IMG/VR virus record: IMGVR_UViG_3300042887_000389
Span: 1-61,230 of that record
DNA from: a virus
Lineage: Duplodnaviria > Caudoviricetes
DNA: 61,230 bases
Direction: 5' to 3' (one strand)
In this document: piece by piece, positions 1-61,230 of the stretch
How the letters are laid out: each line of letters starts with the position of its first letter
Numbering within the stretch: position 1 is the first letter of the stretch
Notes under the pieces: model-generated
The model's database searches: none
What the model was told of the DNA's origin: nothing
Seen by the model: the letters and a program-made list of their open reading frames with translations, nothing else
Position numbers and translations under genes: made by a program

Positions 1-127
1 TATTTTTAAAATGATTAACTGTGTAGTCCTTCTTCTTTATCACTGTCTTGTACACGTCATGCTCAATGCCTCCCTTACTGAAGACCCAGTACACATGGTT
101 GAACGAACGATCCTTTGTTGTCATCCT
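1..127. repeat. Terminal direct repeat, left copy (127 bp, identical to 61104-61230); assembly circularity overlap
   Basis: tatttttaaaatgattaac...tttgttgtcatcct occurs at both ends; 127 bp equals a common assembler k-mer; an ORF reads through the join. Confidence 0.97.
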
Positions 128-1363
128 GTCCCTGCTCTGCCAGTAACTAGTAGCACTGAAGTCAATGTTGTAGTACACCAAGTACTTGGCATGCCTGAGG
201 CTTATCCCCTCCCTGCCACTAACTATCTGAAGAGCAATGCTTTTATCTGTACTCTCAAATATACTAAGCTCAGTTGTAAGTTCATCACCAAACACATCCT
301 TCAGGGCAGACAACTCTTCCTTAAATTTATAGAAGATGCCTATCTTACTTCCTTGAAATTTTTGTTTAATGAACTCAGCCTTGGTGGTGTCAAGCACCAT
401 GCTGTTACCGCTCTCAAACTTAATCGTACCGCTGCACAACTGGTGTACCTTCATCATTAACTTTGCTGCCGTGTCCGCCAATATCACCTCAGTCTTACCC
501 TCAATCACTAGGTCCCTCTCCAACTTCTTTATAAGTTGCATGGTAGACTCCTTCATCTCAACCTCTAGTATCTCCTCAGTAACTGATGACACGAAGCCTG
601 CCTCCTTCTGTGAGAAACTTATCATGTATGGCTTCATCTCATCTATGATGCTGTCCATCCCACCGCTGTAGTCATTAATGAATAGCCCATTGATGTTCTT
701 CTGCTTGACCTTCACGTGCACCTCAGCAAACTTATAGAAGTTAACGAACCGCTTGAATGGGTTTCCAGGTATGCCGTACACCTGGTGGTACATCTGTGAG
801 TAACTCTCTGGTGTTGGTGTCCCTGACATGAGTATCACCTTAGGTCTATACTTAGAGATGGCGTGTCGGATCATTACAGCCCGATTGCTGGGCTTTGGGA
901 ACGCACCTATACTATGTGCCTCATCGATAATTATTAGGTCAAATTTGAGGCTGTCTACCACGTGGTGGAGGCTCTCATAGTTGACCACCTTTATCTGGTA
1001 ACTAGGCTGTAGCAAATCATAGTCCTTCTCGATACTGCCGATGGCCTTCTTCTTTGTCACGAACAGCACAGACTTTGCTCCGCACTCACTGGCTATGCCA
1101 AGGCTGGTCAAGGTCTTGCCTGTCCGTACCTCCATCGCTAGGTACACGAAGCCATGTTCTTGTATGGCTTGTGCCCCCTGCGATATTATGTCCCTCTGGT
1201 ATGGTCTAAACTCCATGCTTCTTGTTCCGTAATGAGATAGGCAATTCTTTATATTAGTTACTACATCTGGGTCGGCAGACTTGTCCTTCGATACAACATT
1301 GTAAAGTATACCGCAGTAGCGTAGCATCTGCTCATCCGAATAGCCGGGTACTCTCTCAATCAT
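1..1363 (-). CDS. SF2 (SNF2-like, DEAH) helicase, ~455 aa; continues across the circular junction and stops at 61099-61101 (absent from ORF track)
   Basis: Partial manual translation from ATG 1363 (alternative ATG 1216, same frame): FRPYQ (Q motif), MEVRTGKT (Walker A), IIIDEAH (Walker B), LMSGTP (motif III); C-terminus ...HFKNR* lies past the junction in the same frame. Confidence 0.9.
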   Translation of the reverse strand, partial: MIERVPGYSDEQMLRYCGILYNVVSKDKSADPDVVTNIKNCLSHYGTRSMEFRPYQRDIISQGAQAIQEHGFVYLAMEVRTGKTLTSLGIASECGAKSVLFVTKKKAIGSIEKDYDLLQPSYQIKVVNYESLHHVVDSLKFDLIIIDEAHSIGAFPKPSNRAVMIRHAISKYRPKVILMSGTPTPESYSQMYHQVYGIPGNPFKRFVNFYKFAEVHVKVKQKNINGLFINDYSGGMDSIIDEMKPYMISFSQKEAGFVSSVTEEILEVEMKESTMQLIKKLERDLVIEGKTEVILADTAAKLMMKVHQLCSGTIKFESGNSMVLDTTKAEFIKQKFQGSKIGIFYKFKEELSALKDVFGDELTTELSIFESTDKSIALQIVSGREGISLRHAKYLVYYNIDFSATSYWQSRDRMTTKDRSFNHVYWVFSKGGIEHDVYKTVIKKKDYTVNHFKN

Positions 1364-3746
1364 TTGAATGAATTATGATCCACCTACCCATCATGTCACG
1401 TCCCTCCTCAGGAGCAACGCCATACTTGAACATTCCGTACGATACCAGCCACTTGTAGAACTTGGTTCTGCTGATGGTCATCTTAGACTTTGGTCCGTAG
1501 TCAGGGTACTCGTTGACGAAGTCATTGTACAGGTCATTCTTGTACAGCCTTACCTCTGGCTCTAGCGTATTGTTCTTAGGCTGACCCTCCACCAGACCAC
1601 ACCACTCGATGAAGTCATGAGCTGTCTCCGCAGACAATTGTCTAATCTTTAGGTTGACAAACTTACTTCTCACTAGACCAGTGCTCAAGTAGTTAGCCAA
1701 GCATCTGATCATGTAGTTGTCAAACTCACACCAATCATCATCGTTCCAATCACCGAACATCAACTTACCAAACTCATCCAAAGGAGTGAATGTCTTGGAG
1801 TAGTACTGGTGTAACTCAAGCTCCCACTTACGTCTAGCAAATGAGTTGCCCGATCCCTTGATGGCATAGTTGGTAGTGATTGCAATCTTAGGAGACTTGC
1901 TGAATGGTATCTTGATTGCATCCTTGTTCTTCTTCTCTAGCGTTAGCCCCTCAGTTACTACACTGAATAGTCTCTCGAAGTCAAAGTACTTCTTCACGTC
2001 ATCGAACACTAGGATCTGCGTATCGGCAGACACAAGTTGGTAGGCGAAGCTCCGCTCAAAGGTGAATGACTTGCCATCAATAGTTACCACCTTCTTCATT
2101 CTACTTAATGCGTTCATGAACAGACCCTTACCTGTGCCACCCTCAGGGTTGTCGCTTATCACCTCATCGTTGAGGATCACAGCAGGACAGAATGAAAGGT
2201 TCTTGTATCCATGTAGTAGGAACCCAATGGTGCTCTCCATCGCCTCGACTCTACCATCATCATCCCCACAGATGTTGCGTATAAACTTCCTGTAACTGCA
2301 CGCATCTGTCACATCACACATGTTAAAGTTGCGGTCAATCACGTGGTCATTCCACACGTATCCACCTAGGTCTAGGTAGTCAATAGGCTTCACCTGATCC
2401 TTTGTCACCTGCACAGCACAGTTCTTGTAGTACAGGTAGGATGTGTCCTTGGTATCCTCGATGAAGAAGATGTCTATGGTTGATAGCATGGACAGGAACT
2501 CCTCCTTAAAGAACCTAGTCTGGTCAGCGAAGTAGTTGTACACCATGATGTCATCCAACTCAAGTAGATGGTTCAGCACGTAGTCCTTTATCTCCTTCTC
2601 AGATGTATGGTCAATCAAGTTATTTGTAACCTTCACAAACACGTAGTTCTTACCACCCTCTGGGCAGTACTTGTAGAACCCATTGTCCTCAAGGAACTGC
2701 TTGAACTGAATATGTACTATTCGAATGACTCCCTTCTCGCTCTTTTCCCAGAATGTTTTCTTTGCGTTCTCCTCCTCCACCTTGGTCAAGACTGCTTCGA
2801 TAGTATCCGTATCCAGTTGGGAGTCCTGTAGTTGGATACGTATCTCTTTTTTTGATACACCCCTCCTAAGTTTAGCCTTGATGGAGTTAATCTTCTCTTC
2901 ATCCTCGTAGTACTTGGTACCAAAGTTGGTGGTGTTCCGATAGGCTGAGTCAATTGTTGTTGCTATCTCACGTACAGAGAAGTCATCTGTGGCGTACTGG
3001 TTGAGCACGTAGGATGCAAGGCTCTTGTTGATGCCGAAGTCATTGAACGCCATCGCTAGGATGTACACGTTATGGTTCCGCTGTCCCTCCATCATTGGGT
3101 ACTTCTTCACCCACCACTTGACTAATATGTCAACCACCTTGTTCTCATCAGTGATAGGTATGGTTGGCTTGTCCTTGAACTTACTCACCTCTGTGTACTC
3201 TGGCTCCTCCAATACGTCCCATACAGATGAGTTCTCATTCACATGGATGAGTGGATCATAAGACTCGTAGCATACACGTGATACGTTCTTGCTAGTCTTG
3301 TCAAAGTATGGGCTCTTGAAGTACTTCTCTAGGCTGTTGAAGTAGTTGATGTGGTTGTCTTGGTCTGCTGGTATCTTTACCAATACCTTTAGCCCGTTCC
3401 CGGACGGGCTAATGAATACTGAGTAGACGTACTTGTTCTTAGACAAGTTCTCCTTGTCCTGTAGCAAGTCCTTCTGGTTCTGATACCCATCAAAGTCCAG
3501 ACATATCAGACCACTATGCTCCGTGATGGAGGCATCGGATCGCTTGGTGAACTTACCGCTGAAGCATATCGCTGGCAACTGCTTCTTTAGTTCTTGTCGC
3601 TCAGGCTTCCGCTTCTCTGCCCTGATCTTCTTGACCAGTTCCTTAGATGACCCAGACTTAATTCGCTCTAGGATTACGCCAACATTCCTGTGGAACGGAG
3701 CACTTGTCTCCTTAATACTCTGGAATATTGTTACTTGATATGTCAT
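1356..3746 (-). CDS. Primase-helicase (VirE-N/BT4734-like N-terminus, primase C-terminal domain, P-loop NTPase)
   Basis: LICLDFD and FISPSGNGLKV (VirE-N type), EGQRNH (PriCT-like), GGTGKG Walker A, LVFDD Walker B, ITTN. Confidence 0.85.
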   Translation of the reverse strand: MTYQVTIFQSIKETSAPFHRNVGVILERIKSGSSKELVKKIRAEKRKPERQELKKQLPAICFSGKFTKRSDASITEHSGLICLDFDGYQNQKDLLQDKENLSKNKYVYSVFISPSGNGLKVLVKIPADQDNHINYFNSLEKYFKSPYFDKTSKNVSRVCYESYDPLIHVNENSSVWDVLEEPEYTEVSKFKDKPTIPITDENKVVDILVKWWVKKYPMMEGQRNHNVYILAMAFNDFGINKSLASYVLNQYATDDFSVREIATTIDSAYRNTTNFGTKYYEDEEKINSIKAKLRRGVSKKEIRIQLQDSQLDTDTIEAVLTKVEEENAKKTFWEKSEKGVIRIVHIQFKQFLEDNGFYKYCPEGGKNYVFVKVTNNLIDHTSEKEIKDYVLNHLLELDDIMVYNYFADQTRFFKEEFLSMLSTIDIFFIEDTKDTSYLYYKNCAVQVTKDQVKPIDYLDLGGYVWNDHVIDRNFNMCDVTDACSYRKFIRNICGDDDGRVEAMESTIGFLLHGYKNLSFCPAVILNDEVISDNPEGGTGKGLFMNALSRMKKVVTIDGKSFTFERSFAYQLVSADTQILVFDDVKKYFDFERLFSVVTEGLTLEKKNKDAIKIPFSKSPKIAITTNYAIKGSGNSFARRKWELELHQYYSKTFTPLDEFGKLMFGDWNDDDWCEFDNYMIRCLANYLSTGLVRSKFVNLKIRQLSAETAHDFIEWCGLVEGQPKNNTLEPEVRLYKNDLYNDFVNEYPDYGPKSKMTISRTKFYKWLVSYGMFKYGVAPEEGRDMMGRWIIIHSND

Positions 3747-3769
3747 AAATGTCAGATGAATGTTGTAAT

Positions 3770-3900
3770 TATGCCGTGTAACTTACTGATAATTAACTCT
3801 ATGTCGATTATGTCAATTTAAAAACCTTTCTAGATTCAAAGAAATAATAATAATATATAGAGAATATATATATATATAGGGAAAAGTAAAAATGACATGG
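3770..3900. repeat. Origin-like element copy A (imperfect dispersed repeat with (TA)n core)
   Basis: Colinear similarity to 13256-13388; ATGTC/GACAT motifs flank an AT-rich core; directly upstream of the primase gene. Confidence 0.75.
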
Positions 3901-3907
3901 ACTAGAG

Positions 3908-3934
3908 AAAAAAAAGAGGGGGAGTTACCCCCTC
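3908..3934 (-). terminator. Intrinsic terminator
   Basis: GAGGGGG-agtta-CCCCCTC hairpin with an A8 run on the + strand (U-tract on -) just after the 3941 stop. Confidence 0.8.
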
Positions 3935-3940
3935 AGATTT

Positions 3941-4210
3941 TTAGAATGGAGACTCCCATTTATTCTCATCTACCTTCTTGCTTACTTGGTAGGTGTTGAG
4001 AGTTACGTTAAACTTGTCGGCAGTCTTGCCCTTCTTGATTTCAAGGTTGACCCATCCATCCTTTGTATTCTTATTGATGAAGTCAACTGCCTCGTCTGCT
4101 TTGATTGATAGTCTTACAACGATGAACTCTGGATCCTTTTCAGTTCTCTTTGCGATGAATCCGTTTGCGTAAATTGTTTCTTTCTTTTCCATTTGATTAA
4201 AGGGTTTCAT
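3941..4210 (-). CDS. Small conserved phage protein, possibly ssDNA-binding
   Basis: GWVNLEIKKGK core, acidic/aromatic C-terminus (WESPF), position in the recombination module. Confidence 0.5.
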   Translation of the reverse strand: MKPFNQMEKKETIYANGFIAKRTEKDPEFIVVRLSIKADEAVDFINKNTKDGWVNLEIKKGKTADKFNVTLNTYQVSKKVDENKWESPF

Positions 4211-4928
4211 TTATAAAGTAATTGTCAATATCATCTGTTGGGTTTGGTCCGAAGTACCTGTAGTACACCTCCATTGCTCGCTCTACCTTGGCTTCTCCGC
4301 CCTTCACGAACTCTTCGGATGGTCTGAACAGACCGAGCTGCTCAGATTCCTTGTCAATAACGTAAAAGTATAGAGGCTTTCCAAATAATTGCTGGTAAAT
4401 GTAGCACTGAGAGTCATAGTTGTAACTCTTTGCAGACCACCTGAACTTGTTGATGTCTGATGTAGTCTTCAGATCAATGATTGAATCAGCAGTGACGATG
4501 TCAGCCTTCGCTTTCCATTGCAGTCCCTTAATCTCACCAATGGTTGGCTCCTCGTATAGGTTGCCATCCCTGTAGATGTCATCGTAGAACTGGAGGTTGG
4601 ACTTCATTACACTAGCAAGACGAACAATCTCATCGTACTCCTTGGTCAACATGGCGAACTCAAGACCAGAATCTTCAAGGTACTTCTTGTACTCCTTTGT
4701 ATTGCGTGTACTGACATCCACCTGTGGCACGTTTACAGCCTTCTCAGGCTCTAGAATTAGTTGATGGAATAGTCTTCCCTCATGAAAGTGTTTTGAGTCC
4801 TCTGAGCGGGCTCTAAATCGCTTGGGATTTGTGAGCAATGCATAGATGTCTGAGTTGGATAGGTAGTACTTACCCTTACCATTGTAGTACTCATCATCAT
4901 CCCTGAGTTCATCGATTATTGTATTCAT
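4197..4928 (-). CDS. PD-(D/E)XK exonuclease, RecE/ExoVIII (DUF3799)-like
   Basis: YLSNSDI, GRLFHQLILEP, KAKADIV, IIDLKTT, YDSQCYIY motifs. Confidence 0.85.
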   Translation of the reverse strand: MNTIIDELRDDDEYYNGKGKYYLSNSDIYALLTNPKRFRARSEDSKHFHEGRLFHQLILEPEKAVNVPQVDVSTRNTKEYKKYLEDSGLEFAMLTKEYDEIVRLASVMKSNLQFYDDIYRDGNLYEEPTIGEIKGLQWKAKADIVTADSIIDLKTTSDINKFRWSAKSYNYDSQCYIYQQLFGKPLYFYVIDKESEQLGLFRPSEEFVKGGEAKVERAMEVYYRYFGPNPTDDIDNYFINETL

Positions 4929-5820
4929 ATTGTTCTATAGTTTTAAATATTTGATAGACTACCTGTGGTACTATGGCATTTCCTCCTGCCATGATTGATT
5001 CTTTTCTCCATTTAGAAAAGGTAATAGCGTCCAGTCTACTGGAAAGCCCATCATCTCCATCACAAATTGGGGGGACAGATGGGAACATTTCGAAGTCTGC
5101 TCTTGGTAATTTATTGCATCCTTCAAGCTGTTTGTCATCGGGTTGTGACCCTCCCTCGGAGCGTTCCCTCTCCTTCCTGCATTCTTGTCCGATGATACTG
5201 GAGTCGGAAGCATTCCCATTGATGCCATTTGCTTCAAAGGATTCTGAACATTTACTCCCTTCAGTGCATGTCTTTCCTTTGCTTTCTGAAATGTCTCCGG
5301 TTTCTTTGGACTGTTCCAATCGTACGCACATGGAGTGGGCAACGAACCATACCCTTTGCCTGAGATGGGGAGCGTTGACGCTTGCAGCTGGAAGTATAAA
5401 CGGTTGGACTTCGTACCCTTCAGATTCCAGGTCAGCTTGCACCTCTTCGAATACCATCCCTCCATTCCAACTAATAAGCCCACGAACGTTTTCGCCCACA
5501 ACCCAGCGTGGTTTGATTTCTCGAATTGCTCTAAGCATTTCAGGCCAGAGATGTCTGTTATCCTCCTTGCCGAGTCGCTTCCCTGCTGTTGAGTAGGGCT
5601 GACATGGGAATCCTCCTGTGATGATGTCAATTTCTCCTCTGTAAATAGAGAAGTCTGTCTTGGTAATGTCATTGTGTGATATTGAATTAGGCCAATAATA
5701 TTTTAAGACTCTCTGACCGAATGGATTCCATTCACAATGGAATACGTTCTCCCATCCCATCCAATCGGAGGCCAAATCAAAGCCCCCGATTCCACTGAAT
5801 AGTGATCCATGTCTAAGCAT
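4909..5820 (-). CDS. DNA cytosine-5 methyltransferase, large (alpha-like) polypeptide
   Basis: SLFSGIGGF (I), GGFPCQPYS (IV), ENV (VI), HLRQRVWF (VIII), GGNAIVPQV (X); no motif IX in this frame. Confidence 0.92.
   Translation of the reverse strand: MLRHGSLFSGIGGFDLASDWMGWENVFHCEWNPFGQRVLKYYWPNSISHNDITKTDFSIYRGEIDIITGGFPCQPYSTAGKRLGKEDNRHLWPEMLRAIREIKPRWVVGENVRGLISWNGGMVFEEVQADLESEGYEVQPFILPAASVNAPHLRQRVWFVAHSMCVRLEQSKETGDISESKGKTCTEGSKCSESFEANGINGNASDSSIIGQECRKERERSEGGSQPDDKQLEGCNKLPRADFEMFPSVPPICDGDDGLSSRLDAITFSKWRKESIMAGGNAIVPQVVYQIFKTIEQYEYNNR
4971..5672 (-). CDS. Nested alternative-frame ORF: probable second (beta-like) subunit of the C5 methyltransferase
   Basis: 233-aa ORF fully inside the MTase gene; ends LSPQFVMEMMGFPVDWT (motif IX-like); two LPTP-initiated repeats. 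Confidence 0.75.
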   Translation of the reverse strand: MTLPRQTSLFTEEKLTSSQEDSHVSPTQQQGSDSARRITDISGLKCLEQFEKSNHAGLWAKTFVGLLVGMEGWYSKRCKLTWNLKGTKSNRLYFQLQASTLPISGKGYGSLPTPCAYDWNSPKKPETFQKAKERHALKGVNVQNPLKQMASMGMLPTPVSSDKNAGRRGNAPREGHNPMTNSLKDAINYQEQTSKCSHLSPQFVMEMMGFPVDWTLLPFLNGEKNQSWQEEMP

Positions 5821-6433
5821 TAACCAAGTCGGCTATTTCTTTCTTGAGTTCTACAGACATGTCATACTTGGTGGTCAACTGCTTGCCAATGAATGCAAGA
5901 CCCTTGCTCTTGTTCTCAGCCACATACTTTAGCACCTTCTTCCAATCATCACTACCCTTCACCAAGTTAACTAGTGCTGTAGGTCTGCTCTCCTCCACCA
6001 CCTTTGGCTCACTCTCTGGCAAATCTTCACCAGCGTAGATGTAGATGCCCAATCCAAACATGGCTAGGTTCTTAACCAAGCATCGCATCATTGTCTTGTT
6101 GATGTCAAACGTGGTGGCTGCATCCACCTGCTTGTCTCCGTACTTGGTAGCGTAGGAGTAAGGCTTCTTCTTCATGCTCTTGTTCTTGCCATCCATGACA
6201 GGCAACCACATCTCAAGTGTCTGACCCTCAATAGTTACCTCACTATGGCACATGAATCCAAGGTCATCATCGTACTCCGTAGGCAGGATCTTATAGGATG
6301 CATCTGGGCACTCCTTCTTAGTCACAGACCATGCCCATGCCCATGATAGGTAGGTGAGGTTGTCCTTCTTCTCAACATGCTCGTTCACATTGATGGCTGA
6401 GAGTCTCTCGAATACTGATTTTTCTGATTTCAT
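5813..6433 (-). CDS. ssDNA-annealing protein, Sak3/DUF1071 family
   Basis: LTYLSWAWAW, MWLPVMD, DINKTMMRCLVKNLAMFGLGIYIYAGEDLP. Confidence 0.9.
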   Translation of the reverse strand: MKSEKSVFERLSAINVNEHVEKKDNLTYLSWAWAWSVTKKECPDASYKILPTEYDDDLGFMCHSEVTIEGQTLEMWLPVMDGKNKSMKKKPYSYATKYGDKQVDAATTFDINKTMMRCLVKNLAMFGLGIYIYAGEDLPESEPKVVEESRPTALVNLVKGSDDWKKVLKYVAENKSKGLAFIGKQLTTKYDMSVELKKEIADLVNA

Positions 6434-6720
6434 TTTTCTAGATTTTTAATTAGTTGTTTGTAGTCTGTGTCTGCTTGTACTTTACTATCGATTGATTTGA
6501 TCCCATGAATAATGGATGAGTGACCTATCACATACCCATTCATGTCCATGTACCTCTGGATGTAACTCACCGGTATGTTTCTCTTTGAGCATAGGTAGTA
6601 CAGCATGTGTCTTGCATCTACCACCTCCATCTTTTTATTCTTTGAGAAAATCCAATCCTTTGGGATGGAGTAACGCTTGATAATGTTTTCTAAATAGTTA
6701 TTAAAGATTTCGATTTTCAT
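6430..6720 (-). CDS. DnaA C-terminal (domain IV)-like helix-turn-helix protein
   Basis: IFSKNKKMEVVDARHMLYYLC...GHSSIIHGIKSI resembles DnaA-IV R..V.ARH.AMYL...DHSTV.H. Confidence 0.7.
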   Translation of the reverse strand: MKIEIFNNYLENIIKRYSIPKDWIFSKNKKMEVVDARHMLYYLCSKRNIPVSYIQRYMDMNGYVIGHSSIIHGIKSIDSKVQADTDYKQLIKNLEK

Positions 6721-6892
6721 GATATTAGAATTATATAAATAATAAATGATACTATAAGCAGTCCAAGACTTGCCACCTCAATTAGAATCTGATGCCTACT
6801 ACTAGAGTCATCACTCTTTCTAATCATCCTTGATACGGTAAAGTTTGCCAGCACAACCAGTAGTCCAGCTGTGAACATGACATCTAACTCGC

Positions 6893-7150
6893 TCATAAAC
6901 TTTTCATTATGTGTTCTACTAGACCATACATATGATCACTAGTTGGCGTGATGTTAAACCAATCATCACCATCATGCTCGCATAGGCGAAGGGTTGAAAG
7001 GATATTAATCTCAGTCTCACTCATGCCCATGCAATCCCAAGTAGATTCCTCACCAAACTGGTGAACCTCGTAACTTCCTACCCACAGGTAGTCCTTGTCA
7101 TCAATGCTGAACTCAACTTCCTCATTGATAAATACTTCGCTTTCATCCAT
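6893..7150 (-). CDS. Acidic hypothetical protein
   Basis: ORF in the co-directional early array. Confidence 0.6.
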   Translation of the reverse strand: MDESEVFINEEVEFSIDDKDYLWVGSYEVHQFGEESTWDCMGMSETEINILSTLRLCEHDGDDWFNITPTSDHMYGLVEHIMKSL

Positions 7151-7324
7151 AGTAGATTTGATTTAAATTTGATACAATATAAGACAATAAATAAACAATG
7201 TCAATCTTTTTTTGCATAAACTTTGCTTCTGTTCAGCCAGTAATGCTCATTGCAGATCCTATCGATAGCCTCCCACTTGGTGGTAGAAATTATCCTTGCG
7301 TATAGACTACCGCAGTAGTACACA

Positions 7325-7519
7325 TTAAACATTCGCTTCGCTTCCATCCTTTATCTTGGCTTCTGATCCATACCTAACCTCTCTAGGGCATGGATACGTG
7401 GTGAACAATGAGTCAATTGCTTTGATGAACTTTGCCTTGCTCTTCTCATCCAAGTAAAGCAGTCTGTCATTCATGCCATGTACCATCTGGTACATCTGTA
7501 GTCTTTCTTCTAGTGTCAT
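7325..7519 (-). CDS. Hypothetical protein
   Basis: ATGA-coupled to the upstream ORF. Confidence 0.6.
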   Translation of the reverse strand: MTLEERLQMYQMVHGMNDRLLYLDEKSKAKFIKAIDSLFTTYPCPREVRYGSEAKIKDGSEANV

Positions 7520-7953
7520 TGTAGTTTTAGATTTGTGAATTCAATAATTTTATCAATCCAGTCCCCATCCCATTCCCTATCCTTGTAGGTGTTGCAGAAA
7601 TCTGTGGTCAATTCAATGCCTAGGTCGTATAGCCCTGCAAATCCTTCAGTATCTAGAATTTTTTGTATCCTCTTGGGGATTGTATCGTTGTCAATAAATG
7701 CATGGATGGTACAGACCATCTCATGGTGGGTCTCTACCCAGTCTCTGAAGCCATTGGGTAATAACTGCTTGACCTTCTTTGATGCAAGCTGATTTAGGAT
7801 TGATGCCACCAAAACCTGCTCATCCTTAGTCACATTGTGTGGTACATACTTACCTGAAAACAGATCACCATTAGCCAACGCATCTGTTACTGACTGGTAC
7901 GCATGGTCGAGATCCAATCCCTCTGGTACATTTACTTCGATTGTAATTTTCAT
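7516..7953 (-). CDS. Hypothetical protein
   Basis: 145-aa ORF, overlaps both neighbours by 4 bp. Confidence 0.7.
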   Translation of the reverse strand: MKITIEVNVPEGLDLDHAYQSVTDALANGDLFSGKYVPHNVTKDEQVLVASILNQLASKKVKQLLPNGFRDWVETHHEMVCTIHAFIDNDTIPKRIQKILDTEGFAGLYDLGIELTTDFCNTYKDREWDGDWIDKIIEFTNLKLQ

Positions 7954-8171
7954 AGTTGTATGGGTGTTTGATAACTGAAATTTGATAAGATTAATTTCTT
8001 TGGATATGCATCCTCCAATGCTACGATGTAGTCCTCGATGAAATAGTTCATCTCCTCATGTTGCTTTGCCATTGGCTCTACAATCTTCCTTACATTCTCC
8101 TCTGTCAAGGTGGTGTACAATGTACACTGATCCCCATCCCAATTGCCGATTTTTAATTTGAATACATTCAT
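7950..8171 (-). CDS. Hypothetical protein
   Basis: Translationally coupled ORF. Confidence 0.6.
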   Translation of the reverse strand: MNVFKLKIGNWDGDQCTLYTTLTEENVRKIVEPMAKQHEEMNYFIEDYIVALEDAYPKKLILSNFSYQTPIQL

Positions 8172-8319
8172 TGTTCTATTAAGTTTGAGAATTGTGCTAC
8201 AATAAACTGCTCGTAGGTAAATAGCCTATCTTTTTTGGGTACACTTTTATAAGTCTTCTTTAAGTCCTTATCGAACCTCGTAACGAATTCATACATCAAC
8301 TTTAGGATGTCATCTTCTT

Positions 8320-8526
8320 TCATTTGCATTTTCTTTTCCATTCTGCTACAATTTTAGTTGCCTCGTATAATGCATCGGCACATTCACCCATGCCCATGTC
8401 CTCGTTGGACATTATCCATTGGTAGATATCATCCACCAACATCTGCTCCTGATCCTCTCGGATTTCCTTGAGCCTCTTGATTTCACTTCTGAGAAAGTCA
8501 TTCTCTAATCCTTCAATCGTTCTCAT
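8320..8526 (-). CDS. Hypothetical protein
   Basis: Translationally coupled ORF. Confidence 0.6.
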   Translation of the reverse strand: MRTIEGLENDFLRSEIKRLKEIREDQEQMLVDDIYQWIMSNEDMGMGECADALYEATKIVAEWKRKCK

Positions 8527-8798
8527 ATTTGTTCTAAGTTTAATTGTTCTGATGCCATGTGAATTGCTTCTCTAATCACTGACTTGATGTAGGCATCTGA
8601 TAATACCATTCTAAGTACCTCATACGCTTCCTCATCCGTACATTTGTAGTGGTCAGTCACATCTTCAATGCTCCACAATACATCTGTGTAGTACCCTAAG
8701 TCTGCTAAGAATTGCATTGCATCCTTCTTAGTCATTTGTGTTTTTGCGTACTCCAAGACTTCTTGTCTGGCAGTATCGCTTGTTGGATTAAATTTCAT
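8523..8798 (-). CDS. Hypothetical protein
   Basis: Coupled ORF; LWSIEDV...TDEEAYEVL motif seen in small phage proteins. Confidence 0.65.
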   Translation of the reverse strand: MKFNPTSDTARQEVLEYAKTQMTKKDAMQFLADLGYYTDVLWSIEDVTDHYKCTDEEAYEVLRMVLSDAYIKSVIREAIHMASEQLNLEQI

Positions 8799-9351
8799 TT
8801 TCTTTAAATATTTTAATTAGTTCTTTCTTGTCATAAGTAGGTAAGTAGTCATAATCTTCTAGGAATTCCTCCACCGATTGCCCATCCTCTTTTGCGTACT
8901 CTATGTAGGACTCAATCTCTACCCAGAAATAGTCTGCATCAAAATTGTAGAGTCCCTCCATGTATCCATAGTCCTCCTCTGTATATGTCCCATCTGAGTT
9001 GATAGATGTCTTGCCACAGAAATCCATGCCCGACTCATGGTAGTACATCTCCACTTCTACACCATACTTCTTTGCTAGGTTTACACCAAACTCAATCGGT
9101 GGTGACCATGCAGTATTGGGCATTAGCACCAATCCTCCATCAAATTCTTGGGGATCACATTCGTAGTAAGATACATCCCACTTTGTACCAAAGTACTTTA
9201 GATTTGTGTTGTACCAATCCTCATCTTGTGGGACATCAATTAATGTCTTGAATACATTATTCTCTTGCTTACTTTCAATAGACTCCAAAGCCTCTACAAT
9301 CCTTGTAACGTCTCCGGAAATTGTGATTTCATTTGAACACCAATTAGGCAT
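8788..9351 (-). CDS. YubB/DUF1281-like ferredoxin-fold protein
   Basis: MPNWCSNEITISG, FGTKWD, TAWSPP, YHESGMDFCG. Confidence 0.8.
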   Translation of the reverse strand: MPNWCSNEITISGDVTRIVEALESIESKQENNVFKTLIDVPQDEDWYNTNLKYFGTKWDVSYYECDPQEFDGGLVLMPNTAWSPPIEFGVNLAKKYGVEVEMYYHESGMDFCGKTSINSDGTYTEEDYGYMEGLYNFDADYFWVEIESYIEYAKEDGQSVEEFLEDYDYLPTYDKKELIKIFKENEI

Positions 9352-9358
9352 AGTTATT

Positions 9359-9553
9359 TTATTTTAAGTCCTCATTATATACCCAATCACCTGTCTTCAA
9401 GGCATTGGCAATCTCTTCTGCATACATATACTCGTAGGTCTGCTTACCTACCTTTACGTGGTAGGTCTTGCGACCATCCACATCACCTGCTTTCTCAATT
9501 TTAATTTTGTCATCGCATCCCCATAGGCATAGGGCAATTAGTAGTGCTTTCAT
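9359..9553 (-). CDS. Small putative lipoprotein
   Basis: MKALLIALCLWGC lipobox-like signal. Confidence 0.5.
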   Translation of the reverse strand: MKALLIALCLWGCDDKIKIEKAGDVDGRKTYHVKVGKQTYEYMYAEEIANALKTGDWVYNEDLK

Positions 9554-9795
9554 TTTTCTAATATTAGTAGTCCAATTTTGTGGTGTGAGTTGCTGATGTC
9601 ATTGTCTAGCAATACATTGTCTTCTTCATTCTCAACCTCAAAAACTGAGGCAACCATGTACCCATTGTCCAAATAATATTTGGCAATTTGTTTCTCCTCG
9701 GGGTAGTACAGCATGTAGTCCCCAGTACTAGCATCATCTTGGTTAACTTTTACCAACAGATGACCATATCTTTTAAAGAATTCTGTTTTGTTCAT
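9550..9795 (-). CDS. Hypothetical protein
   Basis: ORF in the early array. Confidence 0.6.
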   Translation of the reverse strand: MNKTEFFKRYGHLLVKVNQDDASTGDYMLYYPEEKQIAKYYLDNGYMVASVFEVENEEDNVLLDNDISNSHHKIGLLILEK

Positions 9796-9799
9796 GTTA

Positions 9800-9994
9800 T
9801 TAATGTGTATCTAGTATAAGTCCTCCTATTAATTCTCTATGTGGCGTACTATCTTTTACAACATAGTACTCGCCTAATGCATCATCATCATCTGGATATT
9901 CGCAATACAGAAAGTCCCATGCATCCTCATAACTTTTAAATTTTTTGTTGGAGTAACACCTTGTGCTTGTCCAATCTACAATTATCCATTTCAT
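9800..9994 (-). CDS. Hypothetical protein
   Basis: FKSYEDAWDFL motif typical of small early phage proteins. Confidence 0.6.
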   Translation of the reverse strand: MKWIIVDWTSTRCYSNKKFKSYEDAWDFLYCEYPDDDDALGEYYVVKDSTPHRELIGGLILDTH

Positions 9995-9996
9995 AG

Positions 9997-10311
9997 TTAT
10001 ATTAAATTAATTTTTAAAATTGTTTCTGCAATCTCTTCTGTTAGTGGTTCTAGTATATACATTATACCACCATAGTTATCATATGACTTCCTATCTATAC
10101 TACTTTCTTTTATACAATTAGATAGTATCAATTGCTTTCTATCGGGTAGATTAAAGTTTAGTCTTACTTCTCTTGAACTAGCATTGCATGAGTACATTTT
10201 GCAATTCTCCCATTCAGATATTACAACAGGATCACTTGAATGTATATACAATACATTGCCATCCCAACTCCTATCAGATATTTTTTTATGTAATTTTTCA
10301 ATAGATTTCAT
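9997..10311 (-). CDS. Hypothetical protein
   Basis: AT-rich ORF in the early array. Confidence 0.55.
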   Translation of the reverse strand: MKSIEKLHKKISDRSWDGNVLYIHSSDPVVISEWENCKMYSCNASSREVRLNFNLPDRKQLILSNCIKESSIDRKSYDNYGGIMYILEPLTEEIAETILKINLI

Positions 10312-10453
10312 AGTATTTTTGTTCCGATTATTTTAACTCGATTCTGATTTTTGTCCATCCAGGTCAACCAATTTTCTAGATGTTTATCATCTTTGAACTC
10401 CTTGACTTGGGTGAAATACGTTCCGTAGATACCTTTCATTTCAATTACTGCTT

Positions 10454-11200
10454 TCATATATCCTCTATTTTTCTGATTACAAATCCACCATTATCTTTGA
10501 TTGCTTTACCTTTTGCTTTTAATGCCACAATACTATTTGGCATATCCAGAAATCTTAGGTCAGTCTCATCCCCATCGATGACATTCACTTCTCTATTGTT
10601 GTACACTATCTTACCCATCTTCACCAACTTCTCGTGCAGTTCCTTAGAGAATACCATTGCGACATTTTTCCCCTCGTTTAATACATTGCGAGAGTACTCA
10701 ATATTTAACTTGGTCTCTGCCCTAGAAAAAGTTAGGTAGTAGTTAGCAATTTTATTGGTCATTGCCCTACGAGGATTCTTTGTGTAGTCATAGAACTGTA
10801 CATTTGGAAACGCCTCGAAGATGTTTGAATAGTACCTATCTTCTAGTACTACCTTGATATTCTCGAATGGCAAATCAGATGTACCATTCAATCGGATTAC
10901 TAAAGAATTGCCATATTTCTTTTGTAGTTTTACAATCTCTTTGTAGATATTGACCATGAATTCTTTCGGATTCTCTAAGAACTCTAATGTCTTATTTACT
11001 CTCGCAGTTTGTACACTATTCATCGCTCCCCTGCCGGCTGAATTTAGGCATGCATCTATGCATCTTGGAGTCGCATCCCCACATACATTTGTTTTGCCAT
11101 TAGCCATCTTATGTGGAGATAGGTACATGATTCCCGTAAAGTAACCTAATTTTTGGCCTTTACTTGTTTTGGCATCTGAGTTTACTGCAATTAGTCCCAT
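10454..11200 (-). CDS. GP88-like protein (radical-SAM-related fold, atypical Cys motif)
   Basis: CGDATPRCIDACL, IRLNGTSD, FYDYTK, YLTFS, DGDETDLRFLD, ALKAKG. Confidence 0.75.
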   Translation of the reverse strand: MGLIAVNSDAKTSKGQKLGYFTGIMYLSPHKMANGKTNVCGDATPRCIDACLNSAGRGAMNSVQTARVNKTLEFLENPKEFMVNIYKEIVKLQKKYGNSLVIRLNGTSDLPFENIKVVLEDRYYSNIFEAFPNVQFYDYTKNPRRAMTNKIANYYLTFSRAETKLNIEYSRNVLNEGKNVAMVFSKELHEKLVKMGKIVYNNREVNVIDGDETDLRFLDMPNSIVALKAKGKAIKDNGGFVIRKIEDI

Positions 11201-11785
11201 AGTTAGATAGATTAGATTAGGGTTAAATTTTTAGATATTACTTCCAAATTTTAGTTGATATTACGATTGATAACGCGATGTAAATTTTCATTAGAGGCAG
11301 TACTACGGGATCGTTTATTGATACTATCCATAATGCTCCCATTACCCATAGGTAAGCCATTAAAAATTTTGCTAGGTAACTGTATGCCTTTGTCATTTTA
11401 TAGTAGTTTAAGTCCTAGCATGTATCCAAGTATAAAAATTGGAATGAATGCAATTATTGTGTAGATAATGTCGAGTACTGTTGTTTTCTTTTTCATTTGA
11501 TTATTTGTTCTTCGATTGATTCCCAATTTTCTGAGTAATATTCCTCAGCTGCTTCTGAGGAAAAGTAGAATGGTTCAAATCCATCCTTTGTGATGATTCC
11601 AGATATTTCAAAGTCTAAGACAGTTATCACCACTTCCTTTTTTTCAATTTCAATTACCATATTGTTTTTTCAAGTTCAAGTCCAAAGAAATGTCCAATTG
11701 TGATTGCTACTGCTAAGATTGCTATGGCAATTAGCCATGATTTTTTGTTGTCGCTCATTTTGTTAGTTATTTAAGTTAAAGTTTG

Positions 11786-11826
11786 TTCCATGTTGCAATC
11801 GAATGCCACATCCTAGATGCATGGAA
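11786..11826 (-). other. Compact structured element with a T-loop-like hairpin (candidate RNA processing signal)
   Basis: Minus strand TTCCATG-CATC/TAG/GATG-TG-GCA/TTCGAT/TGC-AA-CATGGAA: 7-bp closing stem enclosing two hairpins. Confidence 0.45.
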
Positions 11827-11836
11827 TGTATTTTAC

Positions 11837-12181
11837 TCAGTTACAATTTTTATATCTAGATTCCCACAATCCAGCTCGATATGCTATTTCTGAATCAGAT
11901 AACTCCATGTAATATTCAACACCATTACTTGCAGTAATTATGGCTAACTTCAGTCCATAAGATGTCTTAATACCTTTTGATTCAAACCAGAGAATTGCTT
12001 TTTCCTCAGTGGTTAATTCATTTTCGACATCGATTTTTTCTTCTACTACATTACATTGTTCCATTTCTATTTCGTAGATGTTTACATCTTTTAACTTGTT
12101 TAATGCATCTTCAGTACTTTCCGCAGTTAACTGAACTTGTGTTGAATAAGTACGATTGATTGTGATGTTGTAAGTTTTCAT
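11837..12181 (-). CDS. Hypothetical protein
   Basis: MKTYNITI...V.AES.EDA motif common in early phage proteins. Confidence 0.65.
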   Translation of the reverse strand: MKTYNITINRTYSTQVQLTAESTEDALNKLKDVNIYEIEMEQCNVVEEKIDVENELTTEEKAILWFESKGIKTSYGLKLAIITASNGVEYYMELSDSEIAYRAGLWESRYKNCN

Positions 12182-12183
12182 AG

Positions 12184-12372
12184 TTAATTGTGATTAGTGA
12201 TAAATTTTTTAACTCTATTTTTTAATTCATTAATTGTTTTCGCTTCCATGTATTCGTCAAAAAAGAAGCATTCATACATCCCATCTTCATTCAAGTCTAT
12301 GTACAAATCAAAGTACATTTCATGAAATTTCACGATGTAGTTTTTTTCCATTACTTTTTGAATAGTTACCAT
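12184..12372 (-). CDS. Hypothetical protein
   Basis: ORF near the start of the early array. Confidence 0.55.
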   Translation of the reverse strand: MVTIQKVMEKNYIVKFHEMYFDLYIDLNEDGMYECFFFDEYMEAKTINELKNRVKKFITNHN

Positions 12373-12699
12373 AGTTTTATTTTTTCTCTTGGTTTTGATA
12401 TGCTGCCCAAAATGTCAAAAATCCGTAGACTAAAATTGTTGTTCCGAAAATTAATGCTCCTAGTAAAGTCTCCATGCGTTTGTTTGTTTGTCGTTGTTTG
12501 ATGATGTAATATTAGTTTGTTTTTAGTTCATAAACTAATTCTCGTTCATTTTTTTTTAGGTGTTTAGTAATGTTTTGTGTAACTGCTTGATAATCAGAGA
12601 GATTATTTTTGTTCAGATTGATAAAAAAATTTAGATGTAGAATCCAGCTGTGAGATATAAAGCAAAGAATCATCTTATCTTCTTTGTGCATTCTCTTTG

Positions 12700-12825
12700 T
12701 TGACCGAGAGTCAGATCCCTTTGTTGACCGCGAGTCAATTGTGGGGACTAGGGTAGCAGATCTCCAACGTATGGGATGGGGATGCGTAAAGTCTAGGCAT
12801 GTGCATGCGGTTGACCGCTAGTCAA
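12700..12825. promoter_or_regulatory. Three TTGAC-N5-GTCA(A/G) palindromic sites at the transcriptional strand switch
   Basis: 12700 TTGACCGAGAGTCAG; 12724 TTGACCGCGAGTCAA; 12811 TTGACCGCTAGTCAA. Confidence 0.7.
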
Positions 12826-12953
12826 AAAGCCAAAAAATCCTAGCAAGCCTGAGGGACTGCCTACCCCCCTGTGCGAAAAAAAATCAGTTTCGGTTCGGGG
12901 TCGGCTGTCGTAATTTGGTGGTATTACCCAAACACTACTATCATCTAAATGAT

Positions 12954-12961
12954 TATATTTG
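12954..12961 (+). promoter_or_regulatory. Bacteroidota-type -7 promoter box (TAnnTTTG); similar boxes at 13411, 13799, 18408, 19138, 20207, 22902, 33978, 37754
   Basis: TATATTTG/TATCTTTG/TAGATTTG/TACATTTG each lie within ~35 bp upstream of a + strand start codon. Confidence 0.7.
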
Positions 12962-12964
12962 TGC

Positions 12965-13162
12965 ATGTACGATGGACTAACAGTTAAGAATGGTCGTTTG
13001 ATAAATGACCGTCCTAATGGAATCACTGGTATTCAGGAGGCTCTTAATATTAAGAAGACCTTGAAGCGAGCTGAGAAACTTCAGATGTATTCTGAGGCTG
13101 TATCACTAGGTGTCCAGAAAGCGCAGAATGTCGAAAATATTAAGGAGATGTTCTTGAAGTAA
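12965..13162 (+). CDS. Conserved hypothetical protein
   Basis: MYDGLTVKNGRLINDRP; promoter box upstream, terminator downstream. Confidence 0.7.
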   Translation: MYDGLTVKNGRLINDRPNGITGIQEALNIKKTLKRAEKLQMYSEAVSLGVQKAQNVENIKEMFLK

Positions 13163-13182
13163 TTGCTTTTTGGGTTTATTGA

Positions 13183-13215
13183 AGAGAGGGACTTTTAGGG
13201 GTCCCTTTCTTTTTT
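13183..13215 (+). terminator. Intrinsic terminator
   Basis: AGAGAGGGAC-ttttaggg-GTCCCTTTCT followed by a T-run. Confidence 0.75.
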
Positions 13216-13255
13216 CCTGTTCATGCTAGATAATCTGTCATAGCATGTACGAAAA

Positions 13256-13388
13256 TATGTCGTGTAACTAACTGAATATCAATCTACTGATAGATTATGT
13301 CGATTTTTAAACTGATTTGAAATTAAAAAAAATAATAATATATAAATAAGTATATATATATATATAGGGAAGGAGAACTTTGACATGG
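13256..13388. repeat. Origin-like element copy B
   Basis: Colinear with 3770-3900, including (TA)n GGGAA...TGACATGG. Confidence 0.75.
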
Positions 13389-13442
13389 AATCGGGTTTCA
13401 ATTTTTTCATTATCTTTGTGTACACTAAAACCAAAAAACAAG

Positions 13443-13733
13443 ATGGAGAAATTTTTAAGTATCCCAGTAACAGACCAGCAGAATCAATTGCTTTCTGCAA
13501 CAGGTATTGTATTAATTACGCAAGCGTCAACAACTACTGTGACTGTAAACTACAAGTCAAGCACAGGGACTGATGTTGTGACAATTACTCATGCTACAGC
13601 TGGCGCTGGTGATGAGTCTATGCGTGATGCTATTCAGGCTGCTGTTGTGAGTGCATTGGCTACATCATGGACGTATGTAGCGTTCCAGGTTGAGAACCTA
13701 CCGTTTGCTGTATCAGGTATTGCAATTGCGTAA
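13443..13733 (+). CDS. Small beta-rich hypothetical, possibly virion protein (start likely MEKFL at 13443)
   Basis: TATCTTTG box at 13411 and A-rich leader before ATG 13443; terminator follows. Confidence 0.7.
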   Translation: MEKFLSIPVTDQQNQLLSATGIVLITQASTTTVTVNYKSSTGTDVVTITHATAGAGDESMRDAIQAAVVSALATSWTYVAFQVENLPFAVSGIAIA

Positions 13734-13753
13734 TATCCCTGATTAATTAAGAG

Positions 13754-13779
13754 AGCCATTCTTCGGGATGGCTTTTTTT
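13754..13779 (+). terminator. Intrinsic terminator
   Basis: AGCCATTC-TTCG-GGATGGCT plus T-run. Confidence 0.8.
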
Positions 13780-13822
13780 GTTTTATATAAAAATTCTTTA
13801 GATTTGGTAAAATTTAAATCAA

Positions 13823-15412
13823 ATGGAACCTAAGGATTTATTCTTTGCCCAGGAGGGCAGACTCAAATTAATCTCTGGCATCAAGAAGATGGCTGGAGCG
13901 GTGAAGAGTACGTTGGGGCCTTATGGCAACACGGTGCTTATTGAGAGTCCTAATCACACGCATGGCATTACTGTAACAAAGGATGGGGTGACTGTCGCTA
14001 AGTCAGTTGACTTGATTGACCCTGTTGAGAACCTTGCGGTGAGGATGATGAAGGAGGCTGCTGATAGAACGGCTACCTCTGCTGGTGATGGCACGACTAC
14101 TGCCATAGTGTTGACTGAGGGGTTGGTGTTAGGAGGGTTGGAGCACATTAAAGATGACATGAGTCGCACTGAGGTGTTGAGGCACATTGGTGAGTTGAGT
14201 GGGCATGTGATAGATGGGTTGAAGAAGAAGGCCAAGAGGGTGAGCACAAACATGCTGCTTGATGTGGCGACTATAAGTGCTAACAATGACCGTGAGACCG
14301 GGAAGATTATTGCTGACGTGTACAAGGCTGTCGGCAAGACTGGCATAGTAACGGTGGAGCGGAGCCAGACAAGTGAGACCTATGCTGAGACCACGCAGGG
14401 GCTAAAGATTGACAGGGGGTACACAAGCCCACTGTTCATTAATGATCAGAGCCGAGATGAGTGCGTGTTTGAGGACGTGCATGTGCTGGTGGCTGACATT
14501 GAGATAGGTAACATCTTGCAGATTGAGAACGTGCTGAAGCCAATCATTACTGATGGGAAGAAGCTACTCATTGTGGCACCGTGCCACGTGAACGTGGTGA
14601 ACACACTTGCTGCAAACGTGATGAAGAACAATCTAAAGATGTGCGTGGTACAACCACCCAGCTTTGGGTACAAGCAGCATGAGCTGATGCAAGACCTGGC
14701 GGTGAGTGTCGGAGCGACATACTTCAGCGAGAAGACAGGCGATGACCTGAGTCAGATTACTATTGATGACCTGGGGCATGCATCCAGAGTGGTGGTGAGC
14801 AAGGACAAGACCATCATCCTTAAGAGTAACTTAAGGATAGATGAGGTGAAGGTCGAGGAGCGAGTAGCACAACTATGGCAGGCACATAAGGTCGCTAAGC
14901 GTAAGGCTGACAAGGACCACCTGCTTGAGCGCATTGCCTCACTAACCGGTGGCATTGGTGTGATATACGTGGGTGGGCAGACTGACCTGGAGCAGAAAGA
15001 GTTATACGACCGGGTTGACGATGCGGTGTGTGCTGTGAGGAGCGCATTGGAGGAGGGCATCCTACCGGGTGCTGGCAAGGCGTTGCTAGATGAGACTGCT
15101 GTGATTAGAAAGGAGCTATTCTTTAACTTAAGCAAGGAGCGTGAGGCTGCCATTGAGATACTATCAAATGCGATGATGGCACCATTCCAGCAAATCCTAG
15201 CGAACGCTGGGCTCAAGCCAAGTGACGTGTACAAGGAGGGCGTGGCTGTGGGGCATGGGTACAACCTGAAGACTGCTCAGACAGGTGACCTCATTAAGAT
15301 GGGTGTGATTGACCCACTGAAGGTGACTCGAAGCGCATTGCAGAACGCTGTGAGCGTAGCGACAACTATTCTAAGTACCAATGCTATCATAACAATTGCT
15401 AGACCATACTAA
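13823..15412 (+). CDS. groEL: Phage-encoded chaperonin GroEL
   Basis: TLGP, VTKDGVTVAK, AGDGTTTA, DRGY.SP, GVIDP.KVTRSALQNA; no GGM tail. Confidence 0.97.
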   Translation: MEPKDLFFAQEGRLKLISGIKKMAGAVKSTLGPYGNTVLIESPNHTHGITVTKDGVTVAKSVDLIDPVENLAVRMMKEAADRTATSAGDGTTTAIVLTEGLVLGGLEHIKDDMSRTEVLRHIGELSGHVIDGLKKKAKRVSTNMLLDVATISANNDRETGKIIADVYKAVGKTGIVTVERSQTSETYAETTQGLKIDRGYTSPLFINDQSRDECVFEDVHVLVADIEIGNILQIENVLKPIITDGKKLLIVAPCHVNVVNTLAANVMKNNLKMCVVQPPSFGYKQHELMQDLAVSVGATYFSEKTGDDLSQITIDDLGHASRVVVSKDKTIILKSNLRIDEVKVEERVAQLWQAHKVAKRKADKDHLLERIASLTGGIGVIYVGGQTDLEQKELYDRVDDAVCAVRSALEEGILPGAGKALLDETAVIRKELFFNLSKEREAAIEILSNAMMAPFQQILANAGLKPSDVYKEGVAVGHGYNLKTAQTGDLIKMGVIDPLKVTRSALQNAVSVATTILSTNAIITIARPY

Positions 15413-15414
15413 CT

Positions 15415-15648
15415 ATGGAGACAATACTTAACCCATTTGGCCACGGACAGGCGACAAAAGTCGTTGACGAGAACCGTAAGGCATGGCCTGAGTACCTACA
15501 GACTGCTGTGGTGCATGATGAGAATGAGTTCTATGTGCTGTTCGAGGATGGGCTGCTTGTAAAGAAGGGCCGCTCTAAGTTCCGCACAAGTCAATACATT
15601 AATGGTGAGAGGTTCAAGACGTTCAGAGAGCACTATGAGAACGCTTAA
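15415..15648 (+). CDS. Hypothetical protein
   Basis: ORF directly after groEL. Confidence 0.65.
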   Translation: METILNPFGHGQATKVVDENRKAWPEYLQTAVVHDENEFYVLFEDGLLVKKGRSKFRTSQYINGERFKTFREHYENA

Positions 15649-15727
15649 GTCATGGGTCATTGTGGTGGGGCTGGCTGTGGTGTTTGCACTGCTGGTCATA
15701 TGGTGGCACGAGTTCCTGACAATGTGA
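15635..15727 (+). CDS. 30-aa single-TM membrane peptide (not in track)
   Basis: MRTLKSWVIVVGLAVVFALLVIWWHEFLTM*; its TGA overlaps the next ATG. Confidence 0.55.
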   Translation: MRTLKSWVIVVGLAVVFALLVIWWHEFLTM

Positions 15728-16044
15728 TGGAGGCACCATTTGCAATTAAGGTAGGTGAGGTGCTTGAGCAGATTGAGCGCATGCTCATTGAGAAGAACCG
15801 GAAGTACGGCAACTCAGCCCTTGAGCCTATTGGTGTGTTCAGTAAGCTCTCCCCTAGGGAGGGCCTACTGATACGCATCGATGACAAACTAAAGCGAATT
15901 AAGAACGGCAGCCTAGATAAGGATGACGAAGACGTTGTGAATGACCTGATTGGGTACCTAGTCTTGTTAAAAATTCATGCAAAAAATACTGTGCCCGTTA
16001 TTGATTTGAGGACTGACCCATTCTTTAATCAGCACATAACGTAA
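15727..16044 (+). CDS. Nucleotide-modification-associated domain 1 (DUF1599/Nmad1-like) protein
   Basis: LIEKNRKYGNSAL, LLIRIDDKLKRI, DLIGYLVLL; real start likely ATG 15727. Confidence 0.8.
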   Translation: MEAPFAIKVGEVLEQIERMLIEKNRKYGNSALEPIGVFSKLSPREGLLIRIDDKLKRIKNGSLDKDDEDVVNDLIGYLVLLKIHAKNTVPVIDLRTDPFFNQHIT

Positions 16045-16360
16045 ACTTTAGTTTACAAATGACTGACATATCATTCATTGTGGTTTACATTATGGGTTAA
16101 TGTAGTAGATATACTACCATAAGCTGCCAAACGTCTCCATTTTGTCTACATTTGGAGACTAATGTTGTCGATTTTTGGGACGAACATGTCTAGTTTATTA
16201 TACAAAATACTACACTATACTGTGATTTATCTGTATAATGTAAACCACAGCTTACATTATGACGCAAAATGTGTATTATAATGCACATTATGGGTAAGGA
16301 ATTCGGAATAATTCCGAATAAAAACCTATAGGTTCACAGATTGGGAACTTTTGTTAACCT
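16041..16360. repeat. Array of mutually different short palindromes in a convergent intergenic region
   Basis: e.g. GTAAAC-ttta-GTTTAC, TACATTA-tgggt-TAATGTA, GTAGTA-gata-TACTAC, ATTCGGAAT-a-ATTCCGAAT, AACCTATAGGTT. Confidence 0.85.
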
Positions 16361-16897
16361 TTAAAATAACTTCTTGCTCACTCCAATCTGGTGAATACGC
16401 TGCAATGGCTGGTACTGGTACTGGAACAAGTACTTGTTGTCCAAGTAGGAAACAGATGCGCTAGGTTGGAGTAATGAGTTGACTCCTAAACCCAAGTAAA
16501 TACCCTTAGGCTTCTGTACAATTGTGCGAGTTTCTGTGTTGGTGACCGTGTTAGTTACCACCGGTATTTTAAAATCGTTCGTAACGCTCATTTTAAGGAC
16601 CTCTCCGAGGACTTCCCCGCTCACGTAGGTGTTACCATACTCAAAAGGAGTTGTCGTGCTGAAGGCCTTAATAATGGGCTTGTGGTCAACTAGGACTGTG
16701 TCCCTAAGAACTGTCTGTTTTATCTTTGTTTTAGGTACATATACCGTGTCTTTGACTTCAACTATCAGAGTGTCTGTTTCAGTTACGGTGGTAAACTTAT
16801 AAATCTCCTCTGCTTCAGGCTTAGGGTAGATAATAAAGGTCAGAACCACACCAATTAAAAAAGAGATGATTGCTATTTGTATTCTTTTATCTTCCAT
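16361..16897 (-). CDS. Membrane-anchored protein (spanin-like or envelope protein)
   Basis: N-terminal TM, DT(V/L)-rich repeats, C-terminal beta-strand region ending in F. Confidence 0.55.
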   Translation of the reverse strand: MEDKRIQIAIISFLIGVVLTFIIYPKPEAEEIYKFTTVTETDTLIVEVKDTVYVPKTKIKQTVLRDTVLVDHKPIIKAFSTTTPFEYGNTYVSGEVLGEVLKMSVTNDFKIPVVTNTVTNTETRTIVQKPKGIYLGLGVNSLLQPSASVSYLDNKYLFQYQYQPLQRIHQIGVSKKLF

Positions 16898-17118
16898 TAT
16901 TGCTCGATAAATAAATTGTCTTCTGCTAATATTTTTCTTAACTCCTCACGGCACCATTTATAAGCCTGATAGGTCTCATCAGATAATTCTTTGTACTTCA
17001 TTTCAGAACGAAGCAACTGGTCAAAGTCCCAGATGGCATCTTTATAATTATGACCATTGATAGCGGCTTGGAAGTCCTTGTTGTCTTCAGGCAAATTAAA
17101 TTCTAGTACTGCTTTCAT
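16897..17118 (-). CDS. Conserved small phage protein
   Basis: MKAVLEFNLPED...F..A..G family motif. Confidence 0.7.
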   Translation of the reverse strand: MKAVLEFNLPEDNKDFQAAINGHNYKDAIWDFDQLLRSEMKYKELSDETYQAYKWCREELRKILAEDNLFIEQ

Positions 17119-17996
17119 AGTGGGAACTTACAACTGTCTACTAATAATTCACAAGACCTGACTTCTTTTGTGTTTATTTCCTTACCAGATAGAGTAAGTA
17201 TTCTTCCACCTGTAGGTTTTATAGGGGCACCACGCTCAACATGCCAGCCAAATGCTCCATCTTGGTACTCTTCCTTGTAAGATCCGGTTATGGCTAGGTG
17301 AATCTGCTTGTGAACAATTTCATGCACATGCTTTCCTGGGTTATAAGAAATAGCATCACGTACATCATTACGGCTAGAGTTCTCATGTATGTGACCCATG
17401 ACAAAGATGTCCATGTTCTCGTACATTTCTAGGGCTCTTGTCAAGTTAATAGCTCCCTTTGTAACTATTCCTCCACCACCTGACCCATGGAAGTACTTTA
17501 AATTTTTTGAGAGTATAGTGTTGCCATTTAGATTATACTTAATAACTAACCATCCACCATATCCACCAGTATAAACGCTTGTCTTGTTGGTGTAGTTTAG
17601 CAAATCAACGAATCGTTGTAGCGGATCGGTCTCTAAGTTCTTTATGATTGCAGTCTCATGGTTACCATATCCAATTACTGTGAGAAGATGGGCGTATGGA
17701 GACCACCAATCTACAGCATCTTCAATGACTGCATCGATATAGTTGGCCTTGTTATGCTCAGGCAGAATATCCTTCTTGTTTCTTCTTGGATCATATTTTC
17801 CTTGCATGAGGCATAGGAAATCTCCGTTGATAAAGATGGGTATATTTTGTTTTTTGCAGTACTCTAAATGATCCTTTAGTTTTTCTCTATCACATTTTGG
17901 GTTATCCCAGTGTAAGTCTGATAGTAGTGCTAATTTTGTCTCTTCTCTTTTAAGTTCAAGGACGTGAACATTTCTGTTAACCTTTTTTAGATTCAT
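17115..17996 (-). CDS. Calcineurin-like metallophosphoesterase
   Basis: SDLHWD, NGD, GNHE, FHG, MGHIH motifs. Confidence 0.9.
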   Translation of the reverse strand: MNLKKVNRNVHVLELKREETKLALLSDLHWDNPKCDREKLKDHLEYCKKQNIPIFINGDFLCLMQGKYDPRRNKKDILPEHNKANYIDAVIEDAVDWWSPYAHLLTVIGYGNHETAIIKNLETDPLQRFVDLLNYTNKTSVYTGGYGGWLVIKYNLNGNTILSKNLKYFHGSGGGGIVTKGAINLTRALEMYENMDIFVMGHIHENSSRNDVRDAISYNPGKHVHEIVHKQIHLAITGSYKEEYQDGAFGWHVERGAPIKPTGGRILTLSGKEINTKEVRSCELLVDSCKFPL

Positions 17997-18082
17997 CAGA
18001 AGCTTATTTGTTGTCCATAAAGTTACTATTTTTTTTTATTTTCCAAATTCCTTTGCTATATTAGAAACATAAAAATAATACT

Positions 18083-18187
18083 ATGGCACTAAATCAAAGA
18101 GATTATCGCAACTTCATAGATGGACTTTTAGTAGGGCTTGTATTCGGGGTGGTTGTGTCCACTATCCTATTCTTAGTCTTTACATGA
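18083..18187 (+). CDS. 34-aa membrane peptide (not in track)
   Basis: MALNQRDYRNFIDGLLVGLVFGVVVSTILFLVFT*, ATGA-coupled to 18184. Confidence 0.55.
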   Translation: MALNQRDYRNFIDGLLVGLVFGVVVSTILFLVFT

Positions 18188-18432
18188 CCATAGTCGAACA
18201 GATTATGATTGACTACCCAGAGGAGACATTCTATATCATCTATGGGTTTGATGATGCAATTATAGGGTTTGATGAGTCGGATAGAAGATTGGTATACGAC
18301 ATCGACAAGGTAATAGATATCCTTGTTCTTGATGGGATGACTTATGATGATGCTGTAAAATTTTATGATTTTGAAATACTAGATGCTTACTTTGGAGAAG
18401 GAACTCCTATCTTTGTAAAAAATTATACATGA
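18184..18432 (+). CDS. Conserved acidic phage protein
   Basis: GFDDAIIG...VYDIDKVIDIL..DGMTYDDA..FYDF.I..AYFGEGTPIFV family motif. Confidence 0.75.
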   Translation: MTIVEQIMIDYPEETFYIIYGFDDAIIGFDESDRRLVYDIDKVIDILVLDGMTYDDAVKFYDFEILDAYFGEGTPIFVKNYT

Positions 18433-18686
18433 AAGCAATAGGAAAAAACATTGTAATCAAATCTATTGACGAGGAAGTTAAGACTTCTTCAGGACTATTA
18501 CTATCAGGTGAGGACACCAATCAATTACGCTACAAGCGTGGAGTAGTAATCAACTCGGGCACAGACGTTCAAAACATCAAGGCTGGAGATGAGGTGTACT
18601 ACGACAAGTCAAATAGTTATGTGATGATCATCAATGATGAGCACTGCGTAATTATTCAGGAACGTGACGTAGTTCTTGTCCTGTAA
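18429..18686 (+). CDS. groES: Co-chaperonin GroES
   Basis: MKAIGKNIVI, EVKTSSGLLL mobile loop, IKAGDEVYY, IIQERDVVLV. Confidence 0.9.
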   Translation: MKAIGKNIVIKSIDEEVKTSSGLLLSGEDTNQLRYKRGVVINSGTDVQNIKAGDEVYYDKSNSYVMIINDEHCVIIQERDVVLVL

Positions 18687-19128
18687 GTTTATTCTGCCTT
18701 AGTTCCTCATTCATAGTAATAATCATATTCCTGTAGACTTTGTCTGAGAACCTTACGTTCTTCTTGAACATGGGATTGTTGCACATTGTCTCAGGGATTT
18801 CTTCTCCCTCTAACTTTTTGTAGATTGAGTTAATCATTCGCTTTGCTTTATAGGACAGGCAGTATAGTGCCTTAGATCTCATGGCAGGTCTACCCTTCTG
18901 CTTGCTTGCGAATAGTTCAATCCAACCTTCATGTATTAGGCGATAGAATCTATGTTTATCCCAACCAAATATATTTTCATACTCCCTGAATGTACTGACA
19001 TTAAAGTATCGTTCTGAGTAGAGGTAGAGCAGCATATCTAAATCTGCTTGGCTGAGATTGTGCCTTACCTTAAAATATTCACGGATTACTTTCCAGAATT
19101 TCAGGTAGTCTCTTTTATTTGATTTCAT
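18652..19128 (-). CDS. Winged-helix (MarR-like) putative regulator; start likely MKSNKR at 19128
   Basis: LSQADLDMLLYLYSE...FYRLIHEGWIE...LYCLSYKAKR. Confidence 0.6.
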   Translation of the reverse strand: MKSNKRDYLKFWKVIREYFKVRHNLSQADLDMLLYLYSERYFNVSTFREYENIFGWDKHRFYRLIHEGWIELFASKQKGRPAMRSKALYCLSYKAKRMINSIYKKLEGEEIPETMCNNPMFKKNVRFSDKVYRNMIITMNEELRQNKLTGQELRHVPE

Positions 19129-19170
19129 TTTTATTATTACATTTGTAAACAAAGGTAAACATAAAAAGAC

Positions 19171-19230
19171 ATGAAACCCTGCACACAAAAAGTTAAAACC
19201 GCAACCTCTTACAAACCAAAGAAGAAATGA
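19171..19230 (+). CDS. 19-aa basic peptide (not in track)
   Basis: MKPCTQKVKTATSYKPKKK*, after promoter box 19138 and ATGA-coupled to the next ORF. Confidence 0.45.
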   Translation: MKPCTQKVKTATSYKPKKK

Positions 19231-19364
19231 AAGGAGATCAAATGATGGCTATGGGTATGCCCAAGGCCGCTGTCCTAGGTGGACCAAAGAAAGCAATTGC
19301 TAAGAAAGCTGTTAAGGATGTAGTAAAAAAGGCTGTAGCTAAGAAGCTAGGCAAGAAGAAGTAA
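19227..19364 (+). CDS. 45-aa Lys/Ala-rich, histone-H1-like peptide (not in track)
   Basis: MKGDQMMAMGMPKAAVLGGPKKAIAKKAVKDVVKKAVAKKLGKKK*. Confidence 0.6.
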   Translation: MKGDQMMAMGMPKAAVLGGPKKAIAKKAVKDVVKKAVAKKLGKKK

Positions 19365-19366
19365 TT

Positions 19367-19657
19367 ATGGCTGAAAAGTCTAAGATGAAATGTAACCGTG
19401 TCGTTGCTTCTGACAGACCCGGCAAGAAGAGAATGGTCAAGGCTTGTGCTAATGGACAAGAAAAACTAATTCACTTTGGTGCCGAGGGTTATGGTCATAA
19501 CTATTCAGCAGCGGCACGGTCTTCATTTAAGGCTCGTCATAAATGCGATACTGCAAATGATAAGTTATCTGCTAGGTACTGGGCATGCAAGAATTTGTGG
19601 GCTGGACCTGGAGGATCTAAGCAATCATCACCTAAAAGCAAGAGAGGAAAATATTAA
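19367..19657 (+). CDS. Basic conserved phage protein (SFKARH...ARYW family)
   Basis: KLIHFG, RSSFKARHKC, LSARYWAC. Confidence 0.75.
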   Translation: MAEKSKMKCNRVVASDRPGKKRMVKACANGQEKLIHFGAEGYGHNYSAAARSSFKARHKCDTANDKLSARYWACKNLWAGPGGSKQSSPKSKRGKY

Positions 19658-19667
19658 ATAGACTAAT

Positions 19668-19853
19668 ATGAAACCACCAAAAAATAAAAGAAGACCTGAT
19701 ATTCCATTGGCGGCTACTCCTACAGTTAAGTGGGAGGATGATATTTATAATCCTAAAAACAAAGAATACGTTTTGGAGGTGGCTTTTAATAAAAGAAAAA
19801 GTCCTAACAGAGTAACTCAGAAGGAGTTTAACAAAAGGTACGATATAAAATAA
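19668..19853 (+). CDS. Basic hypothetical protein
   Basis: ORF within the basic-protein cluster. Confidence 0.55.
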   Translation: MKPPKNKRRPDIPLAATPTVKWEDDIYNPKNKEYVLEVAFNKRKSPNRVTQKEFNKRYDIK

Positions 19854-19866
19854 TAGCAAAAATAAA

Positions 19867-20205
19867 ATGCCTAAGGACGCTTGCTACAAAAAGGTAAAGG
19901 CATCGTATGATGTGTTCCCTTCTGCTAGGGCATCTCAGGCTATTGCTAAGTGTCGTAAGGCATCTGGCAGTGTTACTAAATCTGAGAAGGGTTCTAGTCT
20001 TAAAAGATGGGAAGCAGAGAAGTGGCAAGACACCAAGACTGGTAAGGCATGTGGTGCAGGTGGTCGTAATGAGTATTGCCGACCGACTAAGAGAATATCA
20101 TCAGAGACACCAAAGACTAAGAGTGAAATAAGTCCAGCAAAGCTTGCTGCAAAGAAGGCAGAGAAAAGTAGAGTTGGCATGGGTAAAAGAATTTCCAAAG
20201 TTTAA
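19867..20205 (+). CDS. Basic conserved phage protein (DUF5872-like)
   Basis: DACYKKVK..YDVFPSA.AS..IAKCRK; LKRW..EKW.D.KTGKACG; YCRP.KR.S..TPKT..E. Confidence 0.75.
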   Translation: MPKDACYKKVKASYDVFPSARASQAIAKCRKASGSVTKSEKGSSLKRWEAEKWQDTKTGKACGAGGRNEYCRPTKRISSETPKTKSEISPAKLAAKKAEKSRVGMGKRISKV

Positions 20206-20237
20206 CTATATTTGTTCATCATTAAAAATCAAATCAA

Positions 20238-20639
20238 ATGGCACAGAAAGTAACAAAGACAAACGCTGAATTGCTAGAGTTAGTAAGAGCGTTGAACGTA
20301 ACCCCTACTGAGAAAGGCAGTAAGGCAGAGGCAAAGATTAAGAAGATTGTAGACAAGATTAAGCCTCTATTTGACGAGTACAACGAGAAGCGTGAAGACA
20401 TTCGTCTTGACCATGCTCACACTGAATCTAACGGTGTGTTGGAGTTGAATGAGAAGGGTGAATATAAGTTCACTAAGGATGGAATCAAGGCTATGGCCAA
20501 GGACATGAAAGCATTGCTTGATGAGACATTTGAGTTCTATCAGTTTACTTTCTCAAGTGAAGGTATTGAGAACTTTAAGTTCTTAGCAGGATGGGTTGAA
20601 AGCATTGAGGCTGAGCAATCTGCTGAAGAGGTTGAATAA
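20238..20639 (+). CDS. Helical hypothetical protein (possible assembly chaperone)
   Basis: Promoter box at 20207; 133-aa charged helical ORF. Confidence 0.65.
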   Translation: MAQKVTKTNAELLELVRALNVTPTEKGSKAEAKIKKIVDKIKPLFDEYNEKREDIRLDHAHTESNGVLELNEKGEYKFTKDGIKAMAKDMKALLDETFEFYQFTFSSEGIENFKFLAGWVESIEAEQSAEEVE

Positions 20640-20710
20640 ATTATTCATCTAATAACAGTAAGAACGGCATCAGTCTTAATTGGTTGGTGCCATTCTTTCT
20701 TATAAAGAAT

Positions 20711-20869
20711 ATGAAAAGCAAAGGACTAGGAGATACTATCGAGAAAGTAACTAAGGCCACTGGAATTAAGAAGGTGGTTGAGACTGTTGCAAAGGCAGCA
20801 GGAAAAGATTGTGGCTGTGGAAAAAGAAGAGATACACTTAATAGGTTATTACCATACAATGAAGATTAA
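20711..20869 (+). CDS. Conserved small protein (GLGDT...DCGC family)
   Basis: MKSKGLGDTIEKVTKATGIKK...DCGCGKRRDTLN. Confidence 0.75.
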   Translation: MKSKGLGDTIEKVTKATGIKKVVETVAKAAGKDCGCGKRRDTLNRLLPYNED

Positions 20870-20880
20870 TTAATAAGATC

Positions 20881-21138
20881 ATGGCATATCAGAAATTACA
20901 ACAATCAAGAGCAGCAGTAGTAACGAAGAGCGATACTGTTGACATTCCTAATCCTGGAAACGGAGCAGTAGAGGGCTGTGTATTGTACGTAGGAACAGGA
21001 GGAATCCTTCGAGTACTAACAGCAGGAGGGGATGACATTACATTTACAAATATCCCAAATGGATTTCTAACTACATTTCAAGTAATTAGAGTATTCGCCA
21101 GTGATACAACAGCTAACAACATTGTAGCTCTTTGGTAA
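20881..21138 (+). CDS. Virion protein resembling head-spike base proteins (Rcc01079-like)
   Basis: SDTVD...LYVGTGG.LRV...GDDITF.NIP.G...QV.RV..T.TTA..IVALW pattern. Confidence 0.6.
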   Translation: MAYQKLQQSRAAVVTKSDTVDIPNPGNGAVEGCVLYVGTGGILRVLTAGGDDITFTNIPNGFLTTFQVIRVFASDTTANNIVALW

Positions 21139-21423
21139 ATGAATCCTCAAGAAAATAGTAGGCTTGATTATATGGCAGCTGAATTGGATGCGTTAAAAAA
21201 TGACGTAGCTGAGGTTAAGGCTATTGTTAAAGACATGCATACTTTACTTTCAGGTAATCCTATTGACAGGGACTCCAATGGAATGATTGGAGACTTGAGG
21301 ACAATGAAGAAAGAGGTGTATGAATTAAAGTCTGAATTAAAGAAATACAAGAATTATTTTTATGCGCTTGTCACACTTGTTGGACTTGGTGCATTAAAAG
21401 TTATTGTTGAAATAATAAAATAG
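21139..21423 (+). CDS. Coiled-coil protein with C-terminal TM (holin/antiholin-like)
   Basis: Heptad pattern then hydrophobic YFYALVTLVGLGALKVIV; precedes the lysis genes. Confidence 0.5.
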   Translation: MNPQENSRLDYMAAELDALKNDVAEVKAIVKDMHTLLSGNPIDRDSNGMIGDLRTMKKEVYELKSELKKYKNYFYALVTLVGLGALKVIVEIIK

Positions 21424-21424
21424 A

Positions 21425-21547
21425 ATGGCAAAGGCAGTTGCAAGTGCAAGAAAAATTAGCTTCGGTAAAAGAAGAACAGGTGTGGCTAAGAAGTCATACG
21501 GTAAGTATAATCCAAAACCAAAAAAATATAGAGGACAAGGACGATGA
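21425..21547 (+). CDS. 40-aa basic peptide ending KKYRGQGR (not in track)
   Basis: MAKAVASARKISFGKRRTGVAKKSYGKYNPKPKKYRGQGR*, ATGA-coupled to 21544. Confidence 0.75.
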   Translation: MAKAVASARKISFGKRRTGVAKKSYGKYNPKPKKYRGQGR

Positions 21548-21789
21548 AAAAGTTTTTTGAGTGGTCATCAGGATTTCTTTCCGAGAATGGACAAGCATCT
21601 AGCAAAAGATTTGTCGGTGTGTTTTCAGCAGTAGCATTGTGCTATACTTTATATGCCAACCATGATTCAGTTAATGAGCCATCAGAAGCACTTGTTTATT
21701 CGGTAGCTGCTTTGTCAGCTGCTGCTTTAGGAATTAGTGCGGCTGAAAAGATATTTAAGAACCCAATTAAAAAAGAAGAAAATGAGTGA
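21544..21789 (+). CDS. Putative holin (2 TM)
   Basis: SSKRFVG followed by two hydrophobic helices and a charged tail. Confidence 0.65.
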   Translation: MKKFFEWSSGFLSENGQASSKRFVGVFSAVALCYTLYANHDSVNEPSEALVYSVAALSAAALGISAAEKIFKNPIKKEENE

Positions 21790-22072
21790 GGAAAAAAAAG
21801 AAATTAAGGCAAACCCGTTACCAATTAGTTTTGCTGAATTTGCAAAAGAGCCTGTAAAAGGAATGTTATTCCTTGTGATTATTGCAATTGGATATCTGTA
21901 CATTGATGGAAAAATTAATTACACAAGCCAAATCGAAAAGCAAGGTGTGAAAATTGATGCTTTGGAGTTAAAGATTGACGCAGCAACAATTAATTTAAAA
22001 AGGTCTGATAGCTTATTGTCTGCTTCACTTGCTAAATTAACTACTTTGCAGGAGCTAGGTAAAATTAAATAA
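21782..22072 (+). CDS. TM + coiled-coil protein (i-spanin-like)
   Basis: PVKGMLFLVIIAIGYLY TM then a coiled coil; in the lysis cluster. Confidence 0.55.
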   Translation: MSEEKKEIKANPLPISFAEFAKEPVKGMLFLVIIAIGYLYIDGKINYTSQIEKQGVKIDALELKIDAATINLKRSDSLLSASLAKLTTLQELGKIK

Positions 22073-22074
22073 CC

Positions 22075-22434
22075 ATGAAATACTTGTTGATTTTATCATT
22101 GCTTGTTTTGGCTTCTTGTGGTAAAGAAGAAGTTTTGGAAGAAGTCCAAGTAACGGATAGTTTGTTTGTTAAAAGCGATAGCTTATTTAAGCAAGCTACT
22201 ATTACATTGCCAAAGTCAGACAAGCAGTTTACAAAGTTAGTAGAGAAAGTAGACAGGAAAATTGAAACTCTAAAAACTGAGGTTATTGTAGCAAAGAAAG
22301 CAGTTGAGTTGGCTAAGGCTGAAAAAACAATTGTTTATATTAGAGATACTATTTTCATTAAAGAGGAAAAGAATTTTTGGGGAAAGAAGAAAGTGACAAT
22401 AGATTCTACTGGATTAGATTCACTTAACAACTAA
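22075..22434 (+). CDS. Lipoprotein (o-spanin-like)
   Basis: MKYLLILSLLVLASC lipobox; next to the endolysin. Confidence 0.6.
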   Translation: MKYLLILSLLVLASCGKEEVLEEVQVTDSLFVKSDSLFKQATITLPKSDKQFTKLVEKVDRKIETLKTEVIVAKKAVELAKAEKTIVYIRDTIFIKEEKNFWGKKKVTIDSTGLDSLNN

Positions 22435-22439
22435 ATCAA

Positions 22440-22901
22440 ATGAAAATTAGTCAACACTTAAATCTATCAGAGCTTACTAGAAGTGACTCTGCGAAACGTA
22501 ACGGCATTGATAATAATCCTACTGCCGAGCACTTAGAGAACTTTAAGTTGCTTGCAGAGAAAGTATTCGAGCCTATCCGATTGCACTTTGGAGTTCCTAT
22601 TCATATCAGTTCTGGGTACAGATCAGAGGCTCTTAATAAATTCATTAAGGGTAGTTCATCATCTCAGCATTGTAAGGGTCAAGCGATTGACATCGATATG
22701 GATGGAAGCAGCAGTGGCGTTACTAATGCTGACGTTTATAATTTTATTAAGGACAATCTTAATTTCGACCAACTAATTTGGGAGTTTGGGACTGACAAAA
22801 ATCCTGATTGGGTGCACGTATCTTATACTAAAGACAAAAACAGAAAGCAAAAGTTAAAAGCTGTTCGTAGTAATGGTAAGACTTCTTACCTTAATCTTTA
22901 G
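22440..22901 (+). CDS. Endolysin, peptidase M15 family
   Basis: ISSGYRS, SQHCKGQAID, FDQLIWE, WVHVSY. Confidence 0.9.
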   Translation: MKISQHLNLSELTRSDSAKRNGIDNNPTAEHLENFKLLAEKVFEPIRLHFGVPIHISSGYRSEALNKFIKGSSSSQHCKGQAIDIDMDGSSSGVTNADVYNFIKDNLNFDQLIWEFGTDKNPDWVHVSYTKDKNRKQKLKAVRSNGKTSYLNL

Positions 22902-22928
22902 TATATTTGTTTAATTACTTAATAGATA

Positions 22929-25900
22929 ATGGCAAAGATAAGTACATACCCCATTCTTTCTACACCTACCCTCAATGACCTGCTCATAGGTACAGATGTA
23001 GAAAACTTAAATATCACCAAAAACTTTTCTATTGGAGATATTGCTAGCTTTATTGTTGGTGGTAGTTATGTTCCATACGTTGGTGCAACTGGTAATGTAA
23101 ATCTAGGCGCATTTAATATTACCTCCTCATCATTTATTGTTGGTGGAGGATTAGCAACGCAGTTCTTAAAGGCTAACGGCACGCTTGACTCAACAGTCTA
23201 TCAGCCTGCTGGTAACTATATTACTCAATTATCAGGTGAGGCAACTGCTTCAGGTCCTGGTAATGCTAGTGTTACCTTAAGTAATAGTGCTGTAATTAAC
23301 AAAGTTTTAACAGGTCTTACTATTACAGGAAGTGTAATTGTTGCAACTGATAGCATACTTACTGCATTTGGTAAGGTCCAGAATCAAATCAACACTCTTG
23401 TTGGTGGTGTTCAGTATCAGGGCACGTGGAATGCTGCTACTAACACTCCAACATTAACAAGTTCAGTTGGTGTTCAGGGTCATTACTACGTAGTAAGTGT
23501 ACCAGGAAGCACAAATCTTAATGGGATTACTGACTGGAAGCTTGGCGACTGGGCAATTTATAACGGAACTGCTTGGGACAAGATTGACAATACAGATGCT
23601 GTTATAAGTGTAAATGGGGAAGTTGGAGCTGTTGTTCTTACAACAACTAATATTAGTGAAGGAACCAATTTGTACTTTACTAATTCACGTGCTAGGACTG
23701 CAATAAACTTAACTACCACTGGTAACAGTGGAGCAGCAACTTACAATAATACTAATGGATTCTTTAATATCCCTGAGTATACATTATCAGGTCTTGGTGG
23801 AGTCCCTTTAACAAGACAGCTAACTATTAATGGTACAGCATTTGACTTATCAGCAAATAGAAGTTGGAACGTAGGGACTGTAACAAGTGTAGGGACTAAT
23901 GCTCCATTGACAGGTGGTACTATTACAGGGTCTGGAACGATAGGCATTACGCAGGCAGGAGCAAGTTCAGATGGATATCTGTCTAGTACTGATTGGACTA
24001 CATTTAACAGTAAGCAGAATGTTATTACTAATCCTGTAACAGGGACTGGTACGGCATTCTTTTTGCCTATGTGGGCAAGTGCTAGTAGCCTTATTAATAG
24101 CCCCCTTTCTTATGCTTCGGATGCGTTTACCTTTGGGTATAATAGCGCAACTGGGGGTACTGTAAACTTCACAAATAGTGGATTAACTCCTTACACGTAT
24201 TCAATTCAGATGAATAACTTCGGGTCACCGAGATCAACTATTCATAGTTATACTGATGGGGTAGTAGTACAATCTATTGGTGGCACTCAGGTGTCTAGGA
24301 TTTTTGCTAATGGAAACACTGTTTTGGGGATTGGTATTGTTGATAATGGGAATAAACTTGAGATAGAGGGTAGTCTAAAGGTTAACACAATTGATAATGC
24401 TACTACTGATACGGATAGATTTCTAGTATCAGACTTAGGGGTTATCAAATATAGGACAGGCACTGAGTTGCGTTCAGATATTGGCGCAGGCGTTGGTTCT
24501 GTTACAAGTGTGGGCCTTACTATGCCTTCAGCATTTAGTGTCGCTAACAGCCCTGTAACAGGCTCAGGGACGCTTGCTGTAACAGGAGCAGGTAGTGCAT
24601 CTCAGTACGTTAGAGGGGATGGAACATTGGCTGACTTTCCTACAACTACAGGAGGAGGCTCTTCAGTTAGCTACTACTTGAATGGTTCAGTAAGTCAGGG
24701 TACTATTGGTGGGGTTGCTTATAGAGAACTAAGCGAGATTCCTATTTTTGGAGCAGGAACAGATATAAGTATTGCTGCTGATGGTTACATTGCTTCTTTT
24801 ATTACTGATGCTGGTGACCCTTCTTTGCTTAATATTCCTGCCGGTAACTGGAACTTTGAAACATACTTTAGCGCATCTAGTGGTGGGGGAACACCTACAT
24901 TCTATGTTGAGTTATATAGATATGACGGCACTACTTTTACTCTTATAGCTTCAAGTAGTGGCACTCCTGAGTTAATTTCTTTTGGGACAAATATACAGCC
25001 ATACTTTTCTACTCTTGCTGTTCCTCAAACTGCATTAGCATTAACAGATAGGCTTGCTATTAGATACTATGTAGCAACATCAGGTAGAACTATTACACTT
25101 CATACTGAAGACAATCACCTTTGCCAAGTTATTACCACGTTCTCCAATGGGTTAACTGCATTGAATGGATTAACAGAGCAGGTTCAATATTTTCAAGTTG
25201 GAACTTCAGGAACCGACTTTAATATAGTAAGTTCAGTTGCTACCCACACCTTTAATCTTCCAGATGCCTCTACTTCGAATAGAGGGGTAGTAACTACAGG
25301 CACCCAAACCTTTGCAGGTTATAAAATATTTAACGGCACAATAGGTGCAAATGTAGACATCCAACTAGCAACACAAGGAACTGCCCTAAATACCTTTATC
25401 AAAAACATCAATGCTACAGGGCAGACTTCCATAGGGTCAAACGGATTCGGCTTTAATAACGCTAACAATATTTACTTCTCAGGGTCAAGTAAAGGAGGAG
25501 GTATCATTGCATTCAATAACACAGGGAATCAAACCTATACCCTTCAGAATGCTTCAGGTACTCTTGCTTTCACTTCGGATCTAGGTGGCTATTTACCTTT
25601 AACAGGTGGTACTTTGACCGGTGCTTTGAATGGAACTAGTGCAAATTTCACAGGAAATCTTGGATCAGATACTTCAGTTTTTGCAAATCAGGCTTTCAGG
25701 TCATTGCATTCAGGTTCTGTATCTACTATAAATGGTTATAATTCAATTCAAGGAGATGCAAATGGATTTATAGTAGCAAATACTACAAAAGGATTCAGAA
25801 TTAATTTTCCATCAAATTCTAGTTTTACACAAACTTTGCCTGATGCATCAGGTACTATAGCCTTGACTAGCAACCTATCTGCTTACTTACCTTTGGCAGG

Positions 25901-27893
25901 TGGTACTTTGACAGGTGCTTTGAACGGGACTAGTGCTAGTTTTAGTTCTACAATTACTGCACAAAGTAGCGGTGGTAGTGGATTAAGAGTGTATGGTGGT
26001 AGTGGAACTAATCAATGGGATATTTATTTAAACAGCACTAATCTAAGATTCTCAGATAATACAGGTACAGGTTCTATAGTTTTTGACAGGCCTTTGAACG
26101 GGACTAGTGCTAGTTTTACGGGGGATGTTTCATTATCGGGGGCACAAAATGTAAGATGGGGTTTAGATGATGGCTCTGCAAATGCTAGATCATGGGGAAT
26201 AAGAAACGGATATAATGCTTCAGGTGATTTTGTAATTCTTTCATCTTCTACAAATAATACAACCTTAAATACAGTACAATTACAAATAGCAAGAACAGGC
26301 GCGGCTACCTTTTCAGGTGCTTTGAACGGGACTAGTGCTAGTTTTACGGGTACTGTTATAACTCCTTTTATTAATGTAAATTCAGCAAGTGGTCAAATAG
26401 GTAGTTTTAGAAGCACTAGCGTTAATGGTGGTTATGTTACTTGGGAATCTAGTACAGGCACGATTGCGGATATTGGGACAGTTCAGCAAATTTTTGGAAC
26501 AGGAGGTAATGACACTTTTGGCATAAATGCAAGAGGTGCTAGATCTTTAATATTTGGAACAAACAATACTGCAAGATTCACCCTAGCCTCCACAGGTGCG
26601 GCTACCTTCTCAAGTAGCGTGACGGCAACAAGCGGTTCTTTGTTTAACAATAATTCGGGAGTATTAACTCAAGACATTTTAACAATTAGAGGCGGGGGTT
26701 CAAGCGGTGCCTTTGGGTTTAGAGTTGAGGCAAATAATGGTGAATCTATTTTTAGAACTAGTAATTTTACATATAATGTTTTAATGTGTGAAAACGCAGG
26801 AAATGTAGGCATAGGCACGGCTAGTCCTTCAGGCAAATTACATATTGTAACACCCGCGGGGGCTGATTTTCAAACCGCAATTAATTTAGAAAAAGCAGGT
26901 GGATTTGGAAATGTAAATTTGCAATCTTATTATATTGATGTACCTAATTATGGATTAGCAGTAAAGGTTGGAAATGTTACGGGAATGGTTGTCAATGGTG
27001 CCGGTCAAGTAGGCATCGGTACTACTACTCCTCAAGCGACTTTAGATGTTGCAGGAAACATAAGAGTAGGTAATCAATTAGATAGCACTTCAAGATATGT
27101 AGGCAAGATAGGTACTGGCGGTAGTATTAGAAATGCCATAGGATTTATTAGCAGTTCTACAGAAGATTATGTGATGATTAATACTCACCTCTCAGGTCAA
27201 AGAAGTGGTGAATGCGCACGATTTACTGGTGCAGGATACTTGAAGGCTAGTCCTACGGGAACATATACTTACGGAAACAATGTTTATACTTTTCATAGTA
27301 TTGAAAATAATGTAGCAGATTGGGCAGCAGGAATAGTTAATAATTCAGCATCAAATAATTATGGACTTTTAATTACATATCCTAACAATGCTCCAAATGG
27401 CGGAGATAATTGGTTTATATTTTGTTCAGATTTGCAGAATGCTAGATTTAGAGTTGCATCAAATGGAAACGTAACCAACACAAACGGATCTTATGGTTCT
27501 ATTTCAGATATTAAACTAAAAGAGAATATCACAGATGCTACCCCTAAATTAGAAGACCTTCTAAAAGTCAAGATTAGAAACTACAATTTGATAGGGGAAG
27601 AGACCAAGCAAATAGGGGTAATTGCTCAAGAACTTGAGGAAGTATTCCCTGCAATGATTGACGAATCCGAAGACTTTGAAGAGGTAGAAGTACCACAACT
27701 TGATGAGGAAGGAAACGAGATGCTAAATGAGGAAGGCGAAGTAGTAACTACCAAGCAAAGAGTAAGCAAAGGTACTACCACCAAGTCTGTTAAATATTCA
27801 GTATTCGTACCTATGTTGATCAAGGCTATCCAAGAACAGCAGGAGATTATAAATGAAATGAGAGCAGAAATAGATTCACTTAAAACCAAATAA
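22929..27893 (+). CDS. Tail fibre with C-terminal intramolecular chaperone (peptidase S74)
   Basis: Gly/Thr/Ser-rich repeats (YLPL.GGTLTG, GNVGIGT.SP), SDIKLKENI, GVIAQELEEVFP, MLIKAIQEQQ coiled coil. Confidence 0.9.
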   Translation: MAKISTYPILSTPTLNDLLIGTDVENLNITKNFSIGDIASFIVGGSYVPYVGATGNVNLGAFNITSSSFIVGGGLATQFLKANGTLDSTVYQPAGNYITQLSGEATASGPGNASVTLSNSAVINKVLTGLTITGSVIVATDSILTAFGKVQNQINTLVGGVQYQGTWNAATNTPTLTSSVGVQGHYYVVSVPGSTNLNGITDWKLGDWAIYNGTAWDKIDNTDAVISVNGEVGAVVLTTTNISEGTNLYFTNSRARTAINLTTTGNSGAATYNNTNGFFNIPEYTLSGLGGVPLTRQLTINGTAFDLSANRSWNVGTVTSVGTNAPLTGGTITGSGTIGITQAGASSDGYLSSTDWTTFNSKQNVITNPVTGTGTAFFLPMWASASSLINSPLSYASDAFTFGYNSATGGTVNFTNSGLTPYTYSIQMNNFGSPRSTIHSYTDGVVVQSIGGTQVSRIFANGNTVLGIGIVDNGNKLEIEGSLKVNTIDNATTDTDRFLVSDLGVIKYRTGTELRSDIGAGVGSVTSVGLTMPSAFSVANSPVTGSGTLAVTGAGSASQYVRGDGTLADFPTTTGGGSSVSYYLNGSVSQGTIGGVAYRELSEIPIFGAGTDISIAADGYIASFITDAGDPSLLNIPAGNWNFETYFSASSGGGTPTFYVELYRYDGTTFTLIASSSGTPELISFGTNIQPYFSTLAVPQTALALTDRLAIRYYVATSGRTITLHTEDNHLCQVITTFSNGLTALNGLTEQVQYFQVGTSGTDFNIVSSVATHTFNLPDASTSNRGVVTTGTQTFAGYKIFNGTIGANVDIQLATQGTALNTFIKNINATGQTSIGSNGFGFNNANNIYFSGSSKGGGIIAFNNTGNQTYTLQNASGTLAFTSDLGGYLPLTGGTLTGALNGTSANFTGNLGSDTSVFANQAFRSLHSGSVSTINGYNSIQGDANGFIVANTTKGFRINFPSNSSFTQTLPDASGTIALTSNLSAYLPLAGGTLTGALNGTSASFSSTITAQSSGGSGLRVYGGSGTNQWDIYLNSTNLRFSDNTGTGSIVFDRPLNGTSASFTGDVSLSGAQNVRWGLDDGSANARSWGIRNGYNASGDFVILSSSTNNTTLNTVQLQIARTGAATFSGALNGTSASFTGTVITPFINVNSASGQIGSFRSTSVNGGYVTWESSTGTIADIGTVQQIFGTGGNDTFGINARGARSLIFGTNNTARFTLASTGAATFSSSVTATSGSLFNNNSGVLTQDILTIRGGGSSGAFGFRVEANNGESIFRTSNFTYNVLMCENAGNVGIGTASPSGKLHIVTPAGADFQTAINLEKAGGFGNVNLQSYYIDVPNYGLAVKVGNVTGMVVNGAGQVGIGTTTPQATLDVAGNIRVGNQLDSTSRYVGKIGTGGSIRNAIGFISSSTEDYVMINTHLSGQRSGECARFTGAGYLKASPTGTYTYGNNVYTFHSIENNVADWAAGIVNNSASNNYGLLITYPNNAPNGGDNWFIFCSDLQNARFRVASNGNVTNTNGSYGSISDIKLKENITDATPKLEDLLKVKIRNYNLIGEETKQIGVIAQELEEVFPAMIDESEDFEEVEVPQLDEEGNEMLNEEGEVVTTKQRVSKGTTTKSVKYSVFVPMLIKAIQEQQEIINEMRAEIDSLKTK

Positions 27894-27900
27894 AAACAAA

Positions 27901-27969
27901 ATGAAAATCACGCTTAACGAAGACCAAATCAAAATGCTAGAAGCATGGGCCGGGATGTCCTTCATTTAA
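27901..27969 (+). pseudogene. 22-codon ORF, possible remnant of a small fibre-associated gene
   Basis: MKITLNEDQIKMLEAWAGMSFI* with a good A-rich leader but abrupt end. Confidence 0.35.
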
Positions 27970-27982
27970 ATAAAAATATACC

Positions 27983-28225
27983 ATGTCAACTATTAATTCA
28001 TACGCTAACGATACCACTCCATCTTACACTGATAAGTTGATTGGAACAGATGCACAGGATAGCAACAAGACTAAGAACTTTACTATCGGAACAATTCTAT
28101 CAATGCCTCTACCATCTGTACCTGTATACGCTAACAATACAGCGGCACTAGCAGGTGGTCTTGTGGCAGGCAACGTGTACCGAATCACAGGGACAGGACA
28201 ACTAGGAGTGGTATATACTCCATAA
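27983..28225 (+). CDS. Short virion protein sharing the tail-fibre N-terminal anchor
   Basis: D.LIGTD......TKNF.IG.I shared with the N-terminus of 22929 ORF. Confidence 0.7.
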   Translation: MSTINSYANDTTPSYTDKLIGTDAQDSNKTKNFTIGTILSMPLPSVPVYANNTAALAGGLVAGNVYRITGTGQLGVVYTP

Positions 28226-28249
28226 TCCTGCCTAATAAAATTTAATCTA

Positions 28250-28477
28250 ATGGACATAAGAAAAATATCAGTAGGACCAGACTATAAGGGTAGCTCCATG
28301 CACTACATCGTAGGGCAGAAGGTACTTGGTGATAGTCATGAGATTCATCTCATTAAGTTCACCATAGACACAGGAGCAATTAGAATTTATATTATCAACG
28401 AGAAGCAGGAGGTAGTTCTTTGGAAGGAGTTCAACTACACTATGCCTGTTGCAATTGAATACAATATAAACTACTAA
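28250..28477 (+). CDS. Conserved hypothetical protein
   Basis: MDIRKISVGPDYK..MHY.VGQ...WKEFN..MP..IEYN. Confidence 0.75.
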   Translation: MDIRKISVGPDYKGSSMHYIVGQKVLGDSHEIHLIKFTIDTGAIRIYIINEKQEVVLWKEFNYTMPVAIEYNINY

Positions 28478-29040
28478 TGCAGTCCCCATTTGATTTTATC
28501 GTGAAGCCAATAAATGGTGAGCGATACAACAACACCAAGGACATTGGTGGCATTGAGTTTATTGTCAACACATCAGAGGAGGACCACAAGTTCTCCAACA
28601 GATATGCTGAGGTGATCGAGGTGCCCTATGGATACGATGGTCCTGTGCAGCAGGGTGATACACTATTGGTACACCATAATGCATTTAAGTTCTACAATGA
28701 CATTAGAGGTAGACGTAAGAGTGGTCGGTCATTTTTTAGAGACGATAAGTTCTTCATAGAGCCTGACCAGTTCTACCTATATCGCAGAGGCGATATTTGG
28801 TACACCTATGACCGCTACTGCTTTGTTAAGCCTATCCCAGCAATTGATAGTTACATTAAGAAGCCATTCACTCACGAGCCACTCATGGGAGAGATGGTTT
28901 ACCCTAATGCCTATCTCCTATCTCAAGGTATTCGTACAGGTGACAAGATATGCTTCAAGCCAGACAGTGAGTATGAGTTTGATGTGGATGGGGAGAAGTT
29001 GTATAGGATGTTTGACCATCAGATAACTATCAAGCTATGA
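28477..29040 (+). CDS. GroES-like (tandem domain) protein
   Basis: AEVIEVP...VQQGDTLLVHHN and GIRTGDKICF..DSEYEFDVDGEKLYRM resemble GroES beta-barrels. Confidence 0.55.
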   Translation: MQSPFDFIVKPINGERYNNTKDIGGIEFIVNTSEEDHKFSNRYAEVIEVPYGYDGPVQQGDTLLVHHNAFKFYNDIRGRRKSGRSFFRDDKFFIEPDQFYLYRRGDIWYTYDRYCFVKPIPAIDSYIKKPFTHEPLMGEMVYPNAYLLSQGIRTGDKICFKPDSEYEFDVDGEKLYRMFDHQITIKL

Positions 29041-29330
29041 GAGACCCTAAAGAAATTAAGTTAAAGATAATTGAGGCAGGGCACCAGGCTGTAGAGCAAC
29101 TAATTAAGGTCGCCAAGGAGGCCATCATTAAGCATGAGGATGACGATGAGTTGTCTGCTGACAGATTAAAGAATGCCGCAGCGACAAAGAAGTTAGCCAT
29201 CTTTGATGCGTTTGAGATTCTCAACAGAATAGAGGCTGAGCGTGAAGCTCTTGAGATGTTGGACAAGGGAGTGAACAGAACAGAAACTAAACAAGGATTT
29301 GCAGAGCGAAGGTCTATATCGAATCGTTAA
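29037..29330 (+). CDS. Putative terminase small subunit
   Basis: Helical 97-aa ORF directly before the terminase large subunit; ends GFAERRS. Confidence 0.55.
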   Translation: MRDPKEIKLKIIEAGHQAVEQLIKVAKEAIIKHEDDDELSADRLKNAAATKKLAIFDAFEILNRIEAEREALEMLDKGVNRTETKQGFAERRSISNR

Positions 29331-31536
29331 GGATCACGTCCCACAGAACTCTTTAAATAAAAAGAATAGTGGAAGGACATGGATGTACGGCTACAATGAG
29401 CAGTACGACATGGTGGTTATATCTAGGACTGGAGAGATAGGTGATATCATAAATATCTCAGGGCTGAATATTGCCCTGCCTAAGGCACCTAAAGATTGCT
29501 ATCGCAGGAGTGACTCTCCTGCAAAGCAGTACTGGGAGAGGCAAGATTTGCCAAAGGAGTTGTCAAAGATACAGTCAATCTTTCACTGGAATGAGATGCC
29601 TGCTGAGTTTAAGGACAGGTGGGTGGACTACATTGAGACAGAGTTTGATAGGCGTGAGGAGGGTATGTGGTTCATGAACAATGGTGAGCCAACATACATC
29701 ACAGGGTCTCACTACATGTACTTGCAGTGGTCCAGCATTGACGTAGGATACGCAGACTATCGTGAGGCTAACCGCATATTCTTTATATTCTGGGAGGCAT
29801 GCAGAGCAGACACTAGGGCATTTGGTATGATATACCTAAAGATTAGACGCTCAGGGTTCTCATTCATGTCATCATCAGAGTGCGTGAACATAGCCACTCT
29901 TGCTCGTGACTCTCGTGTTGGTATCCTATCTAAGACAGGTGCTGATGCTAAGAAGATGTTCACTGACAAGGTGGTCCCAATAAATAGCAGGCTACCATTC
30001 TTCTTCAGACCTATCATGGATGGTATGGACAAGCCAAAGACTGAGCTTGCGTACCGGGTACCTGCTTCTAAGATTACTAAGAAGAACATGGCGAATGCCT
30101 CTGACACTGAAGTGATTGGTCTTGACACCACCATTGACTGGAAGAACACGGAGGAGAACTCTTACGATGGTGAGAAGTTATTATTTTTGGCACATGATGA
30201 GAGTGCTAAGTGGACCAAGCCAAACAACATTCTCAACAACTGGCGAGTAACTAAGACCTGTCTCAGGGTGGGTAGCAAGATTATTGGCAAGTGCATGATG
30301 GGGTCTACATCAAATGCGTTGAGCAAGGGTGGAGACAACTATAAGAAACTATACGATGACTCAAATGTATTAACTAGAAATGCAAATGGACAAACTAAGA
30401 GCGGTCTATACTCATTGTTTATACCAATGGAGTGGAACATGGAGGGATTCATTGATAGGTATGGCATGCCTGTACTTAGAAAGCCTTCTGCTCCTATCCT
30501 TGGTGTTGACAACCAGATGATACGTAATGGTGCCATAGACTATTGGGAGGCTGAGGTGGACTCATTGAAGAATGATGCCGATGCACTCAACGAGTTCTAT
30601 CGCCAGTTCCCTCGCACGGAGAGCCATGCGTTCAGGGACGAGAGCAAGTCATCTATCTTTAACTTGACTAAAATCTATCAGCAGATAGACTACAATGACT
30701 CAATGATTGAGGGGCAGATGGTCACACGTGGGTCCTTTCATTGGAAGGATGGTGAGAAGGATGGCAAGGTTATATGGACACCTGACCAGCGTGGCAGGTT
30801 CTTAATTAGTTGGGTCCCTCCTACTAACATGCAGAACAATGTGGTGAATAGGAACGGAATGAAGTATCCTGGCAACGAGCACCTTGGCTCATTTGGCTGT
30901 GACCCATATGATATCTCTGCCGTAGTAGGTGGGAGAGGATCTAATGGTGCGTTGCATGGGATGACTAAGTACCACATGGACGATGCTCCTGCAAACCAGT
31001 TCTTCTTAGAGTACATTGCTAGACCACAGACTGCTGAGATATTCTTCGAAGATGTGCTGATGGCCTGTGTGTTCTATGGGATGCCAATGCTTGCGGAGAA
31101 TAACAAGGCACGTATACTGTACCACTTTAAGAACAGGGGCTACAGAGCGTTCTCATTGAACAGACCTGACAGGGTGCTGAACAAGTTGAGCAAGACAGAG
31201 CGTGAGTTGGGTGGCATACCTAACTCAAGTGAAGAAGTGAAGCAGGCACACGCCTCTGCTATTGAGTCGTATATTGAGAAGTTCATTGGGTTTGATATGA
31301 CATCTACCTACCGACCAGCGGATGAGATAGGCACAATGCCATTCATTAGAACGCTTGAGGACTGGGCTAAGTTTGATATTAATGACCGAACAAAGCACGA
31401 TGCATCAATCAGTTCTGGATTAGCTATAATGGCAAATCAAAAACATGTATATTTACCAGATAAAAAAGAGTCGAAAATTAGTGTTAATTTCGCAAAGTAC
31501 GCTAACACTGGAAATCAAAGTAAAATTATTAGATGA
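29299..31536 (+). CDS. terL: Terminase large subunit
   Basis: LKIRRSGFS (Walker A variant), LAHDE (Walker B), GSTSN, GCDPYD nuclease, HDASISSGLA. Confidence 0.9.
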   Translation: MQSEGLYRIVKDHVPQNSLNKKNSGRTWMYGYNEQYDMVVISRTGEIGDIINISGLNIALPKAPKDCYRRSDSPAKQYWERQDLPKELSKIQSIFHWNEMPAEFKDRWVDYIETEFDRREEGMWFMNNGEPTYITGSHYMYLQWSSIDVGYADYREANRIFFIFWEACRADTRAFGMIYLKIRRSGFSFMSSSECVNIATLARDSRVGILSKTGADAKKMFTDKVVPINSRLPFFFRPIMDGMDKPKTELAYRVPASKITKKNMANASDTEVIGLDTTIDWKNTEENSYDGEKLLFLAHDESAKWTKPNNILNNWRVTKTCLRVGSKIIGKCMMGSTSNALSKGGDNYKKLYDDSNVLTRNANGQTKSGLYSLFIPMEWNMEGFIDRYGMPVLRKPSAPILGVDNQMIRNGAIDYWEAEVDSLKNDADALNEFYRQFPRTESHAFRDESKSSIFNLTKIYQQIDYNDSMIEGQMVTRGSFHWKDGEKDGKVIWTPDQRGRFLISWVPPTNMQNNVVNRNGMKYPGNEHLGSFGCDPYDISAVVGGRGSNGALHGMTKYHMDDAPANQFFLEYIARPQTAEIFFEDVLMACVFYGMPMLAENNKARILYHFKNRGYRAFSLNRPDRVLNKLSKTERELGGIPNSSEEVKQAHASAIESYIEKFIGFDMTSTYRPADEIGTMPFIRTLEDWAKFDINDRTKHDASISSGLAIMANQKHVYLPDKKESKISVNFAKYANTGNQSKIIR

Positions 31537-33968
31537 AAGATGTCGTAGTCAATATATCTTCAACAGCATTTCCAAGCCAGTTTGTTTCTGATTCGGAGAA
31601 AGCAACACCTGAGTTTGGTCTTCAGGTGGGACAAGCCATTCAGTATGAGTGGTTTAGAAAAGATGGAAGTCAATGCAGATATTACAATCAGTGGGCTGAG
31701 TTTAATCGCTTGCGTTTATACGCACGTGGTGAGCAGTCCATTCAGAAATATAAGAATGAGTTAGCCATTGATGGTGACTTATCTTACCTAAACCTTGACT
31801 GGACTCCAGTTCCTATTCTCCCTAAGTTTGTTGACATTGTTGTTAACGGCATGGGAGATAGACTCTTTAAGGTTAAGGCATACGCACAGGATGCGATGTC
31901 TCAGGCTAAGAGGAGTAAGTATCAGGACATGATTGAGAGCCAGATGCTTTCTAAGGATTTGCTTCTAAAGATACAGGGCGAGACTGGCGTTAATCCATTT
32001 GTTACTAACCCGGAGGAGTTGCCTCAGACTGATGAGGAACTATCTCTATACATGCAGCTTAAGTATAAGCCTGCGATTGAGATTGCTGAAGAGGAGGCTA
32101 TTAATACCATTCTTGATGAGAATCACTACCAAGATACACGCAAGCGTATTGACTACGACTTAACGGTACTAGGAATTGGCATTGCTAAGCATGAGTTCTT
32201 ACCAGGGTCTGGCGTTGAGGTGTCCTATGTTGACCCTGCCAATGTTGTGTACAGTTACACTGAGGACCCATTCTTTAAGGACTGCTTCTATTGGGGAGAG
32301 ATTAAGACTCTTCCTATGACTGAGTTGCTTAAGATTGACCCGACTCTTACACGTGAGCAGTTGGAAGAGATATCCAAATACTCTCAGAGTTGGTATGACT
32401 ACTACAATGTTGCTCGATTCTACGAGAACAGCATGTTCTATCGTGATACCTGCACCTTGCTTTACTTCAACTATAAGACCACCAAGAAGATGGTCTACAA
32501 GAAGAAGATTCTTGAAGGTGGTGGTACTCGTGTTATAGAGAAGGATGACAAGTTTAATCCTCCTGTAGAGATGATGGAGGAAGGTCGATTCGAGAAGATT
32601 GAGAAGACCATTGACGTGTGGTATGATGGTGTCATGGTGATGGGTACCAACTTCTTGTTGAAGTGGGAACTATCTGAGAACATGGTAAGACCAAAGTCTG
32701 CATCTCAGCATGCTATACCAAACTATGTGGCATGTGCACCACGCATGTACAAGGGTGCTATTGAGTCGTTGGTGAGAAGGATGATACCTTTTGCTGACTT
32801 GATTCAGTTGACTCACTTAAAGTTACAGCAGGTCATTGCACGTACGGTGCCTGATGGTGTGTTCATTGATGCGGATGGATTGAATGAGGTTGATTTGGGA
32901 ACAGGTGCAGCATACAACCCTGAGGATGCGTTGAGACTATACTTCCAGACTGGTAGTGTTATTGGGCGTAGTTACACTCAGGATGGTGACTTTAACAATG
33001 CACGAGTTCCTATTCAGCAGCTTACATCTAACTCAGGTGCGGCTAAGACTCAGATGTTGATTGCTAACTACAATCACTATCTAGACATGATCCGTTCTGT
33101 GACTGGTCTTAATGAGGCTAGAGATGGATCTACTCCAGATCCTAACGCATTGGTTGGTGTACAGAAACTTGCAGCACTTAATTCAAACACAGCAACTAGA
33201 CACATCCTTGAGAGTGGTCTATTTATTTATCGTACAATTGCTGAGGCACTTACGTATCGTGTTGCTGACATTCTTCAGTACGCTGACTTCAAGGATGACT
33301 TTGCTAATAAGATTGGCAAGTACAACGTGTCTATCTTGAATGACATTAAGGACCTTTACATCTACGACTTTGGTATCTTCATTGAGATTTCTCCAGACGA
33401 GGAGCAGAAGGCACAACTTGAGCAGAACATTCAGGTTGCTCTAGCCAAGGGTGATATTAATCTTGAGGATGCTATTGACATTAGAGAGATTAAGAATCTT
33501 AAACTTGCTAACCAGTTATTGAAACTCAAGAGAGTGAAGAAGCAGGAGCGTGAGGAGAAGATGGCTATGCAGAAGCAGGAGATGATGGCTCAGCAGCAGT
33601 TGCAATCTCAAGAATTTGCAGCGCAGACTGCTATGCAGAACATACAGTTAGAGGCTCAAGCCAAGATGCAATTGAAGCAGGCTGAGGTGGCGTTTGACAT
33701 TGAGAAGTTGAAGGCAGAGGCTGAGCTTAAGAGAATGTTGATGGCTGAAGAGTTTAACTATCAGATGCAGATTTCTGGTGCTAAAGAATCATTGCTCGCA
33801 GATAGAGACATGATGAAGGAAGAATCTAAAGCCAAGAGAATTAGTCAGCAGAACACTGAGCAGTCTAAGTTGATTAATCAGAGGAAGAATAACTTACCTC
33901 CGTTAAACTTTGAATCCAATGAGGATACGCTTGATGGGTTCGATATGGCAGAGTTTGAGCCACGTTAA
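31533..33968 (+). CDS. Portal protein
   Basis: 811 aa directly after terL; PILPKFVDIVVNG, TGLNEARDG, Gln-rich C-terminal coiled coil. Confidence 0.85.
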   Translation: MKDVVVNISSTAFPSQFVSDSEKATPEFGLQVGQAIQYEWFRKDGSQCRYYNQWAEFNRLRLYARGEQSIQKYKNELAIDGDLSYLNLDWTPVPILPKFVDIVVNGMGDRLFKVKAYAQDAMSQAKRSKYQDMIESQMLSKDLLLKIQGETGVNPFVTNPEELPQTDEELSLYMQLKYKPAIEIAEEEAINTILDENHYQDTRKRIDYDLTVLGIGIAKHEFLPGSGVEVSYVDPANVVYSYTEDPFFKDCFYWGEIKTLPMTELLKIDPTLTREQLEEISKYSQSWYDYYNVARFYENSMFYRDTCTLLYFNYKTTKKMVYKKKILEGGGTRVIEKDDKFNPPVEMMEEGRFEKIEKTIDVWYDGVMVMGTNFLLKWELSENMVRPKSASQHAIPNYVACAPRMYKGAIESLVRRMIPFADLIQLTHLKLQQVIARTVPDGVFIDADGLNEVDLGTGAAYNPEDALRLYFQTGSVIGRSYTQDGDFNNARVPIQQLTSNSGAAKTQMLIANYNHYLDMIRSVTGLNEARDGSTPDPNALVGVQKLAALNSNTATRHILESGLFIYRTIAEALTYRVADILQYADFKDDFANKIGKYNVSILNDIKDLYIYDFGIFIEISPDEEQKAQLEQNIQVALAKGDINLEDAIDIREIKNLKLANQLLKLKRVKKQEREEKMAMQKQEMMAQQQLQSQEFAAQTAMQNIQLEAQAKMQLKQAEVAFDIEKLKAEAELKRMLMAEEFNYQMQISGAKESLLADRDMMKEESKAKRISQQNTEQSKLINQRKNNLPPLNFESNEDTLDGFDMAEFEPR

Positions 33969-34004
33969 AAAAAAATATATATTTGTAACATAAAATCTAA
34001 TTAA

Positions 34005-35102
34005 ATGGAAATCAAAGTAAGATCACTAGATGCAGTTGAGCCAAAAAGTATTCAGGAAGTTGAACAAGAACTTCTCGAAAAGCATGAAAAGGAAATCAAC
34101 GGTGAGGTATCAATTGGTTTGGATACTTCTAGTATTGACAATGGAGTTCAAGATACTCCTCCACAAGAGGAGGAATTATCTGAAGAAAAAGTTCTTTCAT
34201 ATATTGGAAAGAGATACAATAAGCAAATCAATTCATTCGATGAGTTGATGGATCAGAGACAGGTAAATGAAGAATTACCTGAGGATGTTTCAGCTTATTT
34301 AAATTATAAGAAGGATACTGGTCGTGGCTTCGATGACTTCCTAAAGCTTAGGAAAGATTACGATGCTATGGACCCTGATAACCTTCTTAGAGAGTACCTT
34401 GCAGATACGCAACAGAATCTTGATTCTGAGGATATCGATGTCTTAATGGAGGAGTATACCTACGATGAGGACCTAGATGAGGAATCAAAGATTAAGCGTA
34501 CAAAGATTGCAAGAAAGAAAGCTATTGCCGAGGCGAAGAACTACTTCAACTCTCAGAAAGAGAAATATAAGTTTCCGCTTGAGTCAAGTGGTATGGGCTT
34601 ATCTCAGGAAGAGAAGGAGGAGTTTGATGCTTATCGTCAGTATACAAAACAGTCAAAGAGTATAGAGGAGGAAAGTAATCGGAAGCGTAAGTGGTTTGAC
34701 CAAAAGACAGATGAGGTCTTTAGTAAAGACTTCAAAGGATTTGAGTTCGACATTAACGATAAGAAGATTCTATTTACTCCGGCATCTGCTTCAGAATTAA
34801 AGAGTGCTCAGTCAAGTCCATTAAACTTTGTTAATAAGTTCTTGGATGAGAGTGGACTAATTAAGGATGCTGCTGGATACCACAAGTCTTTGTCTATCGC
34901 AATGAATCCTGAGAAGTTTGCCAAGTTCTTTTATGAGCAAGGGCAGGCGGATGCTACCGATGACGTTTTACGTAAGACCAAAAATATAAATATGTCTGAG
35001 CGTAGAGCTCCTGAGGTTGTTAATAAGGGTGGAATGCAGGTGAAGGCGGTTGCGCCAGACTCTGGAAGGGGTCTAAAAATCCGCAGTATTAAAAAAATCT
35101 AA
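34005..35102 (+). CDS. Putative capsid scaffolding protein
   Basis: Highly acidic, helical; between portal and capsid; promoter box 33978. Confidence 0.65.
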   Translation: MEIKVRSLDAVEPKSIQEVEQELLEKHEKEINGEVSIGLDTSSIDNGVQDTPPQEEELSEEKVLSYIGKRYNKQINSFDELMDQRQVNEELPEDVSAYLNYKKDTGRGFDDFLKLRKDYDAMDPDNLLREYLADTQQNLDSEDIDVLMEEYTYDEDLDEESKIKRTKIARKKAIAEAKNYFNSQKEKYKFPLESSGMGLSQEEKEEFDAYRQYTKQSKSIEEESNRKRKWFDQKTDEVFSKDFKGFEFDINDKKILFTPASASELKSAQSSPLNFVNKFLDESGLIKDAAGYHKSLSIAMNPEKFAKFFYEQGQADATDDVLRKTKNINMSERRAPEVVNKGGMQVKAVAPDSGRGLKIRSIKKI

Positions 35103-35121
35103 CAACTAAAAAAACAAAACA

Positions 35122-36543
35122 ATGCCAGTATTAAACACCCCTGGGTTCCAGTTGCAGCCAAGTGCTGAGCAGGTGCCTTTATCAACTAACTACATTACCA
35201 ACTTTGACTTCTTGAACCAGTATCTTCCTGATACCTACGAGAAAGAATTCGAGCGTTATGGTAACCGTACCGTGGCTTCCTTCCTAAGAATGGTTGGAGC
35301 TGAAATGCCATCCAACTCTGACATGATCAAGTGGGCTGAGCAAGGTCGTTTGCATACTAAGTATGTGAACTGCGATTCTTCTGCTGCTGCTGGAGCAGAC
35401 TCTGCAACTATCACTGTTGCTGATGCTAACGTAACTGCAATTGCTATCCGTGCTGGACAGACTGTATTTATCTCTGATAATGCTACAGGTCTTTCTAACA
35501 AGGGTATCGTTACTGCTGTTAACACATCTGCTGATACTTTCGATGTTGCTTACTACGAAGGTGCTGGACAGACTTTCTCTGGAACTGCTGTACTTTCTGT
35601 ATGGATTTATGGTTCTGAATTTAAGAAAGGAACTGTTGGTATGATTGGTTCTTTGGAAGCTGAAGACGAAATCTTCGACAACTCTCCAATCATCATCAAA
35701 GACAAGTATGCTGTATCTGGTTCTGACATGGCTCAGATTGGATGGGTAGAAGTAACTACCGAGAATGGTGCAACTGGATACCTTTGGTATTTGAAGTCTG
35801 AGCACGAGACTCGTCTACGTTTCGAAGACTACCTTGAGACTGCAATGATTGAAGCAGTTCCTGCTGAGACTGGTTCTGGTGTGGCTAACGCTTCTTTGAA
35901 CCCATTGTATGGTAACAAAGGTTCTGAGGGTATCTTCTACGTGGTTAACAACCGTGGTAACGTATGGGGTGGTGGTAACCCAACTACTCTATCTGACTTT
36001 GATAGCATCATCTCTCGTCTTGACAAGCAGGGATCTATTGAAGAGAACGTAATCTTCGTTAACAGAGCATTCAGCTTTGACATCGATGATATGTTGGCAG
36101 CTCAGAACAGCTACGGTGCTGGAGGTACTTCTTATGGTCTATTCGACAACGATGAGAAGATGGCCTTGAATCTTGGATTCACTGGCTTCCGTAGAGGTTA
36201 TGACTTCTACAAGTCTGACTGGAAGTACTTGAACGATCCTACCATGCGTGGTGGCTTGCCTACTAGTTCTACTGCAACTGGTACTGTAACTGGTCTATTG
36301 GTACCTGCTGGTTCTACCACTGTGTACGATCAGATTCTTGGTAAGAACGCTAAGAGACCATTCTTGCACGTTCGTTACAGAGCTTCTGAGACTGAAGATC
36401 GTAGATACAAGACTTGGATCACTGGTTCTGCTGGTGGTGCACAGACTAGCGATCTAGATGCAATGGAGGTTAACTTCTTGTCTGAGCGTTGTGTATGTAC
36501 CTTGGGTGCAAACAACTTCGTGTTGTTCAGATACGGAGCCTAA
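35122..36543 (+). CDS. Major capsid protein
   Basis: 473 aa after the scaffold; strongly biased codon use; WAEQGRLH and SERC motifs; terminator follows. Confidence 0.85.
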   Translation: MPVLNTPGFQLQPSAEQVPLSTNYITNFDFLNQYLPDTYEKEFERYGNRTVASFLRMVGAEMPSNSDMIKWAEQGRLHTKYVNCDSSAAAGADSATITVADANVTAIAIRAGQTVFISDNATGLSNKGIVTAVNTSADTFDVAYYEGAGQTFSGTAVLSVWIYGSEFKKGTVGMIGSLEAEDEIFDNSPIIIKDKYAVSGSDMAQIGWVEVTTENGATGYLWYLKSEHETRLRFEDYLETAMIEAVPAETGSGVANASLNPLYGNKGSEGIFYVVNNRGNVWGGGNPTTLSDFDSIISRLDKQGSIEENVIFVNRAFSFDIDDMLAAQNSYGAGGTSYGLFDNDEKMALNLGFTGFRRGYDFYKSDWKYLNDPTMRGGLPTSSTATGTVTGLLVPAGSTTVYDQILGKNAKRPFLHVRYRASETEDRRYKTWITGSAGGAQTSDLDAMEVNFLSERCVCTLGANNFVLFRYGA

Positions 36544-36554
36544 TTGTAAATAAT

Positions 36555-36580
36555 GGAGGGGCCAATTGGCTCCTCCTTTA
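36555..36580 (+). terminator. Hairpin after the capsid gene
   Basis: GGAGGGGCC-aatt-GGCTCCTCC then TTT. Confidence 0.65.
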
Positions 36581-36600
36581 ATCTTTAAATAAACAAGACA

Positions 36601-36885
36601 ATGGCAAAGAAAGTAACTGGACCTGGTCCTAAGAAAGGCACGCCTGTAAAGGGGCCTATTTATAATGCAACTAAAAGAGCTCCATTGATGGAGGTTGGTG
36701 TAGGTAAAGGACAAAAAATGTCTGTGGATACCACTAGCATGAGCAAGCCTGACCCTAAAACATTTAACTTTACTATCACTGGTCCTGATGGATCTGTTGT
36801 AAGAAAGGGTAACTTGAGTCAAGGAATTGGCAAGATGGCTGCTCAAGATTTAGTAAACAAGCTTAAACTTAAGAAGGGTAAGTAA
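36601..36885 (+). CDS. Basic hypothetical protein
   Basis: 94-aa Lys/Gly/Pro-rich ORF between two hairpins. Confidence 0.65.
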   Translation: MAKKVTGPGPKKGTPVKGPIYNATKRAPLMEVGVGKGQKMSVDTTSMSKPDPKTFNFTITGPDGSVVRKGNLSQGIGKMAAQDLVNKLKLKKGK

Positions 36886-36894
36886 TAATTAACT

Positions 36895-36923
36895 GAGGGG
36901 GTCGCTGTGGCTCCCTCTATTTT
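36895..36923 (+). terminator. Hairpin/terminator
   Basis: GAGGGGGTC-gctgt-GGCTCCCTC then TATTTT. Confidence 0.55.
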
Positions 36924-36943
36924 AAATCTTTAAATTTAATCAA

Positions 36944-37693
36944 ATGAAAAAATCAGCAACAAGTTCTGACAAAGTCTACAAACTTAAGGGAGAGTCTGCT
37001 CCTTTATCTTTTACTCTACCATCAAGAAATACTAGGAGATATCCTCTACTTTACTTTGATGAAGAGAATAATGTTAACAGACCACTAAGGTATGCCATCA
37101 ATCAGAAGTCTCCCTTTGAGGACGAGCAGGATGGCAATGCAATTGTAGAGCCAATCATCTTTGAGAATGGCTTCCTATCAGTTCCAAGAAACAACCCAGT
37201 ACTACAGCAGTTCCTTCACTACCATCCACTAAATGGCTTGGCATTCATCCAGGTTGATTATGAGAGAGATGCGGCTAAGGAAGTAGAGCAACTTACATCT
37301 GAGGTAGATGCATTGATTGAAGCACGTCAACTTAGTGTTGATCAGCTTGAGACAATTGCTAGAGTATTGTTCAGTAAGGACCCTAATAAGTTCACAACAT
37401 CTGAACTTAAGCGTGATATCTTAATCTATGCAAAGAGAGATCCAAAAGGATTCTTGAATATCCTACGTGACCCAATGCTAAAACTTCAAGCAAATATTCA
37501 CGTGTTCTTTGAGAACAAGTTATTGGCATTCAGAAACAATAACAAGGAGGTGTGGTTTAATACCCCATCAGTGAAGAAAAAAATGCTTACTGTATCCTAT
37601 GGTGATGACCCATACTTTGCCGTGGCTCAATTCCTAAAGACAGATGATGGCATTGATGCTTTGAAAATGTTAGAAAATAATTTAGATTTGTAA
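36944..37693 (+). CDS. Conserved structural-module protein
   Basis: RPLRYAINQKSPFEDEQ, LQQFLHYHP; position after the capsid gene. Confidence 0.7.
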   Translation: MKKSATSSDKVYKLKGESAPLSFTLPSRNTRRYPLLYFDEENNVNRPLRYAINQKSPFEDEQDGNAIVEPIIFENGFLSVPRNNPVLQQFLHYHPLNGLAFIQVDYERDAAKEVEQLTSEVDALIEARQLSVDQLETIARVLFSKDPNKFTTSELKRDILIYAKRDPKGFLNILRDPMLKLQANIHVFFENKLLAFRNNNKEVWFNTPSVKKKMLTVSYGDDPYFAVAQFLKTDDGIDALKMLENNLDL

Positions 37694-37721
37694 CAGAGTT
37701 TATAGTTTGATGGTTAAAAAT

Positions 37722-37750
37722 GGGGGTGTAATAACACCCTCTTTTTTTTT
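37722..37750 (+). terminator. Intrinsic terminator
   Basis: GGGGGTGT-aata-ACACCCTC plus T9. Confidence 0.8.
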
Positions 37751-37774
37751 GTTTATATTTGTAAAAAGACTAGA

Positions 37775-38518
37775 ATGATCAACTCAGTTAGAAATACCGT
37801 ATTGGCAATTCTGAACAAGAATAACTACGGATACATCTCACCTTCTGACTTCAACCTGTTTGCCAAGCAGGCACAGCTAGAAATCTATGAAGAGTACTTT
37901 TCTGGGTATAATGACTTAGTTAATAAGGAGAATGCCCGTGTCGCTGGAACAGATTACGCTGATCAGAAGAAGGCTTTAGAGGAAGCAATAGAACTATTTG
38001 CAGTTACATCAACGCTTACTCAGGTAACTGCGGCTTCGAATAGATACTACCTACCATCGGTAACTACCACTGGGTTTGATTACTTTATGATCAACAAGGT
38101 TTTGTGCTACGATGCTTCAGGTGCTACTAGGGTATTCAAAGCAGAGGCAGAGAAGGTTACTCATGGAAAGATTACCATGCTAGTGAACTCTAACTTGACT
38201 GCTCCTACTGAAAACTTCCCAGCGTATACGCAGGAGGGTAGCATACTAACGGTATACCCATCAACGATTAATCTTCCTAACGAGGTGGATGCTAATTACT
38301 TTAGATATCCTAAGGACCCTAAGTGGACATTCACTACACTAACTAATGGTGAGCCAGTGTTCAACCAATCTCCTGGTTTAGGATACCAAGACTTTGAGTT
38401 GCCTATCGAGGATGAAATAAAATTAGTTTCAAAGATTCTTCAGTACGCTGGAATGTCTATTCGTGAGATTCAGGCAGTTCAGTTCGGTGGTGCTGAGGAA
38501 CAAAAACAATCACAATAA
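37775..38518 (+). CDS. Putative tail/neck ring protein
   Basis: MINSVRNTVLAILNKNNYGYI.P..FN.FAKQAQ, Y.RYPKDPKW; position. Confidence 0.65.
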   Translation: MINSVRNTVLAILNKNNYGYISPSDFNLFAKQAQLEIYEEYFSGYNDLVNKENARVAGTDYADQKKALEEAIELFAVTSTLTQVTAASNRYYLPSVTTTGFDYFMINKVLCYDASGATRVFKAEAEKVTHGKITMLVNSNLTAPTENFPAYTQEGSILTVYPSTINLPNEVDANYFRYPKDPKWTFTTLTNGEPVFNQSPGLGYQDFELPIEDEIKLVSKILQYAGMSIREIQAVQFGGAEEQKQSQ

Positions 38519-38520
38519 TC

Positions 38521-39444
38521 ATGGCATACATCACTCAAGAGAAATACTACGAAAATAATGGGGTTGCTCCTATAGATGCAAACTGGGGATCATATCAGTA
38601 TGTTAGTCTACAGGACATTGTCAACAATTTCTTGTTGATGTATTCAGGCAATCACTCATTAGTAAATAATGAAGAGCGATATAAAATTTTGTTTCATGCC
38701 AAGAGAGCAATACAAGAACTAAACTATGATGCGTTTAAGCAAATAAAAGTTCTTGAGCTTACTGTGGACGATACGCTTAAGTACATTCTACCGTCAGACT
38801 ATGTGAACTGGGTTAGGGTAAACCTATACAAGGATGGATACCTAAGACCATTGACTGAGAACATTCAGGTGCTTTCTGCTAAGGCGTACTTGCAGGACAA
38901 CACCGGTAAGATACTATTTGATAATCAGGGCAATGCATTGTCTCCTGAGTTTTCTGAGATTGACTTGCAGAGATTAGAGGGTGTTAAGAAGAGTATTTAC
39001 TTGAACCCTCAGAGTGCTTATGATGGTCAGGAGGGTTGGAACCTAGATGGCAACTGGTATTTTGAATATGGCATTGGTGCTAGATATGGTCTTAATAATG
39101 AGACTGCTAACTTCAACCCTACATTTAATATTGATGCTAAGAGTGGTGTAATTAACTTTAACTCAGGCATGTATGGCCAGTCAGTGATATTGGAGTACAT
39201 ATCAGATGGCATGGAGAATGGTGATGATTTAAGTATTAGCGTAAATAAATTGTTTGAAAAGTTTATTTATTCGTACATTACGTATGAGATTCTAAATGCT
39301 AAACTTGGAGTTCAGGAATATATTGTGAACCGTGCAAGAAAAGAGAAGACTGCTCTTTTGAGAAACTCTAAAATCAGATTAAGCAACATTCATCCAGGTA
39401 GACTATTGATGAACCTACGTGGTATGGACAAGTGGTTGAAATAA
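38521..39444 (+). CDS. Putative tail/neck ring protein
   Basis: AKRAIQELNYD, LPSDYVNWVR, VILEYISDG; position. Confidence 0.65.
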   Translation: MAYITQEKYYENNGVAPIDANWGSYQYVSLQDIVNNFLLMYSGNHSLVNNEERYKILFHAKRAIQELNYDAFKQIKVLELTVDDTLKYILPSDYVNWVRVNLYKDGYLRPLTENIQVLSAKAYLQDNTGKILFDNQGNALSPEFSEIDLQRLEGVKKSIYLNPQSAYDGQEGWNLDGNWYFEYGIGARYGLNNETANFNPTFNIDAKSGVINFNSGMYGQSVILEYISDGMENGDDLSISVNKLFEKFIYSYITYEILNAKLGVQEYIVNRARKEKTALLRNSKIRLSNIHPGRLLMNLRGMDKWLK

Positions 39445-39445
39445 T

Positions 39446-42400
39446 ATGGCGAATATCACAAGGAACTTCATAGCTGGTAGAATGAATAAAGTCGTTGATG
39501 AACGACTTATTCCTGATGGAGAGTATATTGATGCTCTTAATGTTCGCATGGGTTCTACTGAGAACTCAGAGATTGGTGTTATTGAGAACACTAAAGGGAA
39601 CACCAAACTAACCACGCTAAAGTACATTAATGGAACAGCACTTAGCGCATCTGCTAGATGTATAGGTACTATAACTGACAATACAAACGAAACTATCTAT
39701 TGGTTTATTCATGACTCAAACTTTCCTGTAGGTGCTACAGGCAAGCTTGACATGATTGTGTCGTTCAATGTGTACAACAACATATTGACATACCACTTGA
39801 TTAGCATCAACGATGGTGGAGGAGTTAATACCACGCTAAACTTTAACCCCGGATATCTTATTACAGGGGTAAATATTATTGACAACTTATTATTTTTTAC
39901 AGACGATTACAATCCACCTAGGGTAATTAACTTAGATAAGAACTATCCTGATCCTGTGGGAAACATAGACCAGTTTAGTGCTGAGTCTATTCTTGTTATT
40001 AAGAAGCCGCCAGTAGAGTCTCCTAGTGTAGAACTTATAAATACTGGGGATCAGGAGAACTTCTTGGAGAGCAGGTTCATTTGCTTTGCTTACCGATATC
40101 AGTATGAGGATGGCGAGTATTCGGCTACATCTCAGTGGTCTGACCCTGCGTTTCAACCTAAGCCATTTAGTTTTAGCATTAACAGCTATCTAAATGATGG
40201 TATGCAGAACCAGTACAACACTGCAATCGTAACTTACAATACTGGTGGTCCGCTTGTTAAAGGCATTGACTTGCTATTTAAGGAGACCACAAGCAATGTA
40301 ATTAAGGTCATTGAAAAGATAAATAAAGCTGTTGCTGGCTTATCTGACAATGTTGATGAAGAATTTACGTTTACAAACAGCAAGATATTTACAATACTCC
40401 CTGAGAGCGAGCTGTCTAGACTATTCGACAATGTTCCACTTCTAGCTAAGGCTCAAACTATTATGGGCAATAGACTGATGTATGGAAACTACGTTGAGGG
40501 GTATGACATGATAGATGATGATGGTAACCCAGTTGAGTTGGGGTACTCTACTACATTGCTATCTGAAGAGATAAATAACATTGAGATTAATGATTCATTT
40601 GATTTTGGATTATATAATTTTGGTGCTATTCCTCCTGTATTTTTTGAGACGATTCCTGACTCTGTGGTATATTTGGAACTTGATGGTCTTGAACTTGTTG
40701 AAGGTGCCTCTATTACAGTGGATATGACTTTTGATCATTATTCTTTTACTGGATTTGTACCATCATTCCCTACGGAAACCAATGACAATATATCCCTTAC
40801 ATTCTCATTTATTTTACCTAAGTCTTACAGCTCAGTATATGAGATGGCTTTTAGTCTAGAGTTTAAAGATGCTATCGGTTATCTAGGAATCACTAGTAAT
40901 ATTGAGCCTGTTGTTGATGCATGTGATGGTACTACTTTTACTGATCAGTTCAATTGTGCGCTTTCAACTAATCTAGGCGTATTAACTAAAACTGACAGTG
41001 GTATTAATGTTCCTGGTCAAGGTATTGGTATAATTACAACACCTGATAGTACACAGATTGGATTGCAATTGCTTACCATGAGGTATGTTGATAACACAGT
41101 TTCACCTAGTCCAAGCGTATGGGAGTATTACTCATACAGCTTTGTTGAGGCATTTTATCAAAAGATAAATACACCTAGAAGTTTACATAGCAATAGAGGA
41201 TATGAGATTGGCATTGTTTACATGGATGATTTTAACAGATCAACCACTGCATTAGTAAGTCCAAACAATACGGTTCACGTACCATGTTCTGCATCTGATA
41301 ATAAAAACTCTATTCAGGTAACTATCCCTACTGCACAGAAGCCACCATACTGGGCTACAAGATACAAGTTTGTTATCAAGCCAGACGAGGACACGTACGA
41401 TACTATTTATAGCAGCATATTCTTCAATGATCCATCAACTAATAATACTTACTTCTTACTTGAAGGCGAGAATGCTAGGAAGGTTCAAGCTGGAGATAGG
41501 CTTATAGTAAAAGCAGATACGAATGGTGCTACTAACAGATGTGTATACGCTACTGTGCTTGAAAAAGAATCTCAAGTAGCAGGATTTGTTGAGATACCAA
41601 GCCCTACTGATCCAACTGTGGATATAGCTGTTCCGGCTGGCGTATACATAAAGATTAATCCAAATAACTTTTCTACTGTAACTGATTACAATTCTATTGT
41701 ATCAGCTGGAACAATTGAGGTAGATCAAAATATACAGGGAGGATACCCTAAGTTAGCCTACCCAATGAACATAAAAAAGGAGGCTGGGTATGATCCTTCT
41801 AACCCTACATGGGAGTATGAGGATTATACTGTTCCTGCTGGTAGTAGAATACAGATAAACCTTAAGTTCCAAAGACTTGGTGTTGGCAAAGGTAATGGGT
41901 CTTGTGAAACTAGGATATATACCCTAGAGAAAACCATGATTGCATCCGCAAACTATGACAACATGTTGGAATGGTTTAATGGAGACAATGTTCAGATTAT
42001 TCTTGATCAAGGTATTCAAGATGTAGGTGGAACTGGATGTGAGATTGAGAATGAGTATCTTGGAACTGAATTAGGGGTTTATAATTATACTACAGGACCA
42101 GCAACAAGTGCTATTGCAACTCCTTTAACATGTACTAATAAGTATCGATTCGCTAGAAACACAGTGACTAATGAGTTGACACTAGTTATGTCTGGAACAG
42201 TTAGATGTAATGGTGAGTTCTATAGAGAAGGAAGGAGATCTAGTATAATTGCTACTATTGATGTATTTAGAGCTGATAATATAATCATATTTGAGACTGA
42301 GCCAATAGATGCATCTCCAGATATTTTCTTTGAGAATGAGTTATCTCTACCTATTGTAAATGGGTTTCATACTGGGAACATACAGAATCAAACATCTTCT

Positions 42401-43912
42401 GTACCAGCTATAATTGATACCAAATTCTTTAACTGCTTTACATTTGGTAACGGAGCGGAGAGTTATAAGATTCTTGACTCAATCATTGGTAGGACACTAT
42501 CTCTTGGTAATAGAGTTACAGCAGTCGCTGCTCAAGACTACCAGAGAGTTAGAAGGTTTGCTGATATCACCTATAGCGGTGTCTATAACTTTGAGTCCAA
42601 TGTTAATAAGTTAAATGAGTTTAACCTTGGTCTACTTAACTATAAGTACCTTGAGGTGGCATTTGGCCCTATCTACATTCTAGATAGTAGTGAGACTAAT
42701 GTGCTTGTACTACAGGAGGATAAGATATCTTATGTGCTTGCTAGTAAGAACTTGATTTCAGATTCTTCTGGTGGGGGTACAATCGCTTCAATACCACAGA
42801 TACTTGGTACTCAGATTGCTAGAACAGAAGAGTATGGAATTAGCTTCCACCCAGAGAGTTATGTGCAGTGGGGACCTGACAAGTTCTTTACAGATGTAAA
42901 GCGTGGTGCTGTGCTTAATTTAAAGGGAGACCAACTTATTGTGATATCAGATTTTGGAATGAGGACTTGGTTTAGAGATGAGTTTATTGAATCATTTAAT
43001 ACTCAGAAACTAGGTGGCTATGATCCGTATCTAAATGAATACGTTTTGACTACGAACTCTGAGGAGTTACCTATACCAATTGATTGCATAGCTTGCGGAG
43101 TATCTCAGACATTTACTATACCAACTGGAAACACGTTTTCTTACTGCGTTGACCTTGGTCAACCTGTTGGTGTAACAAATATCAACTATAGTGTCCCTGC
43201 TGGATCTGCATCTAACTTTACCATATCTGTAACTTACGATGGTAATGTTGTAACATCTGGACTTGTATCTACATCTGGAAGTTTACAATTTGAAAAGGAT
43301 AAGAACAATGTGAATGTAGCGACTGTAACTATTGTTGCTAGTGGTCCACTTGAGATTACTGTAGTTCCTAACTGCCCTATTCAGGAGACTTTAACTATTG
43401 TAAAAGTTACATTGACTAGCGTGGTGGATGCAGGCAAGTTTATACATAATGAGTACAGATATACTGATGGAACTTATGTATCACCATTGCAATCTACTTT
43501 TGTTACCTTTGCTGTAGATGATTCAAGTCCTGTGGTTTCGCAGTATGAAATAATATCTGGTCCTCAAGGGTTTGGAGGGATACCAACAAATGGTTCAAAC
43601 TTACAGATTATATCGAATAAGATTGTTCCAGATACATTTGATTTTGTTTTAGGTCAAGATAAGTTTAGATATTTGCGTAGCAATACCTTATATCCAAATA
43701 CTTCTGTTGGCATTTCAGGATTACTAGCAGCATCTACGGTTGTTAGTCCGATAACAGGAAGTGCAGGATTTTATTCAGGAACTTTCAGTGTGCCTATCAG
43801 TGGAAATTATCTTTATCTAATTTGGGATTATAGAAATTCATTGTCTGTAAATCTTTGCTACTCTAATACAACTACTCAAGACGCATGCTGCGGCTGCGAA
43901 GAACCAACTTAA
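39446..43912 (+). CDS. Large tail stabilisation/nozzle-like protein
   Basis: RMNKVVDERLIPDGEYIDALN.R N-terminus typical of podoviral tail proteins of Bacteroidota phages; 1488 aa. Confidence 0.7.
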   Translation: MANITRNFIAGRMNKVVDERLIPDGEYIDALNVRMGSTENSEIGVIENTKGNTKLTTLKYINGTALSASARCIGTITDNTNETIYWFIHDSNFPVGATGKLDMIVSFNVYNNILTYHLISINDGGGVNTTLNFNPGYLITGVNIIDNLLFFTDDYNPPRVINLDKNYPDPVGNIDQFSAESILVIKKPPVESPSVELINTGDQENFLESRFICFAYRYQYEDGEYSATSQWSDPAFQPKPFSFSINSYLNDGMQNQYNTAIVTYNTGGPLVKGIDLLFKETTSNVIKVIEKINKAVAGLSDNVDEEFTFTNSKIFTILPESELSRLFDNVPLLAKAQTIMGNRLMYGNYVEGYDMIDDDGNPVELGYSTTLLSEEINNIEINDSFDFGLYNFGAIPPVFFETIPDSVVYLELDGLELVEGASITVDMTFDHYSFTGFVPSFPTETNDNISLTFSFILPKSYSSVYEMAFSLEFKDAIGYLGITSNIEPVVDACDGTTFTDQFNCALSTNLGVLTKTDSGINVPGQGIGIITTPDSTQIGLQLLTMRYVDNTVSPSPSVWEYYSYSFVEAFYQKINTPRSLHSNRGYEIGIVYMDDFNRSTTALVSPNNTVHVPCSASDNKNSIQVTIPTAQKPPYWATRYKFVIKPDEDTYDTIYSSIFFNDPSTNNTYFLLEGENARKVQAGDRLIVKADTNGATNRCVYATVLEKESQVAGFVEIPSPTDPTVDIAVPAGVYIKINPNNFSTVTDYNSIVSAGTIEVDQNIQGGYPKLAYPMNIKKEAGYDPSNPTWEYEDYTVPAGSRIQINLKFQRLGVGKGNGSCETRIYTLEKTMIASANYDNMLEWFNGDNVQIILDQGIQDVGGTGCEIENEYLGTELGVYNYTTGPATSAIATPLTCTNKYRFARNTVTNELTLVMSGTVRCNGEFYREGRRSSIIATIDVFRADNIIIFETEPIDASPDIFFENELSLPIVNGFHTGNIQNQTSSVPAIIDTKFFNCFTFGNGAESYKILDSIIGRTLSLGNRVTAVAAQDYQRVRRFADITYSGVYNFESNVNKLNEFNLGLLNYKYLEVAFGPIYILDSSETNVLVLQEDKISYVLASKNLISDSSGGGTIASIPQILGTQIARTEEYGISFHPESYVQWGPDKFFTDVKRGAVLNLKGDQLIVISDFGMRTWFRDEFIESFNTQKLGGYDPYLNEYVLTTNSEELPIPIDCIACGVSQTFTIPTGNTFSYCVDLGQPVGVTNINYSVPAGSASNFTISVTYDGNVVTSGLVSTSGSLQFEKDKNNVNVATVTIVASGPLEITVVPNCPIQETLTIVKVTLTSVVDAGKFIHNEYRYTDGTYVSPLQSTFVTFAVDDSSPVVSQYEIISGPQGFGGIPTNGSNLQIISNKIVPDTFDFVLGQDKFRYLRSNTLYPNTSVGISGLLAASTVVSPITGSAGFYSGTFSVPISGNYLYLIWDYRNSLSVNLCYSNTTTQDACCGCEEPT

Positions 43913-43913
43913 T

Positions 43914-45125
43914 ATGGCAACATCAGGAACATATTATTTAGATGCCCCATCACTTAGCAGTGCTACCGTGGTATATTCAAATGCTGCTCTAACTACAGTT
44001 GCTGCAAATGGATTTTATTCTGATGGTGCTATTGTTAGGGAGCAAGTATCAGGAGTGTTATTGCCTCAGCAAAATTGTCTTGCTTGTTCAATTCCATGTG
44101 GAGGTACTACAATAACTGCTAATGGTGGACAGGGTATATACTACTTGAATACTGAATTAGGTACAAATACTGGAGCGGTAGTAATTGAGTTTGATGCGCT
44201 ATCTGTTCCAAAGGGAATAGTAGCAGTATACAATAGCACTATTTATAATGGGGTATCTTCTCCTAACTACGGATGGTTACAAGGTACAGCAGGAATAGCC
44301 ACATACATTGGAGCTACAGGTTCTGATTGTGGGATAGTCGCAAACTCACCATTTACTTTAAATGAATTCCAGTATGATGGATCTATTTTTGTTTCTCTTG
44401 GTACTACAGAGGTTGTTACCATAACTTCAGGTCAGACAGAATTAACTGCATCTGCACCTGGAAGTACAATAATGGTTATACCAAAGACTGCTGCAAGCCC
44501 ATCAATATTAAACTTAAGTTTTATTGGACCATGCGTAAGTACTTCGTTCAGTGTATCAGTATCATGTCCAGCGGCATTGCCATCATTCGCTTCTAGCACA
44601 GTAAATGCAGGAAGTGCTACAGCATGTTCTGACACTATTGATCAAACTTATTATGTGGCTTATGTCAATGGAGGTGCTGGTGTACTTGGGTTATATGACT
44701 TAGTATTTAGTGATGCTAATGGTCAATCTAAGCTTAGTGCAGGATACTATAAGACCACTGCTGCTGGCGCAAACAATTGGTTTCAAGTAGATGCCAATGG
44801 TGTAATTATTGCATTTGGTAATTGTTCATCTAATACATTCACAGTATATTTTGATGTGACTACAAATCCAAATACTTACGGATGGGGTAGTTCATCTGCT
44901 GCTTGTGCAGGAACTGGTACACCTTTGACAGTGTACATCACTGGAACAGAACCATCACTATACGATGTGTTTCTTGCAGGTAAGGTTCTATACACAAACG
45001 TAGGGCTTACTACACCATTGAATGGTAACAATACACACTATAAGACTGTATCAGCTCCTGCTTCAGGAGAGACATTATTAATCGATGGAGTTGGGGTAAT
45101 TTCAACTTGGGGAGGACCTTGTTAA
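43914..45125 (+). CDS. Cys/Thr-rich virion appendage protein
   Basis: Beta-rich, internal repeats (VY.N..LTT), in the tail operon. Confidence 0.6.
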   Translation: MATSGTYYLDAPSLSSATVVYSNAALTTVAANGFYSDGAIVREQVSGVLLPQQNCLACSIPCGGTTITANGGQGIYYLNTELGTNTGAVVIEFDALSVPKGIVAVYNSTIYNGVSSPNYGWLQGTAGIATYIGATGSDCGIVANSPFTLNEFQYDGSIFVSLGTTEVVTITSGQTELTASAPGSTIMVIPKTAASPSILNLSFIGPCVSTSFSVSVSCPAALPSFASSTVNAGSATACSDTIDQTYYVAYVNGGAGVLGLYDLVFSDANGQSKLSAGYYKTTAAGANNWFQVDANGVIIAFGNCSSNTFTVYFDVTTNPNTYGWGSSSAACAGTGTPLTVYITGTEPSLYDVFLAGKVLYTNVGLTTPLNGNNTHYKTVSAPASGETLLIDGVGVISTWGGPC

Positions 45126-45128
45126 ACT

Positions 45129-45935
45129 ATGGCAAATTATACACTATCATATAGCGAATCATCACAGGGGTGGCCTTCATTCTACTCCTTCATTCCGGAC
45201 TACATGGTCGGGATGAACAACTACTTCTATACTTTCAAGGGAGGGAACTTGTATCGTCACAATGTGAATGAGACTAGAAATAATTTCTATGGTACTCAGT
45301 ACACTTCTAGAATACAGAGTGTGTTTAACACATCTCCTCTTGAGAATAAGATATTCAAGACCATAAATCTTGAGGGTAATCATAGTTGGGCAACACTAGC
45401 TGAGACCGATATACAGACCTCTGGCTTCATCGAATCAGCATGGTATGAGAAGAAGGAGGCATCATGGTTTGCGTTCGTTAGAAACGCTGGAACAGTGCCA
45501 GCGCAGCCATCAGAGTATGCGCTTAGATCAGTGAATGGTATTGGGCTAAGTCAGAATGTGACTGGTGCTGCATCAGCATTGAACGTATCGTTTCCTATAT
45601 CACCTGACCTAACTGAGATTGGTAGCATTGTTAGTGTTGGCGATTACTTGTATTATAGCCTACCTCCTAATTACAGTACTCCTGTGTTATGTGGGCAGAT
45701 TACAAGTATTGTAGTTGACTATCCAGCAGGAAATAATAGGATTGTAGTGAATGCATCAATAGCAGGTGGTAGTGTACCAGGTATAACTAACCCATTCTTT
45801 ATGTATATTAAGGGGTCCGTAGCGGAGTCTCATGGTGTGCTAGGACACTATTGCGTATTCACATTAGAGAACAATAGAGTGGATAAGGTGGAGCTATTTG
45901 CAGTTGAGTCTGAAGTAATGAAAAGTTATCCTTAA
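45129..45935 (+). CDS. Tail protein
   Basis: TLSYSE...GWPSFYSFIPD, KIFKTINLEG, ELFAVESEV. Confidence 0.65.
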   Translation: MANYTLSYSESSQGWPSFYSFIPDYMVGMNNYFYTFKGGNLYRHNVNETRNNFYGTQYTSRIQSVFNTSPLENKIFKTINLEGNHSWATLAETDIQTSGFIESAWYEKKEASWFAFVRNAGTVPAQPSEYALRSVNGIGLSQNVTGAASALNVSFPISPDLTEIGSIVSVGDYLYYSLPPNYSTPVLCGQITSIVVDYPAGNNRIVVNASIAGGSVPGITNPFFMYIKGSVAESHGVLGHYCVFTLENNRVDKVELFAVESEVMKSYP

Positions 45936-45939
45936 ATTT

Positions 45940-46350
45940 ATGGGAATATTATTAAGGCAACTAAATGCAAATGACTACGATGACATCCTAGTGGGATGGT
46001 GGAAGGATTGGGGATTGGACGCACCTAGTAGAGACTTCTTGCCTGATGATGGTACTAGTGGATTGATTGTGTTTGATGGTGATGAACCAGTATGTGCTGG
46101 GTTTATGTATACCATGAATGCAAAGGTTGCTTGGGTTGAGTGGATAGTATCTAGCAAGACCTATAGAAAGAAGCCAGCCAGAAAGGAGTGTATAGATTTA
46201 TTGATTTACACCCTTACTCAGGTTTGCAAAAGTAAAGGAGCTAAGTATGTGTTCTCAAACAATAACAATAAGCATTTGATTGATAGCTTCATTAATAGTG
46301 GGTATGTCAAGGGATGTACAAATTCAACAGAGTTAATAAAAATATTATAA
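45940..46350 (+). CDS. GNAT-fold acetyltransferase-like protein preceding the internal virion genes
   Basis: PVCAGFMY, AWVEWIVS, GAKYVF, GYVKG. Confidence 0.6.
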   Translation: MGILLRQLNANDYDDILVGWWKDWGLDAPSRDFLPDDGTSGLIVFDGDEPVCAGFMYTMNAKVAWVEWIVSSKTYRKKPARKECIDLLIYTLTQVCKSKGAKYVFSNNNNKHLIDSFINSGYVKGCTNSTELIKIL

Positions 46351-46351
46351 C

Positions 46352-47263
46352 ATGGGACTAGAAACAGCAGCCATAATAGGTATATCAACAGCAATAGCAA
46401 GTGCAGGAGCATCTGCTGGACAGGCTGTAAGCGCAGGTCAAGCAGCTAGAAAAGCATCAAGAACTGCTGAAGACGCATTTAATAAGGCGATGAATGAGTT
46501 GAGTGCAAATAGAATTGCAGGGCTCAGCCTACCAAGAGAAGCAATGGAGCGTCAGATTGAGGCTAACCTATCGGCAGGAGCAGACATTACTCAAGCAGGA
46601 AGAGAAAGTGAGAGAGGTGCTGCGGCTATTGCAGGACAGGTATACAGAGGACAGACTGAGGCTCAGAGAGAAATAGCTGGAGATATTGGCAAACAACTAA
46701 TGGGTCTTGAAGCTGCAACTGCTGAGGAGGAGACAAGACTTGCTGGAGCTAGAGCTAATCTAAACTTGGCTGAGGCACAGGGAGCTCAACAAGCTGCTGC
46801 TCAGGCTGGTGCTCAGAGTGCTGCTGCTGTTAAAGGAATATTTACAGGGCTTGAATCAGCAGGTCAGCAATACCTAGAAGCAAGTGAGTTATATAAATCT
46901 AGCGAGGGCGTTAAGCAATATGATAATTTGCTTAAGCAGTACGAGAAAGCCGCAGCAGATAAAACATTAAACAAACAATTTCTAGATCCTACTACAAATC
47001 AGCCTTTGCCATTTAATATGGTCATATCAAAACTAACAGGTAATAGAGATATCGCCAATAAGATAGGGTCAATGGATGCGTTGAATGCTAAAGATTATTT
47101 AATTAAAAGCCCGAACATAATTAATTCAATATCAGGAGATGTATTCTCAAGAGGATATGACCCGGGTATGGACATCTTAGCACCTAAAAGAAATTTGTCA
47201 AGTTCTTTAAATGCATTTTCAAATCCTTCTTTAGGATTTAATACAAACCCATTTGGAAATTAA
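46352..47263 (+). CDS. Putative internal virion/ejection protein
   Basis: Ala/Gly/Gln-rich helical protein with a hydrophobic N-terminus. Confidence 0.65.
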   Translation: MGLETAAIIGISTAIASAGASAGQAVSAGQAARKASRTAEDAFNKAMNELSANRIAGLSLPREAMERQIEANLSAGADITQAGRESERGAAAIAGQVYRGQTEAQREIAGDIGKQLMGLEAATAEEETRLAGARANLNLAEAQGAQQAAAQAGAQSAAAVKGIFTGLESAGQQYLEASELYKSSEGVKQYDNLLKQYEKAAADKTLNKQFLDPTTNQPLPFNMVISKLTGNRDIANKIGSMDALNAKDYLIKSPNIINSISGDVFSRGYDPGMDILAPKRNLSSSLNAFSNPSLGFNTNPFGN

Positions 47264-47266
47264 GGA

Positions 47267-48736
47267 ATGGCTACATACTATAAATTTGCAGAAAGAGAAG
47301 CTGACAGTTTTGTAAACTGGGCAGAGATTGGTAAGGGCCTTACCGACATGCTTCAAGAGCAGATGAAAATCCGTGAGGATAAAAGAACTGCTATTGATAA
47401 GGTCACTAGAGAGAACCTAAAGAGTTTGTCTGAGGCACCTACTGGAGACCATACTAATCTAAATACTTGGACTCTTGATTATGCGGACAATGCAAGACAG
47501 GCTATCCTGTTACAGGATAGACTACTAAAGTCTGGTGCTCTTAAATTAAAAGACTACACTATCATGAGACAGAACCTAAACGATGGTACTGATGAGTTGT
47601 TTAGTGTGATTAAAAACTTTCAAACTGCATTCAAAGAGAAGAGAGACAGGATGATAAGTAATGACCCTGCTAATAAATCTCAAGCGTTTGAGATGGACTT
47701 GATGGCTTATACTGAGCAGTTTGGGGACTTCTCTAAATCAAAGGCTATGATTGATCCAAATAACTTTATGGTTAATATTGGTATCATGGAGCCTGACCCT
47801 GAAAACAAGGGGGTAATGAAGGTTGGTAAGCAGATTGCTCCATCTGGATTCCTAAAGAAGATTCAGAATACCAAGGTTGATTACTTTGATTCTAATGGTG
47901 CGGCTGAGGCTGCAAGTAAAAGTTTTGGTGGGTTTACTGAATCTACTATACAAAGTCTGAACAGACTACAGGGTAAGGTTGTAACGATTGATGATGTAAG
48001 GAAGAGACCTGGATACGAGGAGGCTCTTAATGAAGAGATTAATTCATTCTTCTCTAATCCATTTAACATCACATCTGTACTTACTAACGACCTTGTTAAG
48101 GACAAGAATGGTAAGGCATACGTGTCAAATATATCAGGCAAGGAAGGCAATGTTATTGAGTATGTGTTTGACCCTAAGACAAACTTTTATACGCCAAGGC
48201 TAACAGCGGAGCAAGAGCAGGCTGCTAGAGATTACATGAGACGTAAGATTGAGAGCAGACTTGATATAAAACTTAAGGAGGACCCATTCAATAAGCCACA
48301 GCCTGACATAAAAAAGTCTGAGGAACCATCTGCTGGTGGTAACTATTCAGAAAGTGTTAATCAATTTAAGACCAAATTAAAACAAGTTAAACCGAAAAGA
48401 GATAACTATATATTCACTGGTACTGGAGACGTAACAGTTGAAAACCTTCAAAATCTTTTGAGTTCTGATCCAGCATTAATAGGTAAGTTTAAAGTATCAT
48501 CAGTAGATGATGTGGTAACAGTTACTGATAATGATGATGTTCTAATTGGTTCTTATGACTTGTCGAAAACAGATGCACGAAATAAAGGAACTGATTTTTT
48601 TAAGCAAAGAGAAAGATATCTAGATGACTTAATTAATCGAGTAACAAATTATTCAATCTCTAAGGACCCAACAATTATTGGTGTATCTTTGATGACAGGA
48701 CAACAGACAGGAGGGGCTTCACGATTTAATCCTTAA
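47267..48736 (+). CDS. Putative internal virion protein
   Basis: Helical 489-aa ORF within the ejectosome-like cluster. Confidence 0.6.
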   Translation: MATYYKFAEREADSFVNWAEIGKGLTDMLQEQMKIREDKRTAIDKVTRENLKSLSEAPTGDHTNLNTWTLDYADNARQAILLQDRLLKSGALKLKDYTIMRQNLNDGTDELFSVIKNFQTAFKEKRDRMISNDPANKSQAFEMDLMAYTEQFGDFSKSKAMIDPNNFMVNIGIMEPDPENKGVMKVGKQIAPSGFLKKIQNTKVDYFDSNGAAEAASKSFGGFTESTIQSLNRLQGKVVTIDDVRKRPGYEEALNEEINSFFSNPFNITSVLTNDLVKDKNGKAYVSNISGKEGNVIEYVFDPKTNFYTPRLTAEQEQAARDYMRRKIESRLDIKLKEDPFNKPQPDIKKSEEPSAGGNYSESVNQFKTKLKQVKPKRDNYIFTGTGDVTVENLQNLLSSDPALIGKFKVSSVDDVVTVTDNDDVLIGSYDLSKTDARNKGTDFFKQRERYLDDLINRVTNYSISKDPTIIGVSLMTGQQTGGASRFNP

Positions 48737-48738
48737 AA

Positions 48739-51700
48739 ATGAACGAACAGGCTTTAAATTATTCGTATGAACTATTCAAGAAAGATGGGTATACCGGAAC
48801 ACTTGATCAATACAAACAACTTATAAGTTCAGACAAACAAGCTCTTGATTATTCATATAATCTTTTTAAGAATGATGGATACTCTGGCAGCGTAAATGAT
48901 TTCAACCAACTGATTAGCCCTATGGCTGAAAAGCTAGTGGCATCTGAGCCTGTTGAGCCAGTAAAAAAAAAAGATACGGTATCACCATTTGTGGATGGTG
49001 GTTCGGGGCTTACAAACTTTGACCCACGTACTGGTCAAGTTGTACAGGAGACTCCTGCCTTTGCACAAAAGCAACCTGAGGTAAAGTTACCTAAGCAGAA
49101 ACTACCTGCACGTACTGAATTTCAATTTCAACCAGGGAAGGGATTGCCTGAACAGAAAACCGCTCCACTTCCTAAGTTTGTTGAGGAGCAGTTATCTGCT
49201 GTTAAACCAGAACTTATAGGTAAGACTGAGGAGAATGTTGTACCACAACTTAAGTATCAATTCGGTCCACTAGGATTTAAGTTTGAAGAAACTGGTGCTG
49301 GTGATTTTATGAAAGCCACATCTCCATCAGGAGAGTCTATTGAAATATCTTTGGATATAATTGACCCTGCTGATAGAGAAGTAGAAGCCAATAAACTAAA
49401 CGCATTTTTAAGAAAGGGCACCACCGCTGTAAAGAACTTATCCACTTTACAGAAGCAGTACACAGACGCTAATAAAAAGATTGTATCTCAGAAGGAACTT
49501 GATGAGTCTCTGGCAAGCATCAATGCAGAAGAGACAAAAATCTTGGCAAGAAATGCTGAGTTCGTTAAGACTCAGAATAAACTAGAGGCAGAGAAAGCAC
49601 AACTAGAAAGTGTTCCTGTACAGCAAAGAAACAATCCGGAGTACATTGCTAGAGTAGATGACTTCATATCAAGAGCAGATCAGTTCAGTGGTGAATTCCA
49701 ATCCTTTATAAAGGATGCTCAGGATTTGTCAAAGAGAGGTCAGCAATTGAACAGGTCCATAGGCAAGTACACTGAGATGAAAGCTCAGCAGGGTACATGG
49801 TATGGTGCTGCTTTAAATGCCGTTGCTAATAAGTCAATCTACAATATGGCTAAAGGATTCTCTGGGCTTGCTATTGATTTCTTGGGAGAAGTAATACCAA
49901 CTCAGGCTATAATGAGTCAGGATGATTACGAGAAAAACTTCATAGAGCAGGCTAAGAAAGAGGGTGTAGATATTGCTGAAGGAGAAGACTTCATATCAAT
50001 CACTAGTAGACTAAGCCCTGAAACTATTGCTAATATAGAGAATAGGGTACGAGATGTAGCAAAGAAAAGTGTAAAGGGAGAGATTATAGGTGGTTTAGAT
50101 AAGGCTTCTAAGACGATTATGGAATCATCAGGGGTTTCTCCTGAGTATTACAGGTCAATTGAAGAGACATTTGTTGGAGGCGCATTGCTTGGTGCATTGA
50201 CATCTATACCGGCTATGGCTGGTGGACCAATCGCACGTACAGTATTGATGAGTTCTCAGGTATTGGCAGGACTGGATGATGAGATGGCTAATGATCCTGC
50301 ATTTGCAGATGTGTCAGAGAATGAGAAGTTACTAGTTAAGGCTCCAATTGCAGTAGCTGTAGGTATACTTGAAAGTGTTGGTCTAAGTAACTTATTAAAG
50401 CAAAAAGGTTTCTTGAATGGATTAGTGCTTAAGGCATTAGGAAAGGTTGGGACAGGTGCTAGTTACAAGACATTTGGAGAAGTAATTAAGAATGAGATTG
50501 ATAGCGCTATAGGCAGAGGAGCTTTAACTTTAGGGGCTGGTGTTTTAGCAGAAGTTGAAACAGGCGCATTACAAGAAGTTGCTGATATCACTGCCAAAGA
50601 AATTTACAACATGGCTAAGGAGAAGAAGATGTTTGATACTCCTGACTCTGTGGTACAATTTATTGAGCAAGTAGGTAAGGCTGGTCTACAGGAAGGTATT
50701 GGAGCAGGAGTACTTGCTGTACCTGGATCTATATCTGCCGCCTACAGAGGCAAGGGATTCTTAGGAATGGATGATGCTCAGTTTGCTATGTTCGAGAAGA
50801 TGGCAAATGACTCAAACATTCAGAAGGGATTTATTGCTAGGCTTAAGTCTAGAATTAATGCTGGAGAGATTACTTCTGCTGAAGGTAAAGACATCTTAAA
50901 TAACTATAGAAACTCTATTAGTTTATTCAACTCGTTGCCTGATAACCTTGACATGAAAGGTAAGAAGGAGGCGATGAACTTGCTAAAGGAGAAGCGTGAA
51001 TTGGAGCGTCAGATTGATGGCAAGGATCAAGCATTGACAGTTCCTCAAAGAAATAGAGTAAACGAAATAAATCAACAACTTACTAAACTATCAGAAGATG
51101 CCGTTCAAAAGCAAGCAGCAGGTGAAGTACCTGTACAGCCAGGAACCAGAGTTAGCCAAGAAATGGCGCAAGGAGAACCCCAAGCAGAACCTCAAGGCGT
51201 TACCCAAGAAGGTCAAGAAAAAATAAATGAGATTGAGAGAAGAAGACAAGAGGAACTGAGCACTTACGATGAAGAAGGTCTTAATGAAGTTTATGAAGTA
51301 GGTAGCGATCAAACTGTAGGAGAGTTTATAAATGCCAAGTATGATGCGGAACTAGCAGCATTAGAACAACCTACTCAGGAGGTAGATGTAGAAGGAGAAG
51401 TATCAAGACTTGAGCAACTATTTGCAGAGCAAGAGACTGCTCCTACCGTATCTGCTGGTATATCAATATCAAATGATGCTGATGTAGAGGAGTTAAGAAA
51501 TAGAACTAAGTCAAAATCTCAGCAGGCCACAACACAAGAAGAGAAAGAATCTTCTAGCACAAGATTAAAGATTATTGACACAGCGAAGAAGGCTATCAAA
51601 ACATTGAAGTCTGTATTCCCTGATATTGATATTGTAATCCATGATGATGAGGGTAGTTATAATGCTGCAATGGCAGACATGGATGGAGCATCTGGAACTA

Positions 51701-54700
51701 GAGGCAACTTCTCTTATGAGACTACTCCTGATGGTAAGACAACAGGAAGGATTGACATAAATCTATCCAGAGCTAACTCTAGAACAGTAGCTCATGAGGT
51801 TGCTCATGGTATACTATTTAAGACATTTGGAGAGAACGTAAACTTATTCAATGACTTTAGAACAAGACTATCCAAGGTACTTAAGGGTGATGCAAATAAG
51901 AAACTAAATGATTTTGCTGCTAAGTATGTTGACCCTGTTACAGGACAACTACTAGATGTAAACCATGAGGAGTTCTTGGCTGAGTTAACTGGTATGTTAG
52001 AGCAGCAGGAGACAAGCGTATCTGTAAGTACAATGCAGAAAGTTGCTGCGTTGATTAATGAGTTTGTGTCTAAGATTACAGGTGGCAAGTTCAAACCATT
52101 TGAGGATACTAAGAATACCAAGGACGTAGTTGACTTCTTCAATACTATCTCTGGTGCTATCAGAGAGGGCAGTGAGATACAGCAACTAAATAGTCAAGAG
52201 CCATACTCTTCAGGTGTAGCAATACCTGTAAGTAATCCTCAAGAATTTGTTGGTAAGAAGTTTAAATCTCAGGTTGATATAGGTGATTATAAATTCCCAT
52301 CTGGAATAGATATCCTAACAATAGCAGACTTACCTATAAAGACTTTAACTGAATTAGTTAGACAGTATGAAGGCAGAGTATTAATCATTACAAGTGATGC
52401 CACTGGGTATGGTGTAGATAAGAATGGAGACGCAATCCTTGGTGGTTTTGGGTTTGCTTCAAACAAAAAGAATGTTGATGATGGTATTGGATTTGCAAGT
52501 GTTAGTACTGGAACAGTAAGAGGAACTTATACAGCAGCTGAGAAAGCATATGGTACAGGGAAGACTCTTGTGCTAGTAATGATTCAGCCTCCACATACTA
52601 CTATCAATAACTCTTATGGTGCTAAGTACATTATCAGAGGGCTAAAAGAAATAGCCGCATCTTCTAAGGAAGAGTTAGCAAAAACTAAGGATGCCATTAA
52701 GAGTTTTATAAAAGGCTCTAAGGCTATTCAAAATGAATTGAAGAATGATCAGGCTGCTTTGAAGAGAGGATCAGAGAAGAGATTATTTGACTTGATTGAT
52801 AGCATAGATGAGAATACCAATTTAGAAGAAGCAGTTAAAGAGTTTCTTAATGACACTACTTTTACAATAAGAAAGGAACTTGGTAAAGGTATAATCCTTG
52901 AGAATAAAAATATAAGAACAAACAAGTCTACTAACTATAGTAAGATTGCACTTAACAATGTTGGGTACAACATATATGATTTCCTTAAGGAGTACGGAGA
53001 CAATACATTCTTGACAGATGATTTAATTCTAAATAATACTGGAGGGTATGTGGTTGGTGGATTTGAATTAGATGTACTTCCAAAAGAACAGAGAGAGACT
53101 TTAATAAATGACATACAAGGAAGTGGTATAGTACATCCATTGTTTAATGCAAAACTTCCTGGAACAAATCATTTTAGACTTGATGGCCTATACGATGTTC
53201 AAGAAAACTTTTCTGAATATGCTAAGCCTGACACAGAAATTTCTTTATCAAAAGAAGAAAGAGATGCTTTGGTAAGAGAGATTTACAAGGATGATAAGTT
53301 TTATAAGGCAGAGGCTAGATTAATTCCTTTAGATAAAAGATCATATACCAATCTAACTGTTCCAGCTAAGACTGAATTTAAGGATAAGTATTTAAAACAA
53401 AGAGGGTTACTTACAGAGGCCACACCAAATGTGCCTACTAAAGTTGCCAAAGGAGAAGGGTTTATCCCTAGAGAAGGTGCCGCTGAACAAATGGCGAAGA
53501 GAGACTTTGTAAGCAGAACTCAGGATGAAGCTACGCCAAAATCTAAAAGGGTATCTAAGTCTCAGATAATTGGAGAGAATGCTCAACTTGAAGCTGTAGT
53601 AAGACATGATTTAGGTGTTGCTAAAATTCTATCTAGAGAAGGATTGCTACCACAAAGAACTAAACTCATTACTGGATGGGAGTTGGGATCTGATGGTAAG
53701 TGGAGATATGAAATACCAGATGGTAAGTTCAAAGAGAATATTGATATAAGTTCTCCTTCTAAACTATCAGATATATTTGATGCACCTGATTTGTATAAGG
53801 CATATCCTGAAGCAAGGAACATAGAGGTTGAGTTTAAATTGTTGCCAGAAAAAGAGTTTGGTAATTTTAGTCCAGACACAGGGGCAATTATAATAAACAG
53901 ATCAAAATATAAGAATGATAGAGCGGCTGCTGAGCTGACTATGCTTCATGAAATCCAGCACTGGATACAAGTAAAAGAGATATTTCAAGGAGGGTCAAGT
54001 GTTGTACAGGCAGAATTCAAGATGAAAAAAATTGTTGACTACTTTGAAAAGTTAGTCAAGAAGAGAGAGAGTATATATGATTCAGCAAGATTATTTTATT
54101 CAGACAATCAAGAGGTAGTTAAGGAAGCAAAAGAACTTCTAGACTTTGCTAAAAGCCAATACGATATAGTTAAAGAATTAACATTTGAAAAAGGCACTAA
54201 GGAAGAGAAGGCAAAAGCCACTGAGATGATAAAAAATCTCAGCGAATATGCAAAGAGAGGAATCCCATCTGCTCAGAATCTTATTGATGAATTGTCTAAG
54301 AAGAATCCTGCCGAAGCATTTAATCTTTACTATCGAGTAGCAGGAGAGGTTGAGGCAAGAAATGTAGAGTACAGAAATAAATTGACCAAAAGTCAAAAAA
54401 GAAATATCCTACTTTCTGATACTGAGAATATAGACAGAGATGATCAAATCATGATTGACTCATTTAACTTTATATTTCAGGCTGATGAAATGAAGAATGA
54501 GTTCAGAGTTTCAAAGTCTCAACTAGATGATCAGGATAGAATAAATAAATTAATCAATGATGCAAGGGCTCAGGGTTTCTCTGAGGAGGCTATCATATTA
54601 TTCTTACAGCGTAAGGGTCTGACTGATAAGGTCATAGATACTGCAATGGCTAAGGCTGAGCCTGCTGCCAAGAAGGTTGAGGTGACTGAGGAGTTTGCTC

Positions 54701-57700
54701 CTGGGTATGACAGAGTTCTCAACAACATGTTTGGGAAAGATGGTGTAGTCGCCAAGTCACGTAGACGTGGTGTATCTGAGGAAGGTACAATTGAGAATGC
54801 CATCAAATATCTACGTGGTACAAAGGTATATGAGAACGCTACTGACGTACAGCGTGAGGCTATGGAACGCAATGTGAACAAGGAGTTCAAGAAGCGTGAG
54901 AAGCGTGCTCCTAGTGCTGAGAAGGTAGTAGGTAAGCCAAAGAAGAAGGAGGTTACTGTCGATGAGATGGCAGCATTGAAGGACCAGATAAAGCTTGAAG
55001 CAAGAGCAGCAAGAGAAGCCAAGGGAGATCTTAATACCAAGCGAAAAGCATTGGCTGCTAGAATTATTGCTGCTAGAAGGAAGGGAACCATTACTGCTGC
55101 ACAAGCTAGGGCTTTAGTAAATAGAATTAGCAAAGTCAATCTTGATAATCCTATCATGGTAGATAGATTGATTGAATATACTGATAAGGTATTCGATGAT
55201 GCCAACTATGCTGCTGACATGGCTGAGTTAAGAAAACTACAGAAGCAGGCTAAATCAAGGAAACATACATCAATGAGTAATCTTGTTGATAGATTCACAT
55301 CTATTAACCCAGAACTTATACCACTAGATAAAATACAGGAATATAAGGAGGCACTTGACTTCTTGAATAATAGAACTCCTTCTTATTCCAAAATGAATGA
55401 GATGCTTTCTGAAATTGAATCTTATCAGGTTGACGATCAGTTCGATGCAGTTAAGACAAAGGATGGTCTTATAGATAAGTTCAATAGTATACTATCCAAT
55501 AAAGTTGAAAGTGTAGAGGATTATATTGCATTAATAAAAGACATCAATTCATTCAAGAGAAAGGCATACCAGTTACTACAGAACGAAGTTATTACCCAGG
55601 AAGAGTATGAGGATTTAATTGATGGAGCTGGAAAGAACCAGGCTACTATTGAGAAGAAGTTTGCAGAACAAATCAAAAAGATAAAGAGCGATTTAATATC
55701 TGAGATAAAGACGCAGCGACCAAAGACTAATCCTGAATTCACCAAGGAAGAGAATGATTTAATCAAGGAGTACCTAGAACTTAGCGATGCTGACCTTGAG
55801 AGTCTATCCCCTGAGGAACTATTCATTTTAAATGACTTACTAGAAAACATTAGCAATGGAGAGATAGATGTATTTAGATTTGGAAACATCGTATCTAAAG
55901 CATCTAAAAATAAAGAGGGTGTTGCTGTTGGTAAGCAACTAAAAGGATCTAAGTTAAGCCTTGGTTCAGCAGAACTAAGAAAGAAGATGGCTCAGTTTGA
56001 AAGTTCATTCTGGGAGGGGCTTCTTGGGTTAGGCAGAGCCACATCAGGGCCATTACAAAAGTTTATTATATCTCCATTCAATAGAGCAATTGGTTCTTAT
56101 GAGAAGTTCTTAAGAGATGGATACAATGATTTCTTAAAGCTTAAGAAAAAGTATAAGATTGATGATTCTAAGTTAATAAAAAGTACTAAGCAAATGACTA
56201 AAATAGGTATGCTAACCACATATCTACAGGAGTATATGGCTCAGTTTGATCCTAATAATAAGGGTGTTGATAATATCGGAAAGCGTGATTGGTTCAAGGA
56301 AATCTTGGCTAGTGAAACCATGAGAGATGACTACTCTCCTGAAGAGTTAAAGATTATTGAAGAGGTATATAAGAGTCTACCTAAGGACAAGGATGGTAAT
56401 GTAGATCCAAAGGCGGTGTACGATAGCTACATGGCTAATGATGGTAAGTTCTTTACTGAAAATGAGAAGGGATTCTTTGATGAGGTAATGGAGTGGAAGA
56501 AGAAAAATTCAACATCAAAGCAGAAGGCCGCTAATGAGATGAATGGTAATCCATTCAAGGAGATTCCTTTCCACATGCTTAGATCAAGGTACGGAAGTTC
56601 AGCTCCTCAAATTGCACCAAGTACATCTGGTGACAATGGAATGGTACGAATCAAGGCTGGTACCGGTAAGGAAAGAGTTAGTGAAGCAGTAGGTGCAATC
56701 AATACAAACTTTGAGAAGTTATTCATCAAAGGACTTGAGCAGACTGGTAGAGATTACTTCTTATCCAAGGCATTAAAGGATATCAACAACGTGTTGGCAT
56801 CTGCTAAGAAAGAACTTGCTGGAGATAAAGATCCGCTAGTTAAGGCTATATCTTATACGCTATCTGATGCATTGGCTTATGAGTTCAGTGATACCGCTAG
56901 TCAGAACATATTGAAGAGATTGGTTCAGGCTAGAGCTGCAATGACATTGTTTGATCCTATCAGAGCAGGAGTAGAATTTACATCTACCCTACTATCATTT
57001 GGTCTTAGAGCTAGAACATTATCTGGATATAAGAACTTGTTTGGTAGTCAGGGAGATATGAAAAATCTACTTGAATTTACTAATAGCCCTCTAAGACTAC
57101 GTCAGAATATCAATAATGCAATTGATATCAATGATGGTAGGATAGAACCACAGGGTATGTTTATGAAGTGGACCACATTCCTATCTGGTCTACCAGAAAG
57201 AACGATGATGGTTACCTCATGGATGCCAACATTCACTAATGAGTTTCAGAATATCACAGGTGAGAAGTTTGACATGAAGAAGTTCAATGATAGCGAAGCA
57301 TATAGAGAGAAGTATGGTAAGGCTATTAAGGATGCTTCTGCTGTCGCTGATGCACAGACTGAAAAGATTATTGGTCCAACTACAAAGGCTGGTCAGAGAA
57401 GAGACATTATAATTTTCCCTGGAAAAACTGTTGGTAGAGATACAGTGTCTGGTCAGATACTTGGCTTCTTTAGTAACTATCCTTACCGAGAAATAACTGA
57501 ATTCTTTAATGGATTTAGGGAGGCGTTAGAAGTATTGAAGAAGGGTGATACAGTAGATTCATTAAGCAAATTGCAGAAGCCTCTTGGTATTGCTTTGAAC
57601 GTGGCTGCTTACGGATTCTTGTCATCAGTAGTGTACGCTTCTAGATTGATTCTTTTTGGAGATGATGAAGAGGAAGAGAGAGGAGAAAAGTTATTGGAAG

Positions 57701-58443
57701 AGTTGATGACTACTAAAGGATTTATTGAGGAGACCGCAGCAAACGCAGCAGCATTAGCAGCAAGCAAGTATGCAGGCGGTGGTAGAGCAATTCTACAATT
57801 ACTTGGTACACTTGGAATGATGCTTACTGACAATGAGGAAACAAAGGCTACAATTAAAAAGATGCTAAAGGGTAGTGTCTATGTAGATCCTCTTCCTACT
57901 CAGAAGTTAAGTGGATATGGTACCGCTGATAAAGTAAATTCAGCAATAATAAAATACATTCCTCAGTTTGTGGTGCTTAGTAATTTAATTCTAGATGGAA
58001 TGGGTGCAGTTAATGAATTCAAAACCATAATTGATAAGGTTCAAAATAAAGGTGTAGAAGAATTAACAGAAGATGAGGAACTAAAAGTACTAGCATTAAG
58101 CGTTATGTTTACTGCGACTCAATTATTCCTAAATTATAGAGGAACATCTTTACCATCTTACAACAACTTGAAGGCAGGAATGAAGGCAGTAAAAGAAGAA
58201 GCCGGAGTTGCTGATATAGCAGCAGGTAATGAACCTACTAAGAAGAAGTCATCTGGTGGTGGAAGTAGCAGAGGTGGAGGGATGAATAAGACCGACATGA
58301 AGAAGTATAACCCTGAGTTATATAACAAGATGTACGGTCCTGGGTCTGCTGCGTATGAAGTAGAGCAAGAGGTTAAAGCCTTCGAGAAGGAGCAGAGAGA
58401 ATTTAAAAAGAAGATGAAGGACCAGATATATGGTGGGGACTAA
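48739..58443 (+). CDS. Giant (3234 aa) polyvalent internal virion protein with LPD23-like and two zincin (HExxH) motifs
   Basis: TVAHEVAH...EEFLAE; TGWELGSDGKWRYEIPD; MLHEIQHWIQ...AGEVEARNVE. Confidence 0.8.
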   Translation: MNEQALNYSYELFKKDGYTGTLDQYKQLISSDKQALDYSYNLFKNDGYSGSVNDFNQLISPMAEKLVASEPVEPVKKKDTVSPFVDGGSGLTNFDPRTGQVVQETPAFAQKQPEVKLPKQKLPARTEFQFQPGKGLPEQKTAPLPKFVEEQLSAVKPELIGKTEENVVPQLKYQFGPLGFKFEETGAGDFMKATSPSGESIEISLDIIDPADREVEANKLNAFLRKGTTAVKNLSTLQKQYTDANKKIVSQKELDESLASINAEETKILARNAEFVKTQNKLEAEKAQLESVPVQQRNNPEYIARVDDFISRADQFSGEFQSFIKDAQDLSKRGQQLNRSIGKYTEMKAQQGTWYGAALNAVANKSIYNMAKGFSGLAIDFLGEVIPTQAIMSQDDYEKNFIEQAKKEGVDIAEGEDFISITSRLSPETIANIENRVRDVAKKSVKGEIIGGLDKASKTIMESSGVSPEYYRSIEETFVGGALLGALTSIPAMAGGPIARTVLMSSQVLAGLDDEMANDPAFADVSENEKLLVKAPIAVAVGILESVGLSNLLKQKGFLNGLVLKALGKVGTGASYKTFGEVIKNEIDSAIGRGALTLGAGVLAEVETGALQEVADITAKEIYNMAKEKKMFDTPDSVVQFIEQVGKAGLQEGIGAGVLAVPGSISAAYRGKGFLGMDDAQFAMFEKMANDSNIQKGFIARLKSRINAGEITSAEGKDILNNYRNSISLFNSLPDNLDMKGKKEAMNLLKEKRELERQIDGKDQALTVPQRNRVNEINQQLTKLSEDAVQKQAAGEVPVQPGTRVSQEMAQGEPQAEPQGVTQEGQEKINEIERRRQEELSTYDEEGLNEVYEVGSDQTVGEFINAKYDAELAALEQPTQEVDVEGEVSRLEQLFAEQETAPTVSAGISISNDADVEELRNRTKSKSQQATTQEEKESSSTRLKIIDTAKKAIKTLKSVFPDIDIVIHDDEGSYNAAMADMDGASGTRGNFSYETTPDGKTTGRIDINLSRANSRTVAHEVAHGILFKTFGENVNLFNDFRTRLSKVLKGDANKKLNDFAAKYVDPVTGQLLDVNHEEFLAELTGMLEQQETSVSVSTMQKVAALINEFVSKITGGKFKPFEDTKNTKDVVDFFNTISGAIREGSEIQQLNSQEPYSSGVAIPVSNPQEFVGKKFKSQVDIGDYKFPSGIDILTIADLPIKTLTELVRQYEGRVLIITSDATGYGVDKNGDAILGGFGFASNKKNVDDGIGFASVSTGTVRGTYTAAEKAYGTGKTLVLVMIQPPHTTINNSYGAKYIIRGLKEIAASSKEELAKTKDAIKSFIKGSKAIQNELKNDQAALKRGSEKRLFDLIDSIDENTNLEEAVKEFLNDTTFTIRKELGKGIILENKNIRTNKSTNYSKIALNNVGYNIYDFLKEYGDNTFLTDDLILNNTGGYVVGGFELDVLPKEQRETLINDIQGSGIVHPLFNAKLPGTNHFRLDGLYDVQENFSEYAKPDTEISLSKEERDALVREIYKDDKFYKAEARLIPLDKRSYTNLTVPAKTEFKDKYLKQRGLLTEATPNVPTKVAKGEGFIPREGAAEQMAKRDFVSRTQDEATPKSKRVSKSQIIGENAQLEAVVRHDLGVAKILSREGLLPQRTKLITGWELGSDGKWRYEIPDGKFKENIDISSPSKLSDIFDAPDLYKAYPEARNIEVEFKLLPEKEFGNFSPDTGAIIINRSKYKNDRAAAELTMLHEIQHWIQVKEIFQGGSSVVQAEFKMKKIVDYFEKLVKKRESIYDSARLFYSDNQEVVKEAKELLDFAKSQYDIVKELTFEKGTKEEKAKATEMIKNLSEYAKRGIPSAQNLIDELSKKNPAEAFNLYYRVAGEVEARNVEYRNKLTKSQKRNILLSDTENIDRDDQIMIDSFNFIFQADEMKNEFRVSKSQLDDQDRINKLINDARAQGFSEEAIILFLQRKGLTDKVIDTAMAKAEPAAKKVEVTEEFAPGYDRVLNNMFGKDGVVAKSRRRGVSEEGTIENAIKYLRGTKVYENATDVQREAMERNVNKEFKKREKRAPSAEKVVGKPKKKEVTVDEMAALKDQIKLEARAAREAKGDLNTKRKALAARIIAARRKGTITAAQARALVNRISKVNLDNPIMVDRLIEYTDKVFDDANYAADMAELRKLQKQAKSRKHTSMSNLVDRFTSINPELIPLDKIQEYKEALDFLNNRTPSYSKMNEMLSEIESYQVDDQFDAVKTKDGLIDKFNSILSNKVESVEDYIALIKDINSFKRKAYQLLQNEVITQEEYEDLIDGAGKNQATIEKKFAEQIKKIKSDLISEIKTQRPKTNPEFTKEENDLIKEYLELSDADLESLSPEELFILNDLLENISNGEIDVFRFGNIVSKASKNKEGVAVGKQLKGSKLSLGSAELRKKMAQFESSFWEGLLGLGRATSGPLQKFIISPFNRAIGSYEKFLRDGYNDFLKLKKKYKIDDSKLIKSTKQMTKIGMLTTYLQEYMAQFDPNNKGVDNIGKRDWFKEILASETMRDDYSPEELKIIEEVYKSLPKDKDGNVDPKAVYDSYMANDGKFFTENEKGFFDEVMEWKKKNSTSKQKAANEMNGNPFKEIPFHMLRSRYGSSAPQIAPSTSGDNGMVRIKAGTGKERVSEAVGAINTNFEKLFIKGLEQTGRDYFLSKALKDINNVLASAKKELAGDKDPLVKAISYTLSDALAYEFSDTASQNILKRLVQARAAMTLFDPIRAGVEFTSTLLSFGLRARTLSGYKNLFGSQGDMKNLLEFTNSPLRLRQNINNAIDINDGRIEPQGMFMKWTTFLSGLPERTMMVTSWMPTFTNEFQNITGEKFDMKKFNDSEAYREKYGKAIKDASAVADAQTEKIIGPTTKAGQRRDIIIFPGKTVGRDTVSGQILGFFSNYPYREITEFFNGFREALEVLKKGDTVDSLSKLQKPLGIALNVAAYGFLSSVVYASRLILFGDDEEEERGEKLLEELMTTKGFIEETAANAAALAASKYAGGGRAILQLLGTLGMMLTDNEETKATIKKMLKGSVYVDPLPTQKLSGYGTADKVNSAIIKYIPQFVVLSNLILDGMGAVNEFKTIIDKVQNKGVEELTEDEELKVLALSVMFTATQLFLNYRGTSLPSYNNLKAGMKAVKEEAGVADIAAGNEPTKKKSSGGGSSRGGGMNKTDMKKYNPELYNKMYGPGSAAYEVEQEVKAFEKEQREFKKKMKDQIYGGD

Positions 58444-58637
58444 AAGTCCTCATCATATTCTATTGTCTTGATGATATCCCTAAGATCCTTGATAAGTATC
58501 TTAACGTCATCCTTAACGGATTCGTATTCCCTGTCCACGAGTTTCTCGTAAATCATAGCAACGCTGGCATGGAAGCCTTCGGTAGTGAAGGCTATCCTTG
58601 CTGCTCTATCCCTCTCTTGTTGGAGTCTTCCATCCAT
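58440..58637 (-). CDS. Hypothetical protein
   Basis: Last ORF of the leftward operon, convergent with the giant gene. Confidence 0.6.
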   Translation of the reverse strand: MDGRLQQERDRAARIAFTTEGFHASVAMIYEKLVDREYESVKDDVKILIKDLRDIIKTIEYDEDF

Positions 58638-59077
58638 TCTTTCTCTGTTATAAAATTGTAAATAGGTCTCATTCTTTCTTTGAGTAATCTAAGTTCCTGC
58701 TTAAGTGCCTCATTCTCTTGCACTAATCTACCAACAATATTGTATGAATTCACAGGTTCGTCCTTAAATTTATTCATCACAACCATTTCTTTACACTTAA
58801 GATACAAACTTCTGAATTTTGAATCCAGTTCAACAAGGTCATTGAATCTTTTAAGATAGTACTCAGCAGCGTATCTGCTCTTCTTCATGCTCAGTGCAAT
58901 GCTTTCAACGTGCATGCCTGTGTCCTTTAGTATAGAGGCTAATATCATTCTAGCCTCCACCTCACCACGGTATCTTGTGGTGGACAGGATTCGTTCTCCT
59001 GTTACCATCTCAACTATGTTGCGTATGTTTTCAATCTTTTTCTGATCCTCCATAAAAGAGTTCTGCTTTGATTCCAT
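58592..59077 (-). CDS. Second DnaA-domain-IV-like protein with C-terminal coiled coil
   Basis: IVEMVTG..ILSTTRYRGEVEARMILASIL...SIALSMKKS. Confidence 0.55.
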   Translation of the reverse strand: MESKQNSFMEDQKKIENIRNIVEMVTGERILSTTRYRGEVEARMILASILKDTGMHVESIALSMKKSRYAAEYYLKRFNDLVELDSKFRSLYLKCKEMVVMNKFKDEPVNSYNIVGRLVQENEALKQELRLLKERMRPIYNFITEKEWMEDSNKRGIEQQG

Positions 59078-59285
59078 GTTTCTGTAGTTCTTTGATTCTA
59101 TATTCCTGTAGTTTACTTGGCTTACCTGTGGCTCGCTTCACCTCGTAGAACTCAACGTCAGAGTTCTTGGGGATAGCAATGAGGTCTGGGATACCATTCT
59201 TATTGGTCTTGATTAACTTGATAACGTAGTACCCCTGATCCTCAAGGTCCTTGATAAGCTTAGTCTGTACCTGTTGCTCTGTCAT
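59031..59285 (-). CDS. VRR-NUC domain nuclease (start likely MTEQQVQ)
   Basis: EQQVQ, GYYVIK, GIPDL, FYEVKR, PSKLQ.YRI. Confidence 0.85.
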   Translation of the reverse strand: MTEQQVQTKLIKDLEDQGYYVIKLIKTNKNGIPDLIAIPKNSDVEFYEVKRATGKPSKLQEYRIKELQKHGIKAELFYGGSEKD

Positions 59286-59517
59286 AGGGCCTAAAGTTTT
59301 TCTTAGCAATCATCAATGCTTCTGCCTCAGTGTCAGCAACACCTGTGTCGTATGTAAAGCCATCGCTGAACCAGTACAGCCAATCACCACCTATTGATTG
59401 GAACACACCTATTGATCCTACAGGAACCTCTCTCATGTAGAATAACTTCTTTGCTTGGTCTCTTAGATAGATTGTCATGATATTATTGTTTAGTCTGTAC
59501 AAAATCCTGCTTGACAT
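59260..59517 (-). CDS. Hypothetical protein
   Basis: ORF in the leftward operon; start probably internal (MTIYL). Confidence 0.55.
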   Translation of the reverse strand: MSSRILYRLNNNIMTIYLRDQAKKLFYMREVPVGSIGVFQSIGGDWLYWFSDGFTYDTGVADTEAEALMIAKKNFRPYDRATGTD

Positions 59518-60329
59518 CCACTCCCAGTTCCAAAGAAGAAGTCTTGTTGTAAACCAATAGTTTTAATTTGCTCGTATCTCATTTCCTTTTTCCAGTTCGC
59601 ATGTGTTTCTTGATCAGCAAACCATTGCATCTTATTGGGTTCGTTGTCCCAATTCTTTCTAAGCTGTTGAACTGGTTTCCAAAAACATCCAACGCAATTG
59701 CTATCTGCCGGGAAAGTAATTCCTATTTTTTGTGACCATTGGTAAATAGGATAGTGAGTTATTTTATCTTCAATTAAAGGGAAGTATCCCTCTCTCCATT
59801 CTAATTCTTCCCATTTATTTCTTGTACCTCTTTTGCCTACAATTCCTTTAAAGGTAGTACTAAATCTTTCTGATCTTTCCTTTTCATCGTATCTAAATCC
59901 GATCCCCATTCTTACTTTCTCATTGATGTTTTTAAACCACCAATCAAAGATAGGTCTGATTTTCATCTCAGTAGTACAGAATCTCCATTGGTTATTTGGC
60001 AAACCTTTGCCTCCAGTTATTTTTCTATTTACCCTTTCAAAAGTATCACCTACAACCCATATAATTTCTTGACCTAGCAACTGCTCAAGGTCTCTCATTG
60101 CATACAGAGTAAGGTCACTCTCTGCTGTAGCAATAAAGTCTTTACCTATTTTTTCAGAAACATATTTAACTATGCTCTCATCTTTAGGCTTACAGTTTAT
60201 GTCATTGATCTGTACCAGGGCAAATAGATTGTAGTCAGCAGGGTAATGCATAGCCATGTAACTTGATGTCTTGCCTCCACTTAAACTATTAATTATTTTC
60301 ATTTCATTATATCTTTTAATTGGTTCCAA
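59490..60329 (-). CDS. PAPS-reductase-like PP-loop protein
   Basis: SLSGGKTSSYMA, RFCTTEMKIRP, IGFRYDE, FPLI, SNCVGCFWK, GCQAGFC. Confidence 0.8.
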   Translation of the reverse strand: MEPIKRYNEMKIINSLSGGKTSSYMAMHYPADYNLFALVQINDINCKPKDESIVKYVSEKIGKDFIATAESDLTLYAMRDLEQLLGQEIIWVVGDTFERVNRKITGGKGLPNNQWRFCTTEMKIRPIFDWWFKNINEKVRMGIGFRYDEKERSERFSTTFKGIVGKRGTRNKWEELEWREGYFPLIEDKITHYPIYQWSQKIGITFPADSNCVGCFWKPVQQLRKNWDNEPNKMQWFADQETHANWKKEMRYEQIKTIGLQQDFFFGTGSGCQAGFCTD

Positions 60330-60493
60330 ATTTCATGCTGTGTATCACCCCAATAATAATCACACTTACCATCCTTGATTGGTGGCTCCATAAAATAGGA
60401 TTGCCTAAACTCATTTGGAATTGCTGTGAACCTATAGCAGGATTCTTTTGCAGGACAATTAGTCCCCTTGCACATTGTTATGTCTGGACTCAT
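60299..60493 (-). CDS. Small Cys-rich conserved phage protein
   Basis: DITMCKGTNCP.KESCYRF...QSYF...CDYYW. Confidence 0.75.
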   Translation of the reverse strand: MSPDITMCKGTNCPAKESCYRFTAIPNEFRQSYFMEPPIKDGKCDYYWGDTQHEIWNQLKDIMK

Positions 60494-60690
60494 AGTTTCT
60501 CTAGTTCTTGTTTAACTTGATTCCAATATTCCCAATCATAATTTGAATAAATTATTTCAAGTATTTGCTCTACTGCTATCAATGCACATCTTATAGCAGC
60601 GTATATATCTCTGACATCATTGTATCCATCTTGGGACTCACTATGTATGAACTTATTTATTAGTTCTTCTGCTTGTTCTTTAGGTGTCAT
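60490..60690 (-). CDS. Conserved small Bacteroidota-phage protein (start likely MTPKEQA)
   Basis: MTPKEQAEEL...CALIAVEQI...YWNQVKQELEKL. Confidence 0.7.
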   Translation of the reverse strand: MTPKEQAEELINKFIHSESQDGYNDVRDIYAAIRCALIAVEQILEIIYSNYDWEYWNQVKQELEKL

Positions 60691-60886
60691 CTCCGTAGGT
60701 TTCGTTGTAGTACTGTTCCATTTTGTATCGATGCAGAATAAGATCAGATGCACCATGTCTATGTGCCGATTCTATTTGCATCTTTTCTCTTTGCTTGGCT
60801 TCTTGTAAGATGCTTTGCCAAGTAAACTTATCTATTGGTGTCTCCCACAATCTGTTGAATAACCAATCTACTGCTGTCTGTTTCAT
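60680..60886 (-). CDS. Conserved small Bacteroidota-phage protein
   Basis: MKQTAVDWL...AKQREK.QI...EQYYNETY. Confidence 0.75.
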   Translation of the reverse strand: MKQTAVDWLFNRLWETPIDKFTWQSILQEAKQREKMQIESAHRHGASDLILHRYKMEQYYNETYGDDT

Positions 60887-61035
60887 AGCTTATCAATTAA
60901 ATTATTTAAGTTCTCATCTGATAGGAAGTTCTCCTTGTTAGTACTCCAATAGTCTAGGTACCTATCCCTGTGTATAGCGTACCACTTCTGTGTGTATTCA
61001 TTCCAATGAAATACGTAGTTCCAAATATTTTCCAT
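60883..61035 (-). CDS. 50-aa aromatic-rich protein (not in track)
   Basis: MENIWNYVFHWNEYTQKWYAIHRDRYLDYW...KL*, ATGA-coupled to 60886. Confidence 0.6.
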   Translation of the reverse strand: MENIWNYVFHWNEYTQKWYAIHRDRYLDYWSTNKENFLSDENLNNLIDKL

Positions 61036-61103
61036 GTCGTTTGTTGTTAAAGTTTGCTACTGTTGGTAGGCACTAGCGACCGAAACATATAACCCTATCT
61101 ATC

Positions 61104-61230
61104 TATTTTTAAAATGATTAACTGTGTAGTCCTTCTTCTTTATCACTGTCTTGTACACGTCATGCTCAATGCCTCCCTTACTGAAGACCCAGTACACATG
61201 GTTGAACGAACGATCCTTTGTTGTCATCCT
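61104..61230. repeat. Terminal direct repeat, right copy of 1-127
   Basis: Exact match to the first 127 nt. Confidence 0.97.

Follow-up and report, generated by a model that had tools for sequence, protein, structure and literature searches.

M.EcoHK31I (E. coli HK31, YGGCCR), reportedly described by Lee, Kam and Shaw in 1995, is an alpha/beta C5 methyltransferase; its source is a restriction-modification system. The genes of M.AquI are not known to overlap. In the multispecific C5 methyltransferases of Bacillus phages (SPR, phi3T and the rho11 group), specificities have been mapped by experiment; each of these enzymes consists of one chain and carries tandem recognition units of ~40–50 residues between motifs VIII and IX. 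As natural two-chain C5 methyltransferases, passages of PMC3404938 name only M.AquI and M.EcoHK31I, and they describe M.AquI as split in the variable region, with motifs IX and X on the small subunit. According to passages of PMC2836561, M.EcoHK31I needs an alpha and a beta chain, beta being coded within alpha in a different frame, and N-terminal truncation of beta progressively weakens their association; to silence beta in that enzyme, in-frame starts further along had to be eliminated as well. The same passages present separate natural catalytic and recognition chains as already serving as a platform for targeted methylation. The first-pass annotation of the locus studied here had invoked M.EcoHK31I as a heterodimer with motif IX from an alternative frame, in agreement with these passages of PMC2836561 and PMC3404938.

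We analysed a phage sequence of 61,230 nucleotides (IMG/VR record IMGVR_UViG_3300042887_000389; the whole stretch is called the window), in which a gene of 912 bases contains two overlapping frames (Table 1). A C5 methyltransferase split over two such frames had been proposed on first pass, and both ORFs are present on the minus strand at the positions then given. Direct reading of both ORFs shows that beta is shifted by +1 relative to alpha, lies on the same strand and falls wholly inside 4909–5820. This arrangement resembles that of M.EcoHK31I as described in passages of PMC2836561, both in the position of the beta ORF, wholly inside alpha on the same strand but in the other frame, and in the distribution of motifs I–VIII and X to alpha and motif IX to beta, a likeness drawn from the description. 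Unlike M.EcoHK31I, for which passages of PMC2836561 and PMC3404938 place a predicted recognition domain on alpha, the phage alpha has a non-conserved middle region predicted to be disordered, and the modular region, which is conserved, is on beta. The phage locus would also share with M.AquI, as passages of PMC3404938 describe it, the division of a C5 methyltransferase into two polypeptides, but in the phage motif X belongs to the large chain, within whose gene the small chain is coded in a different frame. The predicted large-domain fold of alpha is like that of the solved monomers M.HhaI and M.HaeIII, whereas the predicted small domain of the phage enzyme is on a separate chain. Tandem units that vary in number, here LPTP modules with a putative recognition role, recall the multispecific Bacillus phage enzymes, but are carried on a separate nested chain.

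We consider it very probable that this single DNA stretch, read in two frames, specifies both chains of a heterodimeric DNA (cytosine-5) methyltransferase. On the best reading, the enzyme consists of two chains, as M.EcoHK31I does, and differs from it in that beta provides the entire small domain, comprising the putative recognition modules and motif IX. The surrounding genes form a phage replication and recombination module and, unlike M.EcoHK31I, the phage gene is an orphan, with a nuclease gene on neither side; with no adjoining nuclease partner in such a module, the likeliest substrate of the enzyme is the DNA of the phage itself, which methylation would protect. The 70 phage and 8 plasmid matches included no E. 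coli record.

Table 1. Reading frames, segments and motifs of the locus (positions in the window).
Feature	Position	Strand	Description
Alpha ORF	4909..5820	(-)	303 aa + stop; predicted C5 DNA methyltransferase catalytic chain: motifs I–VIII, linker, motif X
Alpha residues 1–170	5311..5820	(-)	folded catalytic domain (predicted model); pLDDT mostly 84–94
Alpha motif I	5782-5799	(-)	in residues 1–170 domain
Alpha motif IV GGFPCQPYS	5590-5616	(-)	in residues 1–170 domain
Alpha ENV	5485-5493	(-)	in residues 1–170 domain
Alpha motif VIII QRVWFVA	5338-5358	(-)	in residues 1–170 domain
Alpha residues 171–245, linker	5086..5310	(-)	stop-free yet hypervariable in sequence and length
Alpha residues 246–303, C-terminal piece	4912..5085	(-)	conserved; motif X GNAIVP (4966-4983) and closing helix
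Beta ORF	4971..5672	(-)	233 aa + stop; predicted small-domain chain: putative recognition modules and motif IX
Beta residues 1–56, leader	5505..5672	(-)	conserved ATG start (5670-5672); own sequence weakly constrained
Beta residues 57–112	5337..5504	(-)	overlaps alpha motifs VI–VIII; both frames constrained
Beta residues 111–154, first LPTP module (LPTPCAYD...)	5211..5342	(-)	from sequence and module analysis
Beta residues 155–198, second, terminal LPTP module (LPTPVSSD...)	5079..5210	(-)	P156, T157, P158 nearly invariant
Beta residues 199–215, motif IX LSPQFVMEMMGFPVDWT	5028..5078	(-)	invariant columns L199 to T215

Open frames and frame-specific selection

The overlap of the two open frames is more than chance. 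The third sense frame contains 18 stops within the beta span of the window. In tests on the window alone, alpha had no stop over the 90 codons of the linker in 0.5% of 1000 trials in which beta was synonymously reshuffled; when alpha was reshuffled in the same way, beta had no stop over 111 codons in 0.7% of trials. A 207-aa antisense ORF (4973–5596, plus strand) was considered as a third gene and rejected, since the antisense frame was stop-free in 0 of 45 representatives. No Shine-Dalgarno-like sequence was found upstream of the beta ATG in the window; lack of this element is usual in Bacteroidota.

We then compared relatives of the locus. Among 987 candidates, 899 full-length relatives of beta were found at E<=1e-3, and the 13 that were compared by sequence all have the same start and end as beta. 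At this threshold the wider beta family numbers 12,976 cluster representatives, and the nested layout was seen in Bacteroidota, Bacillota, Leptospira and other groups, in their phages as well as in prophages. The alpha frame was stop-free over the whole beta ORF in 80/80 related viral loci, which were picked as tblastn relatives of beta, so that the openness of beta, but not that of alpha, is partly built in. The same was true of 71 of 77 distant loci (phages and bacterial genomes). All 80 viral relatives, and 71 of the 77 distant ones, keep both frames open, and the objection that the nested frame might prove to be interrupted in close homologues fails. The third frame contains 13–28 stops per locus in 79 of the viral loci.

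Among 45 non-redundant representatives, no alpha-frame stop was observed in the linker, where 267.8 were expected over 4843 codons, and alpha is open through 50–172 linker codons in 45/45; over the same stretch the third frame has 391 stops, versus 307 expected. Between the beta ATG and motif VIII, the beta frame has no stop, versus 186 expected, and the ATG lies at alpha codon 44–59 in 44 of the 45. The layout is broken in the remaining 6 of the 77 distant loci, two of which are contig ends: alpha is 5'-truncated in L110, a stop falls within motif IV in L119, and L144 and L153 each have one frame change resembling a single indel. In addition, a stop falls within the beta leader in L133, and L157 is a remnant. 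Errors or decay of the copies could account for these loci, but they show that the layout has exceptions. A search for longer relatives returned eight matches, none of them a genuine in-frame fused (monomeric) form, although this is weak evidence. The four that we examined have long beta chains, except P0127; this sequence, the only match with PF00145, was rejected as a fused form, because the alpha N-terminus is shifted into beta before motif IV, without a catalytic motif. A DNA-level search of cultured phages gave nine records with short partial matches, none covering 80% of the query.

We also determined which frame is under selection by comparing variation at the codon positions of the two frames. 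Along the gene, the pattern switches from alpha-selected to both, to beta-selected, to both, and back to alpha-selected. In the alpha-only ends, differences per site peak at alpha position 3 (0.39–0.50), and the peak over beta residues 2–56 is also at alpha position 3 (0.358), like pure alpha coding. The pattern is mixed over beta residues 57–112. Over the LPTP modules and over motif IX the peak is at beta position 3 (0.354 and 0.25, respectively), and in the beta tail region the alpha position 3 peak returns. Alpha synonymous divergence fits this pattern: it is 0.28 over beta residues 57–112, as compared with 0.43–0.48 in the alpha-only ends, and only 0.13 over the overlap with beta motif IX. 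Judged by these substitution patterns, two stretches are selected in both frames, including the DNA for catalytic motifs VI–VIII. In the modules and motif IX, the peak at beta position 3, the divergence of alpha (79% different) and the near-invariance of beta motif IX indicate selection on beta rather than on alpha.

The two chains and their predicted complex

Alpha contains FSGIGG (residues 8–13), GGFPCQ (69–74), ENV (110–112), QRVWFVA (155–161) and GNAIVP (280–285), and the columns G10–G13, P72, C73, Q74, E110, N111, V112, R156, F159, G280, N281 and A282 are invariant in the 45 representatives. It matches Pfam PF00145 with an E-value of 2.7e-43 (149.1 bits; cut-off 22) over residues 4–172 only, and TIGR00675 dcm with 137.3 bits (cut-off 100.65), the match being confined to residues 6–202; phrog_363 matches residues 1–300 (E 1e-72). 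Residues 4–168 align with residues 15–178 of M.HhaI (E 1.4e-28), and a Foldseek search with the alpha model retrieved M.HhaI (2uz4_A; E 4.4e-13, 32% identity over 164 columns) and M.HaeIII (1dct_A; E 1.3e-12). Pfam, whose match ends at residue 172, recognises nothing in the stretch of alpha where the target-recognition region and motif IX would lie. The part of alpha that separates motif VIII from motif X is a linker without conservation, and motif IX is on beta.

The first-pass annotation had listed motifs I, IV, VI, VIII and X in the 303-aa frame and a missing recognition region and motif IX, all of which stands. Its description of the alpha middle as low-complexity sequence needed refinement, in that this is a hypervariable linker, predicted to be disordered, that is kept open without conservation. 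Within the linker, 79% of residue comparisons differ between representatives and the length varies in the alignment; residues 170–267 have pLDDT below 50 and no secondary structure in the predicted model. The C-terminal piece has invariant columns from P247 to K293, and its helix at residues 285–302 is predicted at high pLDDT.

Beta contains LPTPCAYD (residues 111–118), LPTPVSSD (155–162) and LSPQFVMEMMGFPVDWT (199–215), so that the nested 233-aa frame does carry, in its translation, the motif IX-like sequence and two LPTP-started repeats attributed to it on first pass. Beta matches phrog_1008 (E 2.4e-19). It matches no model in Pfam or NCBIfam, and a profile of 45 beta chains found no solved-structure relative at E<=10. 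Predicted alone with AlphaFold2, beta folds poorly (mean pLDDT 49.7, pTM 0.24).

Joint structure prediction of the two chains, which the earlier annotation had put forward as a check, gave ipSAE values of 0.87, 0.90 and 0.90 in three runs, and passed its controls (0.90, versus 0.00 for the best of three). In calibration, 58 of 80 solved complexes reached the ipSAE mark, as did 2 of 110 mismatched pairs. The runs share at least 82% of contacts, with partner pLDDT of at least 63. These values are model confidence, from runs on our own alignments, and part of the pass may reflect the likeness of the predicted contacts to those between the domains of monomeric C5 methyltransferases of known structure. 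With that qualification, the complex prediction supports binding of alpha and beta. In the predicted complex, beta motif IX contacts alpha motifs I and X, beta residues 57–98 touch alpha residues 116–164 and 290–301, the alpha C-terminal piece touches beta, and beta residues 153–163 and 183–193 are in the interface; the beta leader and the extra modules have no confident contacts with alpha. The start of this predicted interface at about residue 57 may be set beside the effect of truncating the M.EcoHK31I beta N-terminus described in passages of PMC2836561.

We propose that alpha would supply the large catalytic domain, with a disordered linker that need only stay stop-free and a motif X helix that would close the AdoMet-binding domain. 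Translation of beta would begin within alpha at a separate ATG in the +1 frame; a leader of ~56 residues would be followed by a small domain consisting of the 57–112 piece, one or more LPTP modules of ~44 residues, and motif IX. Motif IX would pack on alpha motifs I and X, and beta residues 57–98 on the alpha VI–VIII region, and the assembled chains would restore the cleft that M.HhaI and other monomeric enzymes form between their two domains. The proposal of a two-chain enzyme from ~700 bp of dual-coding DNA is supported by the open frames, by frame-by-frame selection and by the complex prediction; on this proposal, both chains would be translated and would assemble into an active enzyme, with beta recognising DNA.

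Alternative accounts of the nested frame

The alternative that survives best, though we regard it as unlikely, is that both chains are made but that beta acts independently, for instance by binding DNA as a regulator or by inhibiting host nucleases, alpha being inactive or a differently targeted methyltransferase. The lack of confident alpha contacts for the leader and extra modules would fit such a role, as would beta chains of up to 610–660 aa, far beyond the needs of a small domain. However, beta ends in a canonical motif IX, the very motif absent from alpha, and the model sets it against alpha motifs I and X; in addition, the overlap means that beta is always inherited with alpha.

Less probable still is a single polypeptide produced by two programmed frameshifts, +1 after motif VIII and -1 back for motif X, giving a monomeric enzyme. 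The order of motifs in the DNA (I–VIII, recognition modules, IX, X) is that of monomeric enzymes, and the frame change in L153 puts alpha motifs I–VIII into one continuous frame with the modules and motif IX of beta, so that fusions of this sort are possible. Such a mechanism needs only short overlaps at the two shift sites, however, and leaves unexplained why beta is open from a conserved ATG ~110 codons before the first shift, and alpha through the 50–172 linker codons, each in 45/45 representatives; the proven precedent, M.EcoHK31I, has two chains.

We assign a comparably slight probability to the possibility that alpha is the sole real protein, with the nested ORF an untranslated by-product of alpha constraints that has been spread by gene callers. 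Consistent with this idea, the N-terminal 56 and last 17 residues of beta are largely set by alpha motifs IV and X, and beta has no Pfam or NCBIfam model. It does not account for the variation of the modules and motif IX, which is highest at beta position 3 although alpha differs there at 79% of positions, or for the absence from alpha of motif IX and of a conserved recognition region. Least probable of all is a pair of compensating frameshift errors or mutations in a once-monomeric gene, as a pseudogene or assembly artefact: single-indel-like frame changes do occur in some relatives (L144, L153, P0127), but the same +1 layout in 80/80 viral and 71/77 distant loci, from independent assemblies and cultured phages, argues against it, as does, more weakly, the failure to find a genuine in-frame fused form among the eight longer matches.

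LPTP modules and the wider family

The suggestion that the LPTP repeats of beta are modular was borne out in relatives. Beta chains contain 1–8 LPTP modules with a median length of 44 aa, in 79 architectures among 169 chains, and the longest chains, of 610–660 aa, have many modules. Single-linkage clustering placed 355 of 514 modules in one cluster; the architecture is variable, and this clustering is too coarse to define module types. The modules may give multiple specificities and may serve anti-restriction, as the first-pass annotation had proposed.

A more specific reading, which we put forward tentatively and hold to be possible but rather doubtful, is that beta is a combinatorial recognition subunit, with one catalytic chain re-aimed by module shuffling among phages. 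Beta residues 57–112, the terminal LPTP module and motif IX would then form a conserved core that docks on alpha; 0–7 extra 44-residue LPTP modules, exchanged between phages, would precede the terminal one, and every extra module would add or alter a DNA target. Each module would also have to contain no stop in the alpha frame, since translation of alpha would run on through it. If this combinatorial reading is true, the enzyme would correspond to the multispecific Bacillus phage methyltransferases in an overprinted form with two chains, it would be by far the commonest heterodimeric C5 methyltransferase form, and the published place of the M.EcoHK31I recognition domain on alpha might need revisiting.

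A literature search found no description of a wider family of nested C5 methyltransferases. The layout has been proven for one E. coli enzyme; the nested form seen here is the rule across a family in which beta alone has 12,976 cluster representatives. As a clean case of long dual coding that occurs in nature, the locus should also be useful for studies of overprinting. Since beta has no family model and is poorly annotated, annotation and methylome prediction routinely see a methyltransferase that seemingly lacks a recognition part. In the annotated records that we opened, beta was missing or annotated only sometimes. In Paenibacillus phage Bloom, both nested CDS are annotated as methyltransferase, and the sequence GGAGG lies 12 nt upstream of the beta ATG.

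Motifs and gene context of the proposed split methyltransferase

The first-pass annotation described a C5 methyltransferase split between two overlapping frames, with catalytic motifs in the main frame (alpha, P0001) and LPTP repeats in the nested frame (beta, P0002), and this description is correct by coordinates and motifs. Pfam PF00145 covers only residues 4–172 of alpha (E 2.7e-43), and TIGR00675 covers residues 6–202. Beta has no match in Pfam or NCBIfam, and matches phrog_1008 ("DNA methyltransferase") with an E-value of 2.4e-19.

The virus record is complete (61,230 bp, with direct terminal repeats). The methyltransferase gene shares 8 and 20 bases with its two neighbours, and lies inside a replication/recombination module (1356–6433, minus strand) so tightly packed that neighbouring start and stop codons overlap. 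There are no tRNA genes in the whole virus. No nuclease partner adjoins the methyltransferase gene, and the enzyme is therefore likely to protect phage DNA.

Coordinates of the methyltransferase frames, their motifs and predicted interface, neighbouring genes, and the annotated pair in Paenibacillus phage Bloom
Feature	Position	Strand	Remark
Alpha ORF (P0001)	4909–5820	-	303 aa
Beta ORF (P0002)	4971–5672	-	233 aa; inside alpha, +1 phase (one base downstream)
Sak-like annealing protein	5813–6433	-	One flank of methyltransferase gene
Exonuclease VIII-like protein	4197–4928	-	Other flank of methyltransferase gene
Primase/helicase-like protein	1356–3746	-	796 aa; close to methyltransferase gene
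FSGIGG	alpha residues 8–13		
GGFPCQ	alpha residues 69–74		
ENV	alpha residues 110–112		
QRVWFVA	alpha residues 155–161		
GNAIVP	alpha residues 280–285		
LPTPCAYD	beta residues 111–118		
LPTPVSSD	beta residues 155–162		
LSPQFVMEMMGFPVDWT	beta residues 199–215		
Predicted interface, alpha side	alpha residues 11–16, 34–42, 116–164, 238–301		
Predicted interface, beta side	beta residues 57–98, 153–163, 183–222		
BLOOM_56 + BLOOM_57 (Paenibacillus phage Bloom, MH454077.1)	L081:978–2033 and 1180–1884		Both annotated DNA cytosine methyltransferase

Conservation of both frames and the frame under selection

A search with beta returned 899 relatives at E ≤ 1e-3 out of 987 candidates, and none of the 120 relatives listed carried a precomputed Pfam domain. 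An exhaustive beta profile search of cluster representatives gave 12,976 matches at E ≤ 1e-3, 5,200 at 1e-10 and 1,276 at 1e-30. The 13 relatives that we compared start as beta does (MTSxKQISLFTEE...) and finish as beta does (...MGFPxxWTxLPFLNGETNQSKQEETQ).

The first-pass annotation proposed checking whether both frames stay open in homologues; both frames proved to be open in nearly all loci. For the best 80 of 269 viral relatives, the alpha frame was free of stops over the entire beta ORF at every locus (79 plus L036), and the third sense frame had 13–28 stops per locus. The two-frame layout was also kept in 71 of 77 distant loci (3 from annotated phages, and 74 from bacterial genomes that are mostly of Bacteroidota), including one locus with a stop in the beta leader (L133) and one remnant (L157). 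Two of the six exceptions are at contig ends (L108, L125), and in another (L110) alpha is truncated at its 5′ end. A fourth (L119:1137–2156) has a single alpha-frame stop exactly within motif IV (GGFP, stop, PCQPYS) with beta intact, for which error, pseudogene formation or readthrough are candidate causes. In the last two (L144, L153), the frames switch coherently partway, as from a single indel. The apparent indel in L153 (1305–2440, on a metagenome-assembled bacterial contig) fuses alpha motifs I–VIII in frame with the beta modules and motif IX, and strands motif X in yet another frame; an error, decay of the copy or a different kind of natural split could each account for this. Among eight longer matches, the sole "fused" relative carrying PF00145 was a 431-aa metagenome protein (P0127) in which the alpha N-terminus with motif I passes into the frame of beta immediately ahead of motif IV, without a catalytic motif; it is probably a frameshifted copy.

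We next counted stop codons in 45 representatives with <90% alpha identity. These came from a set of 73 complete loci that includes the window and in which 56 loci have distinct DNA. With beta codons redrawn synonymously from the family's own usage, a conservative null, 267.8 alpha-frame stops were expected between motifs VIII and IX (4843 codons), and we observed none. The third frame over the same codons had 391 stops versus 307 expected. With alpha reshuffled synonymously, 186 stops were expected in the beta frame from its ATG to motif VIII (101–136 codons per locus) and none was observed; because the beta start was set at the earliest ATG within the open region, the informative result is the conserved position of that ATG, at alpha codon 44–59 in 44 representatives and codon 24 in one.

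A 207-aa antisense ORF (4973–5596, plus strand) covers the same DNA. We rejected it as a conserved gene: in all 45 representatives every antisense frame contains stops, an average of 6.5–7 in the two frames that are poorest in them. This ORF is probably a by-product of avoiding stops in two sense frames.

We measured differences per site by codon position in pairs of ≤35% divergence. Variation peaked at alpha position 3 in the alpha-only ends (0.39 and 0.50), over beta 2–56 (0.358) and in the beta tail over motif X (0.199), and at beta position 3 in the LPTP modules (0.354) and motif IX (0.25); beta 57–112 was mixed (0.247 at alpha position 3, 0.178 at beta position 3). Alpha synonymous divergence followed a concordant pattern, at 0.43–0.48 in the alpha-only ends, 0.37 over alpha 50–110, 0.28 over alpha 111–170 and 0.13 over alpha 246–283. 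Together, these patterns indicate that the beta leader is carried along by alpha, as the alpha linker is by beta. In the linker, 79% of compared positions differ, and linker length tracks the number of beta modules. The doubly constrained stretches are alpha motifs VI–VIII/beta 57–112 and the alpha pre-motif-X piece/beta motif IX.

The openness of both frames throughout and the switch in selected frame support the first-pass proposal of a two-chain enzyme made from dual-coding DNA, and we consider it highly probable that the locus encodes a heterodimeric methyltransferase. The large catalytic domain would be alpha, whose disordered linker would be translated yet unused; beta would be the small domain, carrying motif IX as well as the recognition modules. 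Four rival readings fit poorly, being hard to square with frames that are open over their full lengths and with the switching of the selected frame: double programmed frameshifting, an untranslated by-product ORF in place of a beta chain, compensating errors in the record, and a beta that functions on its own.

Predicted structures of the two chains

The alpha model, built from a 45-row alignment, has a Rossmann-type domain (residues 1–169, mostly pLDDT 84–94), a segment without secondary structure (residues 170–267, pLDDT <50) and a confident helix at 285–302. Its best Foldseek matches were M.HhaI (E 4.4e-13, 32% identity, 164 columns) and M.HaeIII, and a sequence profile aligned alpha 4–168 with M.HhaI 15–178 (E 1.4e-28). 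Beta modelled alone folded poorly (pLDDT 49.7), and no solved relative of beta was found by sequence.

Joint prediction of both chains, a check proposed in the first pass, gave ipSAE scores of 0.87, 0.90 and 0.90, versus 0.00 for the highest-scoring of three controls. Runs had at least 82% of contacts in common, with partner pLDDT of at least 63. Of 80 solved complexes, 58 reached this mark, as did 2 of 110 mismatched pairs; these counts are only a rough guide for alpha and beta because custom alignments were used in their prediction. The predicted beta interface segments coincide exactly with the parts of beta marked by selection as its own. The score supports binding of alpha to beta, short of proof; part of it may stem from likeness, because the contacts resemble interdomain contacts of monomeric enzymes.

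LPTP modules and known two-chain enzymes

The suggestion that the LPTP repeats are modular was borne out: 169 beta chains with motif IX had 1–8 LPTP-started modules each, mostly 2 or 3 (median length 44 residues), in 79 distinct architectures. The terminal module, beside motif IX, is the conserved one and sits in the predicted interface. The shortest chains have one module (L018), and the longest reach 610–660 aa. Two long chains have five (P0130, 610 aa) and seven (P0190, 660 aa) stretches matching the beta profile; each would need an alpha frame with >600 open codons. Certain Bacillus phage methyltransferases are multispecific, and by analogy the LPTP modules might be too, although we regard this as a tentative reading. 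The modules may also have a role in anti-restriction.

The nested two-chain principle is already established. In published accounts of M.EcoHK31I, beta lies wholly within alpha in another frame, alpha has motifs I–VIII, X and a predicted recognition domain, beta has motif IX, activity requires both chains, and truncating the beta N-terminus weakens association (PMC2836561; PMC3404938). As far as that published description allows comparison, the window gene has the same layout, but with a conserved modular region on beta and a non-conserved linker in the middle of alpha. The genes for M.AquI, another natural two-chain enzyme, are not known to overlap. Its small subunit, as described in one source, bears both motifs IX and X, and M.AquI is therefore no fit for the window gene (PMC3404938).

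Literature searches found no published description of the wide nested family. Its breadth is still under-described, as are the modular make-up of the beta chain and the lack of a family model for beta. A paper on Bloom-group phages gives two cytosine methyltransferase genes, and the portion consulted contains no discussion of their nesting (PMC6070908). Some GenBank records, such as that of Paenibacillus phage Bloom, already annotate the nested CDS pair; those of Bacteroides phage BKO1-TP3 and Lactobacillus phage Lc-Nu annotate the outer frame only. In Bloom, the nested ATG is preceded at a distance of 12 nt by GGAGG.
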